Position numbers and translations under genes: made by a program. A DNA stretch of 64,000 nt from assembly GCA_035084275.1 (NCBI GenBank), contig CM068742.1, positions 46,190,001-46,254,000 on the forward strand. The letters are read 5' to 3'. The notes under the pieces were generated by a model. It had not been told where the DNA came from and ran no database searches. It worked only from the letters and a program-made list of their open reading frames with translations. The stretch is from Hydrolagus colliei. Taxonomy: Eukaryota. Positions 1 to 64,000 of the stretch are shown in pieces (the stretch's first letter is position 1; each line of letters starts with the position of its first letter).

Positions 1-788
1 AAGTGTCAAAGGACATATAAAACAGGGCAGGAAGGTCAATAGTGGACTTAACTGTCTTGCCCTGATGTCATATTCAGGGAATGTAAGTAATTCAAATAGC
101 TCTCTGTCCATGGGGTATTCAGTAATAAACATGAAAAGTCCTCTTTGTTCTTCATTTGTTTTTCAAAACAGAGGACTCTCTGTAGTTGCTGCTTGCCCTT
201 AAAATCCAGTAACAAGTAAAATCACATGAAACAACCTTTTGAGCTACATATTTTGTCTCCCTTGAAAAGCAGTTAAAGGAATTTGCTGCTTTTGGTCAAT
301 GGAAAATCAAGAATCAATTTCAAGAATGCTGTTCAAATTAGTATTTTATTGCCAATGCCTATTGTATGTTGGCAGTCTATGCAGAATAAACCATTTCCTT
401 TTCTAGCTGCAGCCTCAGAAAGTAGGCTTGTTCAGTTTCTGGCAGGTCATATGTCACTCTCCAATCTAAATTTTTTTGACTGAGATAGAAAATTGAGCTT
501 TTTCCTGTATCACCCTGGATTCTTCAAACTGAAGTGGGATCTAAAGTTCAACATATGATATGTGAAAGGATGATAATCACATTACCAAAAACTAGCCATA
601 GGTGTGTATTGTGAAGAGCTTTGAGATGGCTTCTGGTGTGAAAGGTGTTATATAAATGTAATTTTTTTGTTGTAGATATTTAATCCAAATTTGATTTGGA
701 CAGTGGCAGTAATTTTAGTAAGAGACAGCGGGGCTGCAAGTGACTCAAATTAGAGCTAGGCCATTTAGGAAAACTTTTTTAATGTACA

Positions 789-906
789 GGTATCAAGGGA
801 TATGGAGCAAAGCTGGGGTAATTGAGGTACAGAACAGCCATGATCTAAAAGAATGATGGATCAGGCTTGAGGAGCTGAATGAGGCCTTCTCCTGATCCTA
901 TGTTCA
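789..906 (+). mobile_element. CR1-type LINE 3' end fragment
   Basis: aagggatatgg...ccatgatct...gaatg...ggcttgagg...gaatg..gcct.ctcctg.tccta; same block recurs at 51150-51283. Confidence 0.6.
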
Positions 907-3900
907 TAAGGTGCTGAGTGTTGCAAAACACAGCAAATTGAAATCAGGAAAAGGCTATTCAGCCCACCAAAGCTACGTTACCACAGACAATTAACTGGCC
1001 CAAATATTTTTCTAATCCCATTTTTCCATCATTGCTTTAATATTTTTTCCTGCCATTTGTTCACTTCCATTTACTTTAGTACTTTACTGTACTTTACTAT
1101 TACACTGAGCCATTAACACCCAGCACCTGAAAAATAAAGTAAAACTAGTGGAGCTGTAATAGCCAATAGAGAGGACACTTATATTTGATTTGTCTGGGCT
1201 AGACTCAGACACAACCCCAGGGGCCAAAAAACAGTGCACCACCCACTTAGTATTTTAATTTGGGGGCATTTTGGTGGCAATTTATTAATATATGCACCTT
1301 TTCTTGTACAAGGAAGACCCTTATTTTTTCCAATCTCTATACAAAATACAGGTTATGTGCTGTGTAGTCGGTAAACCTCGACCATCTTAACTTGTGGTCA
1401 GTCAATGGTAACGCCCCATAAGTTAATGGTGCCTCAGGCCATAGTGGTTAGAGTGCACTGACCTCTGACAGCCTTTAAATACCATCTCATTTTGGTTTTC
1501 ACAATACACTGTTCAGGCCCCAAGTCATATTTTGGGATGAAAACAGCACAAATGCTCTTTGTATAAATTACTATGTATAAAAGAATATTGTGTGCGTGGC
1601 AGGGAGGATACTGTCTTCTCGAGAGTTGTTTTAGCACATGTAAAAATATAGCCATCTCTTTGCTGAAATTAGTAGGAATAATTATATTAGTATAGTAGAC
1701 AGCAGGCAGAGAGATTCAGTGCTGTATTTCATTGAAGAGGTTCAAATGGTAGTTCATATAGTAAAGCTTCAGAACTTTATGAATGGCATTTCAGCCCATA
1801 AATTACATAGGAACTTAGGAATGTACGGACCGGAAAAAAATCATTGCAGTCCATCGGACCAGTCCCAAACTTAAAAAAATATATATTTAAAAAATCCTAT
1901 GCTCTATCTCTCATATCCTTCAAATTATTTATTTGAATAATTTATTATTTAATTATGAATGCTCTTGAATTTGCTGGTACAATCTACCTCCATCACCTAC
2001 CTGGGTGGTCTGTTCTGTGCCGACACTATTCATAAATTGAGCTGCAGACATCAGTTTACCAACCAGGCTATCTTGTTTGAATCATACATTTAAACTAGAT
2101 GTGTTGATTTAGGTTGAAATGTTCTCCCAGTGTTTGGTTTGGCAATGAGTAAGGTGGAGAGAGGGTGAGTTAATAAGTCTTGGATAAAAGGTTACATAAG
2201 TCATTTTAAACATTTAACCTGAAGGTATACAGGAACATGCAAACACGTCATTTCAATAACAAGTCGCTACTTTATTTTATGTGCAGCATGAAATTGCTGA
2301 GTAAAGACAGAGAACTCACAACTCAAGAAAATGCTTGCCTTAGATTTCCATGCGTTTCTAAGTGGCCAAGAACATCCCATATTGTGGTGCTTAAACTAGG
2401 AAGGGTACCGTTTGATCTATCCTAGCTTTTCCAGTATCACTCAGGATGACAATTCAGATGCTACAATCGATCTTAACTTCTTTGGACTATGAAGAGAAAG
2501 ATTTGCCTACGTCCACGTCTGATCACTGTTGAGTGGCTCTTGTATAGCACCAGTGTGCATAAGCACCAGATGAAGAAAGGGTTGATCTTAGGCAAACCAC
2601 CCGCCTGCAGTTATTGTGCAGGTTTGATGCATAAAGAATAGCCACTTGATTGAGGACCAGAGGCATGCAAACATCTGTGGAACTGTATCACCTTCAGGAG
2701 AGGAGAATGAGGGAGAAAATTGGAGGAGAGAAACCATTGCTGGCTCAAGAACAAGTAAATTTGAAAAGATTTCAAGATTTCAATACTCTAGTTTGGGGTT
2801 CACTTTCCTGATTTGAGATATAATCTGAAAGCCACAATTTTATGGCTGTTTATTCTCTCTCGAAGTATACTCATGCTGTGCAATATATTTTAAGCCAAAG
2901 AGAGAGAAATAAATTAGTTAGGAAAATATTTTTCCCAAATCTTGAAATGAGCAAAGCTTGTTTCAATCCCCTTTAATTGAAATGGAGCTGTTTTGCAGCA
3001 TGCATTTTTGCAGACAGATATATTTCTAACATTGGCTTATGACCTCAAGCAATGTGGCCAGTGAGTAGAGTAAGAGGGATTGACAGCATTTAAAGGGATC
3101 AGGACAAGTTAAGTGACTGAACTAAGAAATGACAAACAAATTGTACTGTGAGATTTCTTTTTGCGTGAAACATGGCACAATGGATGGGAAAAAGGGATTT
3201 GGGTGTTATTGGTGTTGTAACTGTGGCAATAAAATGCTCAAAGCATTCGCAAATCTTGTATCCTGCTAGTAAACGAATATGTGTTGCATGAACCATCAGG
3301 AACTTTGCTCTGACACATCCAGAAATAGATTTCGCTGAAGCAGAGTTCCCATGAGTTAGTGATACACATTCGGTTAAGGCAAAATTTAAGATTTATGACT
3401 CATGTTACAAACGCCAAGCTTCCAATCCCTCTGTTAAACATTTATTGGATATTTGCAATCAACTTAAAGCTGTTAGTGATAAACATGATAATCAAATACA
3501 GTACTAAGATGAATCCAATGGCAATTTCATTTTATGACAAAATAAGTTATAATTTCTTAACATTCTAAAGCTTATTTGGAATATTGTGTGCCATTTGGGA
3601 CAACCAGCCTACAAGAAGATTTAGTTGTGGTTAGAAAGGGAAAAGTGAATTGACTGTATCTTTGGTGAGTGAAAAGTGACAGCTAATTACAGCTACCCTA
3701 CGAAACAGTCGTGGATTAAATGTCCAATGTACTATGATAAAAAATAAAATACTTTTTTTATGTTACTATCATGAATAATTGAATATGCAATATTTCTGGG
3801 TAATGTGTGTAAATTAATTTTATATCAGTGATTGTTGATATTAGATGAGAGGTGGAGTGAAACAGACAGACACTTTCAGCATAGTTATTTAAAAGCAATC

Positions 3901-4612
3901 AGCATTTTTTCACTTTTTTAATGCTTGTCTGCTGTTTAGACCTAATCTACCTGTACAGAGGCAGTCAGTGATAAATATGAAAGGCACAGGCAAACGTTCT
4001 TTGACAGATTTGGAAGTGTCAGCTTGGCAGTGCACTTCCAGCACTCCCGAGACATTATCAAAGGCACAATAAAAATGGCAAATTGTTGTTGGTTCATAAC
4101 GCATTTATTCTGAGTAATCATTAGATGATTAAAATAGATATGCAGCTACTCTGACTGATGGGTATTTATAGAACGTTAATATGGTACATTAGTCACTTAT
4201 TTATTTGATTTATTTTTACTTTTCTTCACATTGCTATTGTAGGATTGAAAACCTTGATAATCTATAGGTTGAACATTGATTTGGGCCAAAACTAGAAGTT
4301 AGAGTAGGTTTTTTGTAGCTCTTATAGTGAGAATTCTGAAACTGTAGCAGATTGTGTTGGATGTATACTTCGCCCCCGCTGTACATCATAAAAGTGTCAG
4401 TTACTTGGCTGATAATACAGTTAGTTGAAATCTACGGGAGCCTTTAATTGTCTGCTTCAGTGATGCTTCATTGGCACATAATACAATACATTGTGCTAAA
4501 TTCAAATGGCCCACCTGGGTTTACTGTGGATCAAGAGCATATCTCGAATGGTTCAGTTACGCACTTCTAACCTGAGCAGGCCAAAGAAATAATCGTTTAT
4601 GTGTGGTTGCGG

Positions 4613-4622
4613 CTAAATATAG
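4613..4622 (+). promoter_or_regulatory. Consensus MEF2 binding site next to a RUNX motif
   Basis: CTAAATATAG, with TGTGGTT at 4602-08. Motif only. Confidence 0.35.
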
Positions 4623-6810
4623 CATTAGGATGATGAGAATAATATTGCAAGCCTTGATACAATTTGCCTCTTCTGGGAATGAAAAATATTATAAATAAAA
4701 TGGTGTTCATGCGCAGTAGGTAATCAGCTACCAACACAAATAAGACAAGATAGAAACTGCCATTTTGGATAGGGCTACAGCCATACATGGAGTTCATATT
4801 TATATTAAAATACATCTTTTGTAACTATTGAAATGAACTTTTTGTCTATATTAGTTGGTATATTACAGATAACTATCATACAGACACACATCTCATGATT
4901 TCGAGCCTCGTGTTTGCTAGCCAGCGCTGTTGTAACTGCCCCTTAGTTAATGCATGCTCCAGTAACTGCTTTTGACCTTCCAAGAGTGGCACGGGGTGAC
5001 TCTGCCTACAGCATTTCCTCAGCATGTGCAGGGAACCTGACCTCCATTTCACACCTTCCCAGCATGACATGGCTGATACTAGAAGGTCACAGTGTTGGGA
5101 ACCATAAGATACAAGTCCACGTTGTACACTGTCACACAATACATTGGACAAATCTATTGTATAGTTATGCTTTAGTATGTGGAGTACAATATTCAAATCA
5201 CACTAGATCACAAAAAGAACACAGGATCTGATAAACCACATCAGTAGACATGTATATCTATTCCAGTGATTGAAACTGATTTTTTTCCCCCAAGAAAGAA
5301 AAAGTATATTTGCATCTTATTGTCTTGACCAAATGATCGTCCAGATTAATGGTGAGTAAGATTTAGAAAAATACTTTTTATTCAATGCTTCCCCCCACCC
5401 TCACCATTGCTATCAGATATGTAGTTGTAATTTACGCAGAAGCAAAACAACATTACATTAATTATTTACAAACTTTGGGTCTAGAAAAGGATTAGATAGT
5501 ACGGTAATTCTTTTGCTAGTCAGTAAATGTATGGACCATGGTGATTTGAGTTTATAATTAAATTTACCAATGCCCAGAGAATAAAACACATTTGTTTATT
5601 CACAATCTTGCATTTTAGTAACAAAAAAATCCCTGTTATATTTCCCAGAGGCTTGTTAGCAGAGTTTTTATTTAAATCCTGTCAGTTGCATAACACTTCC
5701 AAACTGTGAAAAATCAACACTTCTGCTGATGGATGTTTTTGGTGAGAAGGGAGAATGGTTCTTTTGTGCTGTGTGCTCACACCCATCCACATAGGGTCCT
5801 TGCAGCTCAAAACAAGAGGATAACTTCACCTCACCAGTTCCAACAGGATCCAAATCTAATATCACTGCACTGTGATATCCAGCCCTTTTTTAGAGGGCGG
5901 GAGCGAGGGAGGAAGTATGGGTATGAAAAGGACAGTGCTTCATCCAATGCCCATGTGATATACACAAAGTTTGCTTTTGTTGCATTCCTATTGCTTATAT
6001 TTGCTTTGTTTTATTTGATTCCTTGCATGTGCTATCTTATGTTCCATCTGTTAGCTCTCTGCTTTGATTCTTAGCCTGTGCTATCTTCTTGATCCTTAAC
6101 AATATATGTGAATGTTTTGGATGTTGGGGGTGTGCAAGGTGGGGTTTGGTGTGGGGGAAGAGTGGAGAATAGTATAAATAAATAATCCTTGCATTAGCAT
6201 TGCTTTTAGACCCTTTCGTGTCAGGAGGATGTCTCAAACCGCTTCAAAGAAGTTACTATTAAGTGCAGTGAATGTGTATTTTGTAGCTGAATGACACAAA
6301 ACAGATAGAAACAAAGCAAAAGAAAGTTAAGAGAAAATGATGGTTGGTGAAAGGTTAGCAGAAAAGAGTATAAATAGGAACATGTTAAATAATACAAGAA
6401 AATATATTAGGATACAAAACGAGACAACAACCTGAATTTATGTAGCACAAATGCATCTAATCATTCCTCATAGTTCATCAGTCTTAACCTTGGGGATCAG
6501 TCTTGTTTCTTGCCTTCGTTCAACCTCTCGGGTTTGGTTAGTCCCCTTATGTCCTGTAGAGCTCAGCGTGACTATTTGAACAACATCAAGTTGCATTTAT
6601 ATAGTGCCTTTGTGTTTTGTGATCTGAGATGAGCATCTCAAATCACAAAACACAAAGCATATTTATTTTGGAAGCCGTGAAAGATTTACAAAGAACATAT
6701 AGCACAAATGGGTCACTTGGTTCAACTAGTGCATGCTATTGTTTATGTTTCACATGAGTGGAACCCACTCCTTACTCCCTCTCATATCCTTCTTTTCCCC
6801 TCTCCCTCAT

Positions 6811-6960
6811 AATAATAATTAAGAAAATAATAAACCTTGCATTTGATATACTGCTTTTCATGTCTTCTAGCCGTCTCAAAGTGCTTCACAGAATATACAG
6901 TAAAGTGAATTGACTATATTTGTAGGCGAAACGCGGCAGCCAATTGCGCACAGCAATCCA
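6811..6960 (-). mobile_element. 5'-truncated SINE (3' body and (TAT)n tail)
   Basis: Matches the 3' part of the full-length copy at 14459-14783. Similar fragments near 24525-24705, 26172-26245, 36655-36740, 40360-40473, 53950-54045, 58507-58590. Confidence 0.8.
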
Positions 6961-8639
6961 CATGAATGCATCCATATACTCTGATTCAACCAACTCTCAG
7001 GCATCAAGGTCCACAATCTTACTCTCATGTGCGTGAAATAGTTCCTCCTGATAGTATTAGATCCGTGGCTCGGTATCTTATACTTGTGTCGACGTGTAGT
7101 TATACCAACCATGGGACTGATCTCAGAGATTTATAGAATAGAATAGAAACCGTGGACTCAGTGGCAGAGCTAGGTTTTGCAACCAGTAGAGGGGGACAGT
7201 GGTGGATTGGATATTTGGAAAATGGGGAAAACATAGGTAATGCCATTGCTCTATCTGACCATTCAGCAGGAATCAATTGCAAATGACAGGAACGTAGCTA
7301 GACATATAGTCAGCAATTATTCTGCGTAAAGATTCCAGATGCTATAACAAAAATTCAAAGCTTAGATATTTAAAATGGCAGATTGAGGTATACATGTTAA
7401 TGCTATCACTAATCTTTCAATTGCAATAAATTTCTTTAGCAATTGGAACACGGGACAGAAATTCATGAGAGGACCATCAAAATGCATTTGCCAGTCACCC
7501 TCAGCAGGATAATCAAGCACCACATCCACATATCTATTTAATTTAAAAGAATTAAAAAAAAACTTTCATAGCAATGAGAAGTGCTTCCCTTGATATGTAC
7601 AATATAATTATAGTGCATTTGTTCAGTTTTAGGAGACTTGACTTCTGTTAACATTTGCAGAGGTCCTGTGATACAGTGAGGGAGTTCGAGGTTTGCATGT
7701 CAGAATTTTAGAAGATTTATTTAATTTAATGCAAGACTTAGGAAAGATTACAGGACATTGAAAGACAATATTAGGATTAAAATGGTACATAGAACTAATC
7801 TTGAGTATGAAATGACTGGATTATGCATTATATGCATCCCAAGCGCTGTGAGACGCTACCCTGCGTGGAGGGAGCTAAATAAATGCAAGTTATTATTGTT
7901 ATATTCAATTGTACTAACCTGAAAAGGTCCTGGCTTTTATAAAATGCAGCAATTAAAGTCATGATTGGTCATAGACTACTTTTGTCTCAGCAAAGTACAA
8001 ATATGTTTACTTTTAACTGGGCTTACATTAATAACACCTAAATTGGTTCAGCACTTAATCCAAACAAATGTTCTGTCGATTAATGATGGATTTAGGGATT
8101 GCAGGTGCCAGGAACAAATAAGCCAACAAGATTCCATCAACAGTTATGAGATGAATTCTTAATTAAAGTGGAAAGATAGTTGGCCAGGACACTGCAATTT
8201 TTGAAATGATATGTGCCCTCTTCAAAGTCCACTTAAACTGCCAGACAGGATATCAGTTGAACCTCTCATCTAAATTGTGACACCTCTAACAATGCAGCCC
8301 AGTATTGCACTGGAGTATGAAGATGGACTATATGCTAAAGGTGAAATCCCCAACTTTGCAGACACAGTCACAGATAAATACAATACAATTTACACTTATA
8401 TAATACTGGGCTTTCCTGTCAGGAAGATGTCCCAAAGCACTTGACAATTCTGACTGGGAACCAACGCTAATGCGGATATAAAGAGATACAACTGGACAGA
8501 AAGATTCTGTACTTCTGAATAAGTGCTACCACAGTAGTGTTGTAATACGTAGAATGGTTTCAGTGAAACAGTACAGGTGTACAGCCTCTGTGGGCTTGCC
8601 TCAAACAACCTCACTGACCTTCTGCAATCATGCTGCAGT

Positions 8640-8893
8640 ACTACATACACTCCCTCCGCTCAGAAAGTACTGGCCTGCTTCACATTCACCGCTAGCTCCA
8701 TTCCAACATGGGAGGGGGTACCTTTGGACAGTTTGCCTCTGTTCTCCAGAACACCTTCCCAGAATTCCTCTGCGTTGCCCCTCCCTCCTTGACTTCAAAA
8801 TATGTCTTAAGACAAGTCTCTTCGATTTTCAGAGCCTTAGGACGTCCTTCCGATGTGAAAGGCGCTCTATAAATGTGATGAATTTTGTTGTTC
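8640..8893 (+). mobile_element. L2 LINE 3' fragment
   Basis: Degenerate match to the 3' end of the L2 at 41760-43804, ending gtgaaaggcgctctataaatgt...ttgttg. Confidence 0.65.
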
Positions 8894-11800
8894 TACCACA
8901 CTTACAGCCAATTTCCTTACCTCCCCACCCCAGCTGGGGCTCCCTTTTAGCTCTGTGAAGTGCTTTGAGACAACCTCCCAACATGAAAGGCGCTATATAT
9001 TTGTATATTGTCACTGTCATTTGTTTGTATGCTGGTTATTTCTGTATAATTGACTTGAAGAAGTCAATCGGAACCAGAAAAAGCTCCTTGACTTCTTGAG
9101 GAAGTCAAAATCAGCTAGAGCTACCGAAAGAAGGGTCTTATTATAGTGTCAGTTTGGGATTTTTTTTAATTGAAGGGTGAGATGTTGCAATTCAACAACA
9201 ATTTTACAACCAAGTGTTCTGGGCACTACCCTGAGTGAGGAACACTTTATAAATATGCAAGTTGTTGTTTTACATTTATATAGCTCCTTTCATGTTGGGA
9301 GAATTAATCTAGGGAGAGCTAAGAGTGGAAGGAGCTAAGGGGTGGGGGATAAAGGTGGACAAAAGTTAGATTTTCAAGCGGGCTTCAAAGATGGCAAGGG
9401 AGGGGGTGAGTTGGAGATGAGCAAGGATGGGGATGATAGGCTCACAGAGACCATTGTGGGAGAGGCCACAAGCTGTGGAGTCCTGAATGGTTAAAGTGCA
9501 AGACTGATGTTTCCATTATTATTATTATACAACACTGCAGTTATAGCAGCAACAGAGATTTGACCTTCTGCCTCTACCCAAGATAGAGCGTGTCATTTCC
9601 ATAGACAGTGGGGGGGGGGGGGGGGGAATCCGTCTGCTCAATGGTTATGCCTTCAATTAAGACAACAAGGTTTGAGTGATAGGCATCGGCTAATCCAAAC
9701 ACACACCCTACTGGTTAGGAGTGAGGCAATTAACCACTTGAGCTACCAGACCCTCTATAAAATGGAGTTTTTGTTAATTCCAAGACAATCTGGAATGATT
9801 TTGCAGCAAGACAACAAAGAACAGCTAAAATTCTGTTTTTATTGAACTGTTCTGTTTTCATAACCTCATGACTTTCTCCTCATTGTAGCCTGTTTTGACT
9901 ATTTGCTCTTGTGGTAAGTACCATTTCTGGCTGTCAAGGAGGCACATGCCCACTCTTGAGAGTGCTATTGTGTTTCTGGCTGTCAGTATGGGTACACGAT
10001 TGCTATATGGGAGGAACCTTTCACACCCTATGGTAAAATGCCTGGAATCTGCTGTCACCTCGTTATAGTGGCATCTGAGCATCAAAACCTCATTGTGTGG
10101 GGAAAGGCAGCTCCAGAAACCACATCCTCCCACGCTAGGGCACAGCCAGACTTAGTTCTCTCGCAACTTGGAACTTTTGCTGCTCGCTTTCTGGGACTAA
10201 GCACAATTTAGTTAGTGGTTAGCCGTTCAGATCACTGCATGTTCACAACATGTTTATTACATCAATCTGTTCTTTATTTTATTGATGTTCTACCCTCATG
10301 CAAACTTAACCCAACCCTTCAGTCGCAGACAGAGTAGGGTACACTTTCTCAGCACAATAAAGCACTTGCATTGTTCTATCATTATGCCAGTTCTCTGTAA
10401 ACCACACCTATGGATGTTGTTGGCTCCAGGGCTATTTTTACGACTATGGTGTAAAAGGCCTTTGTATGTAGCTCTCCAGCTTTTAATAAACTAGGATTTA
10501 TAAAAGGCAACAAGAATTAACAGACAGTGAATACAGTACTAACCAATCATTCGGAGAAAGCAAAAAGTGATAACTTCAGTATTCCCTTTGTACAAACAAA
10601 ACTGAGTTTAAAAGGAAACCTTTTAACACTTAAATATTTGCAATGTTTGTTGGCAGTAGTTTCCCGATGTTGTTCATCCAGTCTTAAATTCACAAGTTGC
10701 ATAATTTCCTCCATATAAACCGCAAATTTGTTTTAACCACACCCTTTGGTCCTTGATTAACATTTTAGATATTAAAATGCCTTTAATAAATGTAAACTTC
10801 AAGCACACCAATTTATACTTAAGTGAATTTAATGCTTATAATTTAGGAAACATATGAACATAAACACTGTGCTTGAGTTGTAATGAATATTACTACTCTG
10901 TACTTTTCTGAAACTGTGTATTTTAATTAGTAGCCCATTGAACTACACAATGACTAACATCTGTGATCTGTGAGGAGACAAGCTGCCTGAGATCATGAGT
11001 CAACGTTTGGAACTAAATGGATTAGATATTACACTTAAACCTTTTTTCTTCTCCTTGCATAAGTCCTTCCTTACACATTCACTATAACTTTAAAACTCAC
11101 AAATTTCACCTAACACTTAATGTTGGGGGCCTTGATAAAGTTGAACACTGGCATGTTCAGCGTTACATTCATAATGGAACACATTATGCCCTTCTTTATG
11201 CACGCCTTGTGCATTCTGCCTCTGCAGCTGTAAGAAAATGTTGGCGAACAACACTCGAGTTTCATCTTTACTCATCTATTGTGACTACCAAAGACATTGT
11301 TTATAGCGAGTTGAGTCAATAGGTTGCTTTTGCTGATGAATGAACTCACACTGAGGTTTATTCTCAGTAGTTTCCTGATTTCACATCAGTCTTTCACATT
11401 TGCAGCATGTGCACAAACCACATTTTCCTGCACAAATTTTTTTTCACTGTCATGCAGCTCCCTGCCACCCCACACTTAACTACTTTTAACCAATGGATGT
11501 GGATTTATTTTTCACAACAAGCTTTAACTAAATGAGATTAATAGTGAAAGAAATTGAGGCTTGGTTTCTATAAAGCAAATATTCAGTATTAAAGTAAAGA
11601 AAATATAACTACAGGGCCTGCAAAATCTAAATTTATATAAAAAGCATGTATAATTTTTCTTCTTTTTAGTGGTTGATTGATTCTAGGAGTGAATTCTGAG
11701 TGTGTGACGAATTGTAATTTTATGATACAGTATCATTCTAAACTACCTGATGGGGAAAGTTTTAATCCGTGCATTAAAAGCTTTGGAAAGGACTCTGTTC

Positions 11801-12439
11801 CTCGAGGTAACTGAGACATTCTGTTTTAGCCAATTATCTGGAGGAGGGACGCTTACCCTCAAAGAAGGCCACAGTATTCTGAGTAAGAAGGATGCGGTTT
11901 ACAGAGTGGGTTGTATGCAAAAAAAAATCCTCCTTTGCAATCAACCACATACATGTATTTTTCATTGATTTAAAAAAATATGATGGGTTACTGCATAATT
12001 GGTTAGAATCCACAACTATATTTTCTGAATGCCTTTTATGAATGTCACTAATCTAGGAAGGCTGGATAATCATGAACAAATGCTTATTTGCCAGTCTCTA
12101 AAAGCTACACGTATAATATGGGGAGAGACTTTCAACAATGAGCAACATACAGAACCATGCAGAAACTACCCTATTGTGGAGGCTATTCAGGTCATGGATG
12201 CTCCTTTTTTGCCAAGGATAATAAAGCAAACTCTATGGAGTATTCATCCATTTCCACTGTTCCATCCTGTACTCTTCCTCTACAGACACACTAATATGCC
12301 TTCCAGCTCCACCCCCATCACCTCACACAAAATAAAATGAATATTGTACTTATTTGTTAACTTCAGTCTACAGGCAAGTATTTATCGAATTATTATTTTG
12401 AAGAAGTTCATTGGCAGAATATCAACTATTTGGATTATA

Positions 12440-12900
12440 CAGGTACCCCACCCCAACCACGGTCTTTTCAACCGTGAATTTCACGTATCCACGGTTTCCT
12501 CTCTGCGACAACCTTTGCCAACCGCAGCAGTGAATTTTGCATATCGATGGGTTTTAACATTAACACTAGCGTTTGGCGCTAGGACCCAGTTGCATCAACC
12601 AGCCACGATGTCACTTCGCGCTAGCGTTTGGCGCTAGGACCCAGTTGCGATGTCGCAATCAACCAGCCACGATGTTGCTTCTCTTTTAGGATTAAGGTAA
12701 ATAACATAAATTTATTGTTTTTTATATTTTTATTGTGTTATTTGAACATTTATTGTTTTTGTTAGGTTATTGTGTATTTTTTATGTGTTTAGTAAAAGGA
12801 CAAGCAACTTACTCCCCCTAAGCCCATGTTTTACATAAGGCCTTGTATTTGCTAACCACAGTTTTACTAACCACGGGGGTTTTCAGGAACGTATCTCCCA
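12440..12900. mobile_element. Tigger/Tc1-mariner-like non-autonomous DNA element, right end apparently lost
   Basis: Starts TA|CAGGTACCCC; subterminal repeats aaccacgg/aaccgtg/atccacgg recur at 12850-12880; CpG-rich; internal tandem duplication of ctagcgtttggcgctaggacccagttgc. Confidence 0.6.
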
Positions 12901-12995
12901 TATTTACAGCATACTTACAACCATAAGAAAAACAATTCCAATCTCCAAAATGTACTCAACTTGAATTTATATTGTATGGTTGTCTGAGTATCGAC

Positions 12996-13380
12996 ACAGC
13001 TCAGCTAGTAGCAAGAACTATTGCAACTGAGTCAGGAGGCTGTGGATTTTGTGCCATCCTTCAAATGAGATGTTAAACTGAATCTGCCTGTTCAAATAAA
13101 CATTAAAGATTGCACAACATTTTTTCAAAAAGAAAACAGTGTTTCTTCTGGTGATCTAGACAACAATTCCCCAGATAAATGTTTTCATTTGCGGAATATT
13201 GCTGTGTGCAACATTCATGCTGCCATGTTCACCTATAAATACACAGTATTTGTGTATGAAGGATAAATTTAACTCACTCACCGTATTGCCATAATACACA
13301 TTACGGTATGTTCTGTGAAGTGCTTTGAAACACCCTCCTGATGTGAAAAGTGACGTACCAAATATAAGAATTATTATTAT
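12996..13380 (+). mobile_element. Degenerate Deu-domain tRNA-SINE
   Basis: Colinear with the copy at 19049-19480: tRNA-like head, gagatgttaaac...cctgttca...attaaagat core, TAT tail. Confidence 0.6.
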
Positions 13381-13399
13381 TTACAGAATCAATACAGTT

Positions 13400-14060
13400 T
13401 AAAGATCTGGATCATGTCCCCAATTAAGCTTGTCTTCATCAATGAATGAGGGTTGTGCACATGTTTGCTGTTTCTTTTTTCCAACACACATCACTTTGTA
13501 TTCATCTAGATTAAAATCTATCTACCACTGTGGAGCCAGTCTACTCAATGTTCCAGATCTTGCTTGGTATCAATGGAAAGTTTTAAATATATTATAAAAA
13601 AAGTATTTTCCTACAAATAATTTCTGAATAGAGAACACAGAATAGAACTCGTCTGTGGCCCTTATAGAGAGCATTATCCATTTATCATCACCTTTTGCTT
13701 GCCATTGCTGAACCAATTTTTGATTGAGGTAACTAATACACCACTATTTCTTTGATCTTTAACCTTGCTTAAACATCTTTCATGCCTAACTTTATCGTAT
13801 GCCTTTTGAAGATCAAGCAAATCACACGCACTTGGCACTGCTCATCCACACATTTAATTATTTCCTCGAATGATTCAGATTTGTGAAAAATGACCCATTG
13901 CTGTAACGACAATGCAAAATCCTGGTGTGTGATTTCCATATTTTTCTCTACTTCTTGAACAATTAGTAATATTTGCTGTGCTCCATGCTTCAGGTAGAGC
14001 TCAGTGTTTACAGAGCTTCTAAAATTATTCAGCAGAGCCTCAGCTATTCCATTAAGCACT
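13400..14060 (-). mobile_element. Old CR1 LINE reverse-transcriptase fragment (frameshifted)
   Basis: Minus strand reads FEEIIKCVDEQCQVRVICL, then across a frameshift QKAYDKVRHER, then WFSNGKQKVMING, matching the CR1 RT pattern VDVIYLDFQKAFDKVPH...WL..RKQRV.ING. Confidence 0.75.
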
Positions 14061-14458
14061 CTTCAATGCATTCATTTTCATGTACAAATAAAAAAATGAT
14101 TGGATGATTGGATAGCTGTTGGATATAGAAATATCAATGTCTGTGGGTGTGAGGAGGTGGTGGGTGGGAGGGGGGTGGGGGGGGGGGATTGAAGCAAAAC
14201 ATTTCAAAGTTTTGTTTTATTGGTTATAATTCATCTTTAGCAAAAATATAACCTTGTAATATTAATGTCACTTCAACTACACCTTGCCAGTCACCTGTGT
14301 GAAGGATGAAAATTTCACATATGAAGCTGATATACCAGATGAGTGTAATGCAAAAAAGTTACTGAATACACCTATTGCATGTTGCAATTAGGCACGTTTG
14401 TTACTAAACCACCAATGAGTACCGATTCCCTAGGAATTGCTTACCCCAATCACACATT

Positions 14459-14783
14459 GGAGCCCAGTAGCTCAGTGGTTAGAGCACTCACTTTGAAAGT
14501 GAGAGATCTGGGTTCGATTCCCAGCAGGGTGAAACCCTTCCTTGGGGAAGTTTCTTTTCTCCACATACCTGATAATAATCCTTCAGGAAAAAAACCCAAT
14601 AATAAATTGATCACTTCAATCCACGACTGTTTATGGACACTGCTGTCTTGCACAATTAGCTGCCACGTTTCACCCATAAATATGCAGTCAATTTACTTTA
14701 CAATATATTCTGAGAAGCGCTTTGAGCCATCCAGAAGACGTGAAAAGCACTATATCAAATGCAAGGATTATTGTTATTATTAT
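14459..14783 (+). mobile_element. Full-length tRNA-derived SINE
   Basis: A box TAGCTCAGTGG, anticodon-like stem ctcac/gtgag, B box GGTTCGATTCC, then body and LINE-type tail ending (TAT)n. Four further near-full copies in the window. Confidence 0.9.
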
Positions 14784-15461
14784 AATAGAAACTTGGTGTA
14801 TTCCCACCTCATACACAATGTAATTAAATGATCACAGATCAGGCGATTTCTCCCCTCTTCTCACAAAATCAATGTAATAGTGATAATCTGTGCATTTGAT
14901 ATTGCACCTTCCACAGTGGGAGGAGGTAGCTCCTTTCACATTGCCTTAAAGTACTTTGCAAGATTTATTGTGAAGTTTTATGACGATGTATTTTGTAGAC
15001 AATCACAGCAGCCAGTTTGCACACAGCAGTATTATACAAACAGCCATGAAGTGAACTCAAAATCTTGTTGTGGGGCTTCTACCCATAACTTCTGACTCAG
15101 AGTCAAGAGCCCAACCAACTGAGCTAGATTGACACCTGCTAACACTCGGTGACTGGCAATGTGGTTGTGTGTATGGTACAAACAAGTGCCAATTGCCAGG
15201 CACTGGATGTGTTCTATTTGGACTTCCTTTCCCTCACTCCCCAGATTGTCTTGCATAAAATTTGAACTAATTATAGTTTCCTTTTATAAAAGGACCTTGA
15301 GCTTTTCCGTCACTATGTGATGGGTGAAACAACACTGAGCATGACAACAGAAATGCACTGGGGAGATTAGAGTTCTTTTAAAAGGGACCTTTCCAGTTCC
15401 AAAGAGGCCCAAATTCAGCAGATGTTTTAACTAAACCTGTACTGGTCTCAGCTCAGGCTGG

Positions 15462-15696
15462 AACCAAAAACAAAGGTTGCTGGGGAAACTCAGCAGGTCA
15501 AGCAGCATCCATGGAGAAAGGAAAAAGAGTCAACGTTTCGAGTCTACATCCCTTCCTCAGTCCTGACAAAGGGTTGTAGACCCGAAACGTTGACTCTTTT
15601 TCCTTTCTCCATGGATGCTGCTTGACCTGCTGAGTTTCCCCAGCAACCTATGTTTTTGTTTCAGATTCCCAGCATCTGTAGTATTTTGTGTTTTGT
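15462..15696. mobile_element. Palindromic Penelope-type (pseudo-LTR) element with minimal hammerhead motifs
   Basis: 14-bp TSD tcagctcaggctgg (15448-61, 15697-710); 99-bp inverted arms 15462-15560 and 15563-15661; CTGAnnA...GAAACGTT motif in each arm. Family assignment is from known PLE structure. Confidence 0.75.
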
Positions 15697-16512
15697 TCAG
15701 CTCAGGCTGGCCCTGGTCTCAGTTCAAAGCTGATAATCTATGTGCTCAATCTGACTTGATTCACACTCAGCCCTTCAACTCATTAGTTTAAATTCTTTAG
15801 ATGGATTTCTCGGAAGGTTTTAAACATTTTTCTGCCCGTAGCAGTGCAGTGGTGCAGCTACTGTTTTCACACCTTTCTTTCAGGCTTATCATATCAGAAC
15901 AGCTTCCACTTCCTTGCAGATAACTAGCTTCTTTGCATCAACTCAAAACTGCAGTTAAAACATTGCTTTTAGTTAAAGTTTGAGGATCATGTTTTTAGAA
16001 GCATTTGATACATCTAGCAAATTTTAAGCACCATGTATTGAATTACAGTTTATTAGTGCAGTTACCACCTTCCTAACTTTAGCACAGAATGAACTTTGTC
16101 ACAAATCTGCACCCATTAACATGAGATAGGAGTTAATTTCAGAATTTCCGTAGTACAGGTACTGTAGTTTGTTTTTCTCTTACAGTTGTATGTTAACTTG
16201 CAGTATTGCATATCTGTTGGTCTGGTGAAACATTGTGTGGATAATAATCACTCGATTATCAATTGACTATTAATTAAGACATAAAATATTCATTGCCACA
16301 ATCAACAATTTCACATTTTCAGAGTTTTAGCATTTTTTTCAAAGAGTCACAGAATGCGACAGCACAAACCTGCCATTCAATCTGTTTTCATCTTGTCTAA
16401 TGCCACTCTCATTCTCCATAACCTCTATTACTCCTCTTTTTCAAGTAGCTAATTTCCTAAGATTTTTTTGGTCAACTGCGTGTTTGACGCATGCAGAAAC
16501 GCTTAGCTCAGG

Positions 16513-16555
16513 AACCGGACTACTGAGCACCCCAGAGGTGCTCAGTAGTCTGGTT
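16513..16555. repeat. 19-bp-stem hairpin
   Basis: aaccggactactgagcacc / ccaga / ggtgctcagtagtctggtt; one G-T pair only. Confidence 0.9.
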
Positions 16556-17418
16556 GACATAATTCTGATATTCTGTTGATAAGCATTCATCTCCTCCATT
16601 TCGGAGCGAGCTAAGCCCCAGGGAGGCTATGCTAACATCCCTCCATCCCTCCTTTGCTCCTCAGAACAATGCTAAACTGGTTTGATGAACTCTTCCACTT
16701 TAACACTCTGTTGGTTTCTGTTGATGTCTATTGTTGGTTTTAGTCATTTGGTTGTTCAACCAATGTGGGATGATACCTTTATTAAGCAGCACTGGGTTGA
16801 AGGGGCTAGTGAGAGTGATTGTGGCTAAATTGACTGGGGAGCTATAATTATTAGCATGCCAGTTTTGCCACTCCAAATTATCTGTGGTGTATGTGTTAGT
16901 TCAGTTCCCACACACCAGTTCCCCCAAACCACATGCCTCTGATAACTTCTCAGTAATTACATTAAAAATATGCTCCTAAAAATTGTTGACAATTCTTCAA
17001 TATTAATTTTGGAAGAGGGACTCCAGTGGTAACAGTAGTTCCAGTGGTAACAGTGGTTCCTTTATTTGTTTCTAGAAAACTGTAAGACTTAATCTTTTTA
17101 AAAATTACATTGTTCTAGTGTAACTGTTTCAGAGATCTTAATCAACCAATTTTTTTAGACTCAAATAATGGCAATAGATAATTAGCTCTTTTACTGATGG
17201 GTAACATTCCCACCAAATAAATAGTGCTCAATGAGGAGTGACACTGAAAAGCTATATTTTTTTAAAAAACTCAGGGAAAAAAGGCAACAAAATAGATTTG
17301 TGCAATGTTTGTGCCTGTCAGTGCCTTGTGAGAATAATGCACTATGAAGCAATTAATAGCCTCCAACTAAATAATTGCTGTCTACTACAATAAAATAGCT
17401 GTGTCTTATTTGTAACAG

Positions 17419-17588
17419 GAAACGGATATGGGAATCCCCGCAATTCGCCAGGTTTGCTGGTCTCGCCTGGCAGCATGAAGAATATGTCAGCCAAGTCTCC
17501 CCCTCCGATGAACTTGGGCATGAACAACCGTAAGCCTGACCTCCGTGTTCTCATCCCACCAGGCCCAAAGAACACCATGCCGTCAGTG
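17419..17588 (+). CDS. MEF2C: MEF2C internal coding exon, transactivation region: (G)[56 protein letters not shown]
   Basis: Acceptor tgtaacAG (17417-18), donor GTaagt (17589). 170 nt, phase 1 to 0. Translation matches vertebrate MEF2C including the MAPK docking motif [11 protein letters not shown]. Confidence 0.97.
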
Positions 17589-18710
17589 GTAAGTGGCGAC
17601 TTTGTCTGGAACAAGGTTCCTATAAATAATCAAGATTGTCTATGCAGCTAGAATCTAGTATTTCAGGAAAATTGTAAGAAAGTTTATAATGTAAGGGACA
17701 GAATTCAGGCCATATTGATTAGTGTACATAATGAGGGCACCTGGTAGCACCAAAACATAGAACAAATCAACTTTATTTGGTGATGCATAGCAGAATTTAA
17801 CACCCCCCAGTGAATATTTAACGGCGTGAATATTTACAGCAGTTGAGGGAAAGTGCCGGCCGACCTTTCAAGGAGGTAGGGGTGTTATAGTGAAATATTA
17901 TGACTAAATATTGAGCAGTGTCCTTCACAAGTTCTTCATTAATTTCACGGGGAATTCTCTGATCATCTGTAAATGTACTGATCTTGGTGGGCAGTCCCAT
18001 CTTATCCTCTAATGCTCGGTTACTTTATCAACCTTGGCAGATGACATCGGAATGGGATTTTTCCTTTATAAATCTACACCCTCAAGGTGTGGACAATCAG
18101 AGAATTGCCCCATATTATCGCCTAAATTGGTTCTTTTTAGTGAAAGATTTTTAGATTAACATTGAAAATGTTTGCTGCACAACATCATCCTGAATCTTCT
18201 TCAGAACAGTATGAAATATCCTGTCCCATCACCAACACGTCATTCACAGCTAAACAAGACCCATAAAACACAAGACAACAGCGTCCGGAATATGGGGAAC
18301 GATCCAGTGTTCTCAAAGTATGATTTGGGACTCTTGGTAGGACCTCTCTGAGATCCAGGTGGATTTAAAACAAAAAGTCCAGAAATCGAGATGGCTTGTG
18401 GCACAGAGAACAGGGTCAGGAAATAAAGAACAATGTTCCATTGTTCATGTGTAGAATTGCTTATCTTCATTTCACAATTGAAGGTGGTCATATAAGCAAA
18501 GGGCAAATGCATTCAAGTGAAGACAGTGAAACGGCATCAGAATCCAATCAGGAGAAAGTGTGAAGCGGGTAAAAAGGAAATGCAAAAGACACAAATATAA
18601 AATAAATTTTAACACTGGGGGTTTAGGCCACGCTAAACCTCTCTAGATGGTATGTGGTGACTCTGTGTCCCAGCTAACGGTTATTCATTGCTCTTTTTTT
18701 ATGCTCACAG

Positions 18711-18734
18711 TCTGAGGATGTTGATTTATTATTG
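18711..18734 (+). CDS. MEF2C: MEF2C beta microexon, SEDVDLLL (alternatively spliced acidic activation peptide)
   Basis: tttttttatgctcacAG | TCTGAGGATGTTGATTTATTATTG | GTaagt. 24 nt, phase 0-0. Branch-point-like gctaac at 18673-78. Peptide equals the MEF2C beta exon. Confidence 0.96.
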
Positions 18735-19048
18735 GTAAGTGAGAATTTTGCTGATCCCTTCAAACATTTCCCCTGTACAAGACGAGCATTAACAGTGACT
18801 ACTTTTTCATTCTCTGATTTGTTTTTCATCAATCACCAAAGATAGCGGCAGTCTGCAAACAGTCTTCAAATCCTGTTACAAAATTCCATGGTCTGTACCG
18901 GTTAACATTCCCAACCCGTGCTGTTCACATTCTTATTTTTGCATCAGATTAATTGGAAAATAAAATTATAGTTCTGCGATTAAAGGGTAACTAAAATCCA
19001 ATTTACTTCCACATGGGATGTACAGAAAAAAGTAAAGGGGTGAAAATT

Positions 19049-19480
19049 ATAATAATCTTTGCATTCGATATAGCTCCGGAATACACAGTAGAAATGTCTC
19101 AAATTATTCGAAGGACGTTATTGTGAAGTAGAGTGACTGTGTAGTTGTAGGCAAATGTGGCAGCCAATTTGTACACACCAATATCTCACAAACAGCCATG
19201 AAGTGTATGACCAATTTTTATCTAAGGGATTGTTTTGGTCAGGATACCAGAAGAAACTTACTTTTCTTGTTGAATAGTGCCATGGGATCTTTAATGTGCA
19301 CCTGAACAGGAGGACGGAGCCTTGGTTTAACGCCTCATCCAAAATAAGGCACCTTCAACAATACAGCACTCCTCCACGCTGTATTGGAGGGTTAGCCTAG
19401 ACAATGTGTTCAATATGTGGGGATTTGAACCCACAACCTTTTGACTCCAGAGTTGAGATTGCTATCGACTGAGCTAAGCC
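19049..19480 (-). mobile_element. Full-length Deu-domain tRNA-SINE (SacSINE1/AmnSINE1-like core)
   Basis: Minus strand: tagctcagtcg, gggttcaaatcc, then gtgctgtattgttgaaggtgcc...ggatgaggcgttaaaccaagg...cctgttcaggtg...aaagatcccatggcactatt and a TAT tail. Degenerate relatives near 8170-8340, 14880-15130, 19940-20190, 37430-37620, 38040-38230, 43830-44300. Confidence 0.8.
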
Positions 19481-20200
19481 TTCAAATGTACTGGGAACTA
19501 GAAAGAGATTTAGGCTGGAATCTTGAAAGTTTCAGTCTGTTTACTGTGCGCCTCAGGCCAAAGGTACCTATCTTCAGGCCAGCCCATTGTCACAAAATGT
19601 GTAATGTGGGTGGGTGGGGGGTGGGTCATTATCTAGTCTCAGCTCCCATAGAGCAATGTGTCAATGACTTTCCTGATGGCATTTATCAATGACGTATATA
19701 CTATCAGTGGTGATAAATAACACATCAACATGTCTCAATTTTCATCCCACACCTTTACAATTCAGAGCTTGATATAAAACTGGAAATCCACTGCAATTTA
19801 ATCAATGTCTGCAAGAAACACAGGATGTTAAACCGAATTTAAGATCCTGATAGATTTGCAGTGAATTTCTATGTTTTTTTAAATTTCAGATTACCAGCAT
19901 TCAATTTTTCTTTGCAAATCCACTTGGAGAATGAATCTTACATTTTCATAGCATCAATAATGTCTTAAAGCATTTCACTGTAATTACAATTATGTGTAGT
20001 GACTGTCTATTCTTAGGCACGACATCCATTGTTCTTGCAGCAAAGCCCCACAAATAGGCTTGAGGTAAATAACAAAGCAGCTGTTCGTCACCTCCATCTT
20101 CACAGGGCTCTCCCATTACTACATTGGAGCATCAACCTAAACTATCAGTTCAAGTGCCGATCTGGAGCTTGAAACTACAACCTTCTCATTCAGCCACTCA

Positions 20201-20277
20201 GGATTATTATTATGATATATATCACTGAAGCCATTCAGCCAAAATGGCTTCAGTGACATATATCATAATAATAATCC
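20201..20277. repeat. 35-bp-arm inverted repeat
   Basis: 20201-35 and 20243-77 are reverse complements with one mismatch; 7-nt loop. Confidence 0.92.
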
Positions 20278-20650
20278 TTGCATTTGATAACAACAACAAC
20301 AAGTTTGATTTATATAGTGCCCTCCACGCCAGATGGTGTCTCAGAGCACTTCACAATAACGGATCCCAGACCCGAGCCAGAGGGAGGGGGGACTCTTGGT
20401 AGGACGTGGTCGAAAAGAAAGGCCTTCAGCTGAGATCTGAAACTAGGAAGAGAGGGGGCGAGGTGAAGGAGAGCTTCGACACAGCACTTTTCACATCCTA
20501 CAGACGTCTCGAAGCACTTCACAGAATATGCTGTAAAGTGAATTGACTGTACATTTGTGGGCAAAACGTGGCAGCCAATTGTGCACAGCAGTGTCCCACA
20601 TACAGTCGTGGATTGAAGTGACCCAATTTATTATTGTTTTCAATAATAAC
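20266..20650 (-). mobile_element. SINE interrupted by a nested L2 3' end (~20290-20479)
   Basis: SINE tail ccttgcatttgata breaks, (CAA)n plus L2 3' sequence follows, and SINE resumes at cacagcacttttcacatc. Confidence 0.8.
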
Positions 20651-20848
20651 AATAGTAACAATGTGGTGAATAAATAAGCAGTGTAGACCACCAGATAGGT
20701 GCCGTTAAAGGTTACACATCTGATCATCAATTAGTTGCTGTGGATCATATCTGTCTGGTTTTAAATTAGGAATGATGGACACCACCCAAAATGTGCTGAT
20801 GTTGTAAAGGCCAATTCTGAGTGGAGCAGCACGCAATAGAAGCTACAC

Positions 20849-20880
20849 AGCGCCACCTACTGCTGGTGTGAAATATTGCA
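20849..20880 (-). promoter_or_regulatory. Candidate CTCF site with upstream module
   Basis: Minus strand TGCAATATT-tcaca-CCAGCAGTAGGTGGCGCT: core motif plus upstream TGCAAT module at a 5-nt spacer. Confidence 0.7.
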
Positions 20881-21315
20881 GCCCACAGCCACACTGCTCA
20901 CAATTAAGACAAAGCTTTGTGCTCTTCACCTTTTGGATTATCCATTTTTTTTCGTGAGTTGAAATTTTTTTTAGAAAGAGAGAGAGAGAACCAATGACGG
21001 GGCAGCTGGCGTATTTTATCAGTTTTCCACATGGTCTACTTTGTGCCACTGTAATACTATCTTTGCTGGTGACTGGCACAGTTACCATGGAGATACTGAT
21101 GTAAATGGTTACCATGGGGACATGTAATCTCCTGAAGGATTGCAAATGATAGGGTTAGAAGGGTTCTTCCAGGCCAATTTGGTTTAAATGATTAATTTTA
21201 CGAAAAAACGTCTAGTGCACGCTATCCTGCGTTTCTCTCTGTGTTGAATATTAAAGAAGTGCACAGTTGTAACGATTAGACTTATACATGTATGATTATG
21301 TTTCTTTTTTCATAG

Positions 21316-21450
<135 letters not shown>

Positions 21451-22456
21451 TGACTCTTGATTGTTTCATCGACAGTAACAAGCATGCAGTAGGTCACACA
21501 AATTGATCCACTTCGGTTATTTGTATTAATTCATGTTTCTGATGTAATGCTGCAACCTTATTTTTAAAGGATTTATGTTCCCTTCTACAGCCAACTCATC
21601 AGCTAGTTTTAGGCACACGCACACTAACTGCTTTATGACTTCATACTTTTGTCCTCAAAATGTGATTTTTTTTTGACAGTCCAGTTATGCCTCAACAAAT
21701 GCACATGTCTACAAAGTGTTGTTACCATTTAAGATGCATTGTTAAATTCATCTGTGTGGAAAACAATCTTTTGGAAGATAGAGACATAGATAAAATCAGA
21801 GATGTTTTAAATTATAGTTTAGTTTGCAGTTCCAGTCACATACCTTGATCTTGGACATATGTTTAACTCCCCTCCCTCTTTTTTTCAATAGAAAACCAAT
21901 TTTGAACAACTGTGCATTGCAGGACGTACTTCCTGTTTTATTTATTGGATGAGATACCAGGAAGCATATGAAAACATACAGACAGATTATTGCCTAGAGA
22001 AAAGTGTTGGAAGTCTTTTACCAAACAGTGGGTTTCCTGCTGTGTTAAACTTTTCAAATTGTAGGTTATGCTAACATCCTTCAGTTTTGATTGTCATTTC
22101 TATCAGGCAGCCAGTAATACAATAAGAATCCCAATTGAAAGCAATTTTCTGAGTGTAATACTTCCAAAGCAATTTACCTTAAGTGTCCTGATGCACCTTG
22201 AATAAATGAACAGATTAGACTTACAAGCACGATACATTTTAATAGCATCATTGTGTGGAGCATTTGTTTTTCTTACCACATATTGCATTTTGAATTAAAT
22301 TTTCTCACAATTGTCACCAATCACATAATAAAGATCATGGCTGAAAATAAGATCTAAAACAATTAAAATTAATAATATTTGACTTTTAAAAAAGTGATTT
22401 TTAAAAAATGGTCCCGTCCATTCATCTGCCTTTATAACAGAACAGCTGGGTGTTTA

Positions 22457-22830
22457 ATAACAACAATAAGAAATTATATTTGTATAGCACCTTTCACATC
22501 GGGAGGATGTCGCAAGGCGCTAGACAGTCAGTGTTTCGGACCCGAGCTGGGGTCGGGATCAGGGATGGTAGAGGGAATGGAGCGGGAGGGGGCTGACCAA
22601 TGGCTGGGTCGAAGAGGAGAGCCTTGAGGCGGGACTTGAAAGAGGCTAGAGAGGAGGCTAGAAAGGGCTGCAGGATGGAATTCCAGAGTGGCTGAAAGCT
22701 CGCTGATGGTGGGGTGGGTGGGTCAGGGGACATGGAGCAGTATGAGTGGAGTGAGTGGATAGGTTGGTAGAAGGTTAGGAATTTGCAGATGTAGTGTAGG
22801 GCAAGGTCATGGATGGCTTTATAGGTGAAA
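22457..22830 (-). mobile_element. L2 LINE 3' fragment
   Basis: Minus ORF LWNSILQP..LASSLASFKSRLKALLF is the L2 ORF2 C-terminus; followed by the family tail. Confidence 0.8.
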
Positions 22831-23174
22831 TAAGCATAAACATGGTGTTTTCAAGGTAGGAAATGTAGATTTTCAAATAATTTTCAGCCAGTTTTGTTGG
22901 AGAACTCCAGCAAAGAATTCAAGAATTAGTCCATATTAAGTGAACAGAAGCATCAGATAATAATGGATGTCAAGATGACTGTGTGTGAGGCCGAAGGCAG
23001 CAGTCACAGCAGTGTCTGTTTCTTGGCGATAGAACCAGAGAGTGAGACTGATACTATCAGTCCAAGTAAGGCTCAAATATGACTTGGCTGTAGCCCAGTC
23101 TATTTTACATAATATCTTACACACAGTCACTGCAGAGCTCAGAGGCATAACAATATTTTGCTAGAATCCTAATA

Positions 23175-23914
23175 CAGTAGAAACCCATTTATCTGTGACT
23201 CAATTAACCGGCACTTCCGTATAACTGGCACGCCCAAAAAAAGTCCCCATTCAATAAACCGGAACTTATCTGGAACAATAGCAGTGGAGCATTTGTAAAT
23301 GCATAAATAGTAACATAATAACAGAATATTGTATTGGTACTTATTGTTAAAACTATTCTCTTACGCTTCTCACCTTTACTGGTAGATGCTGCGCTTGAAG
23401 CCATGATGCTGCGGTTGAGGTTTATAGTCCAGCGGTTCTTTTTAAAATGGAGCACGCCAAGCAGGTGAAAAAAAGGAGCGCAATTTTAAAGCCGTACTAG
23501 CGGCAAGCCGATAACGCTAGCTGATAACCCACATTGTCGCACAGGTGCAGTATATCGGTTTGCTGCTAGTAGAGTCTAGAGCTATAGGCTTGCCACTAGT
23601 AAAGTCGCGAGACTTTAAAATCGTGCTGCCATTTTTTTCACCCGCTTGGCATCCTCCATTCAAAAAAAGAATCGCTGGACTGTAAACCTCAATCAATCAA
23701 GGTGAGAAGCGCAAGAGAGTAGTTTTAACAATAAGTACCAATACAATATTCTGTTATTATCTGTTATTATTTAGTCTGGTGTGTATGGTGTGTGTTAAAA
23801 GAACTTAAATTTTTTTGTGGTGGGTTTTCGGCCGCAGGCCAACCGAGTATCCGGCAGGCGCTTTAACCGGCATTGGCCAGGTCCCGCGGATGCTGGATAA
23901 ACGGGCTTTTACTG
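23175..23914. mobile_element. Tigger-like MITE with long internal inverted arms
   Basis: TA|CAGTAGAAACCCATTTATC ... GATAAACGGGCTTTTACTG|TA (TIRs plus TA TSD); internal arms ~23317-23508 vs ~23588-23758; remnant KRKRIVLTI of a CENP-B/TIGD-type N-terminus. Confidence 0.85.
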
Positions 23915-24089
23915 TATAATGGAGTCTTGATCACAATACACATTCACACAGGCTGATTCATGTTGAATGTATATTAAATCAGCAGGATATCTTAAATCAA
24001 TAATTAAAAGTCAACGACTTTATCAATGACTTTATGAATCAACTTTAATTTTCCATTTTTCTTCCAATCCCTTCCTGCACACAATAAAG

Positions 24090-24222
24090 AATATTCGCTT
24101 GCTAGTGCCGACTTGTCATCTCTCTCTGGGTTTAACACCGGAGCCCTCCACCTGGGCTCAGTGACTGGATGGCAGCAACATCAGCTACAGAATATGCAAC
24201 ACTCAGCTCTAAACCAGCTGGG
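24090..24222 (+). CDS. MEF2C: MEF2C coding exon (E)[43 protein letters not shown](G)
   Basis: Acceptor ataaAG (24088-89), donor GTaagt (24223). 133 nt, phase 1 to 2, frame joins both neighbouring exons; translation matches MEF2C. Confidence 0.95.
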
Positions 24223-25602
24223 GTAAGTACATTTAAAGCAATCTTTGCTCATTTGGTGCTTACAATCACCGAACACCATTCTCCCAGCTGAGGGAGCACA
24301 CCCACAGCATTGTACCATTTAGGTGCTATGCTGCCTGGCTCCAAACTGACAGTGTTCATGTAAACATAAGTGTTTTTAGCACAGAAGAAAACTGTGTCTG
24401 TGTTTGTGCCAGTGCTAACTCTGTTTTTTCTAATTATCCTCTTTCATTTTTTCCACTTTCCAGTTCTTTCCCCAGTATCCCTAATGTTTTATACCAGTGA
24501 ATTGTTTCAATAATTAGTTTTTAATAATAATAATAATAATCTGGTCACTTCAATCCACGACTGTTTGTGGGACGCTGTTATGTGCAATTAGCCGCCGTAT
24601 TTCGCCCACAAAGTCATTTAACTTCATAGTATATTCTGTGAATCACTTTGAGACGTCTAGAAGACGTGAAATGCGCTATATCAAATGCAAGGATTATTAT
24701 TATTGTTCCAATGCAAATTGTCGTGTGAAAGTGTTGCCATCATCCAGAAATCAGCCTTGATGATGCCCTGTACACTGCCCCGCATGCCCCGCATGTTGAC
24801 ACTAGAGAAAACAGTGACCTTCTGGTTCTGTGTGTCAGTGGAGCAGCTTCTTGATTAACTGGCCTAACAGAGAAAGCTTCCCACCCATCATGTGCATTCC
24901 ACATAAGCAGGAACAAGATTTATTCTGTATTCAACCATCCAATCTAAACCTGCACTGCAGGATAAACATATGTGGGTTAAATCCTGCTAGTGGTGAAATG
25001 AACTATTACAATTTCGGTATTAACGCAGGATCCAAAAAATAGCTTGGATAGACAATGTAGTGAGGTCCACTGGACCATCTGAACAAACCTCCCCCTCGGT
25101 TTGGTGAATAAAATGTGACTGTTGCCATCAAGTTTTCCATTATCGGTTATTTGTCAGTCACTACTAAACTCAGATTGTCTGACACTTCATAACTTCAAGC
25201 GCTCCGGGACGTCACATGAAGGACTATATAAAAGCAAGTTATTGTTAATGGTGATACCCCCACCACCCCACCCCCCACCACCAAAATAAGCTTTATGGTT
25301 CACTCTCTTTTCAGTTAAATTGTCATTTCCTAGCTGCTTTCCGAAAAATATACTCAGGGGAAGAATCTATTTTGCAAATAAGATTTGCAGAGCTGGCAAA
25401 CTGTGGCCAAACTATAACTGTTCAAAACTATAGCTCTTTTTGGAAATAGAATAACATCAATTGCAGAAACCTGAAGATACAATCTGAGGATTTATGTGTT
25501 TGTGTGCAAATAGTAAACATCAAATATGCATATCTGTAATAATTAAACACATTTGCTGGGCATCAGGCTTACACACATACGACTAGTGAGAATGTACCAG
25601 CA

Positions 25603-25908
25603 AAAACGCAAAATACTGCAGATGCTGGAAATCTGAAACAAAAACAGAAGTCATTGGGAACACTCAACAGGTCAGGCAGCATCTATGGAGAAAGGAAAAG
25701 TGAGTCAACGTTTCGGGTCAATGACTTTTCAGCAGAACTGGAGCATGTAGGGATTAAGGATTAACAGAGAGGCGGGGAGGCAGGGCAAGGAAGACAAAGG
25801 AGAAAATGGGGTGGAGGGCAGGAAATGATGGGATAAAGAGGTGTTAATGTTGTGAAACAAAAGGGGGAATTGCAACAAAACTGGAGAGAAGAGGTATTAA
25901 TAATGTTG
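25603..25908 (-). mobile_element. Second Penelope-type element, single arm, decayed hammerhead
   Basis: 13-bp TSD gaatgtaccagca (25590-602, 25909-21); clearly homologous to the 15.5-kb element; minus strand CTGCTGA...GACCCGAAACGTTGACT at 25703-39. Confidence 0.75.
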
Positions 25909-26845
25909 GAATGTACCAGCAGTTTATGAGACTCTTCAGGACTCAGAGCAGAAACAGAATTCATTATGTTCCTGTGTTCATACATAATCTCAAATCTGAA
26001 TGAAGTTGGGACTTCATGTGAGGCAGTAGTTAGCCACTTGGGGGCAGCATGCTACCTTTTTCACATACACTTCTCTATTAAGCTGCGGTTTTCTGCTAAT
26101 CTTCATTTTAGTAAAAAATGTTGCTTTGCACTTCATCAGAAGAACCCAAAGGTTATTGATGCAGAATCATCATAATAATAATAATCCTTGCATTTGATAT
26201 AGCCCTTTTCAGGTCTTCTGGAAATCTCAAGGCGTTTCTCAAAATACTTCACATTTGTTAAATAGATTTTTTATAAATCCTCAAGGAAGAGGGACGATGA
26301 CCTGAAAATGTTACTGCGCAGGACAGGAGAACATTGAGTTAATGACTATTGTAATTATACACTGGTAAACCTAGTCAAGGCTGATAATTCCTTAACCACA
26401 TTCAAGGCCATTTGCCGCATTTCTATTTGTTTTTCTTGTCAATTCATTGCTCTCATGCAAGTGTTTCCTTCTGCTGGAGTATAGTCCCATGTGTACGCTA
26501 CATGATCCAAATGGGCATTCTTCATGTATGAGTCTTGACGTTAAGCATTATGAGGCAGTGAGGCAGGAGGGGATGAATATCACAGCCATACCTGATTTGT
26601 TCCATACCTGTGGAGGGTCACTGGAAATGATCAGGAGCAGGAACGCTGGCTGATGGTCCCTCTCTAACCCAGGTGGCTGAAACCAAAGGTAATATCCCTG
26701 TTGCAAAGGCCAAGTTGAGGTTAGTTAAGTCTTGATGTGGAATTGCATTTAGGATCTACCCTGTATGGTTTAGCTACTTACTGAATAAACTTGCTGAGCC
26801 ATCAGAAGAGCTAATCAAAGCTCCTTTAGGGAAAGATTTGAATAG

Positions 26846-27157
26846 AATAATAAACCATGCATTTTTGATATAGCGCTTTTCACATCTTCAAAACGTCTCA
26901 AAGCGCTTCACAGTATATACTGTAAAGTGAATTGACTGTATATTTGTCAGCAAAACTCAGCAGCCAATTGCACAAAGCAGTGTCCCACAAACAGTTGTGG
27001 ATTGAAATGACCAATTTATTATTGTTTTTCTTGAGGGATTATTATGAGTTGTGTGGAGTAAGGAAACTTGCCCAAGGTTTTGACTTGACCTGCTGAGAAT
27101 CAAACCCAGGTCTCTTGCCTACGAGGCGAGTGCTCTGGCCACTGAGCTACAGGATCC
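26846..27157 (-). mobile_element. Full-length tRNA-derived SINE
   Basis: Reverse complement of the 14459 family from head to tail. Confidence 0.88.
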
Positions 27158-28149
27158 ATAAAGCTCTCAGTGTTTCTACTGCACTGGTATGTAAGTGACT
27201 TTCCTGGTGAAAACCTGGTATGCACTTCTTAAGATATGCGCTGTGATTAAGTAACTATTGATCTGGGATAACTGATTTGACGTTTCTTTGATCAGCCGGG
27301 TGTCTGCCTTATGTCGAAACCCATCACTGCGTTAGAGGATCCAAACCAAACTGAGATTTCTATGCATCCCACCTGCACATGGAAATTCCAGAGATAGATT
27401 GCTGGAATAGAATGCACTCTCTCCTTGGAGGGATGCATCCAGCCTACCCAATACTGGAATATTGGGTACAAATTGGCAAAAGCCAAGGCTTGAGGGACCC
27501 CAGAGTGTGACCTTGAAGTGTTGGATTACTTCACAACACAAAATCGTTGACATAAAGTTGTTAAAGGATCTAGAGAAAAGGCAGGAAGGTGGGATTAAAG
27601 CTCTGCCTCGGTCTGATAAACCGATAGAACAGGATAAGTGGGTTCAGTGACCTCTTGTTGTTCCCATGAATAACTGTTTCAGCAGCTTGAGACGTCCTCC
27701 CGGGCTGAAGGACACCCTATACCTGTAAATCTATATTACATTGATAAATTGTGTCAGCCAAATTATCCTTAAATACATCAACTGAACATACCTGACCAAC
27801 AATTCCTCTCTCCACCCCCCAAAAAAAATTGTACATTCAGTACATGACTGTTTATAAGACATGCTGGACAACAAATGCACAGTCACTACATTTTACAATA
27901 AAATACTGTGATGTGTTTTGAGACATCTTGACATGGTAATAAGGTACTATATCAAATGCAAGGATTGCAATACACCTTCATGAACCTTGCTATTGAGTTC
28001 TCTTCATTGACTTGGTTTATCAGTTTTGTGGGATTACCTTGCTGGGGTCTAAGACTCCAGGCTTATTTTCAGATGTTACCTTCTGCTAAATAACTGTTAG
28101 TTATTTCCTCTTGTCCTTTGCACTCCCAGTTCTTTCCTGGTTGGGATTT

Positions 28150-28225
28150 CAGCGCCTTGGGACGTCCTCCTGACGTGAAAGGCACTCTGTAAATGTAATT
28201 TTGTTGTTGTTGTTGTTGTTGTTAT
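28150..28225 (+). mobile_element. L2 tail-only insertion (representative copy)
   Basis: cagcgccttgggacgtcctcctgacgtgaaaggc...aaatgtaatttt(gtt)n; more than ten similar short copies in the window. Confidence 0.8.
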
Positions 28226-28745
28226 TGGCTCACTCTTTTCTTTGTCACTTTTCCATCCTTATTTCTTCCTTATTGTTGCCCCCGCTGATCTGGGCCTCTC
28301 TTTCCTCCCTGTCGATGTGAATCAATGGCTGATTGAGCAGAGGCTAAGGTTCCAATATCTCAATTACCTAAATTGGATTGTACAGCAGTTGTTTTAGGGT
28401 GCCAACCATCTCACCTGCATACAAACTAAATTCAGGACATTATTTTGATTGTACCGAGAAGCTGTTCAGAAAATTAATTCTGCATCATGAACAGCAATGA
28501 AACAAGCAGACATCGGGAGTCCTGTCAAAACACACAAATCAAAGCACTGGTGGTGCTCTCAGAGTTACTTTGCTGGTTATGCAGCACATATCACTAGACA
28601 GCTTATTCTAAGGCTTAACACTTTCTCAATTTAATCAATAAATATCAGTGCTTATTTCCAATTTTCTCCAATCGAGTAGTTTAATTGCTTTGTTAAAACA
28701 TAGGGATAGAAAAAAAATTATATAACTTTTAACATACTTATAATC

Positions 28746-28776
28746 AGATTCTCCAATAATTGTTTTTCTTGCAGTG
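28746..28776 (+). repeat. Exact 31-nt copy of 29581-29611
   Basis: agattctccaataattgtttttcttgcagtg occurs identically at both positions. Confidence 0.95.
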
Positions 28777-29194
28777 CGTGTGCCAATTTTTGGGAACCAT
28801 ACCTGCTGTCCAAAATAGGCGTAAATCAGTGCACACTAGTGCTGGGTAAAGGGGACATTTATTTTAGGAGTAACACATACGCAGAGATACTGCATCTTTC
28901 AGGTGTTCACTGTCAGCAAAGTTTCATACCTGCACAATTTAAAAACTTGACAGGCCTGAGATGTATATAATTCAATTCTCGAGTGGGACTTTCTTTACGC
29001 TATCATTTACACGAATAAGACATCACAAACCTGGATTGTCGCTGACAGTGCAGAGTTGTTATCAATTGCATTGGACATCACTGCTGTTTAAATGCAGTTC
29101 AAGTGTGAAATTGCACACCTCATCTCACTGCACAGTCACTGATAAAATAGTTCTAAGCCTAGGTGTGAGTGTACATCTGCGTGAGTGGCCATGA

Positions 29195-29578
<384 letters not shown>

Positions 29579-32500
29579 TAAGATTCTCCAATAATTGTTT
29601 TTCTTGCAGTGTGTGTGTGCTCTACATTACAGGGGAAAAGTTGGGGGGGGGGGAGGGGGGCGGGGGGAGGGAGGGTTCTACATTATATGTACCGTGTGTG
29701 GAAAATAAGTCAGGTACTCTGTTTTGTAAAAGTACTTTTAACTTGCCTCAGTGATATAAGGTAAACGTAAAATGCTGAGATTACAGTTTAGCACTTGAGT
29801 TGTACAAAAAAAAACTTGTACAATGTAGATTTTACCGCTAACTCTTTTTCATTGCTGTGCTCCCTTGCAAAATGTATGTTACAATAGATAGTGTCATGTT
29901 GCAGGTTCAACGTATTTACATGTAAATAGCAGATTAAAAGGAAACGTTTGCCAGAACTGGCAGATTTTTGCCGAGAAAGAAAGAGCAGCTGTGTTATGCA
30001 ACAAAAACAAAAAAAGAATCTATATATATATAAATATAGTTGACAGGCCCAGGAATATGGGTGACCGTTCTCAAAAAAATGGAAGTTGGTTGGATGGCTG
30101 ACACCTCCATACATACTAACAGCAAAAAAGGCACATCGGTGGAGTATGGAACTTAGTAAATGAATCAAAGTCATTTGGAAGAGACCATACTATGAGAGCA
30201 ATGGAAAGTGTTAATAGGTGGAAAAAGTCTGAGATCTGGGTCTGTTTAACATTTTAAGTGGGGGAAAAAAAAGATGTACATTACATTTTGCTTATATTTT
30301 CATATGAAAGCAAAGAAAAAATGTTTGCAAAGCATTTGTGGCTTTTTGTAGTTTACTTAAGCCAAAATGTTTTTTTTTCTGATAGCTTCGCTGGTATTTT
30401 AAACAGTCCTGAAAAAAATAATGGAATTGGGCTTTTCGTATGGAAGCACTACCCTAAGCCATGAAAAAAAACTCCATGCTTTGCTAACCAAGATAACTGT
30501 TTTCTCTTTGTAGAGTTTTGTTTTTGAAATGTGTATTTCTAATTATATAAAAATAATATTAAGAAAATCTTTTAAAATCTGTGAAATTAACATGCTTGTG
30601 TATAGCTTTCTAATATATATTAATTATGGTCATAGCAAACATTGTTTTGGTTATCTTATTAGTGAGGGCGGGGAGGGAGTATTTGTGCTGATGCACGTTT
30701 CAGTAACTAAAGGGAGTGAAATTGTCCTTGCTGCTAAGTGTAACGACGGTATGAGGAAATATTGGGGGACAAAAACCCATGACAAGTAAACTTTGGCAAA
30801 GTCGTCTCACATAGTGGAAAGAGAAATTTCTCTCCCCAAAATCTTTGAATCTCTTCTGCACATGTTTTTTTTGCAGAATCAGAGTTGACTGTGTTCAGTA
30901 TAAAGAGGTTAACCAGTTGGGAGGACTGGATTGGTATGTATTTTAGAGTTTGTTACTGTTTAGGAATAATATCATGGAAAGGAGTGGGGCTGCCTGGCAT
31001 TTTCAGCACAAGGGGGAAGTTTCAGAAGCATCCTGGTCACTATATTCTACAATATGCATCATTTGTCCCATCTGTCGTAAACCTGACTCAATTACTTTGA
31101 AAGGTTGGTCAGTTGTTTGAATTTGGGTGTTTTCCAAACAGAATTCACGAGTCTCAAGAATTACTAGCATTACTAGCAATGTTGCATTTCAGTTTTTTTT
31201 CTAAATTTACTTTAATTTATTTGTGTTAAGACACTTTTCCGCCCGCCCGCCCTCCCTCTCCCTTCCCCGGGTACCCAGACACAACTTGATCAAGATGCAT
31301 TTGATGTGCGCACATGACGTGTGCTGATTCAGATTTAGAACTGTCCCCTTTATGCACCATAGTGTTGAAGGTTAATCCATTGTCAATGCTTCAATCCCAG
31401 AGGACTGTTTGTAATAGCATGATTATGTGGTTTTAAAAGGCAGGTATCCACTCACTAGATAAAGTAAAGGAATGGCAGGCAGCCACAATCTCCAAACACT
31501 ATTTTAATTCATCACTTTGTTTTCAAAAAAGGTAAAAGATCAATTTTATTTAGAGACTGAGCAAGTAGGAAACATTGTTTTGGCAGCGGCAACAACAACA
31601 AAATTACATTTGTATAGCAGCAGTTCACATCCACAATTTTATTATTTTTAAAGTGAGAAGCACAAGTTCATTCACATAGGTCACTCCTTTCTTTACCTTC
31701 AATCTCTACTTGCTGTTATCCAAGTGTTATAGTTTTGCTGTATATTTGACCACAGTGCTAATTCTTGTTTAGCAATTAATTTCTGTGCTGTTAAGAAATA
31801 CGGGGCAGCGCCCCATGTATATTATCATTTACTCACACAGCTCATTGGCTAACAGATTTAGGCAATGTTCTTTACTGCGACACAAAAGGTCAGTGGCATT
31901 TTCTTGGGGGCACTTAAGTTATTTTTTTCCATGAACTTCAAAAAGGCTTGTTACTATTCTGCGCAGAGTGAGAGCAAAGTAATTTACTGATATATTGATG
32001 TTTGCATTGCTTTACTGCTGCCAGTGACTTGAGTTGACATATCAGGGCTAGCAGATGTCACACAGTAAGAGCTGAGATAGTGAAAATATCAGCAAACCAG
32101 ATCAGCTTTGACAGAATATTCTGCAAAATCCACTATTCTACCTCTAAAAGAGTTTTATGATAAGTGGGGCTAGTCTATAATTTTATGTTGTTCCAATGAA
32201 ATATTTTCAAAGGCCCTTGTAAAATGGTCACACCATCAAAACATATTGCATTCTGGAAAGTATTCTTCAGAAGAAAGTCAACTAGACGAATATAATTCAA
32301 AATGTAATAGTGTTTTTTTATATTAAAGTTTATTTTTAAGTTTGATAAAATATATATTTAGTTGCTCTTTAAAATAGTCTTTTTTGACATGGAAACATCG
32401 AATCCAAAATAGATTTACACCTGTAACACCACTTATCGACCTTCATAAAATCTACTCCTTAAGATCTGGCTTTATGAGAAACACCTTTATTTTCACCAAT

Positions 32501-33346
32501 TAAAAATAAGTGTTCCTGAAAGCCACAATGTTGCTCAAAAAAGACTATTGCCTAAAAAAAGTGCTTCGACTTTTCTTGTTTGTGCCATCTGCTGTGTATA
32601 ATGTGACATTTTTCATCTGATGCTGGTTTCCTGCCATTACAGAGTTCTGGAAAGACTGAATAAGTAATGTTTATTAAGAATGCTTCGAAATGTAGGTTAT
32701 GGTAAAGGCTTTTGTTAATATTTTAACCAAAGATGTGGAGCAATCCAGGCTTTAGCCACAGTTTTTGCAAATATGCTTCTCTAAGCTTTCTTTGTTTTTA
32801 ATCTTTTAGTTCAAGTAATATATATATATACTGTATATATATATTGCTTTCCCTGTTCATACCTCAAATTTGTCCATACCTCAAAACAGTTTGAAGAGGT
32901 CAGTTCTCTAAGCAATGAAATACGGTACCAGTGCTCAATATGAAGGAACTGTTGTAAACTGCAGGCCTGGATTGCTTTGGAAGGGACAAGTATTATTGAA
33001 CTGAAACAGACTTGGATTGCTCCAGCTGGTTTGCTGTTATTTTTTTCTGAGGATTTGTTTCCATTATACAACAGTAATATGAAACGATTGCTTGTGAATG
33101 GGGGAAATGTGGACGTTTGCAGCAAAAATAAAGAGGCTCACAGCGGCATAAGCTGGACTTTGTCGCCACTTGATGACAAAAAGATGTTAATAACTAAGTT
33201 AAACTACATCTATGTATCTCAAGGGACTTAATTCAGCTGTCTGTAGTGAAAATTTTTATGGGAAAAATTCAAGTTTCTCTCGCTGGAAATAAGGTATAAT
33301 TTGTATTTTGCAGACAAATCAGTAAAGTTACTGGCTTTCATAGTGA
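29579..33346 (+). other. MEF2C: MEF2C 3'UTR (~3.8 kb)
   Basis: Follows the stop codon; AU-rich and almost repeat-free compared with its flanks. Blocks near 29690-29960 and 33130-33346 resemble the mammalian MEF2C UTR as I recall it (not aligned). End inferred from poly(A) signals. Confidence 0.75.
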
Positions 33347-33417
33347 GTTGATGCCCTTGTGTGATTTATTTTCTCTCTTACATGCAACTACGAGTACACT
33401 TCAGTTAAATAAATAAA
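33321..33417 (+). terminator. Candidate polyadenylation region
   Basis: Variant AGTAAA at 33321-26 with upstream TGTA (33302) and downstream GT/T-rich tract (33347-33378); overlapping AATAAA at 33408 and 33412. Confidence 0.6.
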
Positions 33418-34059
33418 AAAAGTAAGCTAATTATTAGTGCAAGATCAGTGACTGAGAATGTAATTTATGTGATAAGTGCTGCAATCCACTTTGGTATATG
33501 CTATTAGTGACTTTATGACTAAACGGAAGCAATAACTATCTGGGTCTGAACACATATCTATGTTTATATATAAACATATATATAAATATATATGTACATA
33601 CACAAAATATATTTTGCACAACCATCAGTAATTATTCAAACAATTATTATTTAGCAAAAGCTAAGCAAAATTGTACGAGAACATCAACACATAATTTTAA
33701 TTCTATTCAACAAGATAGCATACATGAAGGAGAATGGAATCGAGGGGTATAAAGAGGGGAATATGAAATTGATGGGAGCTTGTTTGGAATGGCCTGTTTA
33801 CATGTTGCTTCATTTGATGTAAATATGTAACTGATAGAAATCAACTATGACTGGATACATTGTTGTGGCGTATAGCAAATGTTAGGGGTGGGGAGAGTTG
33901 ATTGTAGCACAAAGCATGAATCATGATTATAATAGATATTGGTAGATAAAAAGGCAAACAGCATTTTAAGAACTAGTATAATACAGCTTTTAATCTGCTA
34001 ACTTGGTCTAAGAAAAAAATAATTCTGAAGAACAAGTACTTCCACAGCATGGGCAAATT

Positions 34060-34350
34060 AAGAAAAAAAGGTCCAAAACAGAAGGAAAATTAAAATGGAG
34101 AATTACAGAAACCGGTTTAAATAAAAGTTTGTGGAAGCCAAGAGACAACTGGAAAGAGACATAAAAGCAAATGCGAAACATGATACCAACAAAATTCATT
34201 CAATATTTTAACACTAAGAGGATAGTTAGGGGATATGTTAAACACTATGGACCCAAAGTGTGGTTAAAAACAAGGTGAACAGGAGATAGTGAACATATTA
34301 AATCACTTCCATCTTGTAGGGTTTTTACCACTGAAAACAAACCCCGATAT
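34060..34350 (+). mobile_element. Old CR1-like ORF2 fragment (endonuclease-RT linker)
   Basis: Reads EAKRQLERDIKANAKHD, IQYFNTKRIVR, EIVNILNHF, RVFTTEN across frameshifts, like CR1 AKR..E..IA...K.NPK.FF.Y...KR...LN.YF.SVFT.E. Confidence 0.65.
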
Positions 34351-34741
34351 TCACAAAACATTGCTTGAGCTCCGGGACTTGCAGTGTTAACAGGAGCTGA
34401 ATGGAATGACTGGTCTGCCCTTCCAGGTCCTGCCAATTATCCAGGCTGGCTGTGCTATCAGCAGCACTGCCCTGGAATACTGCAAACTCACCTGGCTCTC
34501 GAACCACCAAGGACTGGCTCGATTTCAACATTCCATCATTAGGCATGTCAACTTGGAGCCAGTTTCACCTCCAAGGAGACCCTACCTGAGTTGATGACAA
34601 GCAAAAAAAAAGTTCAGCCCTGAAAGGCGAAGGGAGAAGAATACATAAGCAACTGAAAGGCAAAAGAGAAAGTTTCAACAATACCAACTCAATGCTGAAT
34701 TTGGGGAATGGAAAAGAAAACAGTTGATTTCAGAGGTTTGG

Positions 34742-35044
34742 ATAATAAATAATTATCCTTGTATTTGATATTGAGCTTTTCACATCTTCTAGACGTCTCA
34801 AAGCGCTTCCCAGAGTATACTCTAAGGTGAATTGACTGTAAACATGTGGGTGAATTGCAGCATTCAATTGCACACAGCAATGTCCCACAAACAGTTATGG
34901 ATTTAAATGACCCAATTTTTTTTGAGGGTTTATTATCAGGCACGTGGAGTAAGGAAACTTGCTCACAGGTTCACCCTGCCTGGAATTGAACCCAGGTCTC
35001 TCGATTGTAAGGCAAATAGTCTAACCACTGAGCTACAGGACTCC
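34742..35044 (-). mobile_element. Full-length tRNA-derived SINE
   Basis: Reverse complement of the 14459 family with A and B boxes. Confidence 0.88.
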
Positions 35045-35248
35045 ACATCTCTATCAATTACTTGTAAACTTTACTTTCACAGATATAATAGAAAGAACTT
35101 GGATCAAATCAAATCATAAACACAAAAACAAGTTGAAACTAGTCATCTAGAATGGCCATTGTTTAAGCAATCTTATCTTCTGTGATATCGGAAATTAAAT
35201 CAAAGTAAAAGCCTCCAAGAGAAGAGGTTTGGAAAGTCCTTACTTATA

Positions 35249-35907
35249 CAGTTGGCCCTTGACAAACGCAGCAGTTATGTTCCTGGAAAACAGCGCACTC
35301 GGTAAAATCGCGTTCGGTAAACTTAATAAGTAATGGGAAAAAGGGGATTAGGGGAATCCATCCACAGGCTATCCAACCTCAAGCCTCCAGGCACATCCAC
35401 ACCCGACCAACGCAAGGTACGTACTGAGGCTACAGCCGGCTGGTCCACTCTCTCTGCTCGTCACTCTCCCTGCTCGTCACTCTCCCCGCTCTCACCGACT
35501 CACTGGAGACAATAAAACAGCACCTTACACTACCACAGCTTGGCTAAATTATTTTACCTTTTGTCCTGGAAGTGTTGGGAGACTCTCTCTCTCTCTCTCT
35601 CTGCTTCTTCTGTTTACCATGTAATGCCATCAGGTTGCTCTGAGGCCAAGGAATCATCGGACTTAAGCGGGAGCTGGTGGCATCCTCTCAAGTGTGCATT
35701 GCGTGCGGGGCTGGCGTCCTCCCAAATGCGCATACTTGCGGATCCAGCCAGCTGAGGGATCATTGGACTTAGTTGGGAGCTGCCGGCGTCCTCCCAAATA
35801 CGCGTATTTGCAAATTTACTCGCGTATACATAAAAAAGTGCGCATTTATTTCTTTGCGTATAGGCGAATCCGTACTCGAGAAAGTCGTGTTCAACAAGGG
35901 TTGACTG
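35249..35907. mobile_element. Tigger-like non-autonomous DNA transposon
   Basis: TA|CAGTTGGCCCTTG ... CAAGGGTTGACTG imperfect TIRs; CpG-rich; internal ~110-bp tandem duplication at 35640-35815. Confidence 0.7.
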
Positions 35908-38900
35908 TGTATTGCAAGAGAGAATCTAAACTAGGTAGCTGGCAACAGTTCTGTATATAGGAGGTAAAAAGAGGTAGTACATGGGTTAGGAGGTACTTCA
36001 TGGAAGGCGAAGCTGAACGATCTGAGGTGTTAGTTAACTTATCTCTCACAATATCAAAACAGAATGAAGACTTCCCTTACAATATTAACTGTGACTTCCT
36101 GCAACTGTTGCTGCCCTGGCCACTTTCTCTCTTGTCAGCAAAAACTGGATTGCTTGATGATCCCTGTCTAATCCGTCTCAGTCATTCTGTGTCTGCTCTT
36201 TGCAACTCCAACCCAGAATAACTGGACCTTACACCCTACCTTCCCACCTGAAGACATCTCTTTGAGAGGGCTTTGGCCAGCTCCCTTCCGCTTTCCAGAG
36301 CTCAGGCTCCCAATCAATGGCAAGAAGCACTTTAGGATTTCCTGATGTGAAAGGTGTATATAAACATAAATTGTTAATTTCCTGTCCAGATGAACTACCA
36401 AGCATTTTGGGACCCTGTCCTGTGTCAGGAGCACAATATAAATGCAAGTTGTTGGCGTTGTTCTTATCGTTGTTATAAAAAAATACATAAGCAGCTGAAA
36501 GGCGAAGGGAGAAATTTAAACAAATACATATGATGTTGAATTCGAGTAACGGGAGAGAAAATAGTTGATTTCAGAGGGCGGAATAAACCGCTATCAATTA
36601 CTCACAGACATTACCTTCATAAGTATAATGGAAAGGTTGTTATGAAATCAAATGATAATAATGCTTACATTCGATTTAGCACCTTATCACATTGTTAACA
36701 TCTTAAAGCACTTCACGGAAAATACTGTAAAGTGAATAGACTTATTCAAACAATAAGCAAAATGATCAGTAATATTTTGCAGCGAAAAAAACATATTCAA
36801 ACGATTGACTTGAATGCACATTGTTTAAGCAATCTTCTGTGATACCAAAAATTAAATCAAGGTAAAAGTAACAGCTTCCAAGAAAGGAGACTTGTAGAGA
36901 ATCTAGGACAGGTAGCTGGCAGCAGCCTAGCTTCAATCAGAAACCTGTCTTCAACTGCAAGTTCAATATACTGCACATGGTGGTAACTGATACCGACACT
37001 AGCCACACAAAAATGTGTCTATAATAAAGTTTGTTTCTTTAGGCCTGAGATCAGGAGATCAGGATAACTATAGTCCCATTTATTTCTGGTGGCGTCACAT
37101 ACTAATGTAACTGTGATCCGTTTTGAATTGAGTTACGTTTGCACTTTTGCAAACAAATAAAAACAATTTGCAAACCAATTTGACCGAACTCCTTTAAATT
37201 GTATTTGCTAATCACTCTTGTTTTGGCACAGCCAAACCTTTAATTGACTGGTCCATCCACCTGTACAGGTGAGACACTGGCTGGTAATGGTAGCATTGTG
37301 GCACAGTGCCTTGGCACTCCAGATAAACCATGCCACAAAGTGACATTTTGCAGCTTCAAGTCTTGTCTTCATCCTCCACCTGGCATCAGTCAGAACTGTT
37401 CATCAGAAGTTTTGAACAGAGTTTAGCTGATTTGTCACCATGGGTCAGAAGGTTGTAAATTCTAATGCCAACATTAGAATCTGAGCACAGAGTCTCGGCT
37501 AACATTTAAATACAGTACAGGGAGTGTTCCATTGTTGGAAGCACCTTTGTTTAATCAAGGCATTAACTGTAGTCCATTCTTCAAGTGAACAGTAAAGATC
37601 CCATGGTGATATTCAAATGCAATACAATTTACATTGATATAGTGCCTTTCGTGTCGGAAGAACATTTTAAAGTGCTTCACACTGCTGACCGGGCACCCAC
37701 GCTATGGTTGGGAGCTGAAGAATGTGGCAGAGGGGGATGATGACGGAAAGTACAGTCAAGGAGGTAAGTCTTGAAGCAGACTTCAAACGTGGGAGGGAGG
37801 AAGCAACTTCAAAATGGGAAAAGCTATTTTTTCCATTACTCTAGCCAATTATCCTCCAGATACATATGTCTGGCTCAGGTTATATCAAATGCAAGGATTA
37901 TTATAATTTACATAAATACTTAATAATAATCCTTCCATTGAAATGGTACCTTTCATACTGACTCAAAGTTCTGTGCAAGATTTACTGCAAACAACAAAAA
38001 CAACTATATTATATTTTCACATCGGGAAGACGTTCCAAGGCAAAGTGCAGTGGCTGTGAGTTTGTTTGTAAGCAAATGCAACAGAGCAATGCTCTGCATA
38101 TGGATTATAGCACAGAGCAAAGTTCCACAAAAAGCCAGGGAGTGAATGAACAATTTACTCAGGGATTGTTAGCCAGGATACTGGGAGAAACTCATTTCTT
38201 TTCTTGAGTTGTTCCATGGGACCTTCACCATTCAACAACAACAACAAAATTACATTTATAGAGCGCCTTTCACGTTGGGAGGACGTCCCAAGGTGCTGGA
38301 CTACAACTGACCGTGTAGACAGAATCACCACGTACTGTAGATAGAACTTCAGTTTAACAACTTAACAGCTCCAAAGAATACTCAATGGAAATGTGATACA
38401 CATTACTATCACTAAATATGAATTTAAAACCCCAAATACTTCCTTGGCTTGATGAGTCTACATAAAAATAAAGTACTGGATCTGGCAAAATGAGGCCCAT
38501 TGAATCCAGTTAAAATGGACTGTTTAATTCGGCTCTGGGCTTCTATGTTTTAAAAATCGATCCGAGTACTGAATCCAACTCGGGCAGCTTTGCACAAATG
38601 TATTGAGCACCAAGATTATATTTTCAGTGAAGACAGTCTTTTATCAATCTCAAATCTATACTTAGAATTGTTTACAGTACTGCAGTGGGAAGCATACAGT
38701 AAAATTACATTTTATAAGTGGCGTTAGTATTAAAAGTGTACCCAAAGAGTAATAGAATAATTCTGCTAAACATGTTACACTAATAAGTTTGCTTACACAC
38801 AAGTGTAAATAGTATGAATTAATAAATACATCTCAGTATTACTTTGGCATCAAGGGAAACCAGGATAATGAATTGCTCTGGTAATTTATGGCTTTTGCTG

Positions 38901-39469
38901 CTGGCTAGGGCCCTTTTGTAAATCTCGAATGTTTTTCTAATAAAGATGTAAAACTAAATAACTGATAAGTTTAACCTCATGATTGTACAACTTTCCGTTG
39001 GCAACAGAAGAAATGATTTATTAGGATAGCTTTATTTTGTCTGCTTAGGGGCTATTTTGCAATAAATAGATTCTGCTCAATCAATATTGCACGAGGAATC
39101 AGGATACTCTGTGGCCTTCGTTATTTCTGTACATGACAACTACAACGACTTGCATTTACTTTGAGCAGCATCTCAAAGCGTTTTTACTGCACTTAATATA
39201 GAGATTTGGAGATGAGTATGGTGACGCAATTTAACCGTAGGGCAATTGCTGCAATGTTTGTGCAGTAGCCCAAGGTAACCTTTTAAGTTCTGTAGCACAA
39301 AAGCACTTCCAGAGTTCATTTTGTTGTTCAACTAGAATGTAACATAATTTAAGCATTTATGTGGTTTCTAATTTGAGACCTGAGCGTGTCAGGGATTAAA
39401 TATATCAACGAACTATCATCAGATTAATTAATGTTTATCAATTAAAGTTTTGCAACATTTGGTTTCAAT

Positions 39470-39880
39470 ACTTTCAAAGCCCTCCATGGCCTCGCCCTAC
39501 CTCTGCGACCTCCTCACCCCCTACCAACCTGCCCACTCCCTCTGCTCAGCAGTCCCCAGACCCACCTGGCCCACCATTGGAGGACGAGGCTTCAGTCATT
39601 CTGCCCCCAAACTCTGGAACTCCATCCCATAATCCCTCTGCCTCGTCCCTCCCTAGCCTCCTTCAAGTCCGACCTCAAGACAACAACAAACTTACACTTG
39701 TATAGCGCCTTGCATGTCAGGCTCATCAGTCTCTCCTCTTGACAGTCTCATCGGTCACCCCAAATCCCCCACTTTCCCTCCACCCTCCCTGACCCCAGTT
39801 TAGGTCTGAAACAATGACTGACCAGAACCTCGGGACGTGAAAGGCGCTATACAAGTGTAATTTTGTTGTTGTTCTTGTTG
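39470..39880 (+). mobile_element. L2 3' fragment containing an inverted copy of its own tail
   Basis: PYLCDLLTPYQP...RGFSHSAPKLWNSIP; reverse-oriented tail at ~39679-39720; forward tail at 39830-39880. Confidence 0.8.
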
Positions 39881-40599
39881 CCACATGAATGCTTATTTCC
39901 ACCAACAGAATCACGTTATTCATAGCACCACTTCAAAAGCTAAACTAGAAGGAAGAAATGGATGCTTAATACATATTTAAATATGTTTCCCTCTTTCTAA
40001 CAACACTGATGATCACTCCACCTCATGGAGCCAGTGTAAAACTTTGGTGTCTTGTGTGATCCTTTACAATCCTTCAAACCTTACATCCAATTACTCAATT
40101 GACACATTTTTGCCATTATGCAATGCTGAGTTTTAGTTAGTGGCCATTATCTTGACATTATTTGTGCTGACCCCTGACTGTTCAGTGCCTTGCAACGTCA
40201 TCCCAACATGAAAGGCGGTCTATAAATGTCGTTGTTGTTGTTGCTCATGCTGACCAATACACTATCTTTGCGAGGATTATTTGCTGGAAACATAATGTTG
40301 CAAGTCACAATAATATAAAATGATTAAATGAACTTCATTTTGTTTTATCACCATCCGGCCCACAATCTACAGTTAATTCACTTCACAGTATATTCTTTGA
40401 AGCGCTTTGAGACGTCTAGACAACTCGAAAAGCACTGTATCAAATGCTAGGATTATTATTATTATTATTATTATCTGAGGCGTTTTCATTTCTGAACACT
40501 GAAAGTGTTTTGCTCACTTCTGTATTGACTCATCTTGACACTTGCTCTGTATCACATAAAATAACACAGATCCACTGAGCAGTCAATTATTATACACCA

Positions 40600-41085
40600 C
40601 ACAGAAGAATCTGTGCTCCATCACTGCTGTCCTGCTGACCTCCTCCACGGTTTTGTGACCTCCTGCCTTGATTGCTCCAATGTCCTCCCCAACCGTCTTC
40701 CCAGCTCTACTATTCACGGAGTCCAACCAACTCAAAGCTCCGCTGCCTATCTCATCTGCACCAAACTCTGCATCCCCATCATTCCAGTCCTTGGCACTTC
40801 ACTCAGTCAGCTCGAGCCTTCTGCAAATCCCTCAATCCCTCTACTCCACCACCTGTGGATGTGCCTTCAGCCACTCTGTCCCGACCTTCAAGAACCTGCT
40901 GCTTCAATCCATACGCCTTGCCCCCTCTTTGTCTGGCCTCAGATTGTACTAACGTCCATTGCATTGATCGATTATGCTTACGGTCACCTCCACTTTCTCC
41001 CTCGGCCATATCAAATGATGCCACTGTGGAGCTCTGTAAGTTGCTACCCTGCATGAAAGGCTTTATATAAATGCCAGTTGTTGTT
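40600..41085 (+). mobile_element. Degenerate L2 ORF2 C-terminal fragment
   Basis: LLHGFVTSCLDCSNVL..LPSSTIHGVQ..QSSAA corresponds to L2 LIHAFITSRLDYCN...LQ..QNAAA. Confidence 0.75.
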
Positions 41086-41759
41086 TTCAATATAACACAG
41101 GCACTCAATACTTAACCGTTATTAAAGCCTATATCAGATATCCATCCCACAGAATAATGCATTCTTGAAATGATCTAGCATGTAAATGCACCAGACTAGC
41201 ACACACAAGACATCTACATTGTCATCTGCTCCATATGAAATTCCTCATATCTGCTGCTCTCTCTCTGCCTCTCTGTCTCTCAGCGCCTTGGGATGTCCTC
41301 CCAACAAAAATAAATGTAATTTTGTTGTTGTTGTTGTTGTCTCTTCCCCAAATAGCTTAAGACATTTCACAGTGTCAGAAAAGAGAGAGTGTGTGTATGA
41401 GAGAGAGAGAGACTTTAAAAAGAGAACTGTTACCCAATGAATGTCTCAGGACAATACTTTGCAAAACAGGAATATACTGTTAGGCATAGACAGTTGGACG
41501 TGATTCAAGTGCTAAAGTCACACATTGAGTAATAATATAAAATCACTGCAACATGACACATTTAGATATACTATATTTGATATTGTCAGGTCTAACTTCT
41601 GGTATGTTCCCACGCTCTGAAAGGAAATTCTTGCTCATGTTATGTTTATTTGCCTTATCTTCACTCTGTCCCTCAAAACTTTTTCCAAACTTCAGAAATG
41701 GAAAGGAGAATTAACGCTTGTGTTCCTGTTGCATAAAACCCCTTGCATTTGATATCATG

Positions 41760-43804
41760 CCCAGCTATGGACTCACTGGGAAATCAGTCCTGCATCCCCA
41801 CCGTGATCCACATATGCCCAGCAGGCTAACCATGTCTCGCCAACACTCTCTATCTGCTCTCAGTCACAGCGTGCACACTTTGTCTGCCACAATCAACCTG
41901 AACTGCTTCCCCCAAATGGTCCCATCTCTGTCCCCAAACCTCCACTACTCCCAAACAACCCTCCTCCCTCTCCGACCGCCCGACTCCTATCCCTGCTTGA
42001 CCGTCTCACAAACCCCCTCTGCTCCTCTCTTCACATTCTCCATCACGCACACCATGGCAGATGCCACGGGCTGTCCGACTGCATCCACCCTGACTGCCCC
42101 ATCCCCCAGTCTCGCCATAAGGTCCATTGGTCGCCACCCCTGGGGGTCAACCTCTCCTCCATCATCCATATCCCCACCCTCCCTGTCAACCCTTCCTCTG
42201 CACCTCATCTCTCACAATCCTCCTCCACAAAGTGCAAAATATCCTTACTCTCTACCACCCCTCCAGTCTCTCCCTCAAAATCCTCCTTCTCTATCATCCC
42301 CCCAAGCCCTTCCCCACCTTCCTCTCAGAGATCTCTACCTTCCAATCTTCCCTCTCCCTCTGATCTAAACGCCTCCTTGTCTTAGGCGATTTCAACCTCC
42401 TCTTCACACCCTTCTGCTCTACCTCTGGTGACTTCTCTTCCCTCCTCACCTCCCATAATCTCTCCCTCCATATCCACTCCGCCACACAAGTCCATGGTCA
42501 TCCCGTTGACCTGGTGCTTCCCAGGGCCTCACTTATTCAGACATCACCGTCACTGACAAAGGCATCTCAGACCACCACTTCATCCCCCTTAACACCTCCA
42601 TATCCCTTCCCCCTACTCAATCCTCTATCACCTACCACCCTTGGAAAAAAATCTCCTCCCTCTCCCTCTCTGCTGCCCTAGAGTGCTCTGAACTCCTGCC
42701 CCTCTGATCCTCATTAGCTGACCTGTCCTCTTCACCCTCTTTTCTCCAAAAATCCCTCCACTTTGTCTCAGTCCTTGGCTCCCTACATTTCAATATCTAC
42801 ATGCTCCCCCTTGGCGACATCATCTGCAGGCATATGGGGTAAACTGTATGTATACGGATGACACCCAACTCTATCTTTCTGCCTCTAACCTCGATTCCAG
42901 GACCACTGCTGTCCTGACTGAATGCCTTTTAGACACCAAGTCCTGGATGAAAGCTAACTTTCTACTGTTGAATGTCAACAAAACCAAGGCCCTCCTGATT
43001 GGCTAACACCAGCACCTTCACACATCAGGTACTGGCAGCATCAACCTCTATGGTTGTGCACTCCACCTCACCAAGCCAGTTGGGTGTCTTCGATCCTCAA
43101 CTGTCTTTCCTCCCCCACATCCAAGCAATGAACCACTCTGCCTTCCCTCACATCTGCAACATTGCTGGTCTACACCATTACCTCACCCCTCAGGTCACTG
43201 AAACCCTCATTCATGCCTTCATCACATCCAGGCTTGACTACACCAATCCTCTACTTGCCATCCTTCCCAATTCCTCCATCCATAGGCTGCAGATCATCCA
43301 GAACTCTGCAGCTTATTTCCTTTACTGTTCCAAGCTCCATGAGCCCATCTCCCTCATTCTCACCTGACTCCATTGTCTCTCCATCACCCAGAGGATTCAA
43401 TTCAAGATCGTGGTCCTCACTTTCGAATCCCTCCATAGCCTCGACCCACTCTATCTTTGTGACCTCCTAACCCCCTACCAACCTGCCTGTTCACTCCACT
43501 CAGTGGGTTCCAGCCTGCTCCATGGCCCCCAACCCACCCGCCCCACCATCGGCAGGCAAGCCTTCAGCCACTCTGCCCTAACCTCTGGAATTCCATCCTG
43601 CAATCCCTCCACCTCGATCCCTCCCTAGCCTCCTTCAAGTCCTGTCTCAAGACCGTCCTCTTCAGTGGTCCCATCAGTCATCCACAAATCCCCTACTTTC
43701 CCTCCATCCTCCCCAATCCCAAACCCAGCTTGGATCTAAAACATTGACTGTCCAGCACCTCCCAACATGACAGGCACTGTACAACTATAATTCTGTTGTT
43801 GTTG
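41760..43804 (+). mobile_element. L2-clade LINE, internally deleted and non-coding
   Basis: APE motif LVLGDFNL (~42376-99); RT motif YTDDTQLY (42851-74); LIHAFITSRLDYTN...LQIIQNSAA; family tail (gtt)n. Most of RT N-terminus missing near 42750; stops and frameshifts. Confidence 0.9.
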
Positions 43805-45218
43805 CCTTATTACATCGTTGGGATGTCTGAATGAAGTGACTGTATATTTATTTGCAGGCAAACAAGGCAGCCCAATTGCACACATAGCAATGTTAACTTA
43901 TCCAGGGATTATTGACCAGGACACAGGAAAATACTCCTTTTCTCTTTTTGATGAGTGCTATGGGATATTTAACATCTACCTGACTAGGCAGTTTAGCATC
44001 TCATATGAAGGACAGTAGTTCCAACAATGCACCACACCCCAGAACTGTATTAGATTGTGAAGACATTGCTCTTCGACTGTACCTACGTTCACCTCTCCTT
44101 TCTCTCTAGCTCAGGCTCAAACTACACATTGTTCAGGCTCTGGGGTGCTACCCCACGTGAAGGGGTAATTACATCTAAATGTACATTTTCATTATAGCTG
44201 GAGTGCTAGCCTAAACTGTGAGCTCATAGTCTCCATTTGAGTCTTGAACCACAATCTTCTGTCTCAGATACAAGAGTGCAACCAACAGAAACAGTCTGAC
44301 AAATTCCATCACTGCAGAAAGCACACAAATATCCTCATGGTAGATGCCTAACAAATAATATACCATATGAAAATCACTCAGAAGCAATAGTGACAGTGAA
44401 AATCAGGCACAAATAATACTCATTGCATAAGAGAGCTCTATTTTCTAGCATAGGTAATTATGTCAGTGTTGCCATGGTTATAGTGTGGATCACAAGCATT
44501 TAGCTCAATACTTTACGACATGCTGCTGAATACAGTAGTGGAACCTGTCTTTTGCCTATTCGGTAACAGATCCTGTTATGTTATACTCCCTCTTCCCCAC
44601 ACAATCACTCCTGCTCTATTCTAATTTTTGCCTTTGCCTTTTGATTTTCTTATTTGACAAAATCTACAATTTTAAGTTTCTAATAACAGAGATTTGTTGA
44701 CATAGTTGCAGATGTGAGAGAGAAGGGAAAGGAGGTTATGTGAGAGGTGATTCGAATGGGCAATAAACCCTGGCACAGGCCAGTTGGGCTGTAAAGCCTG
44801 TTTCTGAGCTGTACTGGTCTAATGTAATATGTTGCCATGTAAGGTATGGTTTCATTTTCTATTTATTGCTGGATGTGGCATTTTTATAGAAGTATCTGAA
44901 TAGTTTGAGACATTTTGATGACACGATAATACACTATATCAAGCTCACAGTTTATTATTATCAAGGTGTACTGCTGATATCACACCTCCCTGCCTTGAAT
45001 GTGGTAGCCAATTAGCAAGTAATGCAAGTAGCAAGGAATGTCTGCAAGACAGGTGATTGTTGGCCAGGATATAGAGAGAAACTCGTGTTTGAATGAAAAT
45101 TGTGTCACGGGATCCTTAAAATCTCAAAACAAGTAGTTGAATCCAGATATACAGCATCCTATTGTGAATGCCCACATACCCACATAGTGTATTTGCCCCA
45201 CATAGCAAAACTGGTTTT

Positions 45219-45516
45219 ATAATAATAATAATGCTTGCATTTGATATAGCACTTTTCACATCTTTGAGATGTCTCGAAGCGCTTCACAGAATATAATGTG
45301 AAGTGAATTGACTGTATATTTGTGAGCAAAACACGGCAGCCAATTGTCTGTCCCAGACCACAAACATTTGTGGATTGAAATGACCAACTTCCTTTGAGGG
45401 ATTATTATCAGGCATTTGGAGTAAGGAAACTTACCCAAGGTTTCACCCTGCCTGGAATTGGACCCAGTTCTCTCGCTTATACGGCACGTATTCTAACCAC
45501 TGAGCTACAAGACTCC
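45219..45516 (-). mobile_element. Full-length tRNA-derived SINE
   Basis: Reverse complement of the 14459 family. Confidence 0.88.
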
Positions 45517-45715
45517 ACAAATATATATATTCTATGTATATTTTATACAATTTGTGACTGAATATTCTGAGCAGCATCATCTTCACATCTGGTCAAGGAG
45601 AATATTCTTTCATATTGCAGAGCATGTGGTACTCCAGATTATTTCACCCTCTGTCACTCTGCCCGATGGGAGTGTCTTGGGGGAAAATTACTGATTGTAA
45701 GCTCTATTTTCCAGT

Positions 45716-45725
45716 CTAAAAATAG
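45716..45725 (+). promoter_or_regulatory. Consensus MEF2 binding site
   Basis: CTAAAAATAG. Motif only; function untested. Confidence 0.35.
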
Positions 45726-45807
45726 TGTTCTGACAGTGCCATTAAAATTGGCTCATTTCCTGTGTTTTGCTTTACCAAATATCTGGTAAACTGAATGTTT
45801 ACCAGAT

Positions 45808-46243
45808 AGCTCATCTCGCCTCTGAGTCAAAAGGTTGTGTGTTCAAGCCTCAAACAGGGACTTGGAATCACAAAGTCTAAAATGACATTCAATGCAGTGC
45901 TGGGGGAGTGCTGCATTGTGAGAGGTGCCATTCTTTGGAGACATTAAACTAAGGTCAGGATAAAGATCCCATTGCATTGTTCAAAAACAGAAGGGAGACT
46001 CTCCCAGTGTCCTGGCCAAGAATGTTCCCAAATAAAATCGGTCATTCAATCCATGCCTCAAGAGGTAATCTAGGAATTAAATGAGTACAGAGCCTTAGCA
46101 ATGTGCACAACTGGATGCCGTGTTTCACCCACAAAATACATAGTGAATTCACTTTACAGTATAACCTCTTTGAGACATCTCAAAGAGGAGCTCTTTGAGA
46201 CTTCTCAATGACATGATAAGATATTACATTAAGTGCAAGGATC
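45808..46243 (+). mobile_element. Deu-domain tRNA-SINE carrying a foreign insert
   Basis: Colinear with 19049-19480 (ggttgtgtgttcaagcc, gggagtgctgcattgtgagaggtgcc, aaagatcccattgca); non-SINE segment ~46052-46095. Confidence 0.75.
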
Positions 46244-49200
46244 TACATCAATGGGTAAAAGTTGAAGCAGTGCTACATAAAGGATAATCCCATTTCATGA
46301 TGATCTGAGCACTTCTTTATAAGATCCCTTTATACCATCTTCCTTTTAATTGGTGACATTCATGTTGGTCTGGAGCCCCCCAAAATGTTGGAAGCATCGT
46401 TGGCGCCTCCCCCAATGTCGATCTTATGAATCATCTTTTCAAAACTCCACCATGTTATTGTCCTGACCCCTGTCATTTTGATCTAGCAAGTCTATGGCAA
46501 TTCATTATCAAGACTCAGTTTCTGTAGTCACACTTTTCAGAGGCTTGTTAAACAAGCCATTCATTTGGCAGACTGCTCTATGATAGTTTCACTCCTGTAT
46601 GAGCTGCAGAAAACCAGTGAGAACGGTTGGCCCTTTTTATGAATACCACAAATAGATGCCGCTGTGCATTCAAGTCATTATTATCAAACCCAAATCTCAA
46701 ATGGCAACTAAAAATCATGAAAGAAGAATTGATGCATATAATCTGATTGGTTTATTTGACAAAATAGATCCTCAAGAGGTAATCTAGGAATTAATCTGGG
46801 CTACATTTTGAGCTACATGGCAATTAATAAGCAAATAGAACATGCAACCTTGATGGAGGTTTTTTTTTCCAAGAGGTTCACAGAGATGCAGATTAAATCT
46901 TAATCAATGTTAACAAGAGCCATTGTTGCAGTTAATGAATTGTTTCACAATGGCAATGAAATATTTTAGAAGGTAACCTCTGTGTTTGCTTCCTGACAGC
47001 AAGGATAACAATAAACACAGCCACAGGTAATAGTAACATGGCAACAATATTTTAATCGACGCCCATGAATGGATTAAATGACGTTTAATTGTGTGAAGGC
47101 CTAAAATTCATCAATGATATATAAGTCACTCAAATTCAGGTATTCTTCACGGCCAAGGCAGCATTGAACCATAGGGTTGCTATAATGTTACATATTGGAT
47201 GTCAAACTATGAAGAAATTTCTTGATTTGTGACAATGCCTTTAAGAGAGTTATACAAATCTAAACTGAAGAATGCAGCTAGGACTCACTAAAATAAATAC
47301 TGTACAAGGACAAATGTAAGTTGCCCTCCTTATTCATGTGCGAACAAAGAGAAAGGAAAAAAGAAGGTGTTTGTTCTGCTGAAGGAACTTCATTCATGAG
47401 TAATTTGTGTAATCGATGCTCAAGGTAATGCCTTCTTCAGCAGCTGCATTATACTAGAACGAAATACAGATTTATAATTAGCTTGAGTAAGCCCAGAATA
47501 ATCTGTAAAGTTTCCGTCTGCTTCTTAATGATAAGATAGAGGTATGAAACCCTTTTGGCACAATCCTCAGTTCATAAGCAATGGTGCTGTTTACAGTACC
47601 ACAACAGATGCTATGTGGAGGACAAGTGAAAGCAATTATAATATCCATATAGATTGAGGATTTTTAAAAATGAGTGCAAAGCCGTGGCAATATGTGCAAA
47701 GGTAACTTGCCAGATACCTATAATGAACAACAATTACGCAGAAAAATTGAACAAAACATATATATATACACAGTATATATACTCCCGTGAATTCAATCCA
47801 TCAGTGGTTTATGAAATCACAATAAATGTATCTAGATGTGTTTGAGAAGAAAGCCTATGGACATTTGTGACAGAATTCATGGCTAGAAGCAAAAACCTAA
47901 TTTTGGAAGATCCTAAGGCAAATATAAACCACCCCTCACTCCCTGGTTTTCTCTTTCAGTGCATGGATTGAAGACAATCTAGTAGTTCAGTATGGCCTTA
48001 TAACTAACAATGACAGATTTGAGGGGCTGAACATAATAATTGCATTTAGATTGCCATTGTTGAAGTTTGATCCATTTTTAATTTTGTTTTAGTAAATGTG
48101 TAGATGCAGCAGTTTGATGTGGGAAGTAATCTTACAATTTCCTTAACAAAAAACACATTTTGTAAGACTGTCAATTTTTTTCAGACATAACACAGTTTTG
48201 GGGCTGGAAAAAGTTGAGAGAATTTGACAACAGGATAGAATACAATCTTCCTTCTCTGCAGGGCTCAAATTCTGGCTCTTGTGTTGACACTGGGAAAGAT
48301 AAAAATATATTTGTTTGAATATTATCTTTATCCCGATGAATGAAGCCAAAATATATATTTGTGTGAAGGCAAAGTACATCATTTATGTGTGATGTTGTGC
48401 TTAGGCTATGAAATGCCTCAGCTGTCTCGTTTGTCTTCAAGAACATTCATTATACTTGACTGACATTTTCCTTCATCTTAGCATCACTTAACAGCATTTG
48501 ATGATGAAATGTCAGCGCTTTGGGACATCCTCCCGATGTGAAAAGCGCTATACAAATGTAATTTTGTTGTTGTTGAATTTCTTGATTTTTCTGTGCCACA
48601 CTTCTCAAATTCTATACTCCTAGTCAGCACTTTGAGACTTCTGATATGAAAGGCTTTATTATCAATATACATTGTTGTTGTTATTAAGTATTATTGGCCT
48701 AACTCCTTCATCTCGATCCTCAATAAATATAAGATGATATTGTAGACTAAACTGAGTACGAGAAATGCCCTTTTATAAATAAATGTTTAGACATGCGTTT
48801 ATTTGGAAATGAATTAATGTCATCATTAAAATCTGTAAGTTTCAGAGGGAAGGAGTAAGATTTGGCATTTATGAAAATTCAAGCTCACTGCTACTTCCAA
48901 GAGAAAAAGAGACCTTGTTGCCATGGTGAACTGGAGTATTTCTCTTACTTCTGGTGTCTGTTAGGCTAACCAAGTGTTTTTTGTCTCTATCACCAATTTT
49001 CTGCTCCAATTGTCCAAGAGTTATACAGGATAATAAAAAATATAGCATTGTATATTCAACCCACAGATCATTCAACCCATCAAGTTTATGTCTATGTTTA
49101 TATTGCACATGACCTCTCCCCTCTTCTACTTCCCTCTTCTACACTCCGTTCCCTCCATTCTCGAAAAATGTTATGCTTTTTTTTAACAACAGCTTCCATT

Positions 49201-50494
49201 ATTGAGTTGCATACTCTCGCTTCTCTCTATATCAAGATGCTTCTCCTGAACTGAATTAAATCTAACTACTGGCTATCTTTCAGTTATCTGAACATTTTAT
49301 TTGAAGCCAATTGGAACTTCATATTGGTACATACAAACAAATCCTTGCACCTCCAGGTCAACCTGTCACATTCCAAGCCCCACTGTTCTTTACCATATGG
49401 TTTGCTTGATTCTTGCTGGAAAATTGTGTTTGAGAAAAGTGTGATTGAGTCAATACAGCAATAGTAGAACACAACCCTGCTTGAAGATTAGGGCCAACTT
49501 ACAACAACAATAGTATTGAACTTTATGGAGAACAGTAATTCACACTGTGGGAGATTTCACGGAGCTGAAAATATGAAAATACTTTTAGACCCACAAAGCT
49601 GCCTATTTGACCTGCTACGTCGACTTTCTAGTACAGTGCAAGTTTATACACACTGCACTCTTTGTAGCCGGGAGATGCAGCCTAGTATTATAGCTATCAG
49701 TCGCACCCTCCTCAGTCACAACATGACTACAGTAAGTTTGGGATAGCTGGCAGTCAGGAAAAATAGTCATTCAATTGCATCTATAATATAATATAATATA
49801 ATATAGGTCTGGGCAGAAGTCCTTGTAGTTTCTGAAATGACAGGTCAAACTTTCATTCACTGACCCCCACCCACCCCATCCCACACAACAGTCCCAACTA
49901 ATCCTATACATCTATCAGTAAAACACCCCAAAATGAAAACTAAGAGCGACCCCAGAGCACCCCTCTGGTTGGGTGCAAGTCTCCAAATCAAATTCTCCCC
50001 CAAATTCTATAGTTATATGAAAGCCTTCCCATGCCATCCCCAAATCTAAGATGGAACATAAACAGTACAAATTGAATGAAGAAAATTATGGCCCCATCAG
50101 GTTACTCTAAAGTGCTCCAAGTCACACTTAAGTGCTCAGCTTGAACAGACACAACCCACTTTAAAGAGAAACATTTTATTGCAATAACATTGAGTGGTTG
50201 TAAATTTGAAAAGTGAGTACTGTAGTTCTTTTGTCTGATTCAAATTCTGGTTGAATCAGAATGGTAAGCTTATTTTAAAAAATTAGCATCTTCTTTACTG
50301 TTCATAAAATGTTATTGTTAATTAATTTTATTGTTATCCCTTTTAGTAGGGATTTATATGCTACTCAGCTCAAAAGATCACAAGATCGGTTGCAGATGAA
50401 GAAGACCCTTCAGCAAATCTAATCTTATTCTGCTAGAATACTCAACTATTTTCTGAATCCTTGCCTCAACCAAATCTATTACAGTCATTAATTA

Positions 50495-50979
50495 GCCCCG
50501 CGACCACATCACTCACATCCTCGCCCAGCTCCATTGGCTCCCCATCCCACAAACGATCAAATTTAAGATCCTCGTCCTCACTTTCAAGGCCATCCATGGC
50601 CTTGCCCCCTCCCACCTCTCTGAACTGCTGACTCCCTATTAACCTGCCAGCCTACTTCATTCAGCAGGCTCTGGTCTGCTCCATGTCCCCCGCTCAACCC
50701 GCTCTACCACCAGTGGACAGGCTTTCAGCCTTTCTGCCTCCATACTCTGGAACTCCATCCTACAGTCCCTTGCCTCACTTCCCCCTTGCCTCCTTCCATG
50801 CCGGTCTCAAGATCCTCCTCTTCGATCTTGCCTTCTGCTGTCCTCCCAACTCTCTCCCTCCTCTTCCCCCTACCGTACCCCTCCCTCTTACCGGGTCCCG
50901 ACCCCTGACTGTTCAGCACCTTGGGATGTCCTCCCACTGTGAAAGGCGCTCTAAAAATGTAATTTTGGTGTTGTTGTTG
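50495..50979 (+). mobile_element. L2 LINE 3' fragment
   Basis: Encodes RDHITHILAQLHWLPIPQTIKFKILVLTFKAIHGLAPSHLSELL (L2 hallmark LHWLP...I.FKI), then the tail. Confidence 0.88.
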
Positions 50980-51149
50980 TGTAGCCCCTGGGTACAGAAA
51001 TATTTCCTGGTATCTATCCTGAAATTGCCCCTTGCAATTCTAAAACTATGTTGTCTTATTCCACTGTCTTGGTGCATTGGAATGTATCATTTTGGATTCA
51101 TTTCTCCTGGCAATTAAACTCTTGTATCCTCTCTGAGATTGATAGCTTT

Positions 51150-51283
51150 ATTGTGGATAAAGGGATTAAGGGATATGGGGATAAGGTGGAGTTAGAATAG
51201 ATCAACCATGATCTTATTGAATGGCAGGGCAGGCTCAAGGGGCCAAATGGCCTACTCCTGCTCCTAATTCTTATGTTCTTATG
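51150..51283 (+). mobile_element. CR1-type LINE 3' end
   Basis: aagggatatgggg...gatcaaccatgatcttattgaatggc...ggctcaaggggccaaatggcctactcctgctcctaattcttatgttcttatg with short terminal repeat. Confidence 0.75.
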
Positions 51284-54200
51284 ACAGTGGCAGCGCTACT
51301 TTTGCATATTTCACACGCACAGTGAAAGCAGTGGTTGGATGGGTGTCTGACACATGCAAAAACCCATCATCCCTGCAAAGAAAGTGACATCAGCAGAAAC
51401 CTGATGACCGGAAGGCAACGAGGTTTAGCTTGAGAAGCCATCTCGTCAGCATTGAAACCAGAGTATCCTGTGTTTAACATATAACATCGGTACACAGTAT
51501 ATCTGTACTGTGAGTGGACCCATGCCAAACCTTATAACATTGTCACCATGTGCTAAGCCACTAACTAGAAGCTAACTCACCAATTTATAACAAATTATCA
51601 AGACTGTTGTGGGTAAATGCCAGAACCATTCTTTGAAGATAAGCCAGAAGCAACTGGGTGATCTAAAACATAAGCAGGCTCCTGCAGCTATTATTAGTGT
51701 CAATAATGATGCTGTTTTTGTGACAGATACATACAATGAAGCTCTTTTGAGTATTACAGCAGCAAAGAGAGGAAAAATGAGCTGCCTACGATTGTGATAA
51801 ATTATGCTTAATCCATTTCTAACAATACCGATTTTGATTTATGTCAGATTGTGCACTTTTCCAATGGATTATTATCTAAAATTCTGAGTATAATGTCGAT
51901 GAGTCATTTAATGCCAACATCTGCATTTAATGTATCAAGATTATGATAAATGAAAATGTAAGCTCCTTCGATTGTCTAGTTGGTAAATCCACTTCTGAAT
52001 GCAACAGTAAGCTATGTGGAGCATATGCAGGTTCAAATTCTGGTCTGCATTGACTGAGCTGATCTCATCTGCAGCTAGCGCCATGGGACTCTATCCTGCA
52101 TGAAGGGCGCTATATAAATGCAAGTTGTTATTGTTATTGTTCCCAGTGCTTTGGGACGTCCTCCTGACGTGAAAGGTGCTATACAAGTTTAATTTTGTTG
52201 TTGTTATTTGAAAGCACTAGAGTGGGTCATACTGGCCTAGGATTATGAGGGGGAAAACTTTGTTTTCCTCTGCTTATTGCTGTCTGTGGGTTAGAGTGTT
52301 AATTTGGAAGCCAGTTCTGTTTGGGGGACTGCAGCAAAATGAATTTTCCAAAATTCTGCACACAGTATTTTTGTTTTCTATTTTGTGTGTCCAATTATTT
52401 TTCTAATTCTCTTCCTAGTGGTATATACCTCCCAGCCTATGGTTTGGCCTCCTCTACGAAGGTATGGATCCATAAGCACTGGTTATCCCATCACAGGATT
52501 TTATCATAAGAGAGGTTTGGATAGAGAAAATCCTTCAGCCTATTTGATCTCATCCTTTCAGAATACCCACTCTACCATTTTCCCATCACAGCATCAAACT
52601 GTTTGTTAAAGTGTAGCATCTTGACCTCAACCACCCTTTCTGATTACCTGTTCCTCTGGTTAAAGAAATACTTGTCCTGAAATTGCTTTTTGTAACCCTC
52701 AACCTCTGTCTTCTTGTTCTGCTGTCTCAGTGCATTCACAAAAATTGTTCTAGGTTTACCACAACAACAACTTGCATTCATATCATTCTCTTGATGTAGG
52801 TTAGCTTCTAAAAGTGTAGTTTACTTTCTCAATCCCTTTTGAAATCTCGTATACTGGTATAAGGCCCCCTGAGATGCCTCCTTTTAAGACTGAAAAAACA
52901 GCCCTCTGAGGTGCCCACTTTTAATTCATTCCTCAGAATTCACTCAAACGCTTCATTGCCCTCCTCATCCTTGTTGCTCTCCTCTTTATATGCCTACAGT
53001 ACCTGGGCAAACCACTTGTGTAGCATGCTGTTCCTGGGCATGATTAGTGATTCTGTTTAGTGATCTTGAACCAGATCACTCAACAGATGACTTTTGGAAT
53101 CTGAACCCCAAAGATTTCATAATCTTGTCTGAAGCTCCGGTGCAGTATTGAGTTGGTTGACTGTTAAGCATTGTTGGGTGACATGTTAACAACAACAAAA
53201 TTACACTTGTATAGCGCCTTTCACATCAGGAGGACATTAAGCCAAGAACCCACCTCCATGTTCTTCTAGTGTGTTATTGGGTGTCAAAGATTCTAAAGAA
53301 CAAGGAGTTAGTTGCAAGTTATATCTTTGCTTTCAATGAATAAATCGATATTGCATCGATACTGTATTTGGTTGGCCCAATCTCTTTTACTTGTGTCTGA
53401 TTAATCTGATCATTTGCAATCCGAACAAATCCAGGTTTTCCAAATGTGTTTGAATAAATCTGGTCTGAATGTACTTACTGTACTTTAAAATATCAGTTCA
53501 CTTGATCTTCTGATGGGGAGATCAAAGGGTATTAGCAATTTAAGCGCTGTGTTCTGATTTTGTTTTAAAGATTAAATTGAACTGTAATCATCCAAATTCC
53601 ACAAAAAGCAGATTAACTGCCTCTTCATCACGTTGTTGTTTGTGGGCCATAACTGGTGCAAACTAGCTATAGCATTTGCCTACATGCAAACAGTCACTGT
53701 GCTTTAAAATAACCCCTGAAGTGCTTCTAAATGCTTTGAAGCAATAAGGGACAATTATTCCTATGTCTCTTAACTAGTGATTACACACAAACAGTTCAAT
53801 TCAGAGATTTGTGTAGTTTTGTCAGAATGGCGAGCCACACCGAACAAAGTTTAAGAATGCTATACTGCCTACAGCAACAACAACAAAATTACACTTGTAC
53901 AACACCTTTCACATCTATGACCCCAATCACCCCCACCTGCTTGGGTCACTTCACTTAAAGTCAGTTCATTTTATAGTATATTCTGTGAAGCGTTTGAGAT
54001 GTCTCAAGGGTGCGATAAGGCATTACATCAAATACAATTATTATTATGATGCATTGAACAGACTTGAAAATGATCCTGCAAGTAATACTTAATACCAGTC
54101 ATTGATGGTGATTATATGGTCCTTGGCTCATTTCATGTCAACACACACTTTAGATGAGGTCTCCAAATTTCCCACAGGATTGAGAACCAACATCATTCTA

Positions 54201-54696
54201 CCCAGTTACATTTGCGGATCTAGCATTAGAGTTGGCTCTTGCACCAAACCAGGGAATGCATTCCAGTGTCTGCGGTTGGAAATGTTGTTCACTGACTTAT
54301 TCATATTTTTACGCTGCCCCATTCCAATGCATTCGTAACTGAAGATTTGTCACATAGCTGACCTGCTTTGTGACAGTATTATGTGACTAAATTAGGAACC
54401 GCAGACATAAGGAACTAAAGATTATTAGCATTGTGCATGTGGACAACTCATCAGTGTTTTTTCAGAATGAAATGACAAATATTTGTACTTTACCCTTCAC
54501 TTTTAGCACATAAATTAGTGTAGGACTGGAAGGGCTGAGGGATGTTGTGAAGTACTTCACTCAGGGTTCTTTGAATGTATTTGAGTTTGTGTCTGTATAA
54601 CCATCCATAAAATTGATAACGTTTTAACGAGAATCCTTATTATTTCCTCAATTACTGTGTAACTAGTTACTATGATGGATTGGCTTGTCCTCTCAT

Positions 54697-55005
54697 GGAG
54701 TCCCGTAGCTCAGTGGTTAGAACATTCACCTTGCAAGCGAGAGGCTTCCCGGTAGGGCAAAACCTTAGGTAAGTTCCCTTACTCCACACGCCTGATAATA
54801 ATTCCTCAAGAAAAAAAAGCAATCATATTATAGCACCTGAATCCACAACTGTTTGTGGAACACAGCTGTGTGCAATTGGCTGCCACGTTTCACCCACAAA
54901 AATGCAGTCAATTCACTTTACAGTACTGTATGTATTCCGTGAAGCGCTTTGAGACGTCTCGGAGACATGAAAAGCGCTATATTAAATGCAAGGATTATTT
55001 ATTAT
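54697..55005 (+). mobile_element. tRNA-derived SINE with B box deleted
   Basis: Same family as 14459; loop cttgcaa (anticodon TGC); GGTTCGATT segment missing. Confidence 0.85.
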
Positions 55006-57071
55006 TTAATTCTCTGAGCCCTTCTTTAAAAAAATGTTGTGGAGAAGCTGGATATTACTGGCTTTCAGTCCAGTCACCTCGCTGTCAGTATTAGTCACCC
55101 TACATGTTCTCCCCTACAGCTCACCTGGCTGCTGTTCACAACGTGAGGACAGGAAATTATATGATCCGTGCTTTAATGAATGAGCGATTAGAAAACACCG
55201 AATGTTATTTTCAAGGATAAACTATGTTAATGACGGGCTGCATTGAGAGATGTTATGGTCTGTTCTGATCAGTAATTCGGTTCCAATTTCTCAAAAAAAA
55301 ACAAAGGGTCATTTGTGTGGGTGGGTTCTGATTTTTCGTGCTATATTGAACAAGCTGCTTTGATAAACTGCGCATGAATATGTGTTGTTAGCTGGTAGAG
55401 TTCAAATAAGTGGGCAGATGTATGACGTTATTTTGTATGTACAGTACAGTATATAAATATCAGGACTTACTGTGGCATCTTGACAAATCTGACACTCTTT
55501 AACTGTGCAGTCCAGCAATCTGTTAGACGTCAACTAATGTGATTTCAGAACTGCTGGTGTCATTTGATTTGTACGTGAATAGATGACTCCCCCCACACAT
55601 CCCCCCCAAAAAAAAAATTGTAGACGATAGACTTGACCAACAAAGTGTGCTGCCTATGAAACCCAAATCCATCAGATTGTCATGTGTATTCTTATGAGTA
55701 GATTTAATCCAGCAGTAAACCTACTCAGTGTTGGGGTGGGGGGGGGGGGGGGGGATAGATCACCTCGCCTGCTGTTAGATGTGCAAATCCCTTCATAAAT
55801 GTGAACAGTTCAATCAAATAATAAGTACCCAGTCTCCTCACTACCAGGGATACTATCTATCAACCACAGCAGCAATTTGCATTCAACGTTAACTGATAGT
55901 CTTTCACTGCAGTTTACCACCAACACACACACACTCCCTGATATCCTGCCTGTGATTCCACCCAGTAAACAGCAGTCCATCCTCCCAGCTCTGAGGAACC
56001 CCAGATTGCATGTCACCTTGGCAGAGACCTGCACCCCGGTTATCACGTGTGAAATATTTTGAAACATAGCCTCTCCTCCGTTTCGAAGAGGATATCACAC
56101 ATCAGCATCAGGACTGATCTCCTATTGTAGACGCGCAGTGGCTTGGAGGCACACACAGCCATAAAGCGGTGAAACTGCTCAGGAGGAACGTGGATTGGTT
56201 TCCACGGTGGGGGGGAGACACACGGGTTTAGCAACCAGGTGCAGTTTCCACGTGTACGGCTTGTTTGTTTACATGGGCAGTAACACCGGGTCGCCCTCTC
56301 TCTGTTTCCACTTGAAATTGCTGATAATAGCTTGACCCTCGGAGGGGGGGGGGGGGGGCGAGTGCAAGGTCACAGGCGCCAGAGGCCAGGACCCTCCAGA
56401 CACCTGAGCCAATACCACCTGTTACAGTGATTTATACAAATACATATATATATATATATATATACACATGTGCATCCTACACCCTCCAGGCTTCACGAGA
56501 GGGCGTCCCGGCTGCTGGGTTTGCACCCAGACAGGCGCCGGGAGGATGGCCCTGACTGTCCCCAATCCCACATATCCAGTTGTTCGATAATAAAACGTGT
56601 CAGGAACAAAACTGCAAACGTCAAATATTTTGCGCGCGTATCAATCGTTTAGTCGAAAAGGCTGACCTGGGCCGGGGTAAACTTTGCCGAGACATGGGAA
56701 TGGGAACGGGGAGCGTCCTGGCCGACGATGAGCGCCAAGGAAATCGTTCCACTTTTATCGCGAACTTCGTTTCCGACACCAGGGCTCAGGGAAGAGCCTG
56801 GTTTGCAATGCCCGCTGGTGGGCATCGTGATTCACACGTGTGCCAGTCGATAATCACTATCGATCACCCGGGGGTGGCTGGGGGGTGGGTGGAGAGGGTT
56901 GGGGGGGGGGGGAATGGGGGCGGGGGGATAGGTAGGGGATAAATGGAGGCGAATTCCAGCTAGCTCGGTGCACGTGTATCAACGATTATGGTCAAGGAAA
57001 CTTTACAAGGAACGTGCGCTTTAAAATGTGCTTTAAAGTTCAATTGTTCAACTTGGGTTCAATCAATTAAT

Positions 57072-57405
57072 NNNNNNNNNNNNNNNNNNNNNNNNNNNNN
57101 NNNNNNNNNNNNNNNNNNNNNNNNNNNNNNNNNNNNNNNNNNNNNNNNNNNNNNNNNNNNNNNNNNNNNNNNNNNNNNNNNNNNNNNNNNNNNNNNNNNN
57201 NNNNNNNNNNNNNNNNNNNNNNNNNNNNNNNNNNNNNNNNNNNNNNNNNNNNNNNNNNNNNNNNNNNNNNNNNNNNNNNNNNNNNNNNNNNNNNNNNNNN
57301 NNNNNNNNNNNNNNNNNNNNNNNNNNNNNNNNNNNNNNNNNNNNNNNNNNNNNNNNNNNNNNNNNNNNNNNNNNNNNNNNNNNNNNNNNNNNNNNNNNNN
57401 NNNNN
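57072..57405. other. Assembly gap
   Basis: Run of N. Confidence 0.99.
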
Positions 57406-60400
57406 ACTGGCTGGCCGTTTACAACATGACACCAATACATGTTTCTACACAACCAGACCTTATTTATTTATGTTTAACACTAACTGTAAACGCCAAGCTT
57501 CGGGGACGTGTCTGCACTGTGGTACCAGAGAGATCTGTGTGTGTGCTGTTGAATGTGTTTCCCACGCTATCATCAACCCCTCAATTGTAAGCCGCTCTGG
57601 CTGTTACATCTGTCTCCAAACTGTTTGATGTCCAGATTGCTCTGTCCCTTTTCCCATTCTGCCGCTAGAGTTCGCTGATTAATCGGAGCTGTATTTATCA
57701 TACGTTACGATTCACGTTCATTGTCGCCAATTAAACCAAAAAATACTTTAAAACTTGCGATTATATTAAACTACCGACGCCTCGTTTATTTTAATCATGA
57801 ACGTTGCACCGACATTCAAAGGGAATAGAAAGTCAAAAGGATCTTCACAACAGACCAATTCGGGGGCGAAAGTTTTTCCTTCTTCTAGGTGAATTAGTTG
57901 ACTTGGGCGGAAAAAAGTTATTCTACCCACAGCCGAAGGATACAAGGTAAATGTAAATTTACGGGTTGCAGGGTAGCGCGTTTTATAATGGGTATTTTAT
58001 TTTACTCGGCGAATAGTCATTCTCCCGAGAAGTTAGCAAAGTTCTGAACGTTAAATAATGTACTAATTTTGCTTTGACTATTGGGGTGTAAATATCACTG
58101 ATAGACTCTGGTGAGACACTTTCTTACATTGATCCATCCCAAAGTTGGTCAAAATTAGATATTGAACTGCGGTAGCCCAATACTGACATCATTATTTGAA
58201 TGCGTTTTGCACCTAAAACCTGAACAAAATCACATTTTCCTTGATGCCATGTTACTAAGGTTTAATTTTTTTAAAAAGTATAATGTTAAAAATCACTGCT
58301 TCAGTTTAAAAAGTCCACATATTGTGAAGAATTGGTGAGGCGAATGGCAATTTCCATCATATTGGATCGATAATATTTCACAATATAATAATATGTTTCT
58401 TCTGATTTCACTGTACTGTACTTACTGTTTCTTCTGACTCTTGTTTTATGTGTTGTTTAAAAAGCCAACTAAAATATAAATATGAATATTATTGGTTAAA
58501 AAAGATGTAATCCTTGCCTTTGATTCTAGACGCCCCAAAGCGCTTCACATAATATACTGTAAAGTGAATTTACGGTATGTTTTGTGGCGAAATATGACCA
58601 TAATGCAACATATGAAGTGATGTGTACTTTCTAACATTTCCACTAATTGTTAAAAATGACAGAAAATAACGTGTTACATACTTTTATAGTTCAAAGACAA
58701 AACTATTTAAAAAAAACTGTTTTGCCTTTGAACCGCAAAGATATGGATTATACTTTATGTACTATTTTCTACTAGTTTTGTAATGTTAGGATAAAATATA
58801 GTTATTTATGCTTGTACCCTCATTCGATGTGTGTTTCGTTCTTAATAAGATAATGGGCCATTAATTATTATTAATAATATTAAATGTTTCTCACACATGT
58901 GATTGCACACTATGAAAGGTAGTTATCACATTTCGTTTTGTGCAGTTGATTGCCCTTAAGTAAAAAATGAAATGCATTAATATTTCTGTTAAACGAATAA
59001 ATATGTCACACTGTGTCTTTTACCCACTAGATCCGTTTTTGTGAACAAGATGTTTAAAATAGGAAACTCCTACTCAATGTCTACATCACAACTTCGCAGT
59101 TGATATCAAGTCATGTACCAGGTCACACCAAAATAGCTTTGTCTTTTCATTTCCAAGTGCATTGATAAGGTACAGACTCCTGGGCTTGTAGAATGATATT
59201 AATGGTAAAAGTGAATAAAATTATTTATCTTCATTGAATGCCAAACCTAATGTATATGAAGTGCCTCGTTCAAACACTAGGTAGTAGTCAGATTTCCGAG
59301 AATTGAAGCTGCTCATGTAGTTAAAATCAACATTAATGGTTAGGGAATAATGTGGGCTGGTGTGATCATTGTAACCATGGTTCCTATCATTAGATCGTGT
59401 GCTGTACATGAAAATACAACCCGGTATCTAAGGAAGGTGACAAAAAGAAAGTTTGCTTTGTAACCCTGGGTATTGTTCTCCACGCACTAATTGTTTTTAG
59501 TTTTTTTCTACATTCTATTGAAGAAACAACAACAAAACAATTTACAGTTGTAGAGCTCCTTTCACGTCAGGGGGGCGTCCCAGGGGCGGTGGGGAGGGGG
59601 GGACTGTAGAAATCTTCAAAAAATTGTTTGTTCAAATCTTTTTTAAATTCAGTAATAATGGCACTTTTTTATAAAAACAAAAATACTATACTGCAGCATA
59701 TGAAGGTGCGTTTTCAGATATATTAATGCGTCGTCAGTAAATCTATTGTCCCCGTCCATTTAATAGAATGAAAACACAAATATTGAGCTTTTAAATTTTT
59801 TTAAAAACGCCCCCCTCCCCCCCCCCCCCCCCCCCCACACACACACACCGTCTCGACCTGGTGGTGAATGAAGGAAACTTTCCAGGTAGCCAATCTGTAG
59901 GAGATTCCATCAAATACTTAAATTTGATACTCAATGTCCTCATATACTCAAAGCTCCAGAGAACAGAGTTCTCTCTCTGCCCACTGTCTCTGGACAATGT
60001 TGTCGCGTTTGAATAAATATGGTATTTTAAAAAGATGCAAAATGCACAGAGCTTTATTCAATCTGTTTAATCGCAAGAGAAGACTCAGTTATTTATCTAG
60101 GACTGCGGTTATATTCCGATCATTATAAAACACTGTCTGATGTGACTTGCAGATTGTTATATTTGTTTCGATTTTCTCTCTATACGATACACTAACATGC
60201 TTTCAATTATAATGTAAAAATCCATCTCTAGATGGATCTCTAGATGGATCCATAGAGAATCAGAAGAGACAGAGAATATCTGTACTGTACCACTCTGCAA
60301 GTTTTTATTTATTATCTAGGGCAACGATTTTTTTTACTGCAATGAGTACACATATAATAGAAGTATGTTGGTATTTGGATAGCGTAATATAATGGAAACA

Positions 60401-61567
60401 TGCAGCATTATAACAAAGTGAAATAAAATAAATGATACAATACAAAATAGAGTCATACTAGCAAAACAACACAAAAACTGTTTTTACCTTTCCTTTCAGA
60501 TATTAAACTTTTTTTTAAGGAAAAATAAAGCTATGGAATGTCATTTTACACCTTGGGGTGAAACGCAGAGGTCTTAAAAAGTGTTGCCCAAGAAGCGGTA
60601 AAGCCATTAAATACTAAAATGCCTCTGAAAATATTATTACAAATGTAATGCATTAGGATGCAAATAAGTATTTTTCGAGAAACAAAAATAAATGCGACAT
60701 TTTGCCCAGTGTGAAATCAATTAACTGTTCGATTATTGCAAATTTCCGTAGCACCCAAAAAACTGTTTTTTTTAAAAAAAAGTCAACAGAAAATACTTGC
60801 ATACAGTGCGTAGAATAACAATAACACCAATGGCAGCAGCTTAGCTCTGTTGATGGGATGCCTTCTGTTGAAACATCCATTTCTCAATACTTGTTAACAG
60901 GATTTCTCACCCCCATGTAAAAGCGGATGAGTTATCCCACACACTCCTGTTAATAAATAATCTGCTAAAGTTATCGATAATTAGTTAACATGACATTTCT
61001 CAGGTGATTATCCCCAAAGTATTAATGCCAGTACCATATAAACTTTTTACTGAGGAACTAAACTGGTTAGGCTCTCTGACTAGTCAGCGATTGCTGTCTA
61101 AATAAAGCTCTTTTGTCTTTTCTTTCAAAGCGGATTTCGCTATGAACCGTTCGGTTGGGAATAGCCCGCACAAGACATGATGCAGACAAGTTTTTTCCGT
61201 TCAAAAGTGTTTAAAAGCGATCCGTCGATCGCTTGTGATATTAAATTACATCCAAACCAACTTGTTCTGACTTTTGCAAATCTAAACTTTCCGGCGCATC
61301 CACTGTCGTCCCACAGAATGCTGCGATTTCACAGCATTGGTCACATCACCAGCCGTTTTACTCTTTGGATTTCACGGAACTGTAACTCTAACTCCCTCTT
61401 TGCGGCGGTCTAGAGTCTATTAATTGCCCGCCTTTATAGCCCGAAAACCGCCGAGACTCTCAGTTTCAGTGCAAACACTAACATTGCATTTTTCTTCTCA
61501 AGTGAATGGATGCATTTTGGAACCGGAAATTAATCATTGCAATCGCGCTGTATCGAGGCATCGCACA

Positions 61568-61767
61568 NNNNNNNNNNNNNNNNNNNNNNNNNNNNNNNNN
61601 NNNNNNNNNNNNNNNNNNNNNNNNNNNNNNNNNNNNNNNNNNNNNNNNNNNNNNNNNNNNNNNNNNNNNNNNNNNNNNNNNNNNNNNNNNNNNNNNNNNN
61701 NNNNNNNNNNNNNNNNNNNNNNNNNNNNNNNNNNNNNNNNNNNNNNNNNNNNNNNNNNNNNNNNNNN
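61568..61767. other. Assembly gap
   Basis: Run of N. Confidence 0.99.
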
Positions 61768-64000
61768 TGGGGGGTCGAATAGAGTGTTTTGTAATTTAGC
61801 CTTTTGAATTTAAACATTGCGGACTGAACGTGTTGGCTGGGATGGGAAGGCTGGCTGCCCATTGAAATGGTTATGGTAATGATGGCATGGTGTTGAACTT
61901 GATGTTGACTCTGTACATAATTCTTGTACATAATTCGGGTGCCAGAGAGGAGAAGTCTTTCTCGAATCAATCCGTTCAATTGCCTTTTTTTTTGTTAACA
62001 GAAAGGGAAAGATCGACACTGTAATCTAAAGAGGCGTTCAGTGGTTCAAACTTCATCAGAGTCGGTGTGCTCTGGTTCCAGATAATGTTCGAGATCAGTT
62101 CCGTCTATATCTAGTTGTTTTATCTGTACATCTGACTTCTTATTGATCCGTTTCGATACGGGTGCAGCAGCCAGTCAGTCAGGCAGTCAGTCGCTCCCAG
62201 TCTCTTTTAATTACAGCCGGAAAATATTTCACAACAATCAGCAACTAGTCTGCTAATTCACTAAGTTCCTTGATTCACCAATGACTGTCAGGAGAGAGCC
62301 ATGCTTAGTTTACACGGGTATTCATTCAAACTGCTGAAGTGACATTGTTTTAGTCGGTGGGAGGGGAGGGGTGTGTGTGTGTGGGGGGGGGGGGGGGGGG
62401 GGGGAGAGAGAGAGACAGGCAGATTGCAATGCACGATACACGATTGTTCTCGTCCTTTGCAAAAGGGGGAGAAACCAAACATGTTTGTGGAATGAGTATT
62501 CAGATTGAGGGTAAATGTTCACAAAGCGGGCCTGGGCAGGTCGCCCCTCTCTCTGTCTGCTGGCAGCTGTGTGTTGGCGAGGCTGTCGGAGCGGTTCGGT
62601 TTTATTGTCAGGTTTACCAGTGTCTCAAAGGTAGATGGCAATAATCTCCAGCGCCTGGCTCAGCTGATACAGTGGGACTGGCAGAGGCTCGAGCTCCACA
62701 ATAGGCCAGAGACCAGCTCTGCAGCGAATATGTCTGAGCCTTTCGGAAGAAATCTCCACACATATTTATTGATATATTTTTAAAGAAAAGAGCAAGGGCG
62801 CCAAGGAACCGTGCACGTGGGTTCATCAGATTTATTTTCTCTGCAGATCTAAGTTACGATAACGTGGCTCGCCGTTACTTTCTCCAAAAATCCGCATCCA
62901 AACAAACCTGTACATTATTGTGAAAGTATTAAAAGAACACTCGTGTTTTCTCTGAGCAGACCTGAAGGCGCTTGAGGGTTATTTCTTTAATGCAACGAGT
63001 TTCTTTTTAACGTGTGTGTGTGTTTAAAAAAAGTGTCCAGCTCGTAATAAGCAGAACGCGCGAATGTTTCTGGAGGTTGGGGCTGGCGTTGGTATTTTGT
63101 TCATGACTTCTCTTTCGTCCGAAAGACTGTCCTTGGTGTTTCACTGGGGGTAGAGGAGCAATTTCAAGCATTAGCTGCGACCAGTTTAAGCTTAGCCCGT
63201 CTCATAAGCGATTCTCTTTCATCTCATCACAGAGAAATACAGGGGTTTTTTTTTTTTAAATCGCTATTGAGCGACAACAAGCTTCAAACTTGCCGCCGCC
63301 ACGCACGTCAGATCATTTCTAGTGAATATTCATGGCCATTTATTACACGAGAGTGTTAAGTGACCAAGCGGCGATTAATGCAGACAGGAGAAGCATTTGT
63401 ATTGCAAACACCTTTCGTGTCACAAGTGATATTGGCACAAGACTGAATGTCGGTGTGATGTAACGTGATTTTTTCTTTAATCAAGGTTCTTAAATGTTAT
63501 GCAACCGAAATGACTGCAGCTGTCGCAACAGAACATAAACTAATCTCTTTTAACTTCGTGGCTATTTTACAGGTTGAGTAGACCGGATACATCCGTATAC
63601 TGAAACCTAGTGCCAAAGGAAACGGTAAAACAAAACATATTCTGTACTTCATCTATACAAATGCGTGTGAATTGTGCACAGTGTGACCTAGAAAGTAAAC
63701 GTTTAGCAAAAAAAAAAACCCACACACACATACGGATCTACATTTCACAATTTACATTGGTCGATTGTGTCATGAAAATAGATGATGTTTAATGCACGTG
63801 TAGTTACTGTACAGAGGTACTCCAGTCTTACGTCAAATTACAGTGGGCTACAAAACACACACAAGTCAGCCATAATAATTGCACTTGAAACGCGAATATT
63901 CAAATATAGACCAAAAATACAGTTCAGCAAAGGAAGCCAGGGAGTGTGTGTGTGTTTTTTCCCTCTAAAGCGCTACAGATAGCTATAATTAAATGGCCTT

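What the first reader, a model, noticed from the sequence alone, without database searches (positions are those of the whole stretch)
15448..15710. TSD-flanked 99-bp palindrome made of two back-to-back minimal hammerhead motifs inside a MEF2C intron
Seen: arms 15462-15560 and 15563-15661 with a 2-nt spacer, about 6 mismatches and a 67-nt perfect run; 14-bp TSD. Sense strand: agtc-CTGACAA-a-gggt(tgtag)accc-GAAA-cg-TT-gact (15559-95), a type I hammerhead layout with G8 changed to A (fits CpG decay). Antisense strand: CTGAGGA-a-ggg(atgtaga)ctc-GAAA-cg-TT, canonical core but poor stem I. Known: Penelope-like elements carry minimal hammerheads with a palindromic helix III (here AACGTT) that act as dimers. 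Inference: a non-autonomous unit mobilised as a fold-back RNA. The ribozyme in the host-sense strand is mutated and also masked by the hairpin, which would protect the pre-mRNA; 4 of the ~6 mismatches fall in the 20 nt of the ribozyme region.
Basis: partly seen in the sequence, partly recalled or inferred. Interest (0 to 1): 0.7.

Follow-up and report, generated by a model that had tools for sequence, protein, structure and literature searches.

The report
Double-primed Penelope stub with hammerhead remnant
This 237-base mirror-image insertion in an intron of a MEF2 gene is one of thousands of short stubs of a Penelope-like jumping gene, likely built afresh at this site from two DNA copies of the element's RNA rather than moved as a ribozyme hairpin, and its ribozyme motif is damaged and predicted to be locked in the hairpin.

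Summary
The palindrome, 14-nt duplication and hammerhead motif are real. The unit is the pLTR end (hammerhead, about 100 nt, plus a 35-nt tail) of a Neptune-type Penelope-like element: long copies carry RT and GIY-YIG. It is not a self-propagating fold-back unit. In a position-ordered sample, 50 of 50 palindrome junctions differed; 50 of 53 palindromes had the tail on exactly one arm and none on both; either arm could be the longer (22 vs 22); only 4 of 50 kept both hammerhead scaffolds. Best model: both nicks of one staggered cut prime cDNA, one at each of two start sites. The cDNAs often run to the RNA's probably capped 5' end just upstream of the hammerhead and are joined head to head. G8A occurs at the neutral CpG rate (7/53 vs 7/52), and here the host-antisense arm has more hammerhead changes (3 vs 1), so the 'protective mutation' idea is unsupported. 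The architecture is in print; I did not find the dual-priming rule in 7 paper searches. The scan noted this family and this model before on other DNA.

The parts
15448..15461 (+). Left target-site duplication, 14 nt (last base shared with the inverted arm)
   Evidence: 45 of 50 sister palindromes have a duplication of 10 nt or more, mode 14, vs 9 of 298 random flank pairs
15461..15560 (-). Inverted, tailless arm: family positions 0 to 99 (0 = hammerhead C3); outer end at the proximal 3' end site; inferred second cDNA
15528..15560 (-). Truncated hammerhead remnant on the host-antisense strand: core letters present, 5' strand of helix I missing, three private changes (N7, two in helix II)
15558..15562 (.). 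Head-to-head junction: 3-nt overlap (15558-15560) shared by both arms, then a 2-nt spacer that belongs to the sense arm
   Evidence: junction spectrum
15559..15595 (+). Type I minimal hammerhead motif: 4-bp helix I, extra A after A9, 4-5-bp helix II, palindromic helix III; G8 changed to A at 15568; predicted cut between 15591 and 15592
   Evidence: sequence; family columns; motif features as in PMC4209133
15559..15662 (+). Sense arm: pLTR 3' part from the inferred RNA start (A at 15559) to the proximal end site
15612..15678 (+). Predicted stem-loop pairing 15612-15620 with 15670-15678; it encloses the proximal end site; only one-sided changes, no true covariation
15663..15697 (+). 35-nt Penelope 'tail', present on this arm only; its end is the distal end site
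15697..15710 (+). Right target-site duplication (first base shared with the tail)
25590..25920 (-). Second, older, non-palindromic stub of a sister family: about 170 nt of 3' UTR, decayed hammerhead, tail, 12-nt duplication (25909-25920 and 25590-25601)

Best explanation
It is a short insertion of a Neptune-type Penelope-like retrotransposon, likely assembled at this site from two cDNAs rather than copied from a palindromic master. Shown: the sense arm plus tail is the pLTR end of an element encoding RT and a GIY-YIG nuclease; in a tandem copy the same segment precedes the ORF; copies end at two fixed 3' sites 35 nt apart; palindromes carry one arm of each kind, with a junction unique to each site. 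Inferred: the nuclease makes a staggered cut about 14 nt wide; each 3'-OH primes reverse transcription of element RNA, one at the distal and one at the proximal start site; priming in the 5' pLTR gives short cDNAs that often run off the RNA's 5' end at about position -4/-3, probably a capped transcription start; the two cDNA ends are joined through microhomology or templated filler. Both arms usually derive from the same template sequence; a minority look like two templates. The hammerhead is a passenger. Here it has decayed by CpG mutation, has no same-strand partner within the insert, and is predicted to be buried in the hairpin.
For: Origin: 27 of the 30 long copies were printed with this segment behind the nuclease by pattern or by eye; RVT_1 E 4.4e-6 and GIY-YIG E 4.6e-4, both below Pfam's cut-off; CX4CxxC linker, the Neptune/Nematis mark (PMC8557442); L301 shows inverted arm, pLTR, tail, then an ATG at +168 leading on to the RT. 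Two end sites: singles 29 with tail, 28 proximal, 2 other, of 59. Coordination: 50 of 53 palindromes have one tail, 0 both, 3 none; P = 2.8e-12 if the arms chose independently. Longer arm: tail 22, tailless 22, equal 6; 14 vs 16 of 33 in the subset anchored outside the hammerhead. Junctions: 50 of 50 distinct; 36 filler, 12 microhomology, 2 blunt. 5' ends: 40 of 101 arms at -7 to +2, 5 of 101 at the cleavage site 28-31. Non-templated base before A(-4): G in 44 of the first 100 of 362 hits (hand count) vs 25% expected, P = 4e-5. Arm concordance at six subfamily sites 218 of 249 vs 0.665 +/- 0.024 in 5000 permutations; this copy's arms share two minority variants. In vitro, an anole PLE cuts and extends both strands and starts at two sites flanking the tail (PMC11167929).
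Against: No intermediate was observed; all mechanism is inferred from end points. In PMC11167929 the start site did not differ between strands, so the one-tail rule is not reproduced in vitro, and that element is Poseidon-type. 9 of 43 palindromes differ between arms at two subfamily sites (0.7 expected), which a single-RNA version does not explain. The G excess is not unique to -4: 37 of the first 100 of 511 at -3 vs 28% expected, P = 0.03; only 2 of 30 inspected loci show a clean duplication-G-element junction, and 2 show no extra base. About half of the insertions are single arms. The sample is anchored on exact 26-mers in the first 30 Mb of one contig, which favours young copies and gives palindromes two chances.
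Confidence: 0.75

Rival explanations
1. Self-priming or fold-back of one cDNA (or of an antisense template, as proposed for rotifer PLEs) copies one arm from the other.
For: Arms usually share subfamily variants (218 of 249). This copy's junction is a 3-bp micro-inversion with a 2-nt loop. The published interpretation of head-to-head PLE palindromes is self-priming on an antisense template (PMC3846280).
Against: Fold-back of the tail-primed cDNA requires the tail arm to reach at least as far 5' as its copy, but the tailless arm is longer in 22 of 50, by more than 10 nt in 19; in L107 and L116 the tail arm is little more than the tail. Fold-back of a tailless cDNA cannot supply a tail. 36 of 50 junctions hold filler rather than a hairpin tip. 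9 of 43 have discordant haplotypes.
Confidence: 0.12
2. One reading: a fixed non-autonomous palindrome is transcribed as a fold-back RNA and retrotransposed whole.
For: Many near-identical 230-240-nt palindromes exist; the 30 best hits are about 91-94% identical to this one, and several of those share a similar centre.
Against: Those 30 were selected for similarity to this copy. In the position-ordered set all 50 junctions differ; the outer end of the inverted arm is an end site also used by 28 of 59 single copies; arms co-vary within a copy rather than by side; long copies also carry inverted arms (L165, L170, L301).
Confidence: 0.05
3. Two independent insertions, or later conversion, produced the inverted pair or its arm similarity.
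For: Discordant haplotypes in 9 of 43; 5 shared non-consensus changes vs 103 unshared at other sites allow a little conversion.
Against: One duplication encloses both arms in 45 of 50; the one-tail rule cannot arise from independent events; most private changes are not shared, so conversion is rare.
Confidence: 0.04
4. Hammerhead self-cleavage defines the short copies, or host selection disabled the sense-strand ribozyme in this intron.
For: G8 is catalytically required (G8C abolishes cleavage, PMC11167929); palindrome arms carry somewhat more non-CpG changes in the hammerhead region than downstream (32/964 vs 23/1282, P = 0.03; singles 21/773 vs 14/803, P = 0.23).
Against: No pile-up of 5' ends at the cut site (5 of 101 at 28-31 vs 25 at -5 to -2); G8A 7 of 53 vs neutral N7 7 of 52; 25 of 38 full arms keep an intact core; the antisense arm here is the more mutated.
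Confidence: 0.04

Closest known systems
EN+ Penelope-like element insertions with an inverted 5'-truncated pLTR and a 30-40-bp tail at one end (PMC8557442 Fig. 2 passage; Pen2a_Av, PMC3846280)
   Same: Head-to-head inverted copy, tail on one arm only, target duplication, tandem pLTR leading into the ORF.
   Different: Here most insertions are only the 100-135-nt pLTR end, present in thousands of copies, so end-point rules can be counted. The published explanation is self-priming; these counts favour priming from both strands.
Neptune/Nematis clades of PLEs
   Same: RT with DKG motif, CX2-5CxxC linker, C-terminal GIY-YIG with cysteines between the two motif halves.
   Different: No tree was built, so Neptune vs Nematis is not resolved; no intact ORF was among the copies translated.
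Minimal hammerheads of metazoan PLE pLTRs (PMC4209133)
   Same: Type I, 4-bp helix I, extra nucleotide between A9 and G10.1, G10.1-C11.1 pair, palindromic helix III; that paper also notes pairs on opposite strands 100-700 bp apart.
   Different: This copy has G8A; cleavage untested.
Poseidon PAc of Anolis in vitro (PMC11167929)
   Same: Two RT start sites flanking the tail; both strands cut and extended; ribozyme not needed for insertion.
   Different: There the ORF starts inside the hammerhead and the tail is coding; here the first ATG follows the tail. The passages read do not link the two start sites to inverted arms.
Non-LTR retrozymes (10.64898/2026.07.22.740005, introduction)
   Same: Non-coding, PLE-related, type I hammerhead.
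   Different: Retrozymes are head-to-tail tandem repeats; this is head-to-head and is a truncation product of the autonomous element.
L1 twin priming (recalled, not from a call)
   Same: Second-strand priming gives an inverted 5' segment inside one duplication.
   Different: L1 arms do not overlap in sequence; here both arms copy the same stretch.

Membership tests
EN+ Penelope-like element | Linked RT of PLE type | tested here: met
   RVT_1 matches (below Pfam cut-off) and PLE-type motifs in long copies ending in this segment
EN+ Penelope-like element | C-terminal GIY-YIG nuclease with CCHH cysteines | tested here: met
EN+ Penelope-like element | pLTR in tandem, same segment at both ends of the ORF | tested here: met
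   Segment precedes the ORF in L301-L304 and follows the nuclease in L121-L150
EN+ Penelope-like element | 30-40-bp optional tail | tested here: met
   35 nt; 29 vs 28 singles with and without
Neptune/Nematis clade | CX2-5CxxC linker before the nuclease | tested here: met
   criterion from PMC8557442
Neptune clade | Placement in an RT phylogeny | not tested
   no reference sequences on hand
Minimal type I hammerhead | Conserved core with helices I and II in the family | tested here: met
   Core columns and helix pairs in 30 old and 30 young copies; only one-sided changes; no Rfam hammerhead hit at E <= 10
Minimal type I hammerhead | Intact core and accessible fold in this copy | tested here: not met
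   G8A; helix probabilities 1e-13 or less in the insert
Minimal type I hammerhead | Self-cleavage as a dimer | not testable with these tools
   needs a bench assay
Non-autonomous palindromic element (MITE- or SINE-like master) | Copies share one internal junction | tested here: not met
   50 of 50 junctions distinct
Non-LTR retrozyme | Head-to-tail repeats each with a hammerhead | tested here: not met
   head-to-head single unit

The most novel reading that the evidence does not exclude
Penelope inverted pLTRs are made by a dimeric enzyme that primes from both strands of one cut and always assigns the distal start to one strand and the proximal start to the other. It often copies the capped 5' end of its RNA to run-off, so the genome records the transcription start and cap, and it sometimes uses two different RNAs.
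Probability: 0.5. Interest if true: 0.6.

Novelty: new member of a known kind. Interest (0 to 1): 0.36.

Why it matters
The locus itself is ordinary and probably inert. As a set, the copies bear on an open question: reviews call the tandem and inverted structures of Penelope elements unexplained (PMC8557442), and the published guess is self-priming (PMC3846280). The one-tail rule, the symmetry of arm lengths and the run-off ends give sharp predictions for the existing in vitro system.

Tried and rejected
Rfam: only miRNA-hairpin matches far below gathering scores; no hammerhead family hit. Pfam GIY-YIG search of the genome returned a different, subtelomeric family with no match to this segment in 30 loci. 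RNA runs: no RNA holder listed, so editing and start sites were not tested. Protein atlas gave no usable hit for the host exon. Splice-acceptor explanation of the 5' pile-up (as in D. virilis, where an intron ends at helix I): no shared upstream exon in 30 loci, so it is disfavoured but not excluded. RT stalling on helix I would predict ends near +33; no peak there. The dimer-cleavage paper PMC5785218 is not held; known only through the review PMC6765202. Strand-bias test across genes not run, as no annotation was available. Rows dropped before counts: of 120 parsed insertions, 5 pairs with gaps over 100 nt, 2 pairs and 1 single at 85% identity or less. L115 (tail-only arm) was mis-split and L200 (11-nt inverted tail) counted as single; both fit the one-tail rule. 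No supplements were read.

Full report
Observation. The inverted arms (15461-15560, 15563-15662; 94%), 2-nt spacer and exact 14-nt direct repeat are as described, with six mismatches and a 67-nt perfect run. The fold is far beyond chance (z -22.5). The host is a MEF2 gene on the + strand: MADS box and two HJURP_C exons upstream and a downstream exon with a paralog at another MEF2 locus. The label MEF2C is recalled, not tested.

Family. The insert has 2,124 first-look candidates in the genome. Two exact 26-mers give 1,020 and 2,753 hits, reversed controls 0. Locus L098 and the other copies found with its nuclease region carry the same segment downstream of a GIY-YIG domain and a pyrimidine-rich UTR. 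Longer copies add an RT (Pfam scores below cut-off) and a CX4CxxC linker, which marks Neptune and Nematis (PMC8557442, passages). In L301 the segment also stands before the ORF, with an ATG 168 nt after C3, and is preceded by an inverted arm. So the segment is the pLTR end. An inverted truncated copy and a one-sided 30-40-bp tail are described features of these elements (PMC8557442, passages; PMC3846280, passages).

How the palindromes form. I parsed 120 loci taken in genomic order from the two pattern lists and kept 112 insertions after dropping 8 (see Tried and rejected): 53 head-to-head pairs and 59 singles. Singles end at two sites 35 nt apart about equally (29 and 28). If arms chose independently, half of the pairs would have one tail; 50 of 53 do, none has two (P = 2.8e-12). 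The longer arm is the tail arm in 22 and the tailless arm in 22. All 50 junctions are distinct: 36 with filler, often copied from the element or target, 12 with microhomology, 2 blunt. One duplication of 10 nt or more encloses both arms in 45 of 50 (control 9 of 298). These counts exclude a fixed palindromic master and a simple fold-back. They fit priming from both nicks of one cut. An anole element does extend both strands and starts at two sites flanking its tail in vitro (PMC11167929, parts 1-2 of 4), although no strand difference in start site was seen there.

Template. Arms of one insertion agree at 218 of 249 subfamily sites against 66.5% for shuffled pairs (0 of 5000; 184 of 204 without the noisiest site). 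This copy's arms share two minority variants. Yet 9 of 43 pairs differ at two sites where 0.7 are expected. Most pairs thus come from one template sequence, and some from two RNAs, a template switch or later conversion; I cannot separate these.

Why so short. In the subset anchored outside the hammerhead, 40 of 101 arms start at -7 to +2 and 5 at the cleavage site. Position -4 is the A of an initiator-like motif (consensus recalled). Among the first 100 of 362 arms starting there with a non-template base, G precedes in 44 (hand count; 25% expected), as copying of a cap would give. The control at -3 also shows some excess (37 of 100), so this is moderate evidence. No shared upstream exon was seen in 30 loci. 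Inference: priming in the 5' pLTR yields run-off cDNAs of 100-135 nt.

The ribozyme. The family motif matches the minimal PLE hammerhead, including the extra base after A9 and the palindromic helix III (PMC4209133, parts 1-2 of 4). Such motifs cleave weakly even as dimers (same paper; PMC6765202, passages). Both scaffolds are complete in only 4 of 50 palindromes. G8A occurs in 7 of 53 arms and the neutral neighbour change in 7 of 52. Here the antisense arm has three hammerhead changes and the sense arm one. The hairpin is predicted to bury the motif (39.5 kcal/mol), but that follows from the insertion geometry and needs no selection. One result leans the other way: palindrome arms have a mild excess of non-CpG changes in the hammerhead region (P = 0.03), which is also the region nearest the junction.

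Novelty. Architecture, tail and hammerhead are known. Seven paper searches did not show a dual-priming account of the inverted arm; subscription papers are largely missing from that library and no supplements were read. Also seen: 10.64898/2026.07.22.740005 (part 1 of 5) and PMC2377424 (passages). The scan's own notes record this family in this genome and the same model in eight other windows; I had written the model down before seeing them and do not count them as evidence.

Verdict. A real feature and a new member of a known kind, probably inert at this locus. Its value lies in the copy statistics. Interest 0.36.

Noticed in passing
window 14461-14790 (+): tRNA-headed repeat (Rfam tRNA 62 bits, ARAGORN tRNA-Ser call); matches in 164 of 305 fetched loci, so most likely an abundant SINE rather than a tRNA gene.
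   Followed up: partly
L002, L014, L019, L145, L240, L241, L263: Several independent insertions abut the same site inside that SINE-like repeat; 9 of 315 arm ends matched the motif (L241 repeats L092's place, L229 is doubtful). Possible mild target preference.
   Followed up: partly
window 25590-25920 (-): Older sister-family stub; 5,089 first-look candidates; some sister copies also have inverted arms (L080, L087, L090).
   Followed up: partly
L031-L060 (for example G000 C38 26-66 kb, C21 18.68-18.71 Mb): A different, young GIY-YIG retroelement family with 783-codon open frames, in tandem arrays mostly near contig ends, with telomere-like repeats in its 3' UTR and no match to this segment.
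   Followed up: no
L197, L236/L255, L245, L248: Fillers made of short repeated copies of the element's first 10-12 nt, as if the enzyme jumped repeatedly at the RNA 5' end.
   Followed up: no
L241-L270: By eye, 15 of the 18 arms with G before A(-4) have T before that G, often several; this would fit cap copying followed by untemplated A additions.
   Followed up: no
window 15640-15665 (+): The T-rich stretch ending in CAG resembles a splice acceptor in host-sense orientation; not tested.
   Followed up: no
G000 C38 4.15-4.33 Mb: Eight near-identical RT matches spaced about 22-30 kb apart, suggesting a segmental tandem array holding an element fragment.
   Followed up: no
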